From: Phycisphaeraceae bacterium
GTDB lineage: Bacteria; Planctomycetota; Phycisphaerae; Phycisphaerales; Phycisphaeraceae
Assembly: GCA_963674705.1 (NCBI GenBank)
Contig: OY771506.1
Coordinates: forward strand, 1,120,001-1,184,000
DNA length: 64,000 nt
Reading direction: 5' to 3'
A program made the translations under genes and the position numbers. Positions 1 through 64,000 of the stretch are shown here, in pieces. The notes under the pieces were generated by a model that saw nothing but the letters and a program-made list of their open reading frames with translations, was not told the DNA's origin and did no database searches. Every line of letters starts with the position of its first letter. The first letter of the stretch is position 1.

Positions 1-2
1 TG

Positions 3-251
3 TACCGCAACCTCGACAACCGCGTCGAATGCATCGCCCCGATCTACGACCCCATACTGCAAGGCAGGCTCAAACAGATCCTGGAGATCGTGCTCAACGA
101 TCAACGCCAGGCATGGGATATGCAGTCAGACGGTATCTACGTCCAACGCCAACCCGACCCGGACAATCCCGATTCGGCGATCGGTACACATCAGCGATTG
201 ATGGACCTGGCCCGTGAAGAAACGTCCACCCCCGCGCCCGACGCGGATTAA
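3..251 (+). CDS. ppk1: Polyphosphate kinase 1, C-terminal end (5'-truncated by window edge)
   Basis: Frame 3 reads YRNLDNRVECIAPIYDP...LNDQRQAWDMQSDGIY, stop TAA 249-251. This matches the PPK1 C-terminal 'MxRNLDRRVE' motif. Not in the ORF track. Confidence 0.88.
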   Translation, partial: YRNLDNRVECIAPIYDPILQGRLKQILEIVLNDQRQAWDMQSDGIYVQRQPDPDNPDSAIGTHQRLMDLAREETSTPAPDAD

Positions 252-497
252 CACGCGTAGCAACGCTAACTTCAACTCCATAAACGGGCTACGCACAAGA
301 TGGTCGGCACGTTCCGTTTCAATCATCTTAATTTGATACGCGATGAATACCGCAAATTTTGTCCGATAACGCTTGAACTTTTGCGCTGTTGAGATTACAT
401 TCGCTAACGCATATCAACGTGGGGGTGGGTTAATCGTTCGTCCCCCTCGGGTATCACTTCGGTTGATTCAAATCTCAAGTGGGAAGGAATACACATC

Positions 498-1391
498 ATG
501 AAACGATTGCTCTTAATCACGGCGGTGATTGCTGCGCTGTTTTCATCACAGGTGTTTGCGCTGACCATGAGCCTTCAAAGCGATAACCGCAGCATCAGTG
601 CCGATGCGATGACAACACAGGGAAGCGACTCTGATAGCGATGCCCCGGGCACAGCTTTCAGCGACTTTAACAACACCGTGGACGCCAGAGTTCCGGACCT
701 GGTTCCGATCCGACTTACAGAGCAACTCAACGGCCTACATGATCCCACCGCTTACGCCGAGGCTTACCAGGGTTCGACGATCGATGCTTATTCAATTACC
801 GGTAGCGGCTACGCCTACTCGAACGGTTCAAATGGTTTACCCGTCCCCAGCATCACAAGGTTGTTGACTACCGGTGACGCCCAGGGTGAATCACTCGAAT
901 TCGAAGCCGAAGCCAGCAGCATTCTGGAAGTGATCTTCTCCATCGATGAGGCGGCGGAATTCAGCTTACAGGGATTCATCTCCGCCGGCGTGCATATTGT
1001 GCTGCTGGATGCGCTTTCCAATGATTCGATGAACCAAACCAGTGTTTTGCTATATAACAACACAGCCGATACCACGGAATTCGAGACCACCATCAATCAG
1101 GGTACCAGCAGCCTTGATGAATCGGGCATCATCGGTCCCGGTACATACACGTTCAATGTCCAATCCTACGCCAAAGTATACGGTGAGAATATTGGTATCC
1201 CCATCGAACTGGCGGGCGATGCTCAAGATGAATTTCCGATCGATAGTTATTACTCAAACGCTGGATACGAACAAATTTCGCTCTCTCTATCGTCGACCGA
1301 ACAACCGATCCCCGAACCCCTGACCACGACGCTCGCCTGCCTCGGTCTTGGCGCACTCATCTTCAAAACATCACGCAGACATCACGTCTGA
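498..1391 (+). CDS. PEP-CTERM sorting domain protein
   Basis: N-terminal signal peptide; C-terminal IPEP + hydrophobic helix + basic tail (KTSRRHHV); SD-like AAGGA upstream. Confidence 0.85.
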   Translation: MKRLLLITAVIAALFSSQVFALTMSLQSDNRSISADAMTTQGSDSDSDAPGTAFSDFNNTVDARVPDLVPIRLTEQLNGLHDPTAYAEAYQGSTIDAYSITGSGYAYSNGSNGLPVPSITRLLTTGDAQGESLEFEAEASSILEVIFSIDEAAEFSLQGFISAGVHIVLLDALSNDSMNQTSVLLYNNTADTTEFETTINQGTSSLDESGIIGPGTYTFNVQSYAKVYGENIGIPIELAGDAQDEFPIDSYYSNAGYEQISLSLSSTEQPIPEPLTTTLACLGLGALIFKTSRRHHV

Positions 1392-1417
1392 TATGCACAG
1401 CCTAGAATAGCAACGAC

Positions 1418-1454
1418 AAGACCCGCAGCCTTCGCGTTGCGGGTTTTTCATTTT
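1418..1454 (+). terminator. Rho-independent terminator between convergent genes
   Basis: AAGACCCGCAGC-loop-GTTGCGGGTTTT hairpin followed by a T-rich tract. Confidence 0.75.
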
Positions 1455-1456
1455 GG

Positions 1457-2023
1457 CTATTCAACGGACTCGCAGGTGTAGCGCTTCACCTGCACATCGC
1501 TCGGCCATGCATCCGGATGCAGACCCGCCTTGACCTTGAGTTGCGAAAGAAAATCCTTTGGTTCGGGCAGGCTCTCCCATACAGCCGGCAGAAATGTCCC
1601 ACGACAACGCCCCGTCTCTAAAACAAGACCGTCCACCCCCGGATCCAGTTGGTTCAGCAAATCCTCCTCGTCGCTGAACGTCATCGGCTCGGGAATACTC
1701 AGCACGGAAATATGGATCGAAAGCTCCCGGCTTTCCAGATTGCTGACAGGCCTGAACCGTGGATCCTGAAACGCAGCGGCGTAGGCATTGCGTGACACGC
1801 TGCAAACCAACGGCCCATCAGGCTCAAGTCTGCCGATGCATCCACGCAACTGTCCCTGTAATCGCAGCGTCACAAAACATGCGCGTGGTTCAATTAATAA
1901 ACCGGAGAATCTCCCCGGGTTCACATCCAGCGACCGGTGACGCACCAGGCCGTGGCTGATCGATGTCCGCGCGATCTCGAGCAGCGTTGAACGTTCCTGC
2001 GAATTGAATCTGGGATGCGTCAT
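1457..2023 (-). CDS. amrA: AmmeMemoRadiSam system protein A (AMMECR1 family)
   Basis: CFVTL..LRGCIG, AAFQDPRF, ISVLS, TFLPAVW, LKVKAG motifs. Confidence 0.93.
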   Translation of the reverse strand: MTHPRFNSQERSTLLEIARTSISHGLVRHRSLDVNPGRFSGLLIEPRACFVTLRLQGQLRGCIGRLEPDGPLVCSVSRNAYAAAFQDPRFRPVSNLESRELSIHISVLSIPEPMTFSDEEDLLNQLDPGVDGLVLETGRCRGTFLPAVWESLPEPKDFLSQLKVKAGLHPDAWPSDVQVKRYTCESVE

Positions 2024-2039
2024 AACAGATCAATCAAAA

Positions 2040-2879
2040 TTAATAAATCGCAAATGCCCCGTACCCCACCACACGATCGCGCGGCCCGGCGGTATCACCC
2101 GAGTTACGCAAATCCAGCTCTGTTACACGCAAACCACGACTATTTACACAACTCAATAAACCACGGATCGCGGTATGCCCGCATGCGCGACTCGATGTTA
2201 TCACATCACCACGCCCGGCAAGTATCGCGTCCGCAGTTTCACGATCAAGCCGGCGGGCCGATTCGTAATCGTGGTAATGCGACAAGTCACTGGAAACGAC
2301 GATCAGCGTCTGCGGCTCATCCAGAAACGGGTCTAACACATCAGCCGTGTGGTCGTACGACACGTCACCAAACAACAACGGCACGAGCGAAAAATCGATC
2401 CCGCTATTCCTATCGACTAAACAATGAATCAGAAACGGCAGATGCACCTCCAACCCATGCTCGGGCGCGTGTGCTTCATCATGAATATTGACTTTTTGTG
2501 AATCAACCAGCTTCTGCACGCACTGGGTGTCGACCGCGATATTGCCCAACGGCGTTTCAAAAACATCCGCACCTGAAACAGCGAGACCGGAAAACGCCAC
2601 GTAATGAGCCGGCCCGATCAATACAACACGTCGGATTTTGCCTCGTAAATCCACCACGCATCGGTACGCCGAACCCGCGATCGGGGCGCTGTAGATATAC
2701 CCCGCATGCGGAGCAATGATTGCTTTTAGGGGTCGATCAAAATCCGGCCCCGGCCTATCCGGATGAACGTATTGATCCACATCACGCTGTAAAACAACCG
2801 GGTCAGACGGGTAGAACCGTCCTGCCACGGCACAGGGACGTGTTTGCTTGGGCCTGTCGATCGCGTCTCGCAAAGGCAT
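2040..2879 (-). CDS. amrB: AmmeMemoRadiSam system protein B (MEMO1 family)
   Basis: AVAGRFYP, PHAGYIYS, EHGLEVHLPF, SSDLSHY, NSGD..VVGY motifs. Confidence 0.93.
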   Translation of the reverse strand: MPLRDAIDRPKQTRPCAVAGRFYPSDPVVLQRDVDQYVHPDRPGPDFDRPLKAIIAPHAGYIYSAPIAGSAYRCVVDLRGKIRRVVLIGPAHYVAFSGLAVSGADVFETPLGNIAVDTQCVQKLVDSQKVNIHDEAHAPEHGLEVHLPFLIHCLVDRNSGIDFSLVPLLFGDVSYDHTADVLDPFLDEPQTLIVVSSDLSHYHDYESARRLDRETADAILAGRGDVITSSRACGHTAIRGLLSCVNSRGLRVTELDLRNSGDTAGPRDRVVGYGAFAIY

Positions 2880-2955
2880 GAGGCTCCCCTCATGGGTCGA
2901 TCTGATCCACAGGTCATTCTAGTCTGCCGGGTTGTCTCGTAAAGCCCGCCTGCGA

Positions 2956-3936
2956 TTATGCAGATTCAGATCGGCCCTCATGCTTCATGATGTAAAGCCG
3001 TTGATCCGCTAACCGCATCAGGTCACAGGAATTGTCGGGTTTATCCGCTAACAGCGAAGCCACGCCGTAGGACACGTCCAGCATCTGGGAATTGGGGAAC
3101 ATTGTGTGAGCCTGCCGCGTGAAGAGCTTGCGGATGTGCTCCGCCGCCTGCCTGGCCCGGTCCGAATCAGAGCCCGGCATGAACACCACGAACTCATCCC
3201 CGCCCAGACGGACCGCGATGTCATCGTGCCGGCAGGTCGCCCGGATCAGCCCGCCTAAAAAGACCAGCAGATGGTCCCCCGCTTCATGACCGAGCGTGTC
3301 GTTGACTTGCTTAAACTTGTCCAGGTCCAGCATCACGCAGGACAGGTCTGTATTCGATTCTTTTGATGAATCGAACAATGGCTCCACCTGCTCGTCCAGG
3401 AACCGCCGGTTGCCCAGGTTCGTCAGTGCATCACGCATGACCAGCCGGCTCAGTTCGATCGTCGCCCGACGCGTCGCTTTGACGACGCGCTGATCCAGCG
3501 TCCGCCGAAGCGCAGACGTTTCCATGTGGGAACGCGAGACGTTCACACCCATCGTGTGTACTGCCTTGGCGATCCGGCCGACCTCATCACGACGCCCGAC
3601 CGGCAGTTGGCGTAAGGCACTGGTCAGACCCGTGCGCGAAATACGCTCTGCTTGTTCTGCCAGATGCTGAATCGGATGAACTATCCACCACAGGCAGACC
3701 CACCACAACACGCACAGCACGATCAATGAACAGCCTACGATATGCCAGTACAAATCAACAGAGCGTTCGGCATACACCCCCAATCCGATGCCCGCCACGC
3801 ACGCCACTGTCACCAGAAGCCACATCTTCTGCAGCATCGGCGGGTGCTTGCTCACCGGTTCAAGGGCCGATCGACTTGGGGTCGGTGTATCCACTGCTTG
3901 CGCAGCGGGAGCGTCGGTTTGTGAGAGTGTGGTCAC
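2956..3936 (-). CDS. Membrane diguanylate cyclase (2 TM, HAMP, GGDEF)
   Basis: Two TM segments, HAMP-like 'RRDEVGRIA', DALTNLGNRR, RxxD I-site (RHDD) and intact RLGGDEF. Confidence 0.9.
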   Translation of the reverse strand: MTTLSQTDAPAAQAVDTPTPSRSALEPVSKHPPMLQKMWLLVTVACVAGIGLGVYAERSVDLYWHIVGCSLIVLCVLWWVCLWWIVHPIQHLAEQAERISRTGLTSALRQLPVGRRDEVGRIAKAVHTMGVNVSRSHMETSALRRTLDQRVVKATRRATIELSRLVMRDALTNLGNRRFLDEQVEPLFDSSKESNTDLSCVMLDLDKFKQVNDTLGHEAGDHLLVFLGGLIRATCRHDDIAVRLGGDEFVVFMPGSDSDRARQAAEHIRKLFTRQAHTMFPNSQMLDVSYGVASLLADKPDNSCDLMRLADQRLYIMKHEGRSESA

Positions 3937-4089
3937 ATCCGGTTAATCGGCAATCATCAGGCAGCGATTTATACACCACCGCGAATCAACACCACCGCCG
4001 CCCGATTTACTGACAACGACCGACCAGGCCGCCTCATTATCGGTCGGTGTCGAGATTGCATTGATCGGTTTTAATAACTTGCACCGGGA

Positions 4090-4959
4090 TCATGCAAACG
4101 GCGCACGATTCACATCGGCCGGCAGATCGATCGGTTCGATCGCTGTCGCGAGCCGGGTCTTGATGTCAATATTAATCACCACGCCCTGCACGCGCGGATT
4201 GGCTTCCGCGACATCAAACGGATGCGGCATGTTCGTCGTCATGTGCGCGACCACGCGATCCGCCCGTCGACCTAATACAGAATCATGCGGGCCGGTCATC
4301 CCCAGATCACTGATATAAGCGGTGCCGCCGCGTCCGATGCGTGGTGTGCCGAAACCTTCAACCTGGTCCGGCAAAATACGATAGTCCGCTGTCGGCGTAT
4401 GCGTGTGTGTCCCGACGACCGCCGTCACGCGCCCGTTCAGGTGCCAGCCCATCGCGATCTTCTCGCTCGTTGCCTCGGCATGTACCTCGACGATCACGAT
4501 CGGGTTTTTTTCGGGTAACTCTTCCAGAATCCGGTCGACCGTAGCAAATGGATCGTTAGCCGGCATGCTCATGAAGATCCGCCCCAATACGGTGACCACG
4601 TACACATTCGGCCCCGCCGCCCCGTTTTCACCCAGCTTCGTCGGCAGACACATGAAACGCTTCCCCGCCGCACCCCCCGAGAGATTGGCTGGACGACAGA
4701 TATTGCCTTCTCGTTCCAGCGTCTGGACGATCTGTTTCTTCTTATAGACGTGATCGCCCAGCGTCATCGCGTCGATCCCGCGCGAGCAGAGTTTTTTATA
4801 AAGTTCGGGTGTCAGCCCCGAGCCGTTCGAGGCATTTTCCGCGTTGGCGATTACCAGGTCGGGGTTCCACTTCTCGCGGATGATGGGAACAAGTTGAGAT
4901 ACCGCCTTGCAGCCGGGGCCGCCCACGATATCACCGAGAAATACCAGACGTAAGCTCAT
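4090..4959 (-). CDS. ymdB: YmdB-family (TIGR00282) metallophosphoesterase
   Basis: FLGDIVG, NAEN, TLGDH, HAEATSEK, GTHTH, DLGMTGP motifs. Confidence 0.92.
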   Translation of the reverse strand: MSLRLVFLGDIVGGPGCKAVSQLVPIIREKWNPDLVIANAENASNGSGLTPELYKKLCSRGIDAMTLGDHVYKKKQIVQTLEREGNICRPANLSGGAAGKRFMCLPTKLGENGAAGPNVYVVTVLGRIFMSMPANDPFATVDRILEELPEKNPIVIVEVHAEATSEKIAMGWHLNGRVTAVVGTHTHTPTADYRILPDQVEGFGTPRIGRGGTAYISDLGMTGPHDSVLGRRADRVVAHMTTNMPHPFDVAEANPRVQGVVINIDIKTRLATAIEPIDLPADVNRAPFA

Positions 4960-5053
4960 CCCGCCGAGGGTAGTGCTTTCCGCCCTCCCGGTCTAGCCGA
5001 TCCAACCCGCCGCATTGACCCGCCGCGTCTATCAGCCGATACTAACTACGCTT

Positions 5054-5548
5054 ATGCGCTGCCCCTACTGCCACGATAACGACGATAAGGTCATCGACTC
5101 ACGCTCAAGTGAGGGCGGCAAGGCCATCCGCCGCCGTCGCCAGTGCAACGCCTGCGGCAAACGCTTCACCACCTACGAACACATCGAACGCCAGACCCGC
5201 CTCAATGTCGTCAAACGCGACGGCGCTCGCGTCCCCTACGATCGCGAAAAGATCCTGTCCGGCATCCAGAAGGCCTGCTATAAACGGCCCATCCCTGCCG
5301 AACAACTCATCGACGTCGTCGACGACATCGAGGAAGAACTGTTCCGCTTAGGTCAACGCGAAGTCCCGTCGCTGGATATCGGCAAGCGTGTGGCCGAACA
5401 CCTCAAGCGCATCGACCAGGTCGCCTATGTCCGCTTCGCCAGCGTGTACATGCGCGTCCACAATATCGACGATCTGCTCGAAGAGGTCCGCGAAGTTAAA
5501 GAAACCCACCAACCCCCTTCCCCCAAAGAGCAGGGCAACCTGTTCTAA
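5054..5548 (+). CDS. nrdR: Transcriptional repressor NrdR
   Basis: MRCPYC..VIDSR..IRRRRQC..CGKRFTTYE, ATP-cone, DQVAYVRFASVY; true start taken as ATG 5054. Confidence 0.96.
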   Translation: MRCPYCHDNDDKVIDSRSSEGGKAIRRRRQCNACGKRFTTYEHIERQTRLNVVKRDGARVPYDREKILSGIQKACYKRPIPAEQLIDVVDDIEEELFRLGQREVPSLDIGKRVAEHLKRIDQVAYVRFASVYMRVHNIDDLLEEVREVKETHQPPSPKEQGNLF

Positions 5549-5629
5549 AATCTAGAAAGCTAGAAATCTGGAAATTGAATCCAGCCGATTATTTCCATAT
5601 TTCCAGCTTTCCAGTTTTCCAGTTTTTCC
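5548..5629. repeat. Inverted pair of degenerate 8-nt periodic tracts (AAATCTAG-like / TTTCCAGT-like)
   Basis: aaatctag aaagctag aaatctgg at 5548-5571; tttccata tttccagc tttccagt tttccagt at 5592-5623, the latter inside the modB 3' end. Confidence 0.6.
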
Positions 5630-6287
5630 CCACACTCATCACCCGGCTCAACACCAGCGCCGCAAATGCCAGCGCTATCGCCACGCATACCAACCCCACC
5701 GTCTGAGCTTCCGCTCCCGGCTGGCTCAGCGACGAGAAGATCGCCAGCGGTAACGTCCGCGTTTGTCCCTGGATGTTGCCGGCGATAATGATCGTGGCAC
5801 CAAACTCACCCAACGCTCTCGCAAACGCCAGCGCACAACCAGCTGCCACACCATGCCAGGCCAGCGGCAGCGTTATCATCCAGAACACGCTCCAGCGCGA
5901 CGCCCCCTCCGTTTGCGCCGCTTTTTCCAGCTCATGATCCACCGCCTCAAAGGCAACCCGTAATGCAAGCACCAGAAACGGCAGCGCAATCACCGACTGT
6001 GCGATCGCCGCGCCGAACCAGGTAAACGCGATCCGGATACCCACTGCTTCCAGTACGGGCCCCAGCACCCCCCGCCGACCAAACACGATCAGCAGCAGAT
6101 ACCCCGTCACCACCGGCGGAATGACCACCGGCAGCATCACCCCCATCTCGACCAATGCCTTGCCCACAAACTGCCGCCGCGCCAGCCACAGCGCAATCAG
6201 CGTCGCCGGCACGATGCACAACAGCACCGCCGCCGTCGCACATAGCAGCGACAACCCAACCGCCTGAATCACCGGGCCCATCTCCAT
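5589..6287 (-). CDS. modB: Molybdate ABC transporter permease
   Basis: LPVVIPPVVTGYLLL, EAA-like loop, FARALGEFGAT, AGNI..TRTLPLAI. Confidence 0.92.
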   Translation of the reverse strand: MEMGPVIQAVGLSLLCATAAVLLCIVPATLIALWLARRQFVGKALVEMGVMLPVVIPPVVTGYLLLIVFGRRGVLGPVLEAVGIRIAFTWFGAAIAQSVIALPFLVLALRVAFEAVDHELEKAAQTEGASRWSVFWMITLPLAWHGVAAGCALAFARALGEFGATIIIAGNIQGQTRTLPLAIFSSLSQPGAEAQTVGLVCVAIALAFAALVLSRVMSVGKNWKTGKLEIWK

Positions 6288-6600
6288 CCCCTTAGCGTAT
6301 CAAGCAACCCGCATAACCGGATGCATCAAGCACAGAAACATCAACACACCCCGCCATCTGATACGCCTAAGTCCTTGGCCACACTCAACTGAACCACACG
6401 TGCGACGAATATAAACCGATGATTTACACCGATTAACAAAATAAATAATTCTTGGATTCGCCCGATCTGTACGATATGATTACCGATAGTTAACGTTAAC
6501 CCGTCGGCCTCTTCCTATCCGCCGTCGACGGGCAAAGTCTTTTAGCACAAGGGCGGGCCCACCAAGGCCCAGACAGACATTCAGTTTTGGAGGAACACTC

Positions 6601-7032
6601 ATGGCCACGGTTAGTGACGTGCTCAAACACAAAGGCTCCCAGGTCTTTTCCATCGGTCCCGACGCCAGCGTCCTCGATGCCGCGCTACTCATGAACGAAC
6701 ACCGCATCGGTGGCCTGGTCGTACTACACAACAGCAAAGTCGATGGCATCATCACCGAACGCGACGTTCTCCGCCGCGTTGTTGCTCAACGCAAAGACCC
6801 CGCCTCCGTCCGAGTCAAGGAGGTCATGACCACCGACGTCTTCGTCTGTAAAAAAGACGCCACCACCGACGAGGCCCGCGTCATCTTCAACACCAAACGC
6901 ATCCGCCACCTGCCCGTTGTCGACGACCACGGCCAACTCCACGGCATGATCTCCATCGGCGACATCAACGGCTGGAAACTCAACGGCCAGGAAGCAACGA
7001 TCCATTACCTCAAAGAGTATTTGTACGGCTGA
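6601..7032 (+). CDS. CBS domain pair protein
   Basis: Two CBS motifs (GIITERD, IRHLPVVD..GMISIGD); SD GGAGG upstream. Confidence 0.92.
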   Translation: MATVSDVLKHKGSQVFSIGPDASVLDAALLMNEHRIGGLVVLHNSKVDGIITERDVLRRVVAQRKDPASVRVKEVMTTDVFVCKKDATTDEARVIFNTKRIRHLPVVDDHGQLHGMISIGDINGWKLNGQEATIHYLKEYLYG

Positions 7033-7089
7033 TCTGCACGTTTAGCGGCGGATCGAAGATCCGCGCGTTTCCAATTGACATCGCACAGC

Positions 7090-7197
7090 GCTCGGCGCGG
7101 GTCTCCCGACCCCGCCGATTTTTTTCGACCGCAGGTCTCAAACCATGGAGACCTTCGATCAAGACACTACGATAAGGTCAATATGACCCGCGCCAAG
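7090..7197. repeat. REP-like repeat family A, with degenerate inverted partner
   Basis: GCTCGGCGCGGGTCTCCCGACCCCGCCG..GACCGCAGGTCTC, then inverse remnants GGAGACCTTCGATC and GACCCGCGCC; other copies at 7912 and 11669. Confidence 0.8.
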
Positions 7198-7226
7198 TAC
7201 AGAGCTTCCGGCTATGATTAATAGTC

Positions 7227-7889
7227 ATGTTCTGCCGCAAGTGTGGGTATAATCTTGAGTACATTCAATCAGACAATTGCCCAGAGTGCGGCGAGCCGTT
7301 TGATGCAAGCAATGCAGTTACGTATTGCTCATCACCAAATAGTTTGAAGTACAGGCGTTGGGCTAAATTCGCCATCACACTAGGCGTTTTAACCTTCACG
7401 CTTTTAATTCTTGCACCATTACTCCTGTGGAACTCTGAAAAGCTTCGTTTTCATTATGCGTCGTTATCATTGAAAGACGCATCCATAGCCAATTTGTACG
7501 GTTATGCGGATGGTCCGTATGACATGGTGTTCAATGTGGTATCAATAGACTTGGATGTTCACGGAAAAGGGCAGATGCACTTCTCTTGTGACAGACCGGA
7601 CGAGTTTTGGTCGGCGAAGGAAGTAAAGCTCAAAGGTATAGGCCCATACGCTGTATCCGACATCAGTGATGAACTCTTAGTGAATGGTATGTTGTCGGAA
7701 TACCAAAAGAGAGTGCTGGCGCATAGTGGACCCGATGCGATCGGGCCTCTAAATATCGCTGCTGGTGCGGAAGCTTCCGGTTTATCTTCTGCACCAATCA
7801 ACAGCATTCAAGATGCTGTCAACCAATACGACGACATTCTTAACCACATTGAGGAAATGATCGCAAGCAACAGAGATCACAAGAAGTGA
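7227..7889 (+). CDS. Zn-ribbon (CxxCGYNL..CPECG) membrane-anchored hypothetical protein
   Basis: MFCRKCGYNLEYIQSDNCPECG, one TM, unique C-terminal domain; AT-richer than neighbours. Confidence 0.75.
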   Translation: MFCRKCGYNLEYIQSDNCPECGEPFDASNAVTYCSSPNSLKYRRWAKFAITLGVLTFTLLILAPLLLWNSEKLRFHYASLSLKDASIANLYGYADGPYDMVFNVVSIDLDVHGKGQMHFSCDRPDEFWSAKEVKLKGIGPYAVSDISDELLVNGMLSEYQKRVLAHSGPDAIGPLNIAAGAEASGLSSAPINSIQDAVNQYDDILNHIEEMIASNRDHKK

Positions 7890-7911
7890 TAACGTTAAAC
7901 TTCTCATCTGT

Positions 7912-7967
7912 GCTCGGCGCGGGTCTCCCGACCCCGCCGTTATTTTTAGACCGCAGGTCTCAAACCA
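7912..7967. repeat. REP-like repeat family A
   Basis: Near-identical direct copy of 7090-7145 (GCTCGGCGCGGGTCTCCCGACCCCGCCG..GACCGCAGGTCTCAAACCA). Confidence 0.85.
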
Positions 7968-7969
7968 CG

Positions 7970-8443
7970 TCAATGTTTAGATGAATCATTCGAGTCGAAG
8001 ACATTGATATACGTTCGCTTTCCGCTGTCGTATAGGTACACCCGTACGAATGCTCCGCGGCTTAATATTTCATCATGTTTTTCATGATGAATATTGATGA
8101 TCCCCGAAATCACAACATCCTTGAATCCATCATCATTAATATCCTTGAAGGCTATGTCCGCTAAAGAGCCTTCAAAGGTTTGGCCGTCATCGTGCTCATC
8201 ATAGACCTTGCCGAGCGATACTTCGCCCACGGACAAAAAACCGTTGCCTTTTGCTGTTACTTCAATCGTTGCCGGGAGCGTAAGGTTCGGGCCAACGTTA
8301 ATGGTTTTGGACCACACCAGCTCACCCGGCATCTGGTTCGGGTCGGGTTGCAGGTCGACTTCGGGGGTGATGTATTGGCCGCTGCAAGTGATCGCAAGTA
8401 TGACAAGCATGCACGACGTGCCGATGCATGAACCCGGTTTCAT
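7970..8443 (-). CDS. Hypothetical exported protein
   Basis: Likely start MKPGSC at 8443 (the upstream extension is a heptamer repeat); hydrophobic N-terminus; DxNDDGxKD Ca-binding-like loop; AT-rich. Confidence 0.6.
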   Translation of the reverse strand: MKPGSCIGTSCMLVILAITCSGQYITPEVDLQPDPNQMPGELVWSKTINVGPNLTLPATIEVTAKGNGFLSVGEVSLGKVYDEHDDGQTFEGSLADIAFKDINDDGFKDVVISGIINIHHEKHDEILSRGAFVRVYLYDSGKRTYINVFDSNDSSKH

Positions 8444-8467
8444 CCTGAATCCCCTAAATAGAATTGG

Positions 8468-8516
8468 CCATCCACCATCCACCATCCACCATCCACCATC
8501 CACCATCCACCATCCA
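8468..8516. repeat. Heptamer tandem repeat (CCATCCA)x7
   Basis: Direct reading of sequence. Confidence 0.95.
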
Positions 8517-8520
8517 CACA

Positions 8521-9870
8521 TTACCTCGCCGCGTGCGGATTCCGTTTGATCTTCCGCTTCACTTCATCCTTCAGCTTCTGGATCACCGATTCCTTGTCGG
8601 TGTTGGCGATGATGTCGGCGACGACGGCCTTCGGGCTCTTGCCGCCCCAGCTTGCACCGTGTTCGAGGTAGAACTTCGCGGCCTGGCCGACAATGTAGGA
8701 GCCGTAACCCGCGGCGGCGCCCTGCACCGGCGCGGTGATGAGTGTGCCCGTGCCGGCGGTCAAACCTTTCAGGAAACTCGCGCCCAGATGTGTTGCGATT
8801 TGTGACAGCGTCACCCAACCGGCCGCGATCATGATCGCTTTGATGAGACTCGCCGCGTTTCGACGTGTCATCTTGATGTCGTAAACCTTACCCAAAGCGA
8901 CGATCTGGCTCGCATCAACAAGCGTTCCGCCGAAGATATCCAGTAGCGGCAGCGGGTTCGCCCCGGTCGCGATCGCTTTGGAGGCCGCATACGTCCAGAT
9001 CAGCCGGTTCGCTGTCCGCTCGCGCATCCGCACCTTCACCGATGCGATCTTGTCGGATTTATCCGAAGCGAACATCGCCGCGTTAAACGCAAGCAAAGAC
9101 TTGCCGTCGCGGCCAAGAATCTCCAGGATCCGTGATGTCAGTTGTTCGGTATCCGGTTTGGGTGAACGCATCTCCGTGCGCGTCGTGCCGTCCGGTTCTT
9201 CGATCACGTATTCGATCTGCTTCGGGTCGGCAGCGGTCACGACCAGGTCTTCCGGCGGCAGCGAATTGGCGAACCGCTCGTCCCGTATCCCGCTAATCAA
9301 CTCTTCCATTTCGTGCGGCGTATATAGATCGCGCTTGTTTAGCACGACCACCACCGGGCGGTTGATCTCGACCAACTGTTTAAGTGATTCGTATTCTGTC
9401 TGATTCAGATCGGAGTCGGTGACGAACAGGATCAGGTCACCGTGCGCCGCCGCATCGCGAGCCAGTTGTGCCCGCGCTTCGCCGCCGACTTCGTTGATGC
9501 CTGGCGTGTCGATCAGCGCAACTTTCGAGTCCGCCAGCCCGGGCACGTGGTAGCCGCACTTATCCCACGCGACCAGCCAGCTCTCGCGCGTCCAGCCGCC
9601 CTCAGCACTGACACTTGCCGCCTCTTCGCCGACCAGTGCATTTATGAGCGCGCTCTTGCCCGTACTGATCTCACCGAACACGACGATGTCGATGCGGCCA
9701 TCACGCAGCTTCTTAAGCATCTGCCGCAACTGGATCGCGTCGCGAGACAGTTCGGATCGCTCCTGTTCGCTGCATCGGCCAAGCTCGGCGATCACGCGCT
9801 GCACCGCATCCACCGCGTCCCGGTAACGCGCATCGATCGCTTCCTGGTTCTGTTCTTCCTTGCCGGTCAT
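8521..9870 (-). CDS. Era-like GTPase with C-terminal DUF697 (YcjF-like) domain
   Basis: G1 GEISTGKS, G3 DTPG, G4 NKRD; C-terminal hydrophobic helices (ANPLPLLD, GAAAGYGSYIVG). Confidence 0.85.
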   Translation of the reverse strand: MTGKEEQNQEAIDARYRDAVDAVQRVIAELGRCSEQERSELSRDAIQLRQMLKKLRDGRIDIVVFGEISTGKSALINALVGEEAASVSAEGGWTRESWLVAWDKCGYHVPGLADSKVALIDTPGINEVGGEARAQLARDAAAHGDLILFVTDSDLNQTEYESLKQLVEINRPVVVVLNKRDLYTPHEMEELISGIRDERFANSLPPEDLVVTAADPKQIEYVIEEPDGTTRTEMRSPKPDTEQLTSRILEILGRDGKSLLAFNAAMFASDKSDKIASVKVRMRERTANRLIWTYAASKAIATGANPLPLLDIFGGTLVDASQIVALGKVYDIKMTRRNAASLIKAIMIAAGWVTLSQIATHLGASFLKGLTAGTGTLITAPVQGAAAGYGSYIVGQAAKFYLEHGASWGGKSPKAVVADIIANTDKESVIQKLKDEVKRKIKRNPHAAR

Positions 9871-11447
9871 GGTTGTGACTTCACCTCACCGTTACGGTGC
9901 GCCTCGTTCAGACGCGTAAGCGCCATATCAGCGATTTCCTTCGCCGTCGAGACTTCTTCCCACTTCCGACGCGCCAGAGCACCGAACCCGCCCTTCGGTG
10001 GTTGCATTTCGTTCTTAAAGTATTCGATAAACACGCGCCCGATCCAACGCGTCACCAGCGCCTGCGTCAGGCCCTGGATCGCCCCGCCGGTCAGCGTCCC
10101 GATGCCCGGCACACTCTTAAGCGCCGAGCCGATCATCGAACCCAACACTGGCCCCGCCGCATTCGCACCCAGCACCGTGACCAGGTTCTTGCTCAGTTCC
10201 TTGAGCAATTGCTCGGCTGTGCCCAGATCGATTTCCTGGCGATAAATCCGCGCAAGCTCCAGCACCATCTTCGTCGAGATCGTCACGCCCGCCGCGATGT
10301 CGACCATCGGCATCGGAATCACCGCCGCAACCGCGCCGGCACGCCACATGTAAATGTGAATCAACTTGTTCGCACGCTTATCCAGCGCCGCCTGCACCTG
10401 CTCCCGCGCATCATCCGCCAGCGCACGCGAACGCAGAAGCAGATTCGCCAGCAGCATGTCGCGCCCGTCGCGGTCGATCGTCCCAAGCATACGACGTGCC
10501 AGCACGCTGATATCCGGCGGAACGTCAAGTTGTTCATGCTCTTCGCTGCCGTCCGCTTTTACGCGCACTCGTGTTTTACTGATCGGCCTCGCCTGCACCG
10601 CCGTCACATCGCGCGGATCGACCCACGGCCGAACCTGCTTGGAAATCTGACGGATCAGATCGTTCTTCTGATCATCCCCGTACCAGTCCGTCTTGTTCAG
10701 GCACACGTGTAAGGGTTTCTTCAATCCACCCAGCACCTTCAGCGTCTCGAACTCGCTTTCACGCAAAGGCCCATCCAGCACCAGCAGCACCAGGTCCGCG
10801 TGCTCCGCCGCTTCCTTGGCGATCTTCGCGTGCTTCTCGTTATCCACTTCCCCGATACCCGGCGTATCCACGAGCATCACACGGTCGCCGCCTGTCCAGG
10901 GCACTTCGTTGCGTGTCGTCGTCGTGCCGCCACGCACGTTGGTCTGGAACACCTCTCGGCCGCACAGAGCATTCAATAGCGCGCTCTTGCCGCTTGAGAT
11001 CGTGCCGAACGCGATGATCTCCAGCGTCTGGCTCTCGCGCTTCTGCTCCAGCACCGCAAGCTGCTCATCCAGTTCGCCCCGCTCGGCGCCGGACATCTGA
11101 AGGTCCTGTGCGACCTCGTTGACTTCATGGATCTGGCTGTCGATCGCGTCCTCGATTTCCCGTTCGGTCATCTGTGACGGGTCCAACATCCGCTGGTCTC
11201 GCCGTTTCTGCTTCCGGCGTGAATTGCGGACAAGCGTCACGATGATCCGGGCCATCACCCCCGCGATGATCAGCGCTCCCAGCGACACCGCGGCGAGGTA
11301 GAGATACGCAAACACTGCCCCGTGCTGGGCCGCCTTGTTGTAGTTTTCAACGATCGTGCCCGGGAATTGAATCAGCACAACCCCTACCACGGTTGCCAGG
11401 ATCAGCAACAGTATGCCGTTTAGGGTTTGTGACATTCGTGAGAACAT
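9867..11447 (-). CDS. Membrane-anchored Era-like GTPase with DUF697 domain
   Basis: Two N-terminal TMs; GTISSGKS, DTPG, NKTD; IPMPMVD and QALVTRWIG region; 4-nt overlap with downstream paralog. Confidence 0.85.
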   Translation of the reverse strand: MFSRMSQTLNGILLLILATVVGVVLIQFPGTIVENYNKAAQHGAVFAYLYLAAVSLGALIIAGVMARIIVTLVRNSRRKQKRRDQRMLDPSQMTEREIEDAIDSQIHEVNEVAQDLQMSGAERGELDEQLAVLEQKRESQTLEIIAFGTISSGKSALLNALCGREVFQTNVRGGTTTTRNEVPWTGGDRVMLVDTPGIGEVDNEKHAKIAKEAAEHADLVLLVLDGPLRESEFETLKVLGGLKKPLHVCLNKTDWYGDDQKNDLIRQISKQVRPWVDPRDVTAVQARPISKTRVRVKADGSEEHEQLDVPPDISVLARRMLGTIDRDGRDMLLANLLLRSRALADDAREQVQAALDKRANKLIHIYMWRAGAVAAVIPMPMVDIAAGVTISTKMVLELARIYRQEIDLGTAEQLLKELSKNLVTVLGANAAGPVLGSMIGSALKSVPGIGTLTGGAIQGLTQALVTRWIGRVFIEYFKNEMQPPKGGFGALARRKWEEVSTAKEIADMALTRLNEAHRNGEVKSQP

Positions 11448-11668
11448 GCGGGCTCGTATCCACGGATCAGCGTTCTAAGGCCGATCGGGCGTCGGCGGGC
11501 GAATTATAGTAGGCCGACGGCAAAGGCGTCACGAGCCCCCCACCGAAACCGGCACAGTTACCTAACATCGGCTAATTACAAGTGTTGGCTGAATTACACT
11601 ACGCCCGATAGTATCGGGCGGTTCGCAGCGTTGACCATCAGAATCCGCTTAATGTCCCAACCCGACAT

Positions 11669-11821
11669 CGCTCGGCGCGGGTCTCCCGACCCCGCCGAAA
11701 CAGCCGACCGAAGGTCTCCAACGCTTCGGTGCTTGAAAGCTACGCCGGCTGCATGGTGGAATAGAACAGATGGAGACCTGCGGTCACATCGACGGCGGGG
11801 TCGGGAGACCCGCGCCGAGCG
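11669..11821. repeat. Complete inverted pair of REP family A (MITE/REPIN-like, 153 bp)
   Basis: CGCTCGGCGCGGGTCTCCCGACCCCGCCG..GACCGAAGGTCTCCA ... TGGAGACCTGCGGTC..CGGCGGGGTCGGGAGACCCGCGCCGAGCG. Confidence 0.88.
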
Positions 11822-11839
11822 CAGGCGCTGAGCGCAGTT

Positions 11840-12336
11840 CTATACCGATGAAAATGCGTACCATGCCCCAATAAAGCCAGTAATACCAAACAGTATGGTA
11901 CCCCCTATTGCGGTAAGAACACATTCGCAAAACGCAAATAACAATGCATAGAACCAAGCTGGTTTCGATTTGTCCTTATAGGCTTCACCATATCTGTACT
12001 TTTGAGCAAGCATAAAACGTTTACTTAGATAACATCCATGAAGTATCGGTGGGCTTAATGCCGTTGCGACCATACCAGCAAATAAAAGTGTGCCGACCAA
12101 TACCGATTGGTTATCCATCAAGATTACAAAGATAAATATCACGGGCACAGCTACTATGGCCCAGAGAATCGCGTACAGGATTATTTGCCTCGGATTTTGG
12201 CGGGCAATTGCATGACGCGTTCTTGTTTTTTGGCTAATTCGTTTGGGTCGTATTCTCGTCCGCATTCCGGGCAACGATGAATTTCGAGCCCGGTTAGGTT
12301 ATAGCTGCAATCAGGACAATATAGAGTCACAGGCAT
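11840..12336 (-). pseudogene. Frameshifted Zn-ribbon membrane protein (pseudogene, slippage gene or sequencing error)
   Basis: ATG 12336 gives MPVTLYCPDCSYNLTGLEIHRCPECGREYD..GK* (stop 12181-12183). The TM region continues in the -1 frame to 11840. One extra A in the A6 run (T6 at 12226-12231) would fuse them into a 165-aa ORF. Confidence 0.75.
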
Positions 12337-12394
12337 AGCGGTTACCCCGTATGGCAAAATCGAAACCGCATCAGTGTACCCGCGCCGAGCGCTG

Positions 12395-13873
12395 TTAATT
12401 CACCGATTCTTCGTCCGTCGGCTGAAACGTTGCCCAATCGAAACCGACTTCGGCCAGCACGCGCTCCAGCTCGGTGGTTCTTGCGGGGAAGATCTTGTGC
12501 AGGCTCTTGATTTGTGCCGGTTCGCCGTAGGTTCCGAGGTACAGCCGAACGAACTCGGCGAAGTCTTCGGAGGGATTCAATCTGCCGTAGTGGGAGACGG
12601 AGAGGATGTCGCTGTTGAGTGCATCTTCCCACGATAACGCGCAATCGGTCTTGCTCATCAAGAGGTGGCCGATCTCGTGGCTGAGTGTGGAGTCGAGCAC
12701 GCCGAGGTCCGCCGGGCCGCCGAGGCGCACCCACATGTTGTCGCCCCCGCCGTTGAATTCATTGGCTGTGCCGTAGGGTTCGACCGTGACTTTGTTGAGC
12801 ATCACACGTAAGGAAGCGGGTAGGCTCGCCAGCGCCTTGGGCACATTCTCGCGTTCGCTCGCCTTTTCCAGCGGCGTGTACAGCGTCACCTCGTGCCCAT
12901 CCTCGAACGTGATCGTCTGCATGAAGCCTTCACGCTTCGCGTTGTTCCATCCGTCGTACGTCGTCGGCTGCGCATCGCTGACGGCGAACTTATCCCGATG
13001 ACGTACCGGTCCGCGCTGTGTATTCTCCGAACACCAGCCGCGCAGATGCCCGGATAGCACCTTCACCTGCTGCCAGTAAGGAAGTTCATCGTAGTTCACC
13101 GCTTCCAGCAGGTTGCTGAAGTCCTTGCGGTGAGTTTCGGAAAACAGCGTCGGCCCTTCGAGTAGGTCAACTAATAAATCACCTTCCGCTTCGGGCAATT
13201 CAAAGAACCCGCTGCTTTTGAAAACTCTTCTATATGCTTTTTCCGGATGGTCACCGGCCGACTCCGGTGATTCCATCGCTTGCCTGGCTTCTTCCACCAA
13301 AGCAGTTGAAACGCGGAACGCTTCATCGGGGATCAATTCAAAATCATCTCCGCCCGGCTTCTTCCACTTCACAAACAGCTTCGCGCCGCCATCACCCTGG
13401 TAGAAGCGCGCGTGAATATCCACCCAACCCTCATCGAGTTGGCGCATCCCCCGGCTGGGCGGTTTGCTGCCGTTGACCCAAACGTCTTTTGCGAGAAATT
13501 CACCATCCAGATAAATCTCTACACCGTCATCGCTATCCAGATCGAACTCATACTCGCCTGCCTCGGGGATATGCAGTTGCCCGCGAATCTCCATCTGGAT
13601 CGATTCCTTCGGCCCATCGAAACCTTCCTGCTTCGTGAAGTGCAAACCATCCAGCACACCCACGCTCGCAGGCGGTACGCCCGGCAAAAGATTACGAACC
13701 GTCTTCGGCCGGCGCGGCAATTCGTACAGTTCGTACAACAAGCCCGGCTGGGTTTCATCACCCGAATCCGCAGCCGTTACCGAGCGCACGCCCAGCCCAA
13801 GCAACAGCCCGAGGATACACCCCGCCAACACGCCGAACATGCCGGCCCGACAGTAAATCGATTGTGAGTTCAT
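12395..13873 (-). CDS. Exported PA14-domain protein with C-terminal HExxH zinc-metallopeptidase-like domain
   Basis: Signal peptide; PA14 motifs (GEYEFDLDSDDG, FYQGDGGAKL..W); HEIGH..YGRLNPSEDFAE; start chosen at 13873. Confidence 0.75.
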   Translation of the reverse strand: MNSQSIYCRAGMFGVLAGCILGLLLGLGVRSVTAADSGDETQPGLLYELYELPRRPKTVRNLLPGVPPASVGVLDGLHFTKQEGFDGPKESIQMEIRGQLHIPEAGEYEFDLDSDDGVEIYLDGEFLAKDVWVNGSKPPSRGMRQLDEGWVDIHARFYQGDGGAKLFVKWKKPGGDDFELIPDEAFRVSTALVEEARQAMESPESAGDHPEKAYRRVFKSSGFFELPEAEGDLLVDLLEGPTLFSETHRKDFSNLLEAVNYDELPYWQQVKVLSGHLRGWCSENTQRGPVRHRDKFAVSDAQPTTYDGWNNAKREGFMQTITFEDGHEVTLYTPLEKASERENVPKALASLPASLRVMLNKVTVEPYGTANEFNGGGDNMWVRLGGPADLGVLDSTLSHEIGHLLMSKTDCALSWEDALNSDILSVSHYGRLNPSEDFAEFVRLYLGTYGEPAQIKSLHKIFPARTTELERVLAEVGFDWATFQPTDEESVN

Positions 13874-14114
13874 ATCCCAAATAGTAGCGTACGAAAACAC
13901 CTGACAACGGCCCGATCGCGTTACAACTATTCGTTACATTAAGATTTTTCGAGGGGCGATCTCACCGCCGCGTCAGCGTCCGCATGACCACGGTAAAGAA
14001 GACGTACAAAACCACTTACGCTACCATGACGGCTCAACGTTCCGGAATAGCGCAAAACGATCTTGCGAATCCGGGTGTATCTTGAGTGACCGTGTCATAT
14101 GAATTGGGGGCAGC

Positions 14115-14855
14115 TTGGACGCAGGTAAAAATCAGAAGAGTCTCATATACGGTATCACCGGCCTGGTCCTGCAAGTGGGCGGGCTCTTTGTAGCGCCGGT
14201 CGCGAATGAAATCGATCCCGCAACCGGCCCTCTTTTTACTATGACCGCAATGCTGGCCGGTATCGCGCTACTGATCGTCGGCTTGGGGTATTACGCATCC
14301 GCTAAGGGCCATTCTTGGGTTTGGGGACTGGTCGGCATGCTGAGCATCATTGGCTTGCTGATCCTCGCGGCGCTGCCCGACCGCAATCTTGTGCGCATCA
14401 ATCCGCAATCGACAGACATGGACCCATCCAAACCCGTCACCGTTGGCGGGCTGGTGTTCCGCTGTCTCGGGTGCAACTATATCCTTAACGGAAGCACCGC
14501 ATCGGCCTGCCCGGAATGCGGACGCACTTTCAACGTGCATGACCCTTCCACGATGCGCGTCAATGATGCGCTGGGTCGCGGCGTCTCGAACATCGATCCC
14601 GCCCCATGGACCGCACGCTGGAGCCTGATCTGCGGCATCATCGGAATAATCACTTTTTGCGTGCCGTTTTTCAGTATCGTCGCACCGATCTGCGGTATTT
14701 CATTCGGTCACATGGCGCGAAGCAGCACCCGTGGCAAAATGCACCTCCGCGGCACCGCCGGCCTTGCACTGGCGGGCTTGATCGTCAGTTACACTGCGCT
14801 CGCGCTGTCCCTGGCTATGACCGCATTTATGATTGTCTCGTTAGCGACACAATAG
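14115..14855 (+). CDS. Multi-pass membrane protein with internal Zn ribbon and DUF4190-like C-terminus
   Basis: TMs, KGHSW..G motif, CLGCNYILNG..CPECG, then SLICGI..GH.AR...G.GLALAGLIVSY. Confidence 0.75.
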   Translation: MDAGKNQKSLIYGITGLVLQVGGLFVAPVANEIDPATGPLFTMTAMLAGIALLIVGLGYYASAKGHSWVWGLVGMLSIIGLLILAALPDRNLVRINPQSTDMDPSKPVTVGGLVFRCLGCNYILNGSTASACPECGRTFNVHDPSTMRVNDALGRGVSNIDPAPWTARWSLICGIIGIITFCVPFFSIVAPICGISFGHMARSSTRGKMHLRGTAGLALAGLIVSYTALALSLAMTAFMIVSLATQ

Positions 14856-14926
14856 CCACGCATCGCTGCACAAATACAGCGCGGCAATGAATGGATAAAG
14901 CGTTATTCGTGTGGAAACGCAGGGTT

Positions 14927-16033
14927 TTACCCCACCGCCGCGGCGCTTAGCGCTTCGATCACCATGTCGCCGACTTCCGAGCAGCTATAGCCCGAGCGGT
15001 CGAGTTGTTTGCCTGCGAATTTAGGTGTCACCGCCTGAACAGCCTGGCCGATCTTTTCGCCGCAGCGCAGGGCCGCATCGTCGCCCTTGATCCGCCCGAC
15101 TTCACGCAGCAATAGACCGATCGAATCGATCGCCGCGATCGGGTTGGCCTTGTTTTGGCCGGCGATATCCGGGGCGCTGCCGTGGACGGGCTCAAACATG
15201 CTGGGGGCTGTGCCGTCGGGATTGAGGTTGCCCGATGAAGCGACGCCCATGCCGCCGGCGATCGCGGCGCCGAGGTCCGTGATGATGTCGCCGAACATGT
15301 TAGGCACGACGATCACGTCATACATCTCCGGCCGTGTAGCCATGTACATACAGCAGGCGTCGACGTGGTGATACACGCGCTGAATATCCGGGTAATCCGC
15401 TTCGCCCACTTCGTTGAACGTGCGGAACCAGGTATCGCCGCAGTGCGTCAGCACGTTGGTCTTGTGTACGAGTGTGAGTTGGCCGGGGTAGCCCTGGGCC
15501 TTACGCGTCCGCGCCAGGTCGAAGGCGAACCGCACGCAGCGCTCGGCGCCGAAGCGCGTCGCGATCATTTCCTGTGTGCTGATTTCCTGGGCCGTGCCCT
15601 TCCGAGCGATCCCGCCGTTGCCGCAGTAGAGGTCTTCGGTGTTCTCTCGCACGCAGACAAAGTCGATGTCCTTCGGCGTCTTGTTCTTGATCGGCGTCTC
15701 CACGCCCGGGTACAGCTTCACCGGCCGCAGGTTGATGTACTGATCCAGGTCGAACCGCAGCTTCAGCAGCAGCCCCTTCTCTAAAATGCCCGGTTTAACA
15801 TCCGGCGTGCCGACCGCGCCGAGCATGATCGCGTCATAAGCCTTGAGCGCCTCAACCTGCTCATCTGTAATGACTTCGCCGGTCTTGAGATAGTGCTCCC
15901 CGCCGTAGGGCATGTCCGTGGTGGTGTACGAAAGCCCCTCAGGCTTGGCGATCGCGTCCATCACGCGCAACGCCTGCCCCACCACCTCCGGGCCCACACC
16001 ATCCCCACCAATCACCGCGATCTTCAACGCCAT
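14927..16033 (-). CDS. leuB: 3-isopropylmalate dehydrogenase
   Basis: GDGVGPEV, LLGAVG-like, INLRPVKL, RENTEDLY, NMFGDIITD, FEPVHGSAPDIAG. Confidence 0.88.
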   Translation of the reverse strand: MALKIAVIGGDGVGPEVVGQALRVMDAIAKPEGLSYTTTDMPYGGEHYLKTGEVITDEQVEALKAYDAIMLGAVGTPDVKPGILEKGLLLKLRFDLDQYINLRPVKLYPGVETPIKNKTPKDIDFVCVRENTEDLYCGNGGIARKGTAQEISTQEMIATRFGAERCVRFAFDLARTRKAQGYPGQLTLVHKTNVLTHCGDTWFRTFNEVGEADYPDIQRVYHHVDACCMYMATRPEMYDVIVVPNMFGDIITDLGAAIAGGMGVASSGNLNPDGTAPSMFEPVHGSAPDIAGQNKANPIAAIDSIGLLLREVGRIKGDDAALRCGEKIGQAVQAVTPKFAGKQLDRSGYSCSEVGDMVIEALSAAAVG

Positions 16034-16279
16034 GGCTCGTAATCTCCACGTAATAAGTTCAGGAAAGCCCTACTTTATAGACCACCGGGCCCGCTCGATC
16101 AATGTGGCGACCTAAAGCCGCGATCGGCGGCGGCGCTACCGCCGGCCCGCGTTCCCATTTCATCCACAAATCCGCCTGTGACTGAACCGCTCCGCTTAAA
16201 ACCACGTCTTATCCTGTAACGGGCCCATCAGGCCGGATCACGACGACGCACCCATCACGTGCACGCAAAGGAGCTTGGT

Positions 16280-16900
16280 ATGCGACAGGTCACCGGTTTG
16301 CTGATCCTCTTCTTCTTAATGATCACATCACCCAAGGCGCTGGACGGCCTGTTTGCCGTTGACGATCCGGCCACGCCAGATACCAACCGGGATTTATACC
16401 GTGACACCGACTTGACGCCCTTGATCGAATATGAGGACCCTTTTGAAGTCGACGGTCATCGTCCGGGCGTCGTCGGCCTGGATACTGATAGAGTGCCTTG
16501 GTTCGAAACCGGTTTTACCCTGGACGGCATCAACTTGGCATTAGATTGCTACGAACCGATCGACATTACCAACAACCCAAGCGATCTGTGGCTTGTTGAT
16601 GTCGACGTCAATCGCAGTGCGACGGAGGACGAGAGCTTCGGCCGATCAGTCCCCGCCGATCATGTCAATTACTTCATATCAACAGATACACTGGATTGTG
16701 CAAAGCATGCCATCGACAAGACAGGTTTTTCTGTGATGCGATTCGTGCCCGTTGAACCGGCCTCGACCCCGGTCTGGCGCAAATCGGGTTCGCGCGTGAT
16801 CGGTCGTATTGTCGATGGCTCCGGCACATCTTTGACCGAGATATGTGTCGTCCCCCTCATCGACTCGTCGTCCAGTTCACGACACGGTATCTCCAGGTAG
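16280..16900 (+). CDS. Hypothetical exported protein
   Basis: SD AAGGAG before ATG 16280; N-terminal hydrophobic segment; no recognised motif. Confidence 0.55.
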   Translation: MRQVTGLLILFFLMITSPKALDGLFAVDDPATPDTNRDLYRDTDLTPLIEYEDPFEVDGHRPGVVGLDTDRVPWFETGFTLDGINLALDCYEPIDITNNPSDLWLVDVDVNRSATEDESFGRSVPADHVNYFISTDTLDCAKHAIDKTGFSVMRFVPVEPASTPVWRKSGSRVIGRIVDGSGTSLTEICVVPLIDSSSSSRHGISR

Positions 16901-17113
16901 ATTGTTTGATAAATATTCCGGGACCGGATTGGATCATGTGACGTAGTCACCTTGCCCGGCTACGGAATGTTTGCAGTTATACGTATGAACCGCAGTTATT
17001 CCGTCTGCGGCAGATATCCACCGCTTGACAGCAAACCGATGGCACGCATCCTATGATATTGTCAAGACTCGAACTTACGCGATTAACCTGACTGATATTA
17101 AGCTGGGTAGACC

Positions 17114-17587
17114 ATGGCGGGATCACCGGATAACAAAACAACCGTCGGCTGGCGCGAGTACGTTGCACTGCCGGACTGGGGCATCCCTCGGCTGCGGGCG
17201 AAGATCGATACCGGCGCACGCACCAGCGCGATCCATGTCGCGCAGATCGAGGAGCTGGACAACGGGCACATCCGTTTCGAGGTCGTCATCCGCGAGCGGC
17301 CGAAGCATGAAACCGTCTGGGTCGATGCCGTGCCGGTCGTTCGGGAATCCACCGTCAAGCCCAGCAGCGGCCACCGCCAGCAGCGGCCGGTCGTGCACAC
17401 GAAGATGGTGATCGGCGGGGTCGAGCGCGAGATCGAGATCAGCCTCGTCTGTCGCAAGGGTATGCTCTGCCGGATGCTTGTCGGGCGCTCGGCGTTGGAT
17501 GGTGTGTTTGTTGTCGATCCCTCCAGGCGCTACCTCGCTTCCAGACCGAAAAAGACCAGAAGTGAAAAGAAGGGCGGCCGAATATGA
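17114..17587 (+). CDS. RimK-associated retropepsin-like protease (RimB / 'ATP-dependent zinc protease' family)
   Basis: VGWREYV.LP..GI..AKIDTGARTSAIH, MLVGR; overlaps rimK start. Confidence 0.88.
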   Translation: MAGSPDNKTTVGWREYVALPDWGIPRLRAKIDTGARTSAIHVAQIEELDNGHIRFEVVIRERPKHETVWVDAVPVVRESTVKPSSGHRQQRPVVHTKMVIGGVEREIEISLVCRKGMLCRMLVGRSALDGVFVVDPSRRYLASRPKKTRSEKKGGRI

Positions 17588-18792
17588 AGCTCGCAATCCT
17601 CTCCACCTCGCTGAAGTGCTACAGCACGCAGCGTTTCAAACAGGCCGCCGAGCAGCGCGGGCATACGGTCAAGGTGCTTAACACACTCCGCTTTTCCATC
17701 GGTCTGGATCACAACGAGCCCGAACTCTACTTCCGCGGCAAAGAACTCAGCGACTACGACGCCATCCTCCCGCGCATCGGCGCATCGATCACCTACTACG
17801 GCACCGCCGTCGTGCGCCAGTTCGAACAGATGGATGTCTACACCCCCAACACCGCCTACGGCATCAGCAATTCTCGCGACAAGCTCCGTTCGCTGCAGAT
17901 CCTCAGCCGACACGACATCGGCATCCCGCGTACGGCATTTGTGCGCAACCGCAAGGATGTCCTGCCCGCCATCGAACGCGTCGGCGGAGCGCCGGTTGTG
18001 ATTAAGCTCATCGAAGGCACGCAGGGCGTCGGCGTCATCCTCGCCGAGAGCGACAAGATCGCAGAGGCCATCATCGAAACACTGCACGGCGCGCAGCAGA
18101 ACGTGCTGATTCAGAAGTTCGTCGCCGAGAGCAAGGGCAAAGATGTCCGCGCTTTTGTCGTGGGTGATCGTGTCGTCGCGGCGATGCGGCGGGTCGCACA
18201 GGGCCAGGAGTTCCGCAGCAACGTTCATCGTGGCGGTAAAGCCGAACCGATCGAGCTGACGCCCGAATACGAAGCCACCGCCGTCCAGGCCGCCCAGATC
18301 CTCGGCCTGCGCGTTGCCGGCGTCGATATGCTTGAGAGCAACTCCGGCCCGCAGGTCATGGAGGTCAACTCCTCCCCCGGTTTGGAAGGCATCGAAGGCG
18401 CGACCGAGTTGGACGTTGCCGGCGCTGTGATCGACTACATCGCCGGGCGCGTCAACCTGCCTGAAATCGACATCCGCCAACGCCTCACCGTCAGTGCGTC
18501 CTATGGTGTCGCTGAAATCCACGTCCCCGACGGCTCCGACCTGATCGGAAAAACAATCGAAGCCTCCGGCCTGCGCGACCGCGACATCGCCATCCTCACC
18601 CTCAACCGCGGCACCAGCGTCATCTCCAATCCCAAAGGTTCGCGCACCATCGAACCCGGCGACCGCATGCTATGTTATGGCAAGCTCGAATCCATGCGCG
18701 ACCTCGTCCCCGAAAAGAAACGACGAAAACGCAAGATGAAGGTACAACCGCTCGATCCCGAACTGGTCAAGGATATCGAGGAGGCCATGTGA
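17584..18792 (+). CDS. rimK: RimK-family alpha-L-glutamate ligase with C-terminal TrkA-C (RCK_C) domain
   Basis: PRIGASIT, RDKLRSLQ, GTQGVGV, EFRSNVHRGG, EVNSSPGLEGIE; extra ~100 aa (LIGKTIEASGLR..I..L.RG....NP....IEPGD.M..YG). Confidence 0.92.
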   Translation: MKLAILSTSLKCYSTQRFKQAAEQRGHTVKVLNTLRFSIGLDHNEPELYFRGKELSDYDAILPRIGASITYYGTAVVRQFEQMDVYTPNTAYGISNSRDKLRSLQILSRHDIGIPRTAFVRNRKDVLPAIERVGGAPVVIKLIEGTQGVGVILAESDKIAEAIIETLHGAQQNVLIQKFVAESKGKDVRAFVVGDRVVAAMRRVAQGQEFRSNVHRGGKAEPIELTPEYEATAVQAAQILGLRVAGVDMLESNSGPQVMEVNSSPGLEGIEGATELDVAGAVIDYIAGRVNLPEIDIRQRLTVSASYGVAEIHVPDGSDLIGKTIEASGLRDRDIAILTLNRGTSVISNPKGSRTIEPGDRMLCYGKLESMRDLVPEKKRRKRKMKVQPLDPELVKDIEEAM

Positions 18793-19865
18793 CAAGCACA
18801 CTCGGTGGTATCGGTGATTGGGATAACGTCCACGTCGAGCCCGGCCAACGCGCCGAAGTGCATATCACCGTCACGCAAGGCTACGCCGGCAGCAACATCA
18901 ATATCCCCGTCTACATCTGGCGAGCCAAAAAGCCCGGTCCGACCGTTTCGATTACCGCCGCCGTCCACGGCGATGAAATCAACGGCACCGGCACGATCCG
19001 GCAACTCATCATCGACGAGCCTTTCAAACTCATCGCCGGCACACTCGTGCTTGTACCCGTCATCAATATCCTCGGCTTCGAGCGGCACTCCCGATACATG
19101 CCCGATCGGCGCGACCTCAACCGCAGCTTCCCCGGCTCACGCACCGGCAGCCTCGCCCGGCGCTTCGCCCGCGTGGTCCACGACAACATCATCCAGCGCT
19201 GCGACTACGGCATCGACCTGCACACCGCCGCCGTCCGCCGAACCAACTTCCCCAACGTCCGCGCCGACATGTCCGATCCCAGGCTGGCCGACTTCGCACG
19301 CGCCTTCGGCTCGGAACTGATCATCTCAAGCCAGGGGCCGCTCGGTTCACTGCGCCGCAGCGCCTGCAAGGCCGGCAAACCCACCCTCATCCTCGAAGCA
19401 GGCGAAGTCTGGAAAGTCGAGCCCGGCATCGTCGAATATGCACTGCGCGGCATCCGAAACTGCCTCATCTACCTCGGTATGGTCAAGGGCAAACAAAGAC
19501 AACCTGCCTACCGCGTCGAAGCAAGCAAAACCCGATGGGTCCGCGCACTGCACGGCGGGCTGCTTACTTTCCACAGCTCGCCCGGCGACATCGTCCGTAA
19601 GGGCGAAGCGCTCGCCACCAACACCAGCCTGCTAGGCACCGAACAGAACGTCATCGAATCCCCCATTAACGGCATCATCCTCGGCATGACGACCATCCCC
19701 AGCGTCGCACCGGGTGACCCGATCTACCACATCGTCCGCGTCGATCCTGACGCGCTAAAGGAAGTTGAAAAAGCCCGTGAAGCCCTGTCTGAAATGAGCC
19801 TGCATCACCGTTTACACGACGACCTTGCATCGAGCGTCTTCGTCACCGAAGAGGATGAGGACTGA
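18789..19865 (+). CDS. Succinylglutamate desuccinylase/aspartoacylase (M14-like) family protein
   Basis: AAVHGDEING, DLNRSFPG, IDLHT, EAGE; GTG start overlapping rimK stop. Confidence 0.88.
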   Translation: MTSTLGGIGDWDNVHVEPGQRAEVHITVTQGYAGSNINIPVYIWRAKKPGPTVSITAAVHGDEINGTGTIRQLIIDEPFKLIAGTLVLVPVINILGFERHSRYMPDRRDLNRSFPGSRTGSLARRFARVVHDNIIQRCDYGIDLHTAAVRRTNFPNVRADMSDPRLADFARAFGSELIISSQGPLGSLRRSACKAGKPTLILEAGEVWKVEPGIVEYALRGIRNCLIYLGMVKGKQRQPAYRVEASKTRWVRALHGGLLTFHSSPGDIVRKGEALATNTSLLGTEQNVIESPINGIILGMTTIPSVAPGDPIYHIVRVDPDALKEVEKAREALSEMSLHHRLHDDLASSVFVTEEDED

Positions 19866-19887
19866 GTTTTATTACTTCCGGTGTGCC

Positions 19888-20382
19888 ATGCCAACCTACT
19901 ACTGCCTAAATTGTGGCTACAACCTGACCGGCCTGGCCGAGTTGCGTTGTCCTGAGTGCGGCGCCCGGTTCACCAGGGCCGAGTTGTACAAGGCGCGGGT
20001 GAAGGCCGAGCGCGCATCACGCCGGATATGGGGCCAGGTCCTGGCGTTTCCGCTTTTTATTATTGGTATGGTGCCGGTGTGGTTATTCATCATCGGCAGG
20101 CTTGAAGGGATTCATGATGCCTTGGCCGTCCTGGCCGCCTGGGTATTGGGGCTTTTCACTTTTCCCATCATGCCGATCGCTATGAGTTGGTCGCTTGCCC
20201 GGCGGCATCGCAATTCGTTGATAGCCCTTGAGCAAACCAGCCGAAATCAGCGCCCGGTCAGGCCCCTGTGGGTGTATTGGCTGATTTTTGCGATCATCTT
20301 CGCCGCTTTGATGTTTTTATACCTGCTCCTGATCGGCTTCTACCTCGGCAGCTCTCCTGCAATGTTCCTGTATTATCTATGA
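19888..20382 (+). CDS. Zn-ribbon membrane protein
   Basis: MPTYYCLNCGYNLTGLAELRCPECG followed by 3 TM segments. Confidence 0.78.
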   Translation: MPTYYCLNCGYNLTGLAELRCPECGARFTRAELYKARVKAERASRRIWGQVLAFPLFIIGMVPVWLFIIGRLEGIHDALAVLAAWVLGLFTFPIMPIAMSWSLARRHRNSLIALEQTSRNQRPVRPLWVYWLIFAIIFAALMFLYLLLIGFYLGSSPAMFLYYL

Positions 20383-20449
20383 ATCCGTAAAATATCTTCA
20401 ATTCCCTGTAAGCCCATACCCCGCGGGCGCATCTATTGATATGAATTGA

Positions 20450-21052
20450 ATGATGACACCGAGTTCGATCCCATGGAGCAAGGGGGCCGGTCTGTTAGGC
20501 GAGACGGATCACAGCCTGGCCGAACGGGCCGCCAACGGGGACCCCGAAGCGTTCGCGCACATCGTGCGGACGCACCAGGCCTTCATTGCCCGCCTCGCCC
20601 AGCGGCTGCTCGGTTGGAGCCCGGATGTCGATGACGTCGTGCAGGATGTTTTTGCCAAGGCTTGGCAACACCGCCGACAACTGCGCGAGCCCGAAAAGCT
20701 CCGCGGCTGGCTGACGATGATCACGGTCAATACCGCTCGGAGTCGGCTGCGAAAACTCAAACTCAAACGCGTGCTCATGATGAACATGCACGCACAGCAG
20801 GACGGCAGGCAGGTTGAATCATTTGTCCCAAGCGGCGAAATCGAACGTGAAGAACTCGGCCGACAGGTGCGCGAAGCGATGAGCAAACTCGCCCAACGCG
20901 ATAAGGAAGTACTCGTGCTGCGATACATGCAGCAGATGACCGTCAGCGAGGTCGCCCAGGCACTGGGCCTGTCCCATAGTGCAACCACAGGTCGGCTTCA
21001 CCGCGCACGCAACCGCCTCGCCGAATGTCTCCCACGGGAGTTACAACCATGA
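20450..21052 (+). CDS. ECF sigma-70 factor
   Basis: Region 2 (DDVVQDVF..W..WL..I..N) and region 4 HTH (LVLRY..MTVSEVAQALG..GRLHRAR). Confidence 0.93.
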   Translation: MMTPSSIPWSKGAGLLGETDHSLAERAANGDPEAFAHIVRTHQAFIARLAQRLLGWSPDVDDVVQDVFAKAWQHRRQLREPEKLRGWLTMITVNTARSRLRKLKLKRVLMMNMHAQQDGRQVESFVPSGEIEREELGRQVREAMSKLAQRDKEVLVLRYMQQMTVSEVAQALGLSHSATTGRLHRARNRLAECLPRELQP

Positions 21053-21672
21053 ACGAACAGCAACTCAATGACCTGCTCAATCACGCGGACGCCGGCGCTC
21101 CAAAACCGCAAGCATGCGACACAGATATTACACAACAGGCCATCCGACTCGGCAACCGGCGCATAACCGTGCGGCGCGCAGCGATCGGCGTATTAAGCGT
21201 TGATGCGGTACTCGCGGTCCTGTTCTTTGGTTGGATTATGCTCAGCCAACCCGATCAGACTTCCGTAAATCCACCCTCACAGATCGCATCCACAGCAGAT
21301 ACTTACGCGCAAGACACCGAAGCCGATCAACCATCGCTTGAAGAACTGCGCATGCAGATCGCGCTACAGGAAACAGTCGTCAAATCGCTGTTAGCCAGAC
21401 AATCAGCACAACAAACACCCGAGGCATCCAACCCTGACATCGTCGCCGCTGCACAGGCGCAGGCCGACCTCGCCGCCAAGCGCCTTGTCCTCACTGCCGA
21501 CCGCATGGAACGCGACTTCGGCCCGAACGATCAATCCCAACAACTCTATACAAACGTCTTGGCAAACTTCCCCGACTCCGCCTGGGCCGGTATCGCCCGC
21601 AAGCGGATCAACCCCAACCAAACACCTACTCAACCCAGGAGTGCTATACCATGCGATATGCTTTCCACCTGA
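21049..21672 (+). CDS. Putative single-TM anti-sigma factor
   Basis: ATGA overlap with the sigma stop; short cytoplasmic N-terminus, one TM, C-terminal TPR-like Y..VL..FPDS.WA motif. Confidence 0.7.
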   Translation: MNEQQLNDLLNHADAGAPKPQACDTDITQQAIRLGNRRITVRRAAIGVLSVDAVLAVLFFGWIMLSQPDQTSVNPPSQIASTADTYAQDTEADQPSLEELRMQIALQETVVKSLLARQSAQQTPEASNPDIVAAAQAQADLAAKRLVLTADRMERDFGPNDQSQQLYTNVLANFPDSAWAGIARKRINPNQTPTQPRSAIPCDMLST

Positions 21673-22895
21673 TTATCGCGCTGATTATCTGCGTCCTGCC
21701 CGCGATCGCCTCAGCCGAAATGGTCGAGTCGACCTGCATCGCCCGTGTCAGCACCGACCCGTCGCTCGGGATTCATAACACCGCGCCGGCAATGGCGGGC
21801 GGCATGGGGATGGGCATGATGGGCGGCGAATTTGGTGCTGAAATGGGTATGGGCGGCGGCTACGGCGGCGGATCTACCGGTAGAGCCGCAGCAGTCATGA
21901 ACAACAGCGTGCTCATCGACCTGATCCATAGCTACCCCGTCTCGGGCCGGGCCGCTCGTGAAGTCTTCGGCACAGTCCTGTCGGAACTCAACGGCGAACT
22001 GGATGTCAACATCTACCAGAGCACCGGGTCGGTCGCCATGATCGGGCTGGCAATCAACGTGGATGTCCCCGGTCCTGAAGGCGAGCAATCGGACGCCTCG
22101 GTTTTAGCTGACAAGTTCCTTTCCAAGACGCTCGAAAACCTCAACGCCGTCCTACAGCGGATGGACGAACAGGTCCGCGAAGCCAACATCCAGCCGATCA
22201 CCAAGGCTGAAGAACAACTTCATCAAGCCAAGGCAAAGGTTGAGGCGTTAAGGGATCAAATGCGTCAGTTGCGAGAGCAGGCGGGCACCGCCGCGTTGTC
22301 GCTGGACGAGGTGCTCGGTCAGCAACAGCATCTTGAGAGTGATCTCTTAGACATGCAGATGGAACTTAATGTATCCCAGACGATGCGTGAACGGCTGAGC
22401 CAGCGCATCGCCGAAAAAACATCCGAGGTCGAACACCGCGCTCAAGATGACGAAACGATGAAGGCGCTGCAGGAGTTGCTCGAACTGAAAAAAGCCGCGC
22501 TCGATCGGATGAACAAACTCGTCGAGAGCGGTCAGGCCAGCGCCATGGATCTGGATAACGCCAAGGCGGAGGTCGCCGAACAGATGGTTCGTCTCGCCGA
22601 GCGACGCGAACAACTCGCTCAAAGCCTAAGCGACGGCCTGCTGGAGAACCTGAACAACCGACTGAACGATGTGCTCCAGGATACCGACCGCCTTCAGGCC
22701 AGACTCCAGGCCTATCAAGTCCAACTGGATCAAATGAAGGAAAAAAGTCTTCTCGAACTGGCCGAGCAATACCAAAACGCCGCACAACAGTTGCACGAAG
22801 TCGAACGACAAGCCAGGTACCACACCGAACTGCTGATGAAACTCAAAACCCAGGCCGAATCCATGATCAAACCCCAGGTAATCATCGTCGAGTAA
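21651..22895 (+). CDS. Exported coiled-coil protein with Gly/Met-rich segment
   Basis: Signal peptide, [17 protein letters not shown], long Q/E/L heptad C-terminal half. Confidence 0.75.
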
Positions 22896-22923
22896 GACAA
22901 CAGAACCCACTATCCCCCCCTCG

Positions 22924-23179
22924 CCCCCTCTCCCCTTGGGAGAGCCGGGGTGAGGGCCGACAACTCTTACGCGCTCAAAACTCAACGAATTCCCCCATAG
23001 CCGCGCCCCGCCGGGTCGCGCGCCTGACTCACCCACACAAACAAATAAAATCAATCCAATCCCCAATCCCCAATCCCCAATCCCCAATCCCCAATCCCCA
23101 ATCCCCAATCCCCAATCCCCAATCCCCAACCCCCAATCCCCGGATACCCGGCCCTTCGCTTCGCTCAGAACCGGCGTTG
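22924..23179. repeat. Composite intergenic repeat module, copy 1, containing (AATCCCC)x12
   Basis: CCCCCTCTCCC..GGGAGAGCCGGGGTGAGGGCCGAC + TAGCCGCG palindrome + ACAAACAAATAAAATCAATCC + heptamers 23058-23141 + GATACCCGGCCCTTCGCTTCGCTCAGAACCGGCGTTG. Confidence 0.88.
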
Positions 23180-23269
23180 GGGGGGGAAGAAAGCCATTAG
23201 CCTTTAGCGATTAGCCATTAGCAATACCATTCTCACACCCCACACCACCATCCGCTATCCTAACCGTGA

Positions 23270-23761
23270 ATGTCCACCCTCCACTGCCCCGAATGCGGTT
23301 ACAACCTCACAGGTCTTCCGGAGAACCGCTGCCCGGAGTGCGGCAAAGACTTCGATCCGGAGCAACTGGAAGAACAACAAAACCGTGAGTTTTCGGGCGG
23401 GGATTCCACACTTCTCGCGGTATTCCTGGCTCCCTGTCTATCAATCTTCGGGGCATTTTTTTCGCTTACACTGCTTGCTATCTTTGATGAGTTGATGTTT
23501 AAGTGCTTTTCGTATTCGTATTACGAAACGATATTCGCCTCACCGCTGGTTTACATCTTCGAGTTTCTGGTATTAAGCGCGGTGACGCCCGTCCTTTTAG
23601 GGATAACCCTCGGCAAACGCTTCCGCCTCCGTCGACTGAAAGACGATTCCGGCCGGGTGCCCATGCCGCTGTGGGGCTTTATCCTGACACACATTCTGAT
23701 TCAATATGTGGCGATGTGGATCTGCTTTTCAGTATGCCTGCTGCCGTTCATCGTGTTCTGA
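23270..23761 (+). CDS. Zn-ribbon membrane protein
   Basis: MSTLHCPECGYNLTGLPENRCPECGK + 3 TMs; paralog of 23835. Confidence 0.8.
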   Translation: MSTLHCPECGYNLTGLPENRCPECGKDFDPEQLEEQQNREFSGGDSTLLAVFLAPCLSIFGAFFSLTLLAIFDELMFKCFSYSYYETIFASPLVYIFEFLVLSAVTPVLLGITLGKRFRLRRLKDDSGRVPMPLWGFILTHILIQYVAMWICFSVCLLPFIVF

Positions 23762-23834
23762 TGGCTTGTTGAGTCTGCGACTTTCTGCAAGGTGAGCATT
23801 CCACCACTGCCCAGCCATCCACTATCCTATATCG

Positions 23835-24314
23835 GTGCCCACCCTCTACTGCCCCGAATGCGGCTACAACCTCACCGCCCTTCCGGAGAACCGCTGCCCG
23901 GAGTGCGGCAAAGCGTTTGAGCTTGAGATATTGGAAAAGGAAACTGTTTGGCAGCTTAAAGATGCTCGGTATCCCTATATAGCACTGTTTTTAGCACCGA
24001 TCGTGTCGGTGGCGAGTTTGTTAATCGTTGGCGTCCTGGTGTTTGTTGTTAATGAAGTGTTGAATGTGTTTCCTGTTAGTGGGCTTGTTCAAGAGGTATT
24101 ACTCGCAAGCACCTTCTATGGCTTATCTGCGGTTGCGCCTTTTGTGATAGGCAAAAATATAGGTCGTCGATTTCGTGTTCGCAGGCTGCATGATGCTTCG
24201 GGGCATGATCCTATGTCCAAACGGGCTTATACCTTGTTGCATACCTGCATTCAGTATGTGCTTATGATCGTATATATTGTCCTGTTTGCCTGGCTGTTAT
24301 CTCTGCCCAATTAA
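23835..24314 (+). CDS. Zn-ribbon membrane protein
   Basis: MPTLYCPECGYNLTALPENRCPECGK + 3 TMs; shares G.RFR.RRL.D.SG..PM and H..IQYV with 23270. Confidence 0.8.
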   Translation: MPTLYCPECGYNLTALPENRCPECGKAFELEILEKETVWQLKDARYPYIALFLAPIVSVASLLIVGVLVFVVNEVLNVFPVSGLVQEVLLASTFYGLSAVAPFVIGKNIGRRFRVRRLHDASGHDPMSKRAYTLLHTCIQYVLMIVYIVLFAWLLSLPN

Positions 24315-24365
24315 GACTTGCGTTATTATTGAGCGTCGACCAGGTATATCCCGGCTATCATTCCG

Positions 24366-24407
24366 CCGACACCCGACACCCGACACCCGACACCCGACAC
24401 CCGACAC
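24366..24407. repeat. Heptamer tandem repeat (CCGACAC)x6
   Basis: Direct reading; ends 13 nt before the sirB/cbiX start. Confidence 0.95.
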
Positions 24408-24420
24408 CCGGTCCTTCAAT

Positions 24421-24885
24421 ATGACCCCAAACGACGCCAGCACTGCGATCATCATCGTCGACCACGGCTCACGCCGGGATGCGTCGAACCGCATGCTCGA
24501 ACACTTTGTCGAACAGTTCGCGGATGGCTCGGATTGTGCGATTGTTGAACCGGCGCATATGGAGTTGGCTGAACCTTCGATCGCCACCGCGTTTGATCGT
24601 TGCGTCAAGCGCGGCGCCAAGCGCATCGTCATCTGCCCGTACTTCCTGCTCCCCGGCAAACACTGGCGCGAAGACATCCCACGCATCACCAAAGAGGCCG
24701 CCGTCAAACACCCGGGCGTCGAATACCTCATCACCGCCCCGATCGGCCTGCACCCCATGATGCACGACGTCATCCGCTCGCGCATCGACCACTGCCTAAG
24801 CCACACCCAAGGCAACGCCGACGAATGCGAATCCTGCAAAGGCACCGGCGTCTGCAAGTTCCAACAATCAAAACAATCTGATTAA
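24421..24885 (+). CDS. sirB: Sirohydrochlorin chelatase (CbiX/SirB) with C-terminal Cys cluster
   Basis: IIVDHGSRR, AHMELAEPSI, PYFLLPGKHW..DIP, then HC..ECESCKGTGVC. Confidence 0.85.
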   Translation: MTPNDASTAIIIVDHGSRRDASNRMLEHFVEQFADGSDCAIVEPAHMELAEPSIATAFDRCVKRGAKRIVICPYFLLPGKHWREDIPRITKEAAVKHPGVEYLITAPIGLHPMMHDVIRSRIDHCLSHTQGNADECESCKGTGVCKFQQSKQSD

Positions 24886-24960
24886 TCAATTCCCCCCGCG
24901 CTTCGACATGCCCCGTCCACATCCCCCGTTTAGCGCGGCAGCTTGCTGCCGCATATCTTT

Positions 24961-24995
24961 ACACCCCACACCCCACACCCCACACCCCACACCCT
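24961..24995. repeat. Heptamer tandem repeat (ACACCCC)x5
   Basis: Direct reading; last unit degenerate. Confidence 0.85.
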
Positions 24996-25407
24996 AAACC
25001 TTATCATCCTCGTCATCATCATCCCGCCCGAACGGGAAGTCGTCATCATCTTCCTCTTCTTCATCCTCCCCGTATCCGCCCGCCTGCCCAGCTTCAGGCT
25101 CATCATCCTCCAGATACGGCGAGACATGTGCATCATCCGGCCCGGTATCCTCAGGTGAAATCCGCTGGGCCGCTGTCGCCCAGGCATCCGCACGTGGCAT
25201 GTCGTTGTCACGCTCTTCGTGCGCCTCTTCGATCTCACGCTGACGCTTGAGTTGATTACGCCACGCCGCCAGCAGCCCGATCATCACCAGCAGCCCGATC
25301 CCTAATAGCGACGCAATCAGTATCAGGCTGATCCACGCCCGGTCATGAGCCGAGATCTGCGATTGTTTCGCTGCGTTCTGTGCCTGTGCCAGGAAGAAAA
25401 AAAGCAT
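24994..25407 (-). CDS. Hypothetical single-TM protein with acidic tail
   Basis: Likely start MLFFFLAQ 8 nt after the queD stop; TM, DAWATAAQRI motif, D/E-rich C-terminus. Confidence 0.65.
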   Translation of the reverse strand: MLFFFLAQAQNAAKQSQISAHDRAWISLILIASLLGIGLLVMIGLLAAWRNQLKRQREIEEAHEERDNDMPRADAWATAAQRISPEDTGPDDAHVSPYLEDDEPEAGQAGGYGEDEEEEDDDDFPFGRDDDDEDDKV

Positions 25408-25415
25408 GCCACAGT

Positions 25416-26243
25416 TTACTGTGCGTCCGTCGATTTGCCACGTCCCGGCCCACGGTACGTGCACACCGTCTTGCTCGTCTCCCACACGCTCAATTCTTCC
25501 AGCCCCCAGCCCGCCTCGTTCATCGGCTCATCCAGCATCCCCCAGATCACCCGCACGATGTTCTCCACCGACGGGTTCAACGCCGCGAACTGGGGCACAT
25601 CGCTGTTCAGATGCTTATGGTCCAGCTTTATAACCGCGTGCTCGTTTACCAGTGCATCCAGCGCCCCCGCCTCCGCCGTCCTGCCCACGCCATCGATCGG
25701 CACACGCACCACTACCTCCAGACGATAGTTGTGCCCGTGCCCCGCCGGGTTGTTGCACTTGCCGAACACCTCACGGTTCTCCGATTCGCTCAGGCTCGGC
25801 ACGTGCAGCCGATGGGCCGCGGAAAATTCGTACATCTGCCGGATCAACACATGCTCCATGTCTTCGCTCCGTATCGCGATCCCATACGTCGGCGTCAGTT
25901 TCAACTCCGCCCGCACCACCGTGTCACGCAACGCCGGCCCGATCGCCCCGAGCAGCCGCCGCATCAACCCGCCCATCGCCACGCCGCCCGGCTCCGCTAT
26001 CGCCTCAGTAAAACAGCCCAGCCCGTGTTCCTGCACCGCCCGGTCGATCTGCTTGATGTTGATGAAGTACCCCGTCACCGGGTCCGCATCGCCCCGGCAC
26101 GTCACGTCCAGCTCGTAATACCGCCCCAACCCACGCATCGCAGGCCACGCCGCAAACGTGTTATCACGCCGTCCATCTTCCGATGCGCCCCCCGTCGGCG
26201 GGTCATTGACGCAAAATCGTACTGTTCGACTAAGTTCAAGCAT
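25416..26243 (-). CDS. queD: 6-pyruvoyl-tetrahydropterin synthase / QueD family, tandem two-domain form
   Basis: C-terminal FSAAHRL..CNNPAGHGHNY..LDHKHLN..PSVEN..VWET; N-terminal T-fold-like repeat (DPVTGYFINIKQID). Confidence 0.8.
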   Translation of the reverse strand: MLELSRTVRFCVNDPPTGGASEDGRRDNTFAAWPAMRGLGRYYELDVTCRGDADPVTGYFINIKQIDRAVQEHGLGCFTEAIAEPGGVAMGGLMRRLLGAIGPALRDTVVRAELKLTPTYGIAIRSEDMEHVLIRQMYEFSAAHRLHVPSLSESENREVFGKCNNPAGHGHNYRLEVVVRVPIDGVGRTAEAGALDALVNEHAVIKLDHKHLNSDVPQFAALNPSVENIVRVIWGMLDEPMNEAGWGLEELSVWETSKTVCTYRGPGRGKSTDAQ

Positions 26244-26384
26244 CGGCCCGGGATTATAGACAACCACCCGCCCTCTCCCAGCCTCAGCCACGAAATCACA
26301 CAATTTGCCCCCCAACCGCTTGCCAGCCCGCCACTTGAATTGGATGCTTCAAACGACGGTATTCGGTTGTTTACGGGAGACACC

Positions 26385-26588
26385 ATGCCAAGCTGGGTCC
26401 GTTACAGCGTATCCGCCTACCTCGGCCTGTTGCTCGCCGGCTCCATCTCCACGCCGGTCAACACCACCCTTGTAGACCAGCGCATGGCCTCCATGTACGA
26501 ACAGCAACAACAAAACAACACCCACGAGACCTACTACCTCATCCCGGGCCCCCCACCCCCGCCCCCCAACGACCTGACCGAATCCTGA
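26385..26588 (+). CDS. Small exported hypothetical protein (67 aa)
   Basis: SD GGGAGA before ATG 26385; MPSWVRYSVSAYLGLLLAGS signal-like segment, Q- and P-rich tail; only the tail of a shadow ORF in the track. Confidence 0.6.
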   Translation: MPSWVRYSVSAYLGLLLAGSISTPVNTTLVDQRMASMYEQQQQNNTHETYYLIPGPPPPPPNDLTES

Positions 26589-26610
26589 TCCGACCGATCT
26601 CAATCCCCTA

Positions 26611-26753
26611 GGCGAGGTTGCTTCAGCAACCGGCCCCTCCCCCCATACCAACAACCATCCCCCCGCGGCGAGGTTGCTTCAGCAACCGGGGCTGCCCCCC
26701 ACCATGAATCCCCCTCCACTACCCCCCTCGGCGGAGGTTGCTTCAGCAACCGG
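26611..26753. repeat. Three tandem REP-like palindromes GGCGAGGTTGCTTCAGCAACCGG
   Basis: Copies at 26611, 26667, 26730; core GGTTGCT-TC-AGCAACC; C-rich spacers. Confidence 0.85.
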
Positions 26754-26822
26754 GGCCCACTCCCTCCCACCAACTCACCCCCCAAGCTAGAAACCCACCC
26801 AACCTTCCGCTACGCTTGGGCC

Positions 26823-27905
26823 GTGAATCCTGATAACCCAAACAATCCGCCCAACCCGAAAAAGCCTTTTCGCATCCATCCGCTCGTTGGGATCGTCATC
26901 GCATTTTATGTAGTTGCGTTTCTCATCTTTCTGTTCTTTTTTCCAGCCCAGTCTCCCGGCCCCAGACCAACCATCCCCCCCCTCGGCCCACCGCCGCCGC
27001 CCGCTGAAGTTCAGGCGCTCAACGACGCCCTCGCCGACCTCGGCGATCAGTTCGGCCTCGCGATGGAAAACAACCGCGACGTCGGCCCGCTGATCGAACG
27101 TCTCGACCAGCTCATCGCCGACTACCCCGATTCCGCACCCGCCTACACCCTCAAGGGCCAGATGCTCATGTTCGCCGGCAGGCTTACCGAGACCGTCGAC
27201 GCCTTCGAGCATGCCCTGCAGATCGATCCCGACCAGGCAAACATCCATCAACTCGTCGGCTCCGCGCAGATGAATCTCGGCCACCTCGAAGCCGCCGTTG
27301 ACCACTACAAAAAAGCCCTCGAACTCGAGCCCGACCAGACCAACCACGCCATCTTCCTCGCCAACGCGCAGTTCAAACTCGAGCAATACGATGACGCCAT
27401 CCAAACACTCGAGCAGGCTATCCGCCACGACTCGCAACTGCACAGCGCCTACGCCCTGCTCTCCGACATCTACGCCAAGCAAGGCAAGACAAAACTCGCG
27501 CTCGACCAGATCGACCGCGCCATCGAAGCCATGCCCGCCGACAAGAGGCGCTTGAACATCGCCTACATGCTCAAGCGCGCCTCGCTATTACGCCAGGACA
27601 ATCAGCCCGCCGAATCACTCGCTCTGCTCAACCGCCTGCCCGCCGAGGCGCAGTTGAGCCCGGCTGTTTTGCGGGCCGTCGCCGAAACCTGGGACATGCT
27701 CGGCAAACCCGCGATGGCCGCCGACCGATACCAGCGCGTCCTCGACGCCGACCCCACCAACGACCACGCCGCCGCCGAAGCCGCCAAGTGGAACCTCAAA
27801 GCAGGCAACAAAGAAGCCGCCCGACAAGATGTGAAAACCTTGCAGCGCATCAACCCAAGACACCCATCCCTGCCCGTTTTGCTGCAGGCACTACAGGACA
27901 ATTAA
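26823..27905 (+). CDS. Tetratricopeptide repeat protein with N-terminal TM
   Basis: Multiple TPR units (AFEHALQIDPD, HYKKALELEPD, YQRVLDADPTN). Confidence 0.88.
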   Translation: MNPDNPNNPPNPKKPFRIHPLVGIVIAFYVVAFLIFLFFFPAQSPGPRPTIPPLGPPPPPAEVQALNDALADLGDQFGLAMENNRDVGPLIERLDQLIADYPDSAPAYTLKGQMLMFAGRLTETVDAFEHALQIDPDQANIHQLVGSAQMNLGHLEAAVDHYKKALELEPDQTNHAIFLANAQFKLEQYDDAIQTLEQAIRHDSQLHSAYALLSDIYAKQGKTKLALDQIDRAIEAMPADKRRLNIAYMLKRASLLRQDNQPAESLALLNRLPAEAQLSPAVLRAVAETWDMLGKPAMAADRYQRVLDADPTNDHAAAEAAKWNLKAGNKEAARQDVKTLQRINPRHPSLPVLLQALQDN

Positions 27906-28019
27906 TCCGTTCAAGTCTTTTTATGTGCAGTTTATTCTGAGCTTACACATAGACCGTGTTTGCCTTGGAGGGATATACTGTCGCTGATCACTTCGGCACA
28001 ACTATAAGAAAGTACTTGA

Positions 28020-29927
28020 ATGGAAAATCGGGCACAAAGTCCTGCCAGGTTCAATCAGTTCCTGTTTCTCAGCTACATCGTCACCCTCATCAACACTTCC
28101 ACCTATCTGCGCTCGGTGCACTTAGATCGGCTGTCGACCACGCTGTTTGTGGTGGCGGTGTTCCTGATCTATTCACTGCTCTACTTGTCTCCCGCTATCC
28201 TCATGGTCTGGCTCATCGATCGTTTGCTGCAGTTGTCCTCGAAGTTGAGCTGGGGATCGACGTTCCGTCAGCGGTGGGGACAACGCCTCATGTTCACCGT
28301 CGCCGTACTGTTAACGACCACGATTCAAATCGCTATCTACGCGGACAAGACGATCTACACGATCTACGGCATGCACTTCAACGGGTTTATCTGGAACCTG
28401 ATCACAACGCCCGGCGGGATCGAATCGATGGGCGGCGAGGGCTCGGCTTTCCTGACATACGCCCTCATCATCGCCGGATTCCTGTTCGTGCAGTTGGCCC
28501 TGCTCGCGATCGTGTTCTGGGTCGCACCGTTTCAGCCCGCCTGGAAACGCGTGTTCATCAAGCCCACACGAGTTAGCATGATCCTGAGCCTGATCATCAT
28601 CGGCGCCTGCGAGCAAATCGCTTACGGGTTCGCCCATATGCAGGCCTACACCCCCGTGCTGGTGAACGCGCAGACCTTCCCCCTCTACATCCCTACCACC
28701 TTCGATAAAACCGCCGAGCGGATGGGCTTCGAAGTCGACAACGACCCCGCATTTGAAATGAAGCAGACTGAGCTCAATCTCCAATACCCGCTTAAACCCC
28801 TTGACGTCGATCCCCCCAAGCAACCCCTGAACATCGTCTGGCTCGTTTCCGAATCACTACGCGCCGACATGCTCAACCCGGAAGTCATGCCCGACACATG
28901 GAAGTTCAGCGAACAGGCCCGGCGATACACCCACCACTACAGCGGCAGTAACGGCACACGTATGGGTGTTTTCTCGATGTTCTATGGCCTGTACGGCAAC
29001 TACTGGTTTGCCTTCCTCAACGAACGACGCAGCGCCCTGGTCATGGACGTCTTGCAACAACAGAACTACCAACTCGACCTCTACACCAGCTCCGGATTCA
29101 ATTACCCCGAATTCGACCAGACCATCTTCAGCCGCGTGCCACGCGAACAGATGCACCAATACCAGAAGGGTCAGGGCTGGGAGCGTGACCGCATCAACGT
29201 CACCAACATCCTCTCGTTCATTGAGAACCGCGACAGATCCAGACCCTTCATGACCTTCATGTTCTTCGAGTCGCCGCACGCACGGTACTACTTCCCCGAT
29301 GAGAGCATCATCCGCGAGAACTACCTGCAGGACTTCAACTACGCGACGATGGACCTGGAAAACGACATCGGACTGATCAAGAACCGCTACATCAACTCCT
29401 GCCACCACCTCGACAGCCAGATCGGCCGGGTCATCGACTACCTCCGCGACAACGACCTGCTCAAGAACACCATCGTCATCATCACCGGCGACCACGGCGA
29501 AGAGTTCATGGAAAAAGGCCGGTGGGGCCACAACTCCCAGTTCACCGAAGAACAGACACGCACGCCCTTCGTCCTCTGGGTCCCCGGCACACCGCACGCC
29601 GTCGTCGACCAACTCACCAGCCACATGGATATCCCCGCCACCATCATGCCGCTGCTCGGCGTCAAAAACCCGCCCGAAGATTATTCGCTGGGTTATAACC
29701 TCCTGGGCGATGAGCAACGTGAATACACCGTCATCGCCGACTGGTCCAGGATCGCCTACGTCGGCAGCGAATACAAAGCCACCTTCCCCATCGACACCGA
29801 TCCGATCTATCAGAACCTCATCACCGACATGAATGATAAACCCATCGAAAATCCCGCCGAATTCTACGCAACCTGCAAACCCCGCCTGATCCAGATCCTC
29901 CAGGACCTCAATCGGTTCGGCTCATAA
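28020..29927 (+). CDS. YejM/PbgA-like inner-membrane sulfatase-family protein (DUF3413)
   Basis: 5 N-terminal TMs; NIVWLVSESLRAD, HYSGSNGTRMGVFSMFYG, ITGDHGEEF, TSHMD. Confidence 0.85.
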   Translation: MENRAQSPARFNQFLFLSYIVTLINTSTYLRSVHLDRLSTTLFVVAVFLIYSLLYLSPAILMVWLIDRLLQLSSKLSWGSTFRQRWGQRLMFTVAVLLTTTIQIAIYADKTIYTIYGMHFNGFIWNLITTPGGIESMGGEGSAFLTYALIIAGFLFVQLALLAIVFWVAPFQPAWKRVFIKPTRVSMILSLIIIGACEQIAYGFAHMQAYTPVLVNAQTFPLYIPTTFDKTAERMGFEVDNDPAFEMKQTELNLQYPLKPLDVDPPKQPLNIVWLVSESLRADMLNPEVMPDTWKFSEQARRYTHHYSGSNGTRMGVFSMFYGLYGNYWFAFLNERRSALVMDVLQQQNYQLDLYTSSGFNYPEFDQTIFSRVPREQMHQYQKGQGWERDRINVTNILSFIENRDRSRPFMTFMFFESPHARYYFPDESIIRENYLQDFNYATMDLENDIGLIKNRYINSCHHLDSQIGRVIDYLRDNDLLKNTIVIITGDHGEEFMEKGRWGHNSQFTEEQTRTPFVLWVPGTPHAVVDQLTSHMDIPATIMPLLGVKNPPEDYSLGYNLLGDEQREYTVIADWSRIAYVGSEYKATFPIDTDPIYQNLITDMNDKPIENPAEFYATCKPRLIQILQDLNRFGS

Positions 29928-29940
29928 AACAACGCCACAC

Positions 29941-30119
29941 CCCTCACCCCCGGAACAGGGCCGGGGTGAGGGCCGACACCCCTTACACTTCCCATCTAAC
30001 GCCCCCCCTCTTTAGCCGCGACCCGCCGGGTCGCGCGCCCAACCCACACTTACAAACAAATAAAATCAATCCCCAATCCCCAGATACCCGCCCCTTCGCT
30101 TCGCTCAGAACCGGCGTTG
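29941..30119. repeat. Composite intergenic repeat module, copy 2, containing (AATCCCC)x2
   Basis: Same ordered parts as 22924-23179. Confidence 0.88.
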
Positions 30120-30138
30120 CTGAAAAAGAAATAAAATT

Positions 30139-30187
30139 CCTACACCCTACACCCTACACCCTACACCCTACACCCTACACCCTACAC
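30139..30187. repeat. Heptamer tandem repeat (CCTACAC)x7
   Basis: Direct reading. Confidence 0.95.
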
Positions 30188-30358
30188 CCCCCGCTTCAAC
30201 CTATACCAATTAAACCGCTCCTATAACACTTTCCTCATCCAATTCTTCATTAACCACTTCTCATCCCTGCCCGCCATTTGCCATGCTTCCTTGTCACAGC
30301 CGCCGACCGACGGTCCGATAGTGTTGTGACGTTTTGTTAACCGATCAGGGAGATCCAG

Positions 30359-31087
30359 ATGGCTACACGCCTTGCATGCACGCTCGCCGCTGCCGCGCTG
30401 TTTAGCGCTGCCGGCTACGCTCACGCCCTCACGCTCGACTTCGACACCGATGCGCAGGGCAACCCCATCCTCGCCGGCCAGTTCATCGACGAGGAATACG
30501 CCGACTGGGGCGTGCACATCACCGCCAAGAACTACAACCGCTGCTTCGACGCCGCCATCGCCTTCGATTCGCTCCACCCCACCGGCGGCGACTACGACCT
30601 GCGCACCGACCGCTGGCGCTACGGCCAAAACAACGACGAAGAACGCGGCAACGTCCTCATCCTCGCTGAAAACATCCGCGACCGGAACCGCGACGGCTAC
30701 GTCGACAACCCCGACGACGAGGGCGGCCGACACGCCGGCTACTTCGACTTCCTCTTCGACCAGACCATCAGCTCCGGCAGCCTCATCATGCTCGACGTCG
30801 ACAACCGATGCGAACCCGGCAGCGTCCAGTTCTTCCTCGACGGCCATCTGCTGGACGAAAGCTACGACTTCATCGCGCTCGGCGACAACAGCGTCCAGAC
30901 CCTCGACTGGTCCGGCTTCACCTACGACAAGATGCGCGTGAACTTAGGCGGTAGCGGCGCAGTCGCCCAGGTCGACGCCAACGCCAACCCCGTCCCCGAA
31001 CCCGTCACCGCCATCTTAGTCGCCGGTGCAGTCACCAGCCTGACCCTAAGAACCACCCGCCGCCGCCGACCCGAAGCAAACGAATAA
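30359..31087 (+). CDS. PEP-CTERM sorting domain protein
   Basis: Signal peptide, TGGDYDL and GNVLILAEN..PDDEG motifs, VPEP + TM + RRRR; SD GGGAG. Confidence 0.88.
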   Translation: MATRLACTLAAAALFSAAGYAHALTLDFDTDAQGNPILAGQFIDEEYADWGVHITAKNYNRCFDAAIAFDSLHPTGGDYDLRTDRWRYGQNNDEERGNVLILAENIRDRNRDGYVDNPDDEGGRHAGYFDFLFDQTISSGSLIMLDVDNRCEPGSVQFFLDGHLLDESYDFIALGDNSVQTLDWSGFTYDKMRVNLGGSGAVAQVDANANPVPEPVTAILVAGAVTSLTLRTTRRRRPEANE

Positions 31088-31114
31088 CCAATCACCCCAA
31101 ACACAACGTACCCA

Positions 31115-31178
31115 TAGCCGCGAGCCGCCGGCTCGCGCGCCCAACACCCCCCCCTACTTAGCCCCGGGCTTGCCCGGG
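31115..31178. repeat. REP-like TAGC-palindromes
   Basis: TAGCCGCGAGCCGCCGGCTCGCGCGCCCAAC (cf. 22998, 30013) and TAGCCCCGGGCTTGCCCGGGG followed by a T-tract. Confidence 0.7.
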
Positions 31179-31246
31179 GTTGCTTTTTAATAACAACACA
31201 ACCCCTCCGGCCCCTTCTCCCCGCGCAACATGAAGGTGAATTCTTA

Positions 31247-31324
31247 ATCTGCGCCATCTGCGTAATCTGCGGATACTTCTTGTTTTTTCTTATCTGTGTT
31301 CATCCGTGTTTATCCGTGGCTAAA
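31247..31324. repeat. 9-nt-periodic repeat family E (ATCTGCG../GTGTTCATCCGTG..GCTAAA)
   Basis: Near-identical to 34989-35066. Confidence 0.85.
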
Positions 31325-31392
31325 CACAATCGGATACCGGATTCGATCACAGATTGAATTCGTTGTGAAGAAAGAGGGAGTAAGTCAACGCT

Positions 31393-32874
31393 TCACCCGC
31401 GCATCTTCCGGATAATATTCGTCGTGCTCCGTCCCTTCACCATCGGGACGCGGGCGATTTTGCCGCCGTAGGATTCGACGATCTCGTAGCCGACGACTTC
31501 GTTGTGGGCGTATTCGTCGCCTTTGACTAAAACGTCGGGCTTGAGCTTCCGCAATAGCGGCTTAGGTGTATCCGAATCGAAGATGACCAGGTAGTCCACG
31601 CTCTCCAGCGCGCTTAGCACAGACACGCGGTCGGCCTCGTGGTTGACGGGGCGGTCCTTGCCTTTGAGTTTGCGGATCGAGCGGTCGCTGTTGACGGCGA
31701 CGACCAATAGGTCGCCCTGCTCGGCGGCGGCGCGCAGGTAGCTGACGTGGCCGGCGTGCAGGATGTCGAAGCAGCCGTTGGTGAACGCGATCGTCTTGCC
31801 TTGCCTGCGATGCGCAGCCAACTCGGTTTGTAGCTGCTCCAATGTCCGCAGCTTGCTGTGCGGTTGATGGTTGCTTGCTAAGACATCGAGCAATACTTCA
31901 TCAAGATCGACGGGGATCGCGCCGAACTTCTCGACCTCGAGCCCCGCCGCGATATTGGCGAGCTCGGTGGATTCGGGCCAATCAATATCATTCGCAAGCG
32001 CCGCGGCGAGCATTGCAAGCACCATGTCGCCCGCGCCGGTGACGTCATACACCTCGCGCGCCCGCGTCGGCACGAAAAGGGGCTTATCCCCTTTTTTCAT
32101 CAGCAGCAATCCCTGCTTGTCCAGCGTCAACACCAGCGTGTCCAGCGACAAGCTGCGGATCATCTTGCGGCCAAGCTTTACCAGCGCATCGTGGCCGGTT
32201 TCATAAGCATCCGAACCGGTGGCAAGCGCCGCTTCGTATCGGTTCGGCGTGATGCACGTCGCGCCGCGATACTTGCTGTAATCCTCGATCGCGGCCGGGT
32301 CGACCAGCACCGGCACGCCCGCGCGCTTCGCGAGCTTGATCATTCCCTGACAAAGCGTTTCGTTTAAAACACCCTTGTTGTAGTCCTCGATGCAGAGGAT
32401 GTCCGTCTGCTTGAGCTTGCGCTCGACGAGCTTGAGCAGCTTGTCCGTGATCGATTTGGAAATCGGCGCCCGGCTTTCCTGATCGACGCGGAACATCTTC
32501 TGCGGATGCCGATGCTGCGCAAGCCCGATGAAGTTGTGCTTGACCGTGGTGGGCCGATCTTTGTCGGCGATCAATCCCTTGCCGTCGCAGCCCGCATCTT
32601 CCAAAGCGCCGCGCAGCTTGTCTGCCATATCTTCGTTGCCGACGACACCGATGCAGTTCACTTCGCAGCGCAGCGCACGCAAAGCCAGCGCGACGTTGGC
32701 CGCGCCGCCTGGTTTAAGTTCTTCACGTTCTGCTGCGAGGACCGGCACCGGCGCATCGGGGCTAAGCCGTTGTGCATAGCCATAGACGTAACGGTCGGCC
32801 ATGAAGTCGCCGACGACGGTGACACGCCTTTCGCGCCAGTTGTCCAGCAGCCGGATCAGATCGCCGCCGGGCAA
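31393..32874 (-). CDS. hldE: Bifunctional heptose 7-phosphate kinase / heptose 1-phosphate adenylyltransferase
   Basis: RLSPDAPVPV, GGAANVA, DVTGAGD (PfkB) + FTNGCFDILHAGH, STTNII. Confidence 0.95.
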   Translation of the reverse strand: MPGGDLIRLLDNWRERRVTVVGDFMADRYVYGYAQRLSPDAPVPVLAAEREELKPGGAANVALALRALRCEVNCIGVVGNEDMADKLRGALEDAGCDGKGLIADKDRPTTVKHNFIGLAQHRHPQKMFRVDQESRAPISKSITDKLLKLVERKLKQTDILCIEDYNKGVLNETLCQGMIKLAKRAGVPVLVDPAAIEDYSKYRGATCITPNRYEAALATGSDAYETGHDALVKLGRKMIRSLSLDTLVLTLDKQGLLLMKKGDKPLFVPTRAREVYDVTGAGDMVLAMLAAALANDIDWPESTELANIAAGLEVEKFGAIPVDLDEVLLDVLASNHQPHSKLRTLEQLQTELAAHRRQGKTIAFTNGCFDILHAGHVSYLRAAAEQGDLLVVAVNSDRSIRKLKGKDRPVNHEADRVSVLSALESVDYLVIFDSDTPKPLLRKLKPDVLVKGDEYAHNEVVGYEIVESYGGKIARVPMVKGRSTTNIIRKMRG

Positions 32875-32877
32875 GGT

Positions 32878-33027
32878 TTACTTCTCTTCGTTATGCGAAT
32901 GCTTGCTCGCGCGTTCGAAGAGCATGCCCGCGATGAAGCCCGCGACCGATGCCATGGCGAGGATAGCGACCATCATGCCGCTGCCGCCGTGGGCCAGTGT
33001 CCAAACCGTATCCATCATGCCGGCCAT
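32878..33027 (-). CDS. Small membrane protein (49 aa) upstream of hldE
   Basis: SD GAAAGGA; MAGMMDTVWTLAHGGSGMMVAILAMASVAGFIAGMLFERASKHSHNEEK*; stop 3 nt before the hldE start; below the track cutoff. Confidence 0.65.
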   Translation of the reverse strand: MAGMMDTVWTLAHGGSGMMVAILAMASVAGFIAGMLFERASKHSHNEEK

Positions 33028-33486
33028 ATCCGATCCTTTCAAAACTGAAAAGTTTTTAGCTTTCTTGGGTTACCTCAGAAGAGGCACAACTGCGACAGTG
33101 TACACAGAACCGCCCCGCCGGTCATCACTTTCATACTTTCTTGCTACCCGTCACATCCGCCCCAAGCCCGGTCGTGGCCCAACGGGCCTTGGCCGGGGTG
33201 TATCGAGTAGAGCAAGATTAATTAAATAAACATGCAAAATCAGCCACCCGGGCAACGATTGCCCCGAGTTATATCGAAATCTTGCCAATCCGCCCCTGGC
33301 GTTCTGCGAAAAGAGCTGTAAACCTCCCGGAAACATCCGGAAACGCCCAATTGTTACATCTTGTTACTTCACGCTTTATCACAATAATGCCCTCCAAAAC
33401 CAAGGGCAAAAACGGTAAACTCTTTATCGATTCCCCGGCCCCGGCTGTCGGCCCGGACCGGTTCACGCTCAACCCGGAGCCCGCGC

Positions 33487-34782
33487 ATGCCCACGATGAT
33501 CCGATCGACCTGTGCATTTTTCCTGATGGCGATGTTCGTCATGATTTCAGTCGGCGCGGGACCCGCCGCCACCGAGGCCGAAGCGCCCCAGAAACGGGAC
33601 AAAATAGTACCGTGCGATGCGCACATGCGCAGTGACAAGCGGGGTGTGTGCGCAAATAAACTGGTGGATAACGACTTCCGCGTTTTGTCGACCGGGGTGT
33701 CGTGGTGGTATAATTGGCACTTCACGTCCCACGATACCCCACCCGATGATGTCAGTTTTGATTACGTCCCGATGGTCTGGGGCGACGATCCCGATTCACT
33801 TGCCGGCCTCGAAGCGCACCTGAAGTCGCACCCCAAACCGCGCCGCATCATGATCCTTAACGAGCCGAACCTCAAGGACCAGGCGTTCATCCCGCCCAAG
33901 CGCACCGCCGAAGTCTACAAGCAAGCCAAAGCGATCGCGGACAAGTTCGATGTGCCGGTCGATGGGCCGCACATGGCGCTCGGTTCGGCAACCGAAGCAA
34001 GCATCACCGCGTACGACCCGATCGATAAGAAGGAAGTCACTTACACCTACATGGTGCCTTTCTTAAAAGCGTTTCTTTATTACGTCGGCGACACCGAAGT
34101 GCCGGGCATCGGTTACCACGCGTATGGCGACATGAATGAAATCCGTTGGTCGGTCGACGAAATGTATAAACAGTTCGGCAAGCCGTTGTGGGTCACCGAG
34201 TACGCGCGCTGGGATGCCAGGGACATGGACACCGCGATCACGCATCTCATGCAGGCAACCGACCTGTTTGAACGCACCGAACACGTGCACGGCTACGCCT
34301 ACTTCAAGGAACGCGCGGACAATCCATACATCTCGCTGCTCGAACAAGAGCCCGGCAAACTCAGCCCGCTCGGTGAAGTCTATGTCAACATGCCCGTGCA
34401 TGATAAGCATGTGTACTATCAAATCCCCGGGAAACTGCAGGCAGAACGTTACGTGACGATGAACAACGCGGAGATCTATCCGACGAAAGATGCGGACGGC
34501 TTCGCGGACATGACGACAACACAAGCGCGCGGCGAACTGTCTTACAACATCTATACCGAAAAAACCGGGATGTATGATCTGACGCTACGCATCAGTGGCG
34601 AGCCGGGCGAGATACAATTAGGCGTCAATAAACGTATCGCCGCGGCGGTTACACCGACGCAGAACGGTTGGCAGGATGTGAAAGCGCGCTTGCGACTCAA
34701 AGCGGGTAAGCAGACGCTGCTCGTGCGTTTTGCGTCGGAAGGTCAGACGCTGAACTGGATTGAGTTCGCGGAAGTTGAATAG
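33487..34782 (+). CDS. GH128-like glycoside hydrolase with C-terminal carbohydrate-binding module
   Basis: Signal peptide; KRGV, SWWYNW, YVPMVWG, NEPN, H.Y, KPLWVTEY; C-terminal QAE..LNWIEF CBM6/35-like. Confidence 0.85.
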   Translation: MPTMIRSTCAFFLMAMFVMISVGAGPAATEAEAPQKRDKIVPCDAHMRSDKRGVCANKLVDNDFRVLSTGVSWWYNWHFTSHDTPPDDVSFDYVPMVWGDDPDSLAGLEAHLKSHPKPRRIMILNEPNLKDQAFIPPKRTAEVYKQAKAIADKFDVPVDGPHMALGSATEASITAYDPIDKKEVTYTYMVPFLKAFLYYVGDTEVPGIGYHAYGDMNEIRWSVDEMYKQFGKPLWVTEYARWDARDMDTAITHLMQATDLFERTEHVHGYAYFKERADNPYISLLEQEPGKLSPLGEVYVNMPVHDKHVYYQIPGKLQAERYVTMNNAEIYPTKDADGFADMTTTQARGELSYNIYTEKTGMYDLTLRISGEPGEIQLGVNKRIAAAVTPTQNGWQDVKARLRLKAGKQTLLVRFASEGQTLNWIEFAEVE

Positions 34783-35066
34783 CCACAGATAAACACTCAA
34801 ATAACAGTGTATTTCAGGTATGAAGCACAACCAAACCCCCTCTCCCCTCGGGAGAGGGCCGGGGTGAGGGCCGGCGTTATTTTGGTTTTCGGTATTAGTG
34901 TGATCGCGTAATCAACCCGGCCCTTATCCTAACCTTCTCCCAGGGGGAGAAGGGACCAGGCCGAAGATTATCTATACGACCTTCTCTTATCTGCGTAATC
35001 GCCGTAATCTGCGGATACTTCTTCTGACTTCTTATCCGTGTTCATCCGTGTTTATCTGTGGCTAAA
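34780..35066. repeat. Nested MITE-like element: family E inverted ends enclosing a CCCTCTCCC..GGGAGAGGG inverted pair
   Basis: TAGCCACAGATAAACAC (34780) / GTGTTTATCTGTGGCTA (35048-35064); inner arms about 34836-34873 and 34918-34955. Confidence 0.8.
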
Positions 35067-35074
35067 AAATACTG

Positions 35075-36250
35075 TTATTTCAGGGCTTTTCTTAGTGTGG
35101 GTTCGACGCCGTCGGCCAGGCGCAGGAAGCCGAGGTCGGTGGCGTGGACGCCGTCGACGGTGGCTTCGCTGTCGTGGCCGTAGAGGTCATCGCAGGGAAC
35201 GTAGTAGAGTTCACGCACGCCGTCTTTGCGCAGTTGTTTGTAGGCTTCTTTCAATCGTGCGTTGCTTGATTGGTAAGACTCGCGCATGGATTGCACGAAC
35301 CAGGCGTTCTGATACGGAACGTTTTCAACGATGACGATCGGCGTATCGGGATGCGCTTCGCGCAGCTTGGTAACCAGAGGGATGGTCCGCTGCGTGATCA
35401 TGTCAGGGCTCATGTTCGGACCGCAGTCGATGACGTAGGCGGCGACGTCGAGTTTGGCGATCATGTCGACGATCTCGGGGTCCATTTGGCCGTTGCCTGA
35501 GAAGCCGAGGTTGATGGTCGGCCGGTTCATTCGTCTGCCGATGATGCTCGGGTAAGCCATGCCCGGCCGTGATGCGCAGCCGCCCTGCAGGATGGAGGTG
35601 CCCCAGAAGAGGATGGGTTTTTCATGCCCGGCATCATACGGAACAGGTTCAGCCAGGCGCGAATCTTTTGCGACACCGATCTGTAATTGTTTGATCCCGT
35701 TGTATAACGGCAGATACAAGCGGTATTCGTGCGTTCCTTCCGGGGCTTTTTTGATCAGCGTCCATTCGCTGTCATCCTGCTGCTTAGGCCGACCCGCGCC
35801 GACCCAGCGGTATTGCCCGGCCGCGTCTTTGGCGTACAGGTCGACGCCGCTGTCGCCGGTGCTTGGCATGTGGTGCATGGACAGGCCGCTGGAGTTAAGC
35901 GACCAGCGCGCTGCGATGACGGGCGAATCAGTAATGAAACTCACCGACAGGCCTGCCGAATCGTGCGACAGCCCCCAGACTTCACCACGCACGACACCTT
36001 CCGCATCCGCAGGAAGCCGATCGTATGGAAGTTTGACCTCTTTCCATCCCTGACCTTCGACGCCGATATCAAGTGCATCGAACCAGAGCAGGTCGCTGTC
36101 GGCGACGGCGACGGCTTTAGATGGGTCGATGGCTGGTGTGTCAATCGCTTGTTGAACGTGTTGCGTCTTGCAGGCGGTCGTCAGCAGCACCAACAGTAAC
36201 AAGCAGACGAGGCGTGCAAACGCGGGGATTGTGGTTGAGGTGTATTGCAA
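35075..36250 (-). CDS. SGNH/GDSL hydrolase (GxDLY family), lipoprotein
   Basis: LTTAC lipobox, GVDLY, GTSILQG, NLGFSGNG, DGVHATD. Confidence 0.88.
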   Translation of the reverse strand: MQYTSTTIPAFARLVCLLLLVLLTTACKTQHVQQAIDTPAIDPSKAVAVADSDLLWFDALDIGVEGQGWKEVKLPYDRLPADAEGVVRGEVWGLSHDSAGLSVSFITDSPVIAARWSLNSSGLSMHHMPSTGDSGVDLYAKDAAGQYRWVGAGRPKQQDDSEWTLIKKAPEGTHEYRLYLPLYNGIKQLQIGVAKDSRLAEPVPYDAGHEKPILFWGTSILQGGCASRPGMAYPSIIGRRMNRPTINLGFSGNGQMDPEIVDMIAKLDVAAYVIDCGPNMSPDMITQRTIPLVTKLREAHPDTPIVIVENVPYQNAWFVQSMRESYQSSNARLKEAYKQLRKDGVRELYYVPCDDLYGHDSEATVDGVHATDLGFLRLADGVEPTLRKALK

Positions 36251-36278
36251 AGTACGAAACTCCTTTCACATTGGAGTG

Positions 36279-36896
36279 TTAATCATACATGGCCGCGGTG
36301 TTGTTTGTTTTCACCGCTTCGTAGAGTTGCTTGAGTTGGTGTTCGAGGATGCGCGAGTGCGAGAGTTCAGGCAGGTCGTCGACCGAGAAGAAGCCTGATT
36401 CGGAGGACTCGTTGGTGGCGCGGGGCTGGCCGCCGATGATCTTGCAGTGGAAGAAGAGTTTGTAGACGTGGTAAGGCATCGGCGGTGTGTGGCCCTGCTT
36501 CTCGCGATCGAGTACCGCGAGCAGGTTGAGCGTTTCGACTTTGTATCCCGACTCTTCTTCGACCTCACGTATGATGGCTTGCGAGGGTGTGTCGTTCACA
36601 TCGGCCCATCCGCCGGGCAAAGTCCATCGGCCTTCATCGGCGTCTTCACGGATCAGAAGCACCTTGTCGTTCTGCACGATGAAGGCGCGCACGTCGACTT
36701 TCGGCGTGGCGTAGCCGTACTCGGCCTTGCGCCACTCGTAGATGTCCTGTTTTGTGAGGTTGGAAGATTCGGCTAACAGCTCCGCGGAGACTTCACGCAG
36801 ACGTTCATAACGTTCGCGATCGTATTGATCGTTGCAGTAGTGCAGGCCGGTCTGAGCGATGGCTTCGAGTTCGCGGGCGAGGGAGATTGGATCCAT
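36279..36896 (-). CDS. NUDIX hydrolase with Nudix_N domain
   Basis: IAQTGL..YDRERY, GYATPKVDVRA, PGGWAD..REVEEESG. Confidence 0.92.
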   Translation of the reverse strand: MDPISLARELEAIAQTGLHYCNDQYDRERYERLREVSAELLAESSNLTKQDIYEWRKAEYGYATPKVDVRAFIVQNDKVLLIREDADEGRWTLPGGWADVNDTPSQAIIREVEEESGYKVETLNLLAVLDREKQGHTPPMPYHVYKLFFHCKIIGGQPRATNESSESGFFSVDDLPELSHSRILEHQLKQLYEAVKTNNTAAMYD

Positions 36897-36926
36897 GGAT
36901 ACTGACTTTCTTTGCAGCGTTATTTA

Positions 36927-37110
36927 TTTAGTCACAGATGAACACGAATGAATACAGATAAGAGTTTAGAAGAAGCATCCGCAGATTGCGGTGATTGAGC
37001 AGAATAAAAAAGAATCATTTATGAAGTCTTTTAATTCGGGTCATTTGCGCAATCTGCGGACAAAACCTCTTATTCTTATCCGTGTTCATCCGTGTTCATC
37101 CGCGGCTAAA
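36927..37110. repeat. Family E inverted pair (MITE-like), overlapping the lpxK stop
   Basis: TTTAGTCACAGATGAACACG..ATCCGCAGATTGCG vs CGCAATCTGCGGA..CCGTGTTCATCCGCGGCTAAA. Confidence 0.82.
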
Positions 37111-38168
37111 ACCGCTTTTAATAAGTCGTCTATTGCATCGGCACCTTCCAGGAAGCTCAGGCCGAGGGTCGGGCGGAGGATGGGTGGATCGGTGTTTTCA
37201 TGTTGAAGCAATTCGGCCCACTTCACCCAGTCTTTTTCCGTGGTTACTACGGCATCGGCGTTATGTTGTTTGGCCTTTTTCAGGATGCGCTGGATGTCGT
37301 TCGTGGTGTAGGTGTGGTGGTCGTCGAAGGCATCGATGTGCAGGAGCTTGCCGGCGGCGGATTCGAGCATGCGTTTGAAAGCTTCGGGGTTGCCGATCGC
37401 GCAGGCGGCGGTGACTTGTTTGGCTTGCAGGTGGTCGGGCGGAAAAACGGGGTCTGACCCCGTTTCGGTAAAACCGGTCCATGTGGTGGCGGCGTGGGCC
37501 AGGGGTGGTTTATTGGTGAGGGTCTGGATTTGTTGATCGAGTTGCGAGAGCGCCTCGGCGGAAACCTGGTCGCATCTTGTGATGATGATGGCGTCGGCGC
37601 GTTTGAGGTTATGTTTGGATTCGCGCAATAGGCCTCTTGGCAACAGGTGATCGAAGCCGAAGGGTCTGGTAGCGTCGATCAGGACCAGGTTGAGGTCGCG
37701 GGCGACGCGGCGGTGTTGGAAGCCGTCATCTAACAGGAAGATGGTGGTTTCGGGATGGTCAGCGAGGACGCGGCGGGCACCTTCGACGCGATCGGGATTG
37801 GGCATGACGGGGACGGCGCTGCCGAGTGCGTTTTGGATTTCCTGGGCTTCATCACTGGTGGCCCCCTTCTCACCGGCCATGTAACCGCGCATGAGGACGG
37901 CGGGCTTGTGATTCAGGGCAATTAAGCGGCGGGCGAGTTCGATGACCATGGGGGTCTTGCCGGTGCCGCCGGTGGTGATGTTGCCGACGCTGATGACGGG
38001 GCGGTCGAGCTTGATGGTCTTCTTGATGCCGAGGTCGAAGAGCTTGTTGCGTGTGGCGGTGGCAAGGTGGTAGCCGGGCGTGAAGATAGCGAGTCCGAGG
38101 CGTGTGGCGGCGGCGGCGGGGTCTTTAGCGTGGCCGGACATGATGTCGTAGAGGCGTTGGTGGTTCAT
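37086..38168 (-). CDS. lpxK: Tetraacyldisaccharide 4'-kinase
   Basis: VISVGNITTGGTGKTP, RGY, LLDDGFQH, LLPRGLLRE, TTEKD. Confidence 0.95.
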   Translation of the reverse strand: MNHQRLYDIMSGHAKDPAAAATRLGLAIFTPGYHLATATRNKLFDLGIKKTIKLDRPVISVGNITTGGTGKTPMVIELARRLIALNHKPAVLMRGYMAGEKGATSDEAQEIQNALGSAVPVMPNPDRVEGARRVLADHPETTIFLLDDGFQHRRVARDLNLVLIDATRPFGFDHLLPRGLLRESKHNLKRADAIIITRCDQVSAEALSQLDQQIQTLTNKPPLAHAATTWTGFTETGSDPVFPPDHLQAKQVTAACAIGNPEAFKRMLESAAGKLLHIDAFDDHHTYTTNDIQRILKKAKQHNADAVVTTEKDWVKWAELLQHENTDPPILRPTLGLSFLEGADAIDDLLKAVLAADEHG

Positions 38169-38201
38169 GGGCCGGGTGCCATGATACGTAGGAGAAGGGA
38201 T

Positions 38202-38330
38202 TTAGCCACGAAAAGGCACAAGAGACACAAAAGGGCTGGTAAATGGAAGCGGATGGATGCTTGGGGATCCGGAAGCGTAATTGATATAGATTCTTAATTT
38301 TGTGTGTGTTTTGTGGCTTTTCGTGGCTAA
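38202..38330. repeat. Inverted pair TTAGCCACGAAAAGGCACAA / TTGTGGCTTTTCGTGGCTAA
   Basis: Related to family E termini (TTAGCCAC..). Confidence 0.75.
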
Positions 38331-38343
38331 CCGGGTTGAGTCA

Positions 38344-38940
38344 TTATGCCGGTTCGATGCCGAGGTTTTTGAGGGCGGGGATGAGTTTTTGCATGGGCAG
38401 GCCGACGACGGTGGTTTCGTCGCCTTCGACGGTGAGGGGCCAGCCGGCGTCGCGGCGGTCGAAGAGGTTGTATCCGCCGGCCTTGCCTTTCCACTGGTTG
38501 GAGTCGAGGTATTCGTCTAGCTGAGCGCTGTTCAGCTTGCCGAGGGTGACGCGTGCTTCGTCGGCGAAGGCGTTGGGCTGGTCCATGCTGTCGGTGAGTA
38601 GTGCAACCCCTGTGATGACGGAATGGGTGTTGAGCTGGAAGTGCTGGATCATGCGTCCGGCGTCTTCGCGGTCGACGGGCTGGCCGATGAGCTTACCGTT
38701 GGAACCGACGCAAATCGTGTCAGCAGATAGGATTACGACGTCCGGCGTGGCTGCTTCCCGCAGGCTGAGGGCTTTTTCGATCGCGAGCTTGGCGGCGAGG
38801 GTGCTTGCGGAGCCGGGGTGGTCGTTATCCGGCTGAGGCGGATCGTGGAACGGCGGCTCGGTCTGCTCGAACGTGAAGCCGGCTTCGGTAAGCAATAGCG
38901 CGCGTCGCGGGGATCGGCTGGCGAGGATGAGGTTTGGCAT
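38344..38940 (-). CDS. maf: Maf-family nucleoside triphosphate pyrophosphatase
   Basis: LILASRSPRR, SADT, H.VITGV, KAGGY, VVGLP. Confidence 0.92.
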   Translation of the reverse strand: MPNLILASRSPRRALLLTEAGFTFEQTEPPFHDPPQPDNDHPGSASTLAAKLAIEKALSLREAATPDVVILSADTICVGSNGKLIGQPVDREDAGRMIQHFQLNTHSVITGVALLTDSMDQPNAFADEARVTLGKLNSAQLDEYLDSNQWKGKAGGYNLFDRRDAGWPLTVEGDETTVVGLPMQKLIPALKNLGIEPA

Positions 38941-39163
38941 GGGGTCTGGGGTCTAGGGTCCGGGGTCTGGCAAGACGGATGCGGTATCGCTTGCCGGTGG
39001 ATAGTGTAGCGGGGGTGTTGGGGTCTGGGGTTTAGGGTCCGGGGTCTGGCAAAGCCAATGCGGCCGAAGCTGTGAGGTGGTTTGTGTGGGTGCCGGGCTT
39101 ATGGCACTGCCGGTCTCCCACTTCCGACCAGACCCTAGACTCCAGACCCTAGACCCAACACCT
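38941..39163. repeat. Degenerate GGGGTCT heptamer tracts, two direct and one inverted
   Basis: 38941-38968 and 39020-39047 (both followed by GGCAA); inverse CAGACCC-type tract 39129-39163. Confidence 0.75.
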
Positions 39164-39316
39164 AAATCCGCTTTATCAGTACTGATATTCAAGATTCGGT
39201 GCTGGTGGTCCCGATAACTGGCAACAGGGTTGATACGGTTGTCGGCCCCTCGAAGCGCCCGGTCCGGCTCTGACGTGTGAGTTGGCCGGCGGGTTTCACG
39301 GACGAAAGGCCCGGTT

Positions 39317-40729
39317 GTGCGAACCATTGCGATCATCAATCAGAAGGGTGGATGCGGCAAGACGACTTGCTCGATCAATCTCGCCGCCTCCCTGTCCGCC
39401 AAAGGCAAGCGCACCCTGCTGGTCGATATGGACCCGCAATCACATTGCGCGATGGGGTTGGCTGTGCCGGATGCACAGATCGACAAGTCGATCGCGGACA
39501 TGTTGCGAGTCGGTCTTGACGGGTCGCTTGCGATGTCGGAGATCACTTGGCAGATCGCGCGTGGGTTTGACCTTGCGCCGTCGTCGATCATGCTCGCTGG
39601 GATCGAGGCCCAACTGAACACCGCGCCGGACAAGGATCGGCGACTGGTGCAGGTCCTGTCGACGGTGCAGGACCATTATGATTTTTGCATTATTGACTGC
39701 CCGCCATCGATCGGGCTTTTGACGTTTAACGCGCTGCGTGCATCGGACGAGGTGTTGATCCCTGTCGAGACGGGATTCTTCTCGATGCAGGGTGCGGTGC
39801 GGCAGCAGCAGACGATCCGGATGCTGGCAAGGCGTGCGGGGCATCACGTGCGTTTCAGCGTGCTGGCGACGATGTATGACGTGCGTACGAAGCTGGCGCG
39901 TGAGATTTTGAGTGAGCTTCGGCGGCACTTCGGCGAAGACCTTTTGCCGATCGTGATCAACTTCAACAGCAAGCTGAAGGAAGCGGCGAGCTTCGGTCAG
40001 CCTATCACGGAATACGACGCGGCCAGCCGGGGCATGCAGGATTTTGAACGGCTGGCGGACTGGCTGTTGGCGAACCCGCCGGCACCGATGGTGTTCCCGT
40101 CGCAGGGTTTTGACGGTGAGCAGCCGATGCAGCAGCCCGTGGTGCAGAGCCAGAGCATAAACCCGGCGATGAGCCGGGCGGCGGAGCTGGTGGAGCGTGC
40201 CCGTGCGTTATCGACGCGGACCGCGGAATTGTCGTCGCGGCTGGCCAGTGATGAAGATGCACAGGCGGAAGGTTTTGCGCCACAGGCTCCGCATATTCCT
40301 GCGATGCCAAGCCCGCAGCCGTCGCCACAGTCTGAACAGGCGCCCGCACAAGCGCCGATGTCGAGTCGGCTGGCTCATGTGGAGCCCGGGGCGAGTAAGC
40401 CGGTGGTTCACGAGGTGCCGGACAGTTTTGAGAAGAAGCTGGCCGGGCTGTTTGGTGCCCGGCATACGGCCCAAGGGCTGCTGTTTATTCAGCCGGACAC
40501 CAAGGCGAGACAGGTCGCGATCGCGGGTGACTTTAATGGCTGGGACCCGGCGAGCACGCCGTTGAAGCGTGATTCGAACCTGGGAGTCTGGCAGACGTGC
40601 GTACCGGTGCCGCCGGGCCGATACCGCTACCGGTTGGTGGTGGATGGGCACTGGGTGCAGGACCCGTACAACAGTTATGTCGAGTCGAATCCGTTCGGCG
40701 AGTTGAACAACATCGTGGTTGTCGCATAG
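39317..40729 (+). CDS. ParA/Soj-family ATPase fused to C-terminal glycogen-binding (CBM48/AMPK-beta-like) domain
   Basis: NQKGGCGKTT, DMDPQ, IIDCPP, TMYDVRT; P/Q linker; VAIAGDFNGW..GVW..PGRYRYRLVVDGHWVQDPYN..NPFGELNN. Confidence 0.9.
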   Translation: MRTIAIINQKGGCGKTTCSINLAASLSAKGKRTLLVDMDPQSHCAMGLAVPDAQIDKSIADMLRVGLDGSLAMSEITWQIARGFDLAPSSIMLAGIEAQLNTAPDKDRRLVQVLSTVQDHYDFCIIDCPPSIGLLTFNALRASDEVLIPVETGFFSMQGAVRQQQTIRMLARRAGHHVRFSVLATMYDVRTKLAREILSELRRHFGEDLLPIVINFNSKLKEAASFGQPITEYDAASRGMQDFERLADWLLANPPAPMVFPSQGFDGEQPMQQPVVQSQSINPAMSRAAELVERARALSTRTAELSSRLASDEDAQAEGFAPQAPHIPAMPSPQPSPQSEQAPAQAPMSSRLAHVEPGASKPVVHEVPDSFEKKLAGLFGARHTAQGLLFIQPDTKARQVAIAGDFNGWDPASTPLKRDSNLGVWQTCVPVPPGRYRYRLVVDGHWVQDPYNSYVESNPFGELNNIVVVA

Positions 40730-40819
40730 GCTTTGTTGTATCCCACGGAGGGACCCGGGGGTTCGCATGCCATGGAGGGCGGCGAGGAGAAGTACACGAA
40801 CAACCATCGGCGGTCAGTC

Positions 40820-42727
40820 ATGGACGACACACGCACGCAACAAGCCTTGGACGAGTTGGCCGATCTGTTTCTCACAGGTCAGGGGCCGAAGTCTGCATCG
40901 GCTCAATCCGAGCCGGGTTCCCCTTCTGCTATTGATGATGAAACGGACGGTTTGAGCGGTCCTGCGCCGATCCGGCTTGGGCCCAAGCTGCGGTCGACGG
41001 CTGCGCCGCGTCCGGTTCAGCCGGTTGAGCAGGACGAGTCGGATCTGGACGAGACGCCGTTGCGTCTGCATACCGACGACGATGATGATGAACCGGTGGG
41101 CTCGATCGGTATGGATGAAGAAGATGAGTACGAGGTGTTTGAAGACGACCGTGATGCGCTGCTGGAAGAAGTAGAGCACGACGAGTTTGAAGAAGCCTCG
41201 CCCGGTTATGCCGTGGCGGTTGAGGCGGTGATCCTGGGGAATTTGCCGGGATTGAGCGGGCCGTGGTTGACGCAGTACGCGCAGTTGCTGGCTCAGCAGG
41301 AGGGGCCGGTCGCGATCCTGCATGTGGATGACGACCTGATCGACCTGGAACTGGTAGAACCGACCAGCCAGCAAGGCAGCAGCCGGGGCGTGTCGCTGCG
41401 GATGGCTCCGGGCGGCGGGAAGCTGGACCCGGTGACGGTGCTTGAAGCATTACTGGATTCAACGGACAGCGCGCCGGGGACGATCCTGGTGCATCTTGAT
41501 CCGCAGAATGATGAGCAGGGGCTTTCGCGTGCGTTAATGATCGAAGACTGGACGCTGATGAGCGGCGCGGATGACCTGGCGGTCGTCGGCGGGTACCGCA
41601 TGCTCAAGACGATGGTCGAGCAGGACCCGGCGGTCGCTTCCAAGCGTGTCGGGCTGATGGTCATGGGCTCGGACCCGCAGGTCAGCCAGGAAGCGGCGCG
41701 GAAGTTCCAGACCGCGGCCCAGAGTTTCCTGAATACGCCGGTACAGTTGCTTGGCTGGCAGAAACAGATGGTGCCGGTGAACCTGCGTCATCTCGGGCGG
41801 TTCGAGGATGTGGATTCGGCGTGGCCTCGGTTGGCGGACTGGTTCGATGCGTACGCGGCGACCGAGCCGATGGTCGTGGATCAGCCGGTGATCCAGGAAG
41901 AGCCGATCGAGCAGCCGGTGTATCGATCGACGGTCGTGCGTGAACCTAAACGTGAAGTCGAGCCTGAACCTGTCAGCGAGGTGGAAGTCGAGGAGTTGAT
42001 CGAGCAGGCAGAGCCGGAACCGATCCGCATGCCGGAGCCGGTGATCCGCAGGCCGCTACCGCGATTCGAGCCGAGATCGCGACCAGTTGCGCCGCCTGCT
42101 GCTGAGCAAGCAGAACCCGAAGTCGAAGAAGTAGAACCGCAGCCGGTCGCGCGTGAACCTGAGCCGCAGCCGGTTGAAGCGGCAACTCAACCCGCGCCAG
42201 AACCTGCGCCGCAGCCCGAACCTGAACCGGTCGTGCAGCAAGCGCCGCAGCCGGTCGCTGTTCCACCGTCGGTCGAACCCGAATACGAAGCGGAAGAATA
42301 CGAGATCGAAGAGCCGGACCTCGTTGAACTGTTGATGGCTGGTCCCGGTGCTGTGCCGGGCGGGATCGCGATGGAAGCGCGCTGCCCGCATCAGCCCAAT
42401 ACGCAACTCATGCTCGATCAGGCCGGCCGATTGCACCTGCTGTATTACCACGACTCGGAAGAATCGGGTCTTGACGGTTTGCAGCCGGCGATGGTCGATC
42501 TCTTGCAGGCCCGCAAGTGGGTGCATGAACATCTGCAACTGTTGCAACTGACCCAGCGCCAGTTGAAGTTCGATACCGATGCTGAACCTGTTTTACACCT
42601 GTTTACCGATCGCGCGGACTGGGGCACAGCCCTGGTGATGCGTGTCGGCGGATCGTTAAAGCTTCACCTGCTTCAGGCCGTCGAAGTCGGCGGCGAGGTG
42701 GCGTGGTTCTGCACACCCTTGAACTAA
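40820..42727 (+). CDS. Acidic, Pro/Glu-rich hypothetical protein with degenerate MinD/FlhG-like core
   Basis: Likely start MDDTRTQQALDELADLFL; acidic tract; ADDLAVVGGYRMLK..RVGLMVMG..AAQSFLN..LLG resembles the FlhG/MinD C-terminal half; no Walker A. Confidence 0.7.
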   Translation: MDDTRTQQALDELADLFLTGQGPKSASAQSEPGSPSAIDDETDGLSGPAPIRLGPKLRSTAAPRPVQPVEQDESDLDETPLRLHTDDDDDEPVGSIGMDEEDEYEVFEDDRDALLEEVEHDEFEEASPGYAVAVEAVILGNLPGLSGPWLTQYAQLLAQQEGPVAILHVDDDLIDLELVEPTSQQGSSRGVSLRMAPGGGKLDPVTVLEALLDSTDSAPGTILVHLDPQNDEQGLSRALMIEDWTLMSGADDLAVVGGYRMLKTMVEQDPAVASKRVGLMVMGSDPQVSQEAARKFQTAAQSFLNTPVQLLGWQKQMVPVNLRHLGRFEDVDSAWPRLADWFDAYAATEPMVVDQPVIQEEPIEQPVYRSTVVREPKREVEPEPVSEVEVEELIEQAEPEPIRMPEPVIRRPLPRFEPRSRPVAPPAAEQAEPEVEEVEPQPVAREPEPQPVEAATQPAPEPAPQPEPEPVVQQAPQPVAVPPSVEPEYEAEEYEIEEPDLVELLMAGPGAVPGGIAMEARCPHQPNTQLMLDQAGRLHLLYYHDSEESGLDGLQPAMVDLLQARKWVHEHLQLLQLTQRQLKFDTDAEPVLHLFTDRADWGTALVMRVGGSLKLHLLQAVEVGGEVAWFCTPLN

Positions 42728-42816
42728 ACGATACATCCCTGCACCGTCTTCCTTCCTCCCACCGCACCGGATTGCCAACACCCGGCAACTTCCGGTGCCG
42801 ACGGAAATCACACGGA

Positions 42817-44637
42817 TTAACGACGGCGCAGCAGTGTCACGCCGCACATCAACATAAGTACTGCCGAAACGGGTTCGGGAATGGTAGTTATATCGGTTGC
42901 TGGGGGTGTGCCGACGTTCCAGTTGTTGAGTACGAGGTCGAGGTCTTCGAGGAAGATGTATCCGTCCCCCGACGCGTCGCCGGCTGACGAGTCGCCCGGA
43001 TCGGTGTGGGTAAGCCAGTTGTTCAGGATGATCTCCAAGTCTTCCATGCCGACGAATCCATCATGATTCAGGTCGCCGGTCAGTCCTAATTCGAAGCGGA
43101 AGATGGCTTCGTTGCCGTCGTTTATTTCAGCGTTGTATGTCAGTTGACCAAGGTCATTGATCGCGGACTTCCAGCCATTTTCCGCTCCCGCGCCTTGGTG
43201 CATGAAAAGGATATCGATCCCCCAATGTCCTTCCAGCGCGACCAGGGACAACTCCCCGTTCGGCTGGCTGACCCAGATGCTTTCCAGCGTTGCGCCATCG
43301 GGGCCGATCAGGTTGTTCTCAAAAACAATTTGTCCTGATCGGTTCATGATGGGTTCACGATAGAACTGGTTGAAGTAAAAGCCGGGGTCGGCGCCGGGCG
43401 CCGGATCACCTGCACGGACGATTAATTCCAAGGTGCCGCTACGGTTTGACCACAGGCCCGAATTATTGGTTTCATCCGTACCCGGCCCGCTAAGGCCGGC
43501 AAAGAAGGCGATCCGCCCGCGTTCATTGAGAACGGGTTCGTACAGGGCAAGCTCCCATGGGTTGGCCGGGGCGAACACCTGGCCGGGATCGGCTCCCGGG
43601 GCCTGGTCGCCCTCGCGTACTAACAGGACGTCGGCAACCGTGCTTGAAGACCAGATGCCTTCATCGTTGGTTTCATCTACACCCTCCCCGGATAATCTGG
43701 CATTAAATACAACTTGCTCGTAGTGGTTGAAACGGACCGATGAAAAGTAATCTGCGAAAACAGCGGACGTACCCGGGGCCGGGTTCCCCGTGCGTGCGAT
43801 CAGGTCCAGCGAACCCGAACGCTCGGCCCAGATGCCGGCGCTGTTGGTATCGTCGATGATTTCCAATTCTTCCGGGGCGGTGAGTGAAGCGCTGAACGCG
43901 ACTTGCCCCGACTGGTTGATGATCGGATTATCGGTGAACCCATCGAAGACAACTTCTTGCTCGGTTCCCGGCGCGTGGTTGCCTGCCCGGGCTACGACCC
44001 ATAACGAGCCGACCCCGCCCGACCAGATACCCATGTAGTTCGTCGCATCGACTCCCGGCCCTCCCAGCCTGCCTCGGAAGGCGGTTTGGCCGTTCACATT
44101 GGTTGCGAGCTTGTAATAGTTCGGGCTAAAAAACAGGCTTTTGAAGTACACACCTTCACCGGTGCCGGGGGCGTGATCGCCATCGCGAACAAGCAGGTCG
44201 AGTGAGTCATCACGCGCAATCCACAGGCCGCTGTCGTTGGATGAACTGATGTCCGGGCCGATCACCGACGCAACGAAGGCGACCTCATCGCCGTTGTAGA
44301 CCACCGGATCACTGATAAGCTGGAAAGTGATATCTTCATCTTCATCGGGGGGTGATTCACCACGCAACACCGTCTTCTCTAAAACCCCACCGCTGGTCGA
44401 CCACAAACCGAATTGGTGGCCGGTGTAAGTTGCCTTGAACGAGACTTCCCCGGTATTGCTGATTGACGGGGTGAGAAACCCGGTGAACTCAACCTCCGGA
44501 ACGCCCGGCACAGCGCGACCGGTGTAGGCAATCACTTCGCCCGGGTAGGGAACCGCGTGTGCCTCTTGCCCACTGCCTGTACCGATACAGAACAGCGCCA
44601 GGCCCATCAATGTCCTGCGAACGGATGTGTTTAACAT
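42817..44637 (-). CDS. PEP-CTERM protein with NxxGxxAF repeats and dockerin-like domain
   Basis: Repeated NxxGQVAF..GIW..R.G..APG units; GDLNHDGFVGMEDL..GDASGDG; IPEP tail; start chosen at MLNTSV. Confidence 0.88.
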   Translation of the reverse strand: MLNTSVRRTLMGLALFCIGTGSGQEAHAVPYPGEVIAYTGRAVPGVPEVEFTGFLTPSISNTGEVSFKATYTGHQFGLWSTSGGVLEKTVLRGESPPDEDEDITFQLISDPVVYNGDEVAFVASVIGPDISSSNDSGLWIARDDSLDLLVRDGDHAPGTGEGVYFKSLFFSPNYYKLATNVNGQTAFRGRLGGPGVDATNYMGIWSGGVGSLWVVARAGNHAPGTEQEVVFDGFTDNPIINQSGQVAFSASLTAPEELEIIDDTNSAGIWAERSGSLDLIARTGNPAPGTSAVFADYFSSVRFNHYEQVVFNARLSGEGVDETNDEGIWSSSTVADVLLVREGDQAPGADPGQVFAPANPWELALYEPVLNERGRIAFFAGLSGPGTDETNNSGLWSNRSGTLELIVRAGDPAPGADPGFYFNQFYREPIMNRSGQIVFENNLIGPDGATLESIWVSQPNGELSLVALEGHWGIDILFMHQGAGAENGWKSAINDLGQLTYNAEINDGNEAIFRFELGLTGDLNHDGFVGMEDLEIILNNWLTHTDPGDSSAGDASGDGYIFLEDLDLVLNNWNVGTPPATDITTIPEPVSAVLMLMCGVTLLRRR

Positions 44638-44765
44638 GGAAAGCCCCCATTCGATAGATGCTTGCCGGATAAACCCCGGCGGTGTAATACCAAGCCGATT
44701 GAACATCGGATCTATAAAATTGACGTTTTTAGTCTATCAAAGCATCGTCTGGATACAAGACAAAT

Positions 44766-47700
44766 TCAGCCGAACACCGGCTTCTGACCATGACGTCTCT
44801 GTATCAACCACAGATTTGTCATAGAGAATATCCCGAGTACGGCCGGTTCGGGGATATTGGCGACATCGACCGGCGGTGGTGTGCCGTTGTTCCAATTAAC
44901 GAGGATGATGTCCAGGTCATCGAGGCCGACGAAGCCGTCGCCGCTGGGATCGCCCAAGTTCCACGCGCCGGCGGTGACGTTGGTGTTCCAGTTCTTGAGA
45001 AGGATATCCAGGTCGTCGAGGCCGACGAAGCCGTCGTTGCTCAGGTCGCCTGCGAGCGTGGAGATCACTTCGAGGATGACTACCGAGCTGGTGTTGGTGA
45101 GTTGCCATTTCTGGTCGTATTCGGCGATGTCAGGCAGGCTGATGTTGTTCGGTGAATAGATGATCCCGCCGTCGGCCGAGAGGATGGTGAAGCTGTCGCC
45201 CGCGGAGGGTAAGAAGTCGTCGATCAGTGAAACACTCAGGTCGCCGTTGAGATCGGCCGAGTTGGTCACGTGGATGTGGTCGTACTCGGTGTCTTGTGTG
45301 ATGCCGCCCAGTTCGATCTCGAGCGTGCCGTCGTTGAAGGTGTAGTTCCCGTCGATGGTGGTTAAACCCGCCGACGATCCCGGCGAGAGGGTGCCGCCGT
45401 TCTGCAAGAGGTCGCCGTAGAACGTCTGGACGTGCAGGGTTCCGCCCGTGAAGCTGAAAAGGCCCGTGGCGTTATAGAAGCCGGGCGCGGTGAATGTGCC
45501 GTCGGTGAGGTTGATGGTACCGCCGTTGATCTGGAATTGGCCTCTTGCGATAAACGAAGCGCCGCTATTGATGTTGATTGTGCCGTTACTGATGACTTCG
45601 GTGTAGTCGTTGCCTGTGGTGAAAGCGGCGTTGTTCTGCACGTTCAGGATGAAGCTGCCGCCGGTGTCGGACCCGACACTTAACAGTGCACTGTCACCCT
45701 GTGTGATGTTGGTGTTGTCGCCGGTCGCGGTGAAGCTGCCGTTGACCATGTACCAGTTGCCGCCGCCGGTCATCTTGGCGCCGTTGCGGACGACGGCGCT
45801 GGCGCTGCCGCCATTTGCGCCGAAGAGGCTTGTGGTGGAGCCGGTGATGTTGAGGTTGGTTCCTGCGCCGTCGACGATCAGTGTCCCGGTTGACCCGTCG
45901 CCGAACACGATGCGGTCGGTATTCAGGTCGGCGGCGGTGTTCAGCTCCAGTATTTTGCCGTCACTGAATTCGATGCCGTTGAAGTCGGTGAGGTTGATCT
46001 GCGCGTTCGTGGTGGCGGTCAGTTTCTTACCCGTGGCGAGATTGAGGACGGCGTTATTGCTGCGTGTGTATGAACCGCCGGTGAAGGTGGTGTTGTCGTT
46101 GAGGTTGAGCGAGCCATCGGTGTGGTTGAGCGTAACGCCGGTGAAGTTGATCGGGTCGGCGGTCGGGGAGAGGTCGTTGTTGGCGTTGATGTGTCCGCTG
46201 TTGACGGTGAAGGCGCCGCCTTCGAGGGTGAGTGTGCCGTAGGTGCTGATGCCGTCGCCGCCCGCCAGCGAGATCAGTCCGCTGTTGAGTGTGAGGGAGC
46301 CGCCCGTGATGTTGATGGTTCCGCCGTTGCCGCCTATGACGTTGGTGTTGGCGCTGGATCCACCGTGGCCGCCGTCGACGCTGAGTGTGCCGCCGTTAAT
46401 CATGACGGAGCCTGCCGAGAGATGGATATCGCCGCCTTGTCCGCCGGCCCCGCCGAGGTAGTTCGCGTTGGTTATGTTCGCGGACGGTCCGCCGTTACCG
46501 CCGTCGGCAGAGAGGGTCGTGCCGGCGTTCAGCGTGATGTCGGCCCCGCTGAGATTGATCGTGCCACCGCTGCCGCCTGTCCCGCCGCGACGGCTGGTGA
46601 CAAGCGCCCTTTGTTTTCCACCCAAACCACCGTTGACGTTGAACTTCGATGTGCCCTCGAGCGTCAGCACACCGCCGGCGAGGTTGGCGGTGCCGCCTTG
46701 TCCGCCGTTGCCCGCGTTATCACTGCTGTTACTCGGGTAGTCACTGCCGCCGTACCCACCATCTAGGCGCACTTCGGAGGCGAGTGTGAGTGCGATGTTC
46801 CCGCCGGCATTCATGGTGAGGGTGCCGCCGGTGCCGCCCGCCGCGCCGTCGGCGTGTGCGGGATCGGACGAGCCGGCCCAGCCTTGTCCGCCGCTGAAGT
46901 TGATCGTGCCCCCGTCAATCATCCATGTACCGGCCGTGGTGACGGAGCCGCTGGTAGAGCCGTCCTGGTCTACCTCGGCGGACGGTGTCAGTGCGCCGAA
47001 CTGGCCGAAGGTGTTGACGTTCAGCTTTCCGTTGACTGCGATGTTTACCGTTCCGGTTGTAGAGGTGAAAAAGTCGCCGAAGTTTTGCACGTTGATGGTG
47101 GCATTGTTGGTCGCTTCCGTGCCACCGAGGGTGAGGTTTGCCCCTTCGCTCTGGATCAGCGTTGAGCTGTTGATATTGACGGTCGCGGTCGAGTCGGTGG
47201 CGGCGTAGGTGTCGTCGGCGAGGTGCAGACTGTCGATGGTCATGGCTGAGGCGGTGCTCAGGTTGATCGTGCCGGTTGAGCCGCTGCCCTGTGAAGCCAG
47301 GAAGATATCACCGGAATGGATGGTGGCCTGAGCGATATCGCTGATGGTGATAGACGCGGTACCGCCGTTGAGCCCCCAGAAAGTGGGCGAAGCATCGACG
47401 GTGAAACTCGAACCGAGGCCGTCGATGGTGACGGCGCCGTTGCTGGTTACCTCGTCGTAGGCGGTGAAGCTGCCGGCGGTGATGTTAAGGGCGCCGCCGC
47501 TATTGATGGTGGTGAGGCCGCTGACCGTAGTCGAGCCGGTGTTGTTGAATACGGCATCGCCGGTCTGTGCGATGGTTAAGGGACCGGTCACTTGCAACGA
47601 AGCGGCCTGGTTGAAGGTTGCGGCCGCGCCGCCGACGTCCGTGCCGAACTTCAGGCTTGAGACCGTGTTGGTGCCGGTCGGTGTTGCGGCGGTGAGCGTA

Positions 47701-48170
47701 AAGGCGTCCGCGGGCGCGATCAGATCGACGGCCCAGGCGCCGGCCTGGTTGTTGCCGGATTCATACATCCTCAGCCGGTAGGCATCGATGGGCAGCGGAT
47801 CGGGATTCAGCGCCGTTCCCGTGGGTTGTGTCCAGGCAATCAACGAGTCTACGCCGGATGCATCGTTGCTGTACCCGTGCAAGACGGGTGTGCTGTCGGT
47901 GAGTTCCAGGACCGAATCGATGCCCCCGGATGTAATGGCGTCGCCCGCGGCGTTGGTTCCTCCGTTGCCGGCGAAGGTAATGAACCGCATGTCTTCACTG
48001 CCGCCAACCGTTCGGGAGAGCGAGAAGTTGAAGTCGTGCATGTCGCCGGCGGCGATGAAGTCTCCCTGCAGCGAGAAGTAAGCCTGCTGCGCGGCGGCAT
48101 GTGTACCAATCAAGCCTGCTAAAAGGAAGCACCCACGATTAACAAGCCGATATTTTTTTGCGTACCCCAT
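44766..48170 (-). CDS. Large Gly-rich beta-repeat PEP-CTERM protein (DVUA0089-like N-terminus, dockerin-like C-terminus)
   Basis: GGTNAAG..GGIDSVL..WAVDL N-domain; GGxGGxGG beta-helix-like repeats; LSPGSSAG..YD autotransporter-like segment; GDLSNDGFVGLDDL x2; IPEP. Confidence 0.88.
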   Translation of the reverse strand: MGYAKKYRLVNRGCFLLAGLIGTHAAAQQAYFSLQGDFIAAGDMHDFNFSLSRTVGGSEDMRFITFAGNGGTNAAGDAITSGGIDSVLELTDSTPVLHGYSNDASGVDSLIAWTQPTGTALNPDPLPIDAYRLRMYESGNNQAGAWAVDLIAPADAFTLTAATPTGTNTVSSLKFGTDVGGAAATFNQAASLQVTGPLTIAQTGDAVFNNTGSTTVSGLTTINSGGALNITAGSFTAYDEVTSNGAVTIDGLGSSFTVDASPTFWGLNGGTASITISDIAQATIHSGDIFLASQGSGSTGTINLSTASAMTIDSLHLADDTYAATDSTATVNINSSTLIQSEGANLTLGGTEATNNATINVQNFGDFFTSTTGTVNIAVNGKLNVNTFGQFGALTPSAEVDQDGSTSGSVTTAGTWMIDGGTINFSGGQGWAGSSDPAHADGAAGGTGGTLTMNAGGNIALTLASEVRLDGGYGGSDYPSNSSDNAGNGGQGGTANLAGGVLTLEGTSKFNVNGGLGGKQRALVTSRRGGTGGSGGTINLSGADITLNAGTTLSADGGNGGPSANITNANYLGGAGGQGGDIHLSAGSVMINGGTLSVDGGHGGSSANTNVIGGNGGTINITGGSLTLNSGLISLAGGDGISTYGTLTLEGGAFTVNSGHINANNDLSPTADPINFTGVTLNHTDGSLNLNDNTTFTGGSYTRSNNAVLNLATGKKLTATTNAQINLTDFNGIEFSDGKILELNTAADLNTDRIVFGDGSTGTLIVDGAGTNLNITGSTTSLFGANGGSASAVVRNGAKMTGGGNWYMVNGSFTATGDNTNITQGDSALLSVGSDTGGSFILNVQNNAAFTTGNDYTEVISNGTININSGASFIARGQFQINGGTINLTDGTFTAPGFYNATGLFSFTGGTLHVQTFYGDLLQNGGTLSPGSSAGLTTIDGNYTFNDGTLEIELGGITQDTEYDHIHVTNSADLNGDLSVSLIDDFLPSAGDSFTILSADGGIIYSPNNISLPDIAEYDQKWQLTNTSSVVILEVISTLAGDLSNDGFVGLDDLDILLKNWNTNVTAGAWNLGDPSGDGFVGLDDLDIILVNWNNGTPPPVDVANIPEPAVLGIFSMTNLWLIQRRHGQKPVFG

Positions 48171-48238
48171 GCCGGATAATCTCCACCTTTTCTATGACAC
48201 CACGTGTTTGAGAGCGGTGGTGTTTAGTTCGATGGCGA

Positions 48239-51200
48239 CTAATTATATTTATATTTGTGATGCCTGCGGCAACCCAGCGCGAAGCCGTTAAGCGCCAGGA
48301 TAATTGCGGTCCCGGGCTCGGGGATGCTGGTGGTGTTGATTGGCGGCGGTGTGCCGTTGTTCCAGTTGTTCAGGACGATATCTAAATCGTCGAGCCCGAC
48401 GAAGCCATCGCCGCTGGGATCGCCCTCGGTTAACGCGCCGGCGGTAACGTTCTGGTTCCAGTTGTTCAGGACGATATCCAGGTCGTCGAGGCCGACGAAG
48501 CCGTCGTTGTTCAGGTCGCCGGCGAGTGTGGAGAGCACGTCCAGCACAATGGCAGCGCCTGTATTGGTGATCTGCCACGCCTGGTTCGATGCGGAGATAT
48601 CGGGCAGGTTCAAGAGATTGAATGCGTCAATGATCCCGCCGGCGGCGGTGAGGATGGCGAAGCTGTCGCCGGGCAAGGTGGTGAATCCGTTGATCAATGA
48701 GACGTTCAGTTCGCCGTAGAGTTGGGCCATACCTGTTACATGTACGTGGTCGTACCCGGTGTCCTGTGTGATCCCGCCGATTTCGATATCGAGCACGCCG
48801 GTGTTGAAGCCGTAGTCCCCGTTGATGGTGGTCAAGCCCGCGGACGAACCGGGGGAGAGCGTGCCGCCGTCCTGTGTGAGTGTGCCATGGAAGGTTTGGA
48901 CATGCAGTGTGCCGCCGGTGAAGTCGAACGTGCCGCCGGCGGCGTTGTAGATCGAATCCGCGGTGACGGTTGCGCCGCTGTCTATCGAGACCGAACCATT
49001 GGCGAGGATATCGAGTGTTCCGTCGACCTTGAGTTCGCCGTTGTTCATCACATTCACCGTTCCATTGTCGACGCCGAGGCCCTGCTTGGCCCACCAGCGT
49101 GAGCCTGCGCCGGTGATATCAACGTTGCCGACCCTGGCGGCATCAAACGTAGAACCGACGCTGGTTGTGAAGCCCGCGGCGGTGACCTGGCCGCCGCCGG
49201 TGATCAGCAGGTTGGCAGAAGAGCCCCGGCCGACGTCGGTGTATTGGGCGGTCAGCGATTGGCCCGCGCCGATCGTCGTGGTTTTAGGTGTCGCTGAAAC
49301 CAGGTCGGCGTTGAACACACCGAAGTTCACGAAACCATTCCAGACAAGATTGGATCCGACGCCTTGCAGTTCGTTGACGCTAAGCCCGCCGCCGGACATC
49401 AGGAAGCTGCCGCCGTTGATGTTGACGGTGTCGGCTTCGATCTGCGCGGCGCTCGATACGTCGAACGTACTGCCCGTGTTCAGCGTTGCGGTGCCGTTTA
49501 TATACACCCGCGTGCCTCCTCCGGATGCGTTGAGTTTGCCCGCGCCGTTGAGTATGAGATCGCCTTTAACGTATAAGTCGCCGCCGGAGTTCACATTCAC
49601 GGTACCGGTAGCGTTGATCGTGCTGTCGCCGGTGCCGGTGGTGAAAGTGGCGTTGCTACTGATGTTCAGTTCGGCCGTTCCGCCGACGGCGTTGCCGACA
49701 ATCAACTGTGACGCACCGGTCTGGGTGATGGTTGATCCGGCGTCGGTGACGTTGACGATGCCGGTGCCGGTGTTGGTATCGAAGTGAGTGATCCGCAGGT
49801 TGTTGAGTGTGAACGAGCCGCCGGACTCCACATTGACGGTGCCGGAGGTCGAGGGCGATGTCCCGCCGGTGGACGCGACATGCAATGAGCCGGAATGAAT
49901 CGTGGCTTCGGCGTTATTGCGGACGGTTAAGTTGCCGGTTGCGCCGTACGCACCGACGTCGCTCAAGCCTGCAAGAGAATCGGTATTAATGGTGAGTGTT
50001 GATCCGCTGCCGTCCACAGTGATGGTGCCGTTTGAAGCCGAGCCAAGCCCGACATTGATCGGATTGGAAAAACTCACATCCGCGCCGGATTCCACTTTGA
50101 TCTCGCGGCTACCGTTGATGCTGTAGAAGATGCCGTTGTTACCGCCGTTGAGCGTGACCTGGGCGTCGTTGGAAGCGGTGAGTGTTTTGCCAGAGGCGAG
50201 TCGGAAGCCGTTGGTCTGAGAGTCGATCGTGCCGCCGTCGACGGTGACGTTGCCGTTGGCGTTGAAGATGCCATTGGTGTTAACGGTGACAGTGCCGGAG
50301 GGGTTGATGGCGATGTCGCCGGTGCCAGAGTTGAAGACGCCCGAGTCGTTGACGTCAAGGGTCGCGGTGCCCGTGCCGGTTCCGCCGACGGTGAGTGTGG
50401 ACGCGCCGATCTGTGTGAAGGTCGAGCCTGTGCCGGTGACGGTAACTTCACCTGATGCAGCTGAGCCTGTCGCGATGTCGAGGCGGGTGAAGGTGATGTC
50501 GCCGCCGGATTCGACGTTGATGTCGCCGAAGCTGTTGCTGTCACCGCTTGATGCCAGTGTGACACCGCCGGCGAGCGCGATGTTGGCGGATGCATTATCC
50601 AGAACATTGAGCGTGGCGGTGCCGCCGGTATTGCCCCAGAAGCTGTTGAACCCGCTGCTGACGGTGAAAGTCGAGCCGGTGCCGGTGACGGTGATCGTGC
50701 CGTCCATCCCGGTGCTGTTGCCGACGCCGAAGAAGCTTTGGTACAAGACATCCGCGCCGGACTCGACGATGAGTGTGGTGTCGTGATTGAAGGAGGTGCC
50801 GGGCGCGTGGGTGAACTGTGCGTTGTTGCGGGCGGTGATGGTTTTGCCATCCGCGAGGTTGAGGGTGCCGCTGGTGAAGTCGATGGTGCCACCGTCGATG
50901 AGGATATCGTCGTCGGCGTCGAGTGTGCCGCCGGTGATGTTGACGGTGCCGCCGCTGTTGATGGTGGTTGGTCCGCCGACGGTGATCTCGCCTTGAGCGA
51001 GGTTGAGTACGCCGTTACCGGTGTTGGCGACAACGAGTGGGCCGGCGATTTCGAGGTCGGTCAGGCCGATGTAGTCGAAGGTGGCGGCGTTGGCGCCCGC
51101 GCCGGTGGTGCCGAACTTGAGTGAATCAAGACGTGAGACACCGCCGGGATTGGCGGCATTGGGTGTGAGTTGCGTAAGCTGCAGTGCATCTGCCGGGCCG

Positions 51201-51682
51201 ATGAGGTCGACGGCCCATGCGCCGACGTTGTTGTTGCCCAGATCACTGAAGGTCAGGCGGTAGTCGTTAGCGACGGGCAGCCCGGATGCAGGCAGTGTGC
51301 CGCCGGACTCAGCGACGCCGGGCCAGGACAACAGCGAATCTAGGGTGGTGTTCGGGCCGAACGCGCCGTCGTCGTTGGATGCAGACAAGCCGGCGCTGAA
51401 GCTGAACAGATCCAGCAGCGAATCGATTACCTGGCCCGTGCCGGGGATGACGTCGCCGGCGGCGTTGGTCCCGCCGCTGCTGGCGAAGGTGATGAACTGC
51501 ACATCCTCGGCCGTTGTCAGCGGTCGGGTCGTTTGGAAGTACATCTCGTGCGTGCCAAGCGCAAAGGTGATTTCACCTTCCACGGAGAAGTAGGCTTGTT
51601 GTGCCAGCGCTTGTCCGGACAAGGACATTGCCAACAAAGTACACCCGCCACGGCATAGCCGATTCGTCAACACGTTATTCAT
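48239..51682 (-). CDS. Large beta-repeat PEP-CTERM protein, paralog of 44766-48170
   Basis: Same N-domain and C-terminal cassette; T5SS-like 'ITVTGTGST' repeats; start MNNVL at 51682 with SD GGAGA. Confidence 0.88.
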   Translation of the reverse strand: MNNVLTNRLCRGGCTLLAMSLSGQALAQQAYFSVEGEITFALGTHEMYFQTTRPLTTAEDVQFITFASSGGTNAAGDVIPGTGQVIDSLLDLFSFSAGLSASNDDGAFGPNTTLDSLLSWPGVAESGGTLPASGLPVANDYRLTFSDLGNNNVGAWAVDLIGPADALQLTQLTPNAANPGGVSRLDSLKFGTTGAGANAATFDYIGLTDLEIAGPLVVANTGNGVLNLAQGEITVGGPTTINSGGTVNITGGTLDADDDILIDGGTIDFTSGTLNLADGKTITARNNAQFTHAPGTSFNHDTTLIVESGADVLYQSFFGVGNSTGMDGTITVTGTGSTFTVSSGFNSFWGNTGGTATLNVLDNASANIALAGGVTLASSGDSNSFGDINVESGGDITFTRLDIATGSAASGEVTVTGTGSTFTQIGASTLTVGGTGTGTATLDVNDSGVFNSGTGDIAINPSGTVTVNTNGIFNANGNVTVDGGTIDSQTNGFRLASGKTLTASNDAQVTLNGGNNGIFYSINGSREIKVESGADVSFSNPINVGLGSASNGTITVDGSGSTLTINTDSLAGLSDVGAYGATGNLTVRNNAEATIHSGSLHVASTGGTSPSTSGTVNVESGGSFTLNNLRITHFDTNTGTGIVNVTDAGSTITQTGASQLIVGNAVGGTAELNISSNATFTTGTGDSTINATGTVNVNSGGDLYVKGDLILNGAGKLNASGGGTRVYINGTATLNTGSTFDVSSAAQIEADTVNINGGSFLMSGGGLSVNELQGVGSNLVWNGFVNFGVFNADLVSATPKTTTIGAGQSLTAQYTDVGRGSSANLLITGGGQVTAAGFTTSVGSTFDAARVGNVDITGAGSRWWAKQGLGVDNGTVNVMNNGELKVDGTLDILANGSVSIDSGATVTADSIYNAAGGTFDFTGGTLHVQTFHGTLTQDGGTLSPGSSAGLTTINGDYGFNTGVLDIEIGGITQDTGYDHVHVTGMAQLYGELNVSLINGFTTLPGDSFAILTAAGGIIDAFNLLNLPDISASNQAWQITNTGAAIVLDVLSTLAGDLNNDGFVGLDDLDIVLNNWNQNVTAGALTEGDPSGDGFVGLDDLDIVLNNWNNGTPPPINTTSIPEPGTAIILALNGFALGCRRHHKYKYN

Positions 51683-51967
51683 CTGAATTGTCTCCGCCCT
51701 TTTGTTCCCAACGGGATGATTGATCACAGTAATGCCGGTGAATCCGGTGCCCCCACAAACCGGCTGAGCGGATTCGAGCAAGTAACGTAATCTACAGGCT
51801 GTCGCCCTCACGGGCCAGCGTTATTTTGTTAAATAATTGTCGGAAAAGGTTTTAGGAGACAAGTGGGTCCGGATACCCGCCCCGACCAACATCTGCCAAA
51901 TCGGCAGCATCCGGTGTCAATTCGGCGTGCAAATATTATTAAAACAAGGGTTTACGGATAAGAACAC

Positions 51968-51983
51968 TGGCGCGGCTTTTGCA
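51968..51983 (+). promoter_or_regulatory. Sigma54 (-24/-12) promoter upstream of dnaJ-class gene/clpB
   Basis: TGGCGC-GGCTT-TTGCA, GG-N10-GC spacing, about 65 nt upstream of ATG 52049. Confidence 0.7.
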
Positions 51984-52048
51984 GTAATAGCATTGGATTC
52001 GGGCTGGTATCAGGCTGCGCCCGTGACCATTCAGATTAGGGATTGACT

Positions 52049-53020
52049 ATGGCTGTGAAGTTTCAGGACTACTACCAGACACTCGGTGTGAAGCGCGATG
52101 CTTCGCAGGATGAGATCCAGCGCGCCTACCGCAAGCTGGCGCGGAAGTATCACCCTGACATGAATAAGGAAGCGGGTGCTTCGGAGAAGTTCAAGCAGAT
52201 CGGCGAGGCGTACGAGGTTTTAAAGGACCCGCAGAAGCGTAAGAAGTACGACACGCTCGGTGAGAACTGGAAGGCGGGTCAGGAGTTTCGGCCGCCACCG
52301 GGTTGGGAATCGCACTTTAGAAGCGCCGGCGGACGTGGCGGGGCCGAAGGCTTCCAGTTCCAGTCCGGTGGGCAGTTCAGCGACTTCTTTGAAGCGTTCT
52401 TCAGCCAGATGGCATCCGGGGGCGGCGCGCAGGGCGGCCGGGGCGGCGGGTTTGAAGATTTGTTTAACGGTGCACGCCAGCAGGGACGGCCGCAGGCTGC
52501 GCCGATGCAGGAGGCTGCGCTGAGCATCAGCCTGCATGAAGCGTTCCACGGCACAACGCGTTCGCTGCAACTGCAAGGACCCGGCGGCACGAAGACCATC
52601 GAAGTGAAAATCCCGGCGGGGACCACGGACGGTGCGAAGATCCGGCTGGCGGGCGAAGGCTTGATCCTCAAGGTCAGCGTTGCGGCCGATCCGCGTTTCA
52701 CGGTATCCGGGCGGGACCTGACGACGGATGTGAAGATCACGCCCTGGCAGGCGGCGCTTGGTGGGAAGGTGGATGTTCAAACGATGGATGGAACCGTGAG
52801 TTTGAATATCCCCGCAGGTGCAAGCAGCGGGCAGAAGCTACGGCTCAAAGGCAAAGGTTTACCGAGCCGTCAAAAAGATAAGGCTGGCGATTTGTATGTT
52901 CGGCTGATGATTGTCATGCCCAAGGTGCTGACCGAACAACAACTGCAGCTCTACGAAAAACTGAAAGAAGCAAGCACACCCAACGCCGGGTCTGAGCGAA
53001 GTAAAGGACCGGGTACGTAA
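52049..53020 (+). CDS. DnaJ-class co-chaperone without Zn finger (CbpA-like)
   Basis: [14 protein letters not shown] region with FSDFF, DnaJ_C ([15 protein letters not shown]). Confidence 0.92.
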
Positions 53021-53070
53021 CGAGAAAACCGCGGATACCCGGCCCTTCGCTGCGCTCAGGACCGGCGTTG
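52981..53070. repeat. Inverted pair of CCCTTCGCT.CGCTCAG family D repeat
   Basis: CAACGCCGGGTCTGAGCGAAGTAAAGGACCGGGTA (inside the dnaJ-class 3' end) vs TACCCGGCCCTTCGCTGCGCTCAGGACCGGCGTTG. Confidence 0.8.
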
Positions 53071-53111
53071 AGTGACACTCATTAACAATAATCATCCGAG
53101 GGAGACTCAAT

Positions 53112-55739
<2,628 letters not shown>

Positions 55740-56098
55740 ATAGATAGTTATTGAAGTCCGGGATGACTTATGCGCCGGGCTAGCCTGTTCCGGCCGGTCC
55801 GGCGCGTAAGTTGCCCTGTTTAACATATTTATCACGTGTAATTCGTAAGAGTTGCGCTAATTCCCACAATAACCCATGGCCATACGTCCCGGTTTGGGTA
55901 TACTGTGAATGCGTGAGCTGCATAGCGCACGTTCAGGATGGAGGAGAGAGAGAAGGCACTTTGTGGCTGCGCATCTCTTTTTCGTGGGAATACGCCCACC
56001 ATCCAAAGACAAAAAGCGATTGTTTTTTCGTTTGCTGGAAGCTTGGCAAATGTGCTTGTGTTAATACTTTTCTCGTTCAAATTAGGAGAGGAAGAAAA

Positions 56099-56800
56099 AT
56101 GAAACGTAATCTCGTAATGGCGCTGTGTGCCTGCGGTCTGATGGCTTCGGCCAGCGCCCAGGCGGCCACCTTCTCGGCCACCTATGGTTGGGAAGACGGT
56201 GTGGGCACGATCCTCGGCTCTTACGGCAACCTGGTCAATCCCGCCAACGTCACCACCGGTGATGAATACAGCGCCAGCCTGCTGATCACCGCCGGCGTGA
56301 CCCCGAACAGCGGCTCGCAGATGCTGACCGTCAGCGAAAGCCCCCACGCCAGCACCCCGCAGGCCTATGTTGCCTACATCGAAAACCTGAATGCCGGCGA
56401 CGTGGTTGACGCCTCGTTCTTCGGCTGGGACAGCACCGCTGCTGCCTCCCCGTCTCTGCGTATCTGGGGCCACTATGCCGACAACGGCGACGTGACCTCC
56501 TATGCCGGTTCGGCTGGTGGCAATGACACCTACACCGACGGCAGCGGTTGGAGCTCGGTGGGCTACAGCTACGTGATGCCTTCGGCCGGCGCCCTGGTCA
56601 TCGAGGCTCGTCTTTACAGCAGCCCGAGCACGGCCGACCCCGCCCTGAGCAGCTACTTCATCGATGATATGACGATCGAAGTCACCACCGAAAGCAGCAC
56701 GGCTCAGATCACCACCCCCGGTGGCACGACCGTGATTCCTGAACCCGCCAGCATGGCGCTGATGGGCCTGGGCGCTCTGGTTGCCTTTAAGCGTCGCTAA
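56099..56800 (+). CDS. PEP-CTERM sorting domain protein
   Basis: SD AGGAGAGG, start MKRNLVMAL signal peptide, IPEPASMALMGLGALVAFKRR. Confidence 0.9.
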   Translation: MKRNLVMALCACGLMASASAQAATFSATYGWEDGVGTILGSYGNLVNPANVTTGDEYSASLLITAGVTPNSGSQMLTVSESPHASTPQAYVAYIENLNAGDVVDASFFGWDSTAAASPSLRIWGHYADNGDVTSYAGSAGGNDTYTDGSGWSSVGYSYVMPSAGALVIEARLYSSPSTADPALSSYFIDDMTIEVTTESSTAQITTPGGTTVIPEPASMALMGLGALVAFKRR

Positions 56801-56923
56801 AGTCATGTAGAAGCATCCTTTGGGTGCATGCTCGATTACAACCAACGAGGGTGGGTCATCATGGCCCGCCCTTGTTCATATACCTGACTACCCGTACAAC
56901 TTTTACAAACGAAGGGAATTCAC

Positions 56924-57631
56924 ATGAGTAAGGGATTATTCACAGCCGGTTTGGCAGGGATGGGTCTTTTGGCCTCGGTGAGCGCGGCTGATGCCGGCCT
57001 GATCATCACGGGCGTCATCGACGGCGGCCTGCTCGGCGGCGAACCCAAGGTGGTCGAACTGTATGCCACCAGCGACATCGCTGATCTGAGTGTTTACGGC
57101 GTGGGCGCCGCCAACAACGGCGGCGGGACCGATGGTGTCGAGTTGGTGCTGTCCGGCTCAGCCTCGGCCGGCGACTTCATCTACATCGTGGAAGATGATG
57201 ACCAGGGTGCACTGGGTGTTGGCTTCGCCAGCTACTTCGGCTTCACCCCGTCGCTGATTTTTGACGGCTCGTTCGCCAACGGCGGCGCGGCTTCGATCAA
57301 CGGCGACGATGCGATCGAACTATTCTACGACGCCAGCGGCGCGTTTGCCGGCCTGGAAGCCGTCGTGGATGTCTTCGGCGACATTAATGTCGATGGCTCG
57401 GGCACGGCCTGGGATTACCTGGACGGCTGGGCCTACCGCGTGGACAACACCGGGCCGGACGGCTCGACGTTCGTGATCAGCAACTGGTCCTTCAGCGGGA
57501 TCAACGTGACCGATGGCACGACGGCCAACGATCAGATCAACCCGCCGTTCCCGATCGGCAGCTATGTCCCCGAGCCGGCCAGTCTGGTTTTGTTGGGATT
57601 AGGCGCGTTGGCGGCCCTGCGTCGGCGATAA
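56924..57631 (+). CDS. PEP-CTERM protein with lamin-tail-like domain
   Basis: LIITGVIDG..GGEPKVVELY, NGDDAIEL, DVFGD, WDYLDGWAYR; VPEP tail. Confidence 0.88.
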   Translation: MSKGLFTAGLAGMGLLASVSAADAGLIITGVIDGGLLGGEPKVVELYATSDIADLSVYGVGAANNGGGTDGVELVLSGSASAGDFIYIVEDDDQGALGVGFASYFGFTPSLIFDGSFANGGAASINGDDAIELFYDASGAFAGLEAVVDVFGDINVDGSGTAWDYLDGWAYRVDNTGPDGSTFVISNWSFSGINVTDGTTANDQINPPFPIGSYVPEPASLVLLGLGALAALRRR

Positions 57632-58055
57632 ATGATGCTATAATTGAGTCCGAACGGATTCAACGACTGAACGACTCAGGGGTGGGCCTAAGCGGGCCCG
57701 CCCCTGTATTTTGCCCAAAGATACATAAATTCTTGTTTTTGATGGGCTTATAAATCTGTTTGGGGTGAATATCCATCTGGTCGGTCTGTACCAAGGTGGG
57801 TGTTCAGAAGCAGATCGGGCATTGGATCGGGGGGCCTATGATGAGTTTTGCGCTTATCTTAGGATTTTTTGGTTCGTGGAATTGGCCTGAAGGGTTACAA
57901 TGCGGATCGCGATGGGGGTGCGCCCGTTTGGCGCGAGCTTGTGTGACGGTTAAACGGTTGACCTTCCCTGGTGTTGTATGGACGGGGACCGTTGCCGGCG
58001 GCAACATATGATCGAGATCGGGGCAGGACTAAAAACAGGGACGAGGCAAAGACTA

Positions 58056-59039
58056 ATGAAAACGATCAACAAGCATGGCAGCAAGCAAGGATTCACACTC
58101 ATCGAATTGCTGGTGGTGATTTCGATCATCGCCCTGTTGGTAGGGATCCTGCTGCCGGCCTTGGGTGCGGCACGGCGCTCGGCGCAGAGCGCGGTGTGCC
58201 TGGGCAACATGCGTAGTGCGGGGCAGGCGCTGGCGACGTATGCGGCGAACAGCAGCGACTGGATGCCCGGGCCGAATACCAGTGGTGCTAAAATCGCTAA
58301 CGATAGTTATGTTTGGGGCACCAATTCAAACGAGCCAACTCAGAATATGGACTGGGTTTCGCCCTCAATGGGAGATTCTTTAGGACTTCCGGGTAATGTG
58401 GGGGAAAGGATCACCAGTATTTTTAATAATGACATGTATTGTCCATCAAATGACTTGAATTACACCCAGCCCACTCCGGGTGGGCCAGCGCTTCCATCTG
58501 ATTCTTTTGATTCTCTACGTGTGAACAGTTACGGTGCGATTCTCGGGTTCCAGTGGATGCCATTTTTCGCGACCGGCATTGATCAAAGTAAGATTCCGCA
58601 TGTTGTAAAACCGGACGGGAATGCCAAGAATGCTGTTCTGCACCCGAGCAATTATCGCCCGCGTGTTGATATGGTTGGCAGCGCATCTATCAAAGTCTAC
58701 GCAATGGATGGCACACGCTATGTGCAGGGTGACAACATCACCTATAACGGATTCCCATGGCAAGATGAGGGGGGGAACTATATGACTTCAGGTCCTGCTG
58801 TTGCCAATGGTGGCGACCCGTATCAATACGAATCCAACAGTGTTACTCCAACGAGTAGTTCCTTGAAGTACGCCTACCGTCATAACGGTGCGGTTAATAG
58901 TGTTTTCTTTGACGGGCATGGCGCAACCATGCAGCCGGCGGAAGCGGTCGATCTGGACCTGTACTTCCCGACAGGCAGTGAGGTTCGTTCGGCGGCGTTC
59001 ACCGCAGATAAGGATTACACGGGCACGACCATCCGCTAA
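58056..59039 (+). CDS. Prepilin-type N-terminal methylation / DUF1559, H-X9-DG protein
   Basis: GFTLIELLVVISIIALLVGILLPAL..AR..A....C..N; RHNGAVNSVFFDGH. Confidence 0.92.
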   Translation: MKTINKHGSKQGFTLIELLVVISIIALLVGILLPALGAARRSAQSAVCLGNMRSAGQALATYAANSSDWMPGPNTSGAKIANDSYVWGTNSNEPTQNMDWVSPSMGDSLGLPGNVGERITSIFNNDMYCPSNDLNYTQPTPGGPALPSDSFDSLRVNSYGAILGFQWMPFFATGIDQSKIPHVVKPDGNAKNAVLHPSNYRPRVDMVGSASIKVYAMDGTRYVQGDNITYNGFPWQDEGGNYMTSGPAVANGGDPYQYESNSVTPTSSSLKYAYRHNGAVNSVFFDGHGATMQPAEAVDLDLYFPTGSEVRSAAFTADKDYTGTTIR

Positions 59040-59161
59040 GGCATGAATCAATAATTCCAGGCCATATTGTGTTAGATGGCTTTTTTATGTTCCCCAGGTT
59101 CGGGCAGGTATCAGGCTGAAAAACGAACTTAAACCTACTTTTCTTCAGAAGGAGTGAGAGG

Positions 59162-60904
59162 ATGAATTCCAAGTGGATCGCATGTTTAGGCTACCTGGGC
59201 GTCACCGCCCTGGCGGCGAGCGCCAGTCACGCTGCGGCGACCGGCGGGTTTATTGCCATGTTGGACGAGAAGAACAGCAACACCGATTCAACGGGTTCTG
59301 TGGTCTTCTATGACGTTGACGATCTGAGCCACCCGCTGTTCGCGGTGTTTCTTGGGTTCGAAGCCAACAGCGAAGAAGTCACCTCCATGACCGTCGACCC
59401 GAACACCGGTGATGTGTATGTCGTCGGTTTCGATTCCGGTGTTGCCGACGGCGTGACGTATGACACGGAACTCGGTGGCGGCCAGGACGGCATCGGCGAT
59501 CTGGACCTCTACAAGATCGACTTCCAGGGTGCTTATGACCACTGGGCGGCTAACTACCAGGGTGCCGGCGCAGGCGGCAGCGACGTGTATGTGACCTACG
59601 GCCGATCCGCGTTGTCCGAACTGAACCTCACCAACTACCAGACAGCCGGCCCATACTTCACCACGAAGATCGGCGAGGTGGCCCGGTCCGCCGGTCAGAG
59701 CGGCGTCTACTTTGACGGCCGGCTCGAGTTCTATGATGAAAACACCCTGATCTGGCTTGACGCCCCCACCGCCGACACCGGCGCTGATGGCACCGACGTC
59801 CGCGTCAAGGCGTTTACCCGCGTTTCGACCAGCCCCGGCGCCGCAACCTGGACCAGCGGCAGCGAAGAAGGCGGCTTCAACTTCTCTTCCAGCACCGAAA
59901 GCTGGGAATCCGTGCTCCTGGGTGAACTGCACCTGGACTTCGGCGGCAGCGCCTCGGATATGGGTGCCGGCAACTCTGACACCGCGATGGTGATCAACCA
60001 GAACGGCGTGACCGGTATCTGGGTCGTGGAAGACGACGGCACGGGTGACGACATTGCGTTCTTCGAAATCACCAACTTCACCGGCACCGCCGGCAACGGC
60101 CTGCGTGAATTCAACATCGAATTCGACCCGATCAACAACCCCGGCGAATATCTGGACACGCTGGCAGCCGACCAGAATCCTTCGGTCGATCCATCCACCA
60201 ATGATGGCGACGTTCGTCGTATCTTCGTTGATGCCAACGGCAACCTGGTGATGACCGAGTCCGGCTATTTTGACGACCCGCAAACCGAGCCATCGGTTCA
60301 GGTGCTCAATATCGTCTCGATGGATGACGGCAACGGCCGGATCGAGCTGGGCACCTGGAACGCCAATATCCTGATGGATATGACCGGCCTGACCGACGAC
60401 GACAGCCTGGTGACCGACGAGCGGATGAGCATCCTTGATACCTATAACAACGTGCTCTACGTCTATGATTCGGACACCCCCACGGATGGTGGCAGCTACG
60501 ACCAGGACTGGTACATGATCGACCTGAACACCGGCGTGACTTCCTTCGTCACCCTGAACGTCGACAATATCGTCTCCTACAGCTTCGGCGACGATACGTC
60601 TGAATACTTCTGCCTGGGCTGCACGGTGGCCCTGGACGGCGACCTGAACGGCGACGGTTTCGTCGGACTGGACGATCTGGATATCGTCCTGGGCAACTGG
60701 AACCAGAACGTGACGGCCGGTGACCTGCTCCAAGGCGACCCGTCTGGCGACGGATTTGTTGGCCTGGACGACCTGGACGTGGTTCTGAACAACTGGAACG
60801 CTGGGACGCCTCCGGCGGCCTCCGTGGTTCCCGAGCCTGCCTCTCTTGCCCTGTTTACCATCGCAGGGCTGTCAGCGCTGGCCCGTCGGCGTTCAAACGC
60901 GTAA
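59162..60904 (+). CDS. Acidic PEP-CTERM protein with dockerin-like domain
   Basis: SD AAGGAG; signal peptide; propeller-like acidic body; GDLNGDGFVGLDDL..GDPSGDGFVGLDDL; VPEP. Confidence 0.9.
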   Translation: MNSKWIACLGYLGVTALAASASHAAATGGFIAMLDEKNSNTDSTGSVVFYDVDDLSHPLFAVFLGFEANSEEVTSMTVDPNTGDVYVVGFDSGVADGVTYDTELGGGQDGIGDLDLYKIDFQGAYDHWAANYQGAGAGGSDVYVTYGRSALSELNLTNYQTAGPYFTTKIGEVARSAGQSGVYFDGRLEFYDENTLIWLDAPTADTGADGTDVRVKAFTRVSTSPGAATWTSGSEEGGFNFSSSTESWESVLLGELHLDFGGSASDMGAGNSDTAMVINQNGVTGIWVVEDDGTGDDIAFFEITNFTGTAGNGLREFNIEFDPINNPGEYLDTLAADQNPSVDPSTNDGDVRRIFVDANGNLVMTESGYFDDPQTEPSVQVLNIVSMDDGNGRIELGTWNANILMDMTGLTDDDSLVTDERMSILDTYNNVLYVYDSDTPTDGGSYDQDWYMIDLNTGVTSFVTLNVDNIVSYSFGDDTSEYFCLGCTVALDGDLNGDGFVGLDDLDIVLGNWNQNVTAGDLLQGDPSGDGFVGLDDLDVVLNNWNAGTPPAASVVPEPASLALFTIAGLSALARRRSNA

Positions 60905-61116
60905 GAGATTGCAAAAAAACCCCTAAACTCCGGCCGGGGCACTTGCCTCGGCCGGAATACGGGGCTTAATTTTCACAGAAATTAAATCAAAAAAGGCTTT
61001 CAAAGTGACCGTGTTCGTGGTATATTCCTAGTGCCGTTACTCCCGAAGCCAGTAAGGCCTCGGGTTGTTTTCAGTGTTTGAGTTACTTCTTTTGTGGGAT
61101 CTTAAGGAGATTGAAG

Positions 61117-61689
61117 ATGAAGATTGCTAAGTTTGTTTTGCCCGTGATTGCTGCCGGCCTCGCCAGCTCCACCGCGTTCGGTGGCGTTGTTATCAACCAG
61201 ATCGACCAGGCGGTCGTTGCTGGCTACCAGGCCAACGAAATCGTTTGGGAAGGTGGCGCTGACTGGACCAGCTCGGCTCTCGTAGTCGATCTGACCTCCG
61301 GCACGGCCTATCAGGACGCCTTCGGTGGCGACGCCCCCTACACCCCCGCTCTGCTGGTTCCGTTCCCGAGCGTTGAGTTCGATACCTATGTCGGTATCGT
61401 CAACGGCGTTGGCAACGGTATCGCCGGCGGTGCTGGCGACCTCGGTGGTGGCCCCCTGAGCCTGAACGCCAACCAGATCAGCGTTTCCTGGTTCAACACC
61501 GGCACCGATGACACCGCAGCCGTCCGTATCGGCATGATCACCCTCAGCACAGATGCAGCCGGCACATGGAAGCTCCTGTCCGGTGGCGTGATCACTGAAG
61601 GTACCGTCGAAGGTGGCGCGCTGGTTCCCGAACCGGCCTCGCTGGCTCTGCTCGGCCTCGGTGGTTTGGCCGCCCTGCGTCGTCGCTAA
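61117..61689 (+). CDS. Small PEP-CTERM protein, paralog A
   Basis: SD AAGGAGA; signal peptide; DWTS..EFDTYV..SWFNT; VPEP. Confidence 0.9.
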   Translation: MKIAKFVLPVIAAGLASSTAFGGVVINQIDQAVVAGYQANEIVWEGGADWTSSALVVDLTSGTAYQDAFGGDAPYTPALLVPFPSVEFDTYVGIVNGVGNGIAGGAGDLGGGPLSLNANQISVSWFNTGTDDTAAVRIGMITLSTDAAGTWKLLSGGVITEGTVEGGALVPEPASLALLGLGGLAALRRR

Positions 61690-61722
61690 TCGACACGCAA
61701 CCAAATAGGTTAAAACCTACTG

Positions 61723-61756
61723 CAACTGCCCGCCTAACCGCGGGCAGTTGTTTTTT
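61723..61756 (+). terminator. Rho-independent terminator
   Basis: CAACTGCCCGC/GCGGGCAGTTG stem + T6. Confidence 0.88.
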
Positions 61757-61938
61757 ATTTACCGGACAGATTGGCCTGTAAAACCGGGTATCGACTTCTT
61801 ACAATAAAGAGTGTGCATGATGCAGCACTTATGTCGCGGTCTGGTAGCAGATAGCAAATCATGCCCCGTCAATGTAATCCCGTTTCGGGGCCGCCATGCC
61901 GTGTAATATCTTTCTGGGATTGAATTGGAGGTAGAGCT

Positions 61939-62514
61939 ATGAAACGCATCGCTCAGTTTGCCATGTCTGCGATCGTTGCCGGCCTCGCTTGTGGTTCGGC
62001 GTTCGGCGGTTTGAGTATCAATCCCGTAAACGACCCCAACGTCCCGGAGGGCTGTGTCGCGTGTGAAATTATCTGGGAAGGTGGCGCCGACTGGACCAGT
62101 GCCGCGCTGGTAATTGATCTGACCAGTGGCTCGGTCTATCAAAACGTCTATGGCGGCGATGCTGCTCCCAATCCAGCGTTGTTCGCCGTATTCCCGGAAC
62201 TTGAGTTCGACACGTATGTCGGCATCATCGGCGACGGCACGGCTGGTATTGCAGGCGGCGCGGGCGACCTCGGCGGCGGGCCGCTGAGTCTGAACGCCCC
62301 CCAGATCAGTGTGTCCTGGTTCAACACGGCTACTGATGATACCGGCCCGGTGCGCATCGCCATGATCACCCTCACGGATGATGCCCGGGGTACCTGGAGC
62401 ATGTTGTCCGGCGGCGTGATAACCCAGGGCACCCTCATACTCCCGTGCATCCCCGAGCCGACCTCGCTGGGGCTGCTTGGCCTCGGCGGACTGGCGCTAC
62501 TGCGTCGGCGGTGA
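61939..62514 (+). CDS. Small PEP-CTERM protein, paralog B
   Basis: SD GGAGGT; same family motifs; IPEP. Confidence 0.9.
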   Translation: MKRIAQFAMSAIVAGLACGSAFGGLSINPVNDPNVPEGCVACEIIWEGGADWTSAALVIDLTSGSVYQNVYGGDAAPNPALFAVFPELEFDTYVGIIGDGTAGIAGGAGDLGGGPLSLNAPQISVSWFNTATDDTGPVRIAMITLTDDARGTWSMLSGGVITQGTLILPCIPEPTSLGLLGLGGLALLRRR

Positions 62515-62539
62515 TTTGCCGGATATCGCTATCAAAATT

Positions 62540-62576
62540 GCGGCTGCTTTCCCATGCGGTTGGCAGCCGCTTTTTT
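62540..62576 (+). terminator. Rho-independent terminator
   Basis: GCGGCTGC/GCAGCCGC stem + T6. Confidence 0.8.
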
Positions 62577-62762
62577 ACGGTTGAACGCGGATTTCACTGT
62601 TAACCGTCATGCCGGTCATATACAATCAAGATGGTCCGAAGTCTTCGCCGCCCTCGGAAAACGGATGAATCTACGGCGTTTGGGGTCAGGTCCTGCTATC
62701 GCACCGTTTTTCAACGAGGGAATATGGGGGCTGCAACAACTTTTTTATTAAGGAGATATCCG

Positions 62763-63347
62763 ATGAACCTTCCCAAGTGCGCGTGTGCTTTACTTGTGGC
62801 TGGTGCTGTCGCCTCACCGGCGGCGGGCTACGCTAATCTCGAGGGTGAGATGTATTTCAATCCGGCCGGCCTTGATGGGTATGTTGCCAATGAATTGATC
62901 TGGACAGGCGAGACCGACTGGACCAGCGCCGCTCTCGTGGTTGATCTGACCACCGGCTCGGTCTACCACGACGCCTTCGGGGGTGACGGCCCATACACCC
63001 CCGCTCTGCTGGTTCCGTTCCCGAGTGTTGAGTTCGATACGTATGTCGGTATCGTCAGCGGTGAGGGTAATGGTATTGCCGGTCCCGCAGGTGACCTCGG
63101 CGTCGGCATCCTGAGCCTCGATGCCCCGCTGATCAGTGTCTCGTGGTTCAACACCGGCACCAACGACATCGGCCCGGTGCGTATCGGCATGATCACGCTC
63201 AGCAATGATGCTCATGGCACGTGGTCCTTTCTCTCCGCGGGGCAGGTATCTACCGGCATGGTTTACGATGGCATGATGTTCTTCCCAGAACCTGCCTCAC
63301 TTGCGCTACTAAGTCTTGGCGGACTGGCGCTACTGCGTCGGCGATAA
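62763..63347 (+). CDS. Small PEP-CTERM protein, paralog C
   Basis: SD AAGGAGA before ATG 62763; family motifs; FPEP. Confidence 0.9.
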   Translation: MNLPKCACALLVAGAVASPAAGYANLEGEMYFNPAGLDGYVANELIWTGETDWTSAALVVDLTTGSVYHDAFGGDGPYTPALLVPFPSVEFDTYVGIVSGEGNGIAGPAGDLGVGILSLDAPLISVSWFNTGTNDIGPVRIGMITLSNDAHGTWSFLSAGQVSTGMVYDGMMFFPEPASLALLSLGGLALLRRR

Positions 63348-63351
63348 GTTG

Positions 63352-63367
63352 TGGCACTGTGATCGCA
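63352..63367 (+). promoter_or_regulatory. Possible sigma54 promoter for paralog D
   Basis: TGGCAC-TGTGA-TCGCA, GG-N10-GC, 29 nt upstream of start. Confidence 0.5.
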
Positions 63368-63396
63368 TAATTCACCCTGCTTGAAACAGGAGACTA

Positions 63397-63975
63397 ATGA
63401 TGAAGATGACTAGTTTGTTTATGTCTGTGATCGTTGCCGGCCTTGCTTGTGGTTCGGCGTTCGGTGGCGCCATTATCAGCCAGGTAAACGACCCCAACGT
63501 CCCAGAGGGCTACTGCGCGTGTGAGATTGTCTGGGAAGGTGGTGCCGACTGGACCAGTGCCGCGCTGGTTATTGATCTGACCAGTGGCTCTGTTTACCAG
63601 GACGCCTTCGGTGGTGACGGCCCGTACACCCCCGCCCTGCTGGTTCCGTTCCCGAGTGTTGAGTTCGATACGTATGTCGGTATCGTCGGAGGTGAGGGTA
63701 ATGGTATCGCTGGCGGCGCCGGTGACCTGGGCGGCGGCGCGTTAAGCCTGAATGCCCCCCATATCAGCGTCTCCTGGTTCAACACCGGCACCAACGACAC
63801 CGCCCCGGTGCGTATCGGGATGATCACCCTCAGCGATGATGCCAATGGTACATGGAAACTCCTGGCTGGTGGCGTTGTAATCGAAGGTACTCTTGAAGGC
63901 GGGTGGTGCATCCCCGAGCCGACATCGCTTGGGCTGCTTGGCCTTGGCGGACTGGCGCTGCTGCGTCGGCGGTGA
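63397..63975 (+). CDS. Small PEP-CTERM protein, paralog D
   Basis: SD AGGAG; family motifs; IPEP. Confidence 0.9.
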   Translation: MMKMTSLFMSVIVAGLACGSAFGGAIISQVNDPNVPEGYCACEIVWEGGADWTSAALVIDLTSGSVYQDAFGGDGPYTPALLVPFPSVEFDTYVGIVGGEGNGIAGGAGDLGGGALSLNAPHISVSWFNTGTNDTAPVRIGMITLSDDANGTWKLLAGGVVIEGTLEGGWCIPEPTSLGLLGLGGLALLRRR

Positions 63976-64000
63976 AGTGTAGAACGATAAGCATGTGATT

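Follow-up and report, generated by a model that had tools for sequence, protein, structure and literature searches.

ParA/MinD ATPases read DNA or membrane surfaces, and their cargo is reached through adaptors. In McdAB, ParC/PpfA, and PomXYZ, an orphan ATPase of the ParA family positions cargo with a dedicated partner encoded next to it. Plant PTST proteins, which combine a coiled coil with a CBM48, and the AMPK beta subunit both carry a non-catalytic CBM48 after a helical segment. ParA-CBM proteins have been described computationally as 'ConB5' systems in a preprint of October 2026 (Li, Burroughs, and Aravind, bioRxiv 10.64898/2026.10.19.760177). In the portion of the text considered here, it lists these systems as immune, includes a variant with an inactive ParA and an inactive REase, and bases immunity on a rapidly diverging CBM and a sporadic distribution.

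Here we analyze a locus of this kind in a Phycisphaeraceae bacterium. In the window, by which we mean the whole 64,000-nucleotide stretch of DNA that was analyzed, two plus-strand genes lie side by side: gene 1 (39317..40729, GTG start) encodes a ParA-CBM48 fusion of 470 aa with an AlphaFold mean pLDDT of 82.6, and gene 2 (40820..42727) encodes a partner of 635 aa with 152 homologues. As the preprint's computational description exists, the architecture itself is not new. The first-pass annotation, which knew of no characterized example, was therefore wrong as regards computational description; neither that portion of the preprint nor the literature on ParA/CBM48, glycogen-granule positioning, orphan ParA/MinD cargo, and planctomycete flagella yielded an experimental study of ParA-CBM48 fusions.

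The locus resembles ConB5 in its C-terminal AMPK1_CBM on ParA and corresponds to the variant whose second ParA and REase are both inactive; a further ConB5 variant, with an upstream single-TM protein, is matched at our distant loci L131-L133. As far as the same portion of the preprint describes ConB5, the pair differs in that a single polypeptide carries both dead domains, preceded by a conserved helix at its N-terminus, and in that the dead ATPase is FlhG-like. An orphan ParA-family ATPase beside a dedicated partner recalls McdAB, ParC/PpfA, and PomXYZ, and the first-pass reading of an orphan positioning ATPase holds, but here the ligand-binding domain is on the ATPase itself and the partner is a pseudo-ATPase. 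Unlike the AMPK beta subunit and PTST, gene 1 is bacterial and its CBM48 is fused to an ATPase.

Results

The ParA-CBM48 fusion

Residues 1-255 of gene 1 (39317..40081) form a Soj/ParA ATPase domain, as had been read from the motifs KGGCGKTT, TMYDVRT, and NSKLKEA. Pfam AAA_31 (PF13614) matches aa 1-174 with an E value of 1e-48, and the top fold matches are the Soj/ParA structures 9a6n, 8ray, and 2bek (TM 0.87-0.88, identity 36-39%). The signature lysine of the deviant Walker A, the DxD motif, and Walker B are all present: K10, K15, and D127 occur in 123/123 alignment rows and D39 in 121/123, and E222 is also present. Among the basic residues R190, K192, K219, and K221, R190 is found in 113/123 rows, K219 in 102/123, and K or R at 221 in all 123; by Soj numbering, we take R190, K219, and K221 to be the Soj DNA-binding positions. 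Judged from sequence and model, the ParA active site is intact and accompanied by Soj-like basic DNA-binding positions. Hydropathy gives no membrane helix in gene 1 (maximum 1.14).

The pair shares with Soj/ParA and ParB-parS the ATPase fold, signature lysine, catalytic Asp, and basic positions, as well as a partner with a short hydrophobic N-terminal helix. It differs in the C-terminal CBM48 of the fusion, in a gene 2 product without a ParB CTPase or HTH domain, and in the separate existence of a plain ParA and ParB/parS in the genome. As first reported, the 64-kb window contains neither parB nor parS; the host's parB and two parS sites lie about 630 kb away. The fusion could be a chromosomal ParA serving an orphan ParB/parS, considering its nearest folds, its retention of Arg and Lys at the two DNA-binding positions of Soj, the first of which is Asn in the plain ParA of the host, and the fact that parB adjoins neither host ParA. 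We regard this as very unlikely, because plain ParAs, which occur whether or not a genome has the fusion, form a clade of their own (98% support for the split from the fusions), ParB and parS sites are kept in 5/5 fusion-less genomes tested, and 35/121 genomes have no orthologue.

A linker helix at aa 283-311 (40163..40249; SRAAELVERARAL) has invariant alignment columns, is helical in the model, and is likely a dimerization element; short fusions of other phyla show an alignment gap in its place. The AMPK-beta-type CBM48 follows at aa 371-470 (40427..40726). Within it, the match at aa 395-469 exceeds the cut-offs of both AMPK1_CBM (PF16561, 48.0 bits against 26.8) and CBM_48 (PF02922, 36.2 against 22.4), which confirms the C-terminal module proposed in the first-pass annotation, and its best PDB matches are AMPK beta CBMs (E 8e-9). 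The sugar-site residues are W409, R439, W446, F460, and N464; W409 and W446 are each kept in 121/123 rows and R or K at 439 in 123/123. W409, R439, W446, and N464 are near-invariant and align with sugar-binding residues of AMPK beta, presumably W100, K126, W133, and N150 in AMPK beta numbering. Judged from sequence and model, the CBM retains an intact AMPK-type sugar site and may bind glycogen. It is only slightly less conserved among fusions than the ParA domain (mean identity 49% vs 55%).

The FlhG-derived partner

The longest gene 2 open reading frame begins at TTG 40733, but the most likely start, from sequence comparison, is ATG 40820, because homologues start at the same MDD motif; with this start, the 90-nt spacing from the gene 1 stop given earlier holds. 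The product is acidic (D+E 122 vs K+R 42), and no membrane helix was found in it. Pfam, NCBIfam, and the ESM Atlas assign no family, the nearest named ESM Atlas clusters being MinD/ParA-like (0.81-0.82), which serve only as leads. A BcsQ/BcsR-type identity was considered and rejected, with BcsQ below its NCBIfam cut-off and no match to BcsR. The linker helix of gene 1 and the N-terminal helix and C-terminal fold of gene 2 are features that the first-pass annotation did not contain.

What had been called degenerate MinD-like is, more sharply, an FlhG/FleN-like domain lacking Walker A (aa 130-345, 41207..41854), with GNLPGLSGPW standing where the P-loop should be. FlhG 4rz2 is matched by sequence profile (E 1.7e-9), by Foldseek on the model (E 1.9e-5), and by VIA (Z 11.3, rmsd 4.1, 169 aligned); gene 2 also matches the host's own FlhG (E 8e-16) and does not match ParA. 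In both sequence and fold, the closest relative of the partner is FlhG/FleN, each genome's own FlhG included. The likeness to FlhG/FleN (4rz2, 5j1j) is confined to this domain, since gene 2 adds an N-terminal helix and a C-terminal REase-like domain and lies outside the flhF-flhG operon, where the host's true flhG sits. We predict that the domain is a dead copy of this flagellum regulator.

Beyond a Pro/Glu-rich disordered linker (41855..42304, pLDDT about 30-55), aa 496-635 (42305..42724) adopt a restriction-endonuclease-like fold in the model, matched by VIA to PaqCI 8em1 (Z 9.7, rmsd 3.1, 119 aligned), 2okf (Z 8.2), and 2vld (Z 8.2); we grade this match, Z 8.2-9.7, as moderate. D533 is retained in 33/49 rows, and because no D/E-x-K follows it the domain is predicted to be inactive.

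The N-terminal helix (aa 4-19, 40829..40876, LDELADLFLT) is helical in the model, carries a conserved motif, and is a candidate ParA-docking and activating element. A profile of the motif ranks seven held-out partners, as well as a partner from a different phylum, above at least 98.9% of control N-termini; ParB N-termini score no higher than controls. At distant loci the helix recurs in two partner architectures, joined to a dead FlhG domain in L134, L141, and weakly L047, and to an REase-like domain in L130; LGRG or VRG precedes it in three of these four. At the place of the central basic residue of the ParB-type activating peptide, an LGRGLxxLI-like helix, 17/30 partners have Arg or Lys, and gene 2 of this window has Gln. 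Hydrophobic residues of such a kind mediate binding of the ParB peptide to ParA in the part of a study that bears on this point (PMC12462528). Complex prediction that combined gene 2 aa 1-350 with a dimer of the ParA domain (aa 1-256, ATP, Mg) scored 0.37, 0.01, and 0.01 in three runs, which weighs neither way. The partner encoded at L131-L133 spans the membrane once; a resemblance of its N-terminus to the gene 2 helix was not significant, as 9-10% of controls score as high.

Inheritance and neighbors

The fusion is present in 83/121 Phycisphaerae genomes, with one copy seen in each, a count that takes in 16 CBM-bearing orthologues first scored as lacking the domain, six FlhA-less cases among them. 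In the ParA tree, 7/8 multi-member host families are single clades, the exception being one decayed copy, and the fusion was probably inherited vertically across most of the class. Gene 2 adjoins it in 58/83 fusion genomes, bearing out the expectation that the pairing is conserved in relatives, and the pair also occurs in cultured Phycisphaeraceae, as matches in Poriferisphaera show. In the remaining 25 (f6, f86, f94, G202, G343) gene 2 was not found, and all 25 are flagellated. The divergently oriented neighbors lpxK and maf (37086..38940, minus strand; assigned by Pfam, in conserved synteny, outside the module) each recur in 13/80 genome loci, all from close relatives. Across the 11 loci scanned, neighbors are housekeeping genes (maf, lpxK, aroB, purE, hldE, clpX, dnaG, truD, trpS, nrdR), with no flagellar or chemotaxis genes among them.

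These patterns bear on the anti-phage proposal, in which the CBM would sense carbohydrate products of infection and ParA would multimerize to limit it, with the inactive ParA and REase as helpers. The gene architecture is that of the second variant in the considered portion of the preprint (10.64898/2026.10.19.760177), partners diverge fast (14-62% identity between homologues), the REase-like fold also occurs in defense proteins, and the family is patchy across phyla. Although sporadic at that scale, within Phycisphaerae the system is widespread and passed on vertically, and its CBM is conserved, with near-invariant sugar residues, which argues against the preprint's immune reading. Further against it, the 11 loci form no defense island, an effector domain is absent, and PADLOC matches neither gene, its 5 matches among 78 scanned proteins being NUDIX, ClpX, DnaG, a DeoR regulator, and one 230-aa neighbor. 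An immune function therefore seems improbable to us.

Flagella, alpha-glucan enzymes, and the fusion

Flagella are the best correlate of the fusion, ahead of branching enzymes and glycogen synthase. It occurs in 77/94 FlhA-positive vs 6/27 FlhA-negative genomes, although the Fisher p of 1.7e-8 overstates this association because only about three independent co-losses underlie it. In family f87, 3/3 flagellated and 0/13 non-flagellated genomes have the fusion; in family f7, 0/3 genomes have either; and G286 lacks flagellar genes, the CBM, and gene 2 while retaining GT3 and a branching enzyme. Conversely, 15 genomes are flagellated yet fusion-less (12 in f84, two in f92, one in f93), and five f85 genomes keep both genes intact without FlhA, flagellin, or FliP.

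The first-pass annotation proposed that glycogen granules are the cargo, gripped by the CBM and spaced or segregated over the nucleoid by ParA in the manner of McdAB. The CBM48 is intact, and the host does have glycogen enzymes, of the GT3/GH57 type rather than the anticipated glgABC or glgE: a GT3 synthase, a GH57 branching enzyme, two phosphorylases, and GH77. Moderate tracking of branching enzymes (34/39 genomes with one vs 49/82 without) also favors this proposal, as do a GH57 gene two genes upstream on the same strand in two of seven distant loci (L131, L133) and the retention of phosphorylase, GH57, and GH13 in 4/5 GT3-less fusion genomes tested. Fusion loss in f87 fits it too, since GT3 is present there and a branching enzyme was not found. 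Nevertheless, the fusion is unlinked to GT3 (41/60 with vs 42/61 without) and to any of the synthases surveyed across the class (41/62 vs 42/59). Synthase and branching enzyme occur together in only 26/83 fusion genomes, a recognizable pair being missing in 57/83, and G286, G314, G316, G328, and G393 have both enzymes and no fusion. Only 1/80 genome loci has an alpha-glucan gene within 6 kb. Granule positioning as such thus appears rather unlikely.

An intact CBM in the near-complete genome G182, in which none of the seven alpha-glucan families searched was found, also questions glycogen as the ligand. The fold may instead have been repurposed for a non-glycogen glycan or a protein, with the module positioning some other polar structure. 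Retention of the pair in G182, four f85 genomes that have the pair and in which flagellum, GT3, and branching enzyme were not found, and the membrane partner at L131-L133 are consistent with repurposing. The conserved residues are, by AMPK beta numbering, its glucan-binding set, however, and we give repurposing a low probability.

Discussion

Neither immunity nor simple granule sorting agrees with the data. We tentatively favor, at somewhat below even probability, a housekeeping module that helps set polarity in motile Phycisphaerae, with alpha-glucan acting as a landmark or carbon signal and not as cargo alone. A more specific version, in which a glycogen deposit read by ParA's own CBM is the landmark that sets the place or time of the flagellum through the pseudo-FlhG adaptor, is a good deal less secure. 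Mechanistically, ATP-bound ParA dimers would bind nucleoid DNA non-specifically, while the CBMs on their flexible linker would bind glycogen or maltodextrin. The N-terminal helix of gene 2 may then dock on the ParA dimer like a ParB peptide, triggering hydrolysis and release, and the dead FlhG domain could relay the asymmetry so created to the machinery that places or times the flagellum. The REase-like domain may be a non-cleaving DNA binder. In Escherichia coli, glycogen is excluded from the nucleoid and enriched at the poles, according to the relevant part of one report (PMC12706056).

In favor of the polarity module we counted the FlhA association, the nested co-losses (f87, f7, G286), the FlhG kinship of the partner, the shared helix, the family-congruent tree, housekeeping neighbors, and polar E. 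coli glycogen. Against it we counted the flagella-less f85 pairs, the 15 flagellated fusion-less genomes, the absence of gene 2 in 25/83, the lack of flagellar neighbors, the failure of the motif profile on ParB N-termini, Gln in this copy, and G182.

Immunity, granule segregation, and motile-cell polarity are three published or proposed functions that make distinct, simple predictions, and the partner's FlhG origin, the N-terminal helix common to several partners, and the joint loss of fusion and flagella point to specific testable mutations and phenotypes. If the version with a glycogen landmark is true, a storage polymer would tell a ParA/MinD system where it is in the cell. A ParA that itself binds alpha-glucan would couple carbon storage to cell geometry.

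Results and Discussion

Named homologues assign the window to a Phycisphaeraceae genome. Gene 1 (39317-40729, 470 aa) joins a ParA domain to a C-terminal CBM, and gene 2, the downstream partner, most likely starts at 40820. The first-pass annotation had read gene 1 as a Soj/ParA ATPase with a CBM48-like module, and both parts of that reading held: the modeled ParA domain has a Soj-like fold (TM 0.87-0.88 against 9a6n, 8ray, and 2bek), and in a profile search the CBM scores above cut-off for AMPK1_CBM as well as CBM_48, its nearest solved structures being AMPK beta-subunit CBMs. The model also contains a 29-residue helix (aa 283-311) and a beta-sandwich. W409 and W446 are retained in 121 and residue 439 is basic in all of 123 aligned fusion rows, some genomes being present twice. 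Both tryptophan exceptions are the single decayed copy of genome G202 (L044 / L226), where the Walker A region is altered, both CBM tryptophans are gone, the branch is long, and gene 2 was not found. Elsewhere, NHKGG replaces NQKGG in the Walker A region of 12/12 fusions in family f85 (L209-L224), which includes the likely non-flagellated genomes retaining the pair, and in the 2-contig genome G361 (L235, C1:1506146-1507499) the gene is apparently frameshifted near residue 141, which could be an assembly error.

Gene 2 has no family match in Pfam, NCBIfam, or ESM Atlas. A 49-row profile of it matches FlhG (4rz2, E 1.7e-9) and FleN, finds the host's own FlhG (E 8e-16), and gives no score against the host's plain ParA, while Foldseek ranks FlhG first for its model and aa 130-344 align to FlhG with Z 11.3 (VIA). 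GNLPGLSGPW stands where a P-loop would be. The "degenerate MinD-like" partner proposed earlier can be specified as an FlhG/FleN-like domain, predicted inactive. The C-terminal 140 residues resemble restriction-endonuclease (REase) folds (VIA, Z 8.2-9.7), with one Asp retained and D/E-x-K absent downstream of it. A short N-terminal helix is conserved: against a profile built from 30 partners, seven held-out partners and the partner at distant locus L130 outscore at least 98.9% of 2752 control N-termini. ParB peptides are not scored by this profile, and thus the case for kinship to the ParB motif comes down to three distant partners that carry LGRG or VRG. The ParB motif of M. xanthus binds ParA via hydrophobic residues and stimulates it via R13 (PMC12462528).

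The fusion is common in Phycisphaerae. A phylum sample gave a close orthologue in 28/29 class members and far lower scores in the other 272 genomes, where one of the two top loci inspected is a fusion. Among 121 class genomes of at least 90% completeness, 83 carry it (67 by full-length profile match, including frameshifted G361 and decayed G202, plus 16 confirmed from fetched loci); three partial cases, G310 at a contig end and the CBM-less G266 and G286, were scored as lacking it. Gene 2 adjoins in 58 of the 83. The orthologues of G266 (L046 / L230) and G286 (L045 / L225) end before the CBM; G266 has gene 2 and FlhA and no GT3 or branching enzymes, and G286 has GT3 and one branching enzyme and no gene 2 or flagellar genes. 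Fusions also occur in Myxococcota, Deltaproteobacteria, Nitrospirota, and Omnitrophota, and the 16 fusions placed in a tree form a single clade. Four of seven distant loci examined have a downstream partner with the N-terminal helix, joined to the inactive FlhG-like domain at L134, L141, and, weakly, L047, and to an REase-like domain at L130. The other three have a single-pass membrane protein upstream (L131:4405-4983, L132:4412-4984, L133:4417-4983), preceded at two of these loci by a GH57 gene; the resemblance of the membrane protein's N-terminus (YEHLAKIYL) to the gene 2 helix did not score as significant.

The first-pass annotation knew of no such system, but the architecture had already been described computationally: a preprint of 22 October 2026 (10.64898/2026.10.19.760177) reports ParA-AMPK1_CBM fusions in variants with a TM protein or with inactive ParA and REase proteins, proposes carbohydrate-triggered immunity, and in its main text uses neither "storage" nor "granule". 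The literature searched, which covered few subscription papers, yielded no experimental study of the fusion. An anti-phage role would suit the fast evolution and REase fold of gene 2, yet we consider it improbable. In the ParA tree (FastTree), 7/8 host families with several members each form a single clade, and the host's order groups together. ParA averages 55% identity and the CBM 49%, housekeeping genes flank the pair in the window and ten fetched loci, maf and lpxK stay beside it in the closest relatives (13/80 loci each), and PADLOC matched neither gene (78 proteins, 72 of 96 neighbors called and 6 from the window). Together these results form a core-gene pattern.

That the fusion serves as the chromosomal ParA is less probable still. 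Its Soj DNA-binding positions are better kept than those of the host's second, plain ParA, but plain ParAs, whether or not their genome has the fusion, separate from fusions at 98% support, and ParB and parS are kept in 5/5 fusion-less genomes; the fusion is therefore dispensable for ParABS. In the host, parB is remote, with two parS sites (G000:C1:1793864 and 1794055, L016); there and in 5/5 other Phycisphaerae examined (L239-L243), parB lacks an adjoining parA and has parS sites at its 5' end, and the plain ParA is likewise an orphan.

Glycogen-granule segregation, the function first suggested, appears unlikely, though less so. Of the expected synthesis genes, glgA, glgB, glgC, and glgE all fell below cut-off in the host, but its genome carries a eukaryote-type GT3 synthase (G000:C1:1097758-1099692, L009:4758-6692; PF05693, 695 bits) along with a branching enzyme of the GH57 family, GH77, and two phosphorylases. 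Because GT3 occurs in 60/121 class genomes and canonical glgA above cut-off in none, Phycisphaerae seem to make glycogen by a GT3/GH57 route. Fusions are moderately associated with a branching enzyme (34/39 genomes with one versus 49/82 without) but are indifferent to GT3 (41/60 versus 42/61), and both enzymes co-occur in only 26/83 fusion genomes, counts that may underestimate glycogen since phosphorylase, GH57, and GH13 are present in 4/5 GT3-less genomes tested and GT4-type synthases and GlgE lay outside the class-wide survey. Moreover, G182 (98% complete, 2 contigs) keeps the pair and an intact CBM with no match to seven alpha-glucan families. Repurposing of the CBM also seems a poor prospect.

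The fusion is found in 77/94 FlhA-positive versus 6/27 FlhA-negative genomes, and in 46/56 CheA-positive versus 37/65 CheA-negative ones, although these genomes are related and the counts not independent; the flagellar signal amounts to about three co-losses (f87, f7, and G286). On rechecking 26 of the 27 FlhA-less genomes, FliP appeared in none and a flagellin-family match in one, so five FlhA-less f85 genomes that retain both genes are likely non-flagellated. The orthologue is absent from 15 flagellated genomes. Within the genomes sampled, the fusion and flagella are genuinely linked, though not strictly.

Two other features adjoin the pair. A 33-bp direct repeat of GGGTCT-like short units lies between maf and parA (38942-38974 and 39021-39053); when up to 4 mismatches are allowed, these remain the genome's only two copies. 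Three large secreted proteins on the opposite strand (42817-51811), with dockerin-like and PEP-CTERM-type C-termini and DUF7453 in the first, have no relation to the pair.

The pair is thus real, conserved, and previously catalogued by computation, and any function is a proposal; past the domain content itself, the mechanism is inferred throughout. Of the classes considered, a housekeeping ParA positioning module is best supported. Within it, we tentatively favor, at somewhat less than even odds, a polarity role in motile cells for which alpha-glucan may act as landmark or carbon signal. This view draws on the FlhG origin of the partner, on the co-losses, and on PMC12706056, in which E. coli glycogen is polar and excluded from the nucleoid.
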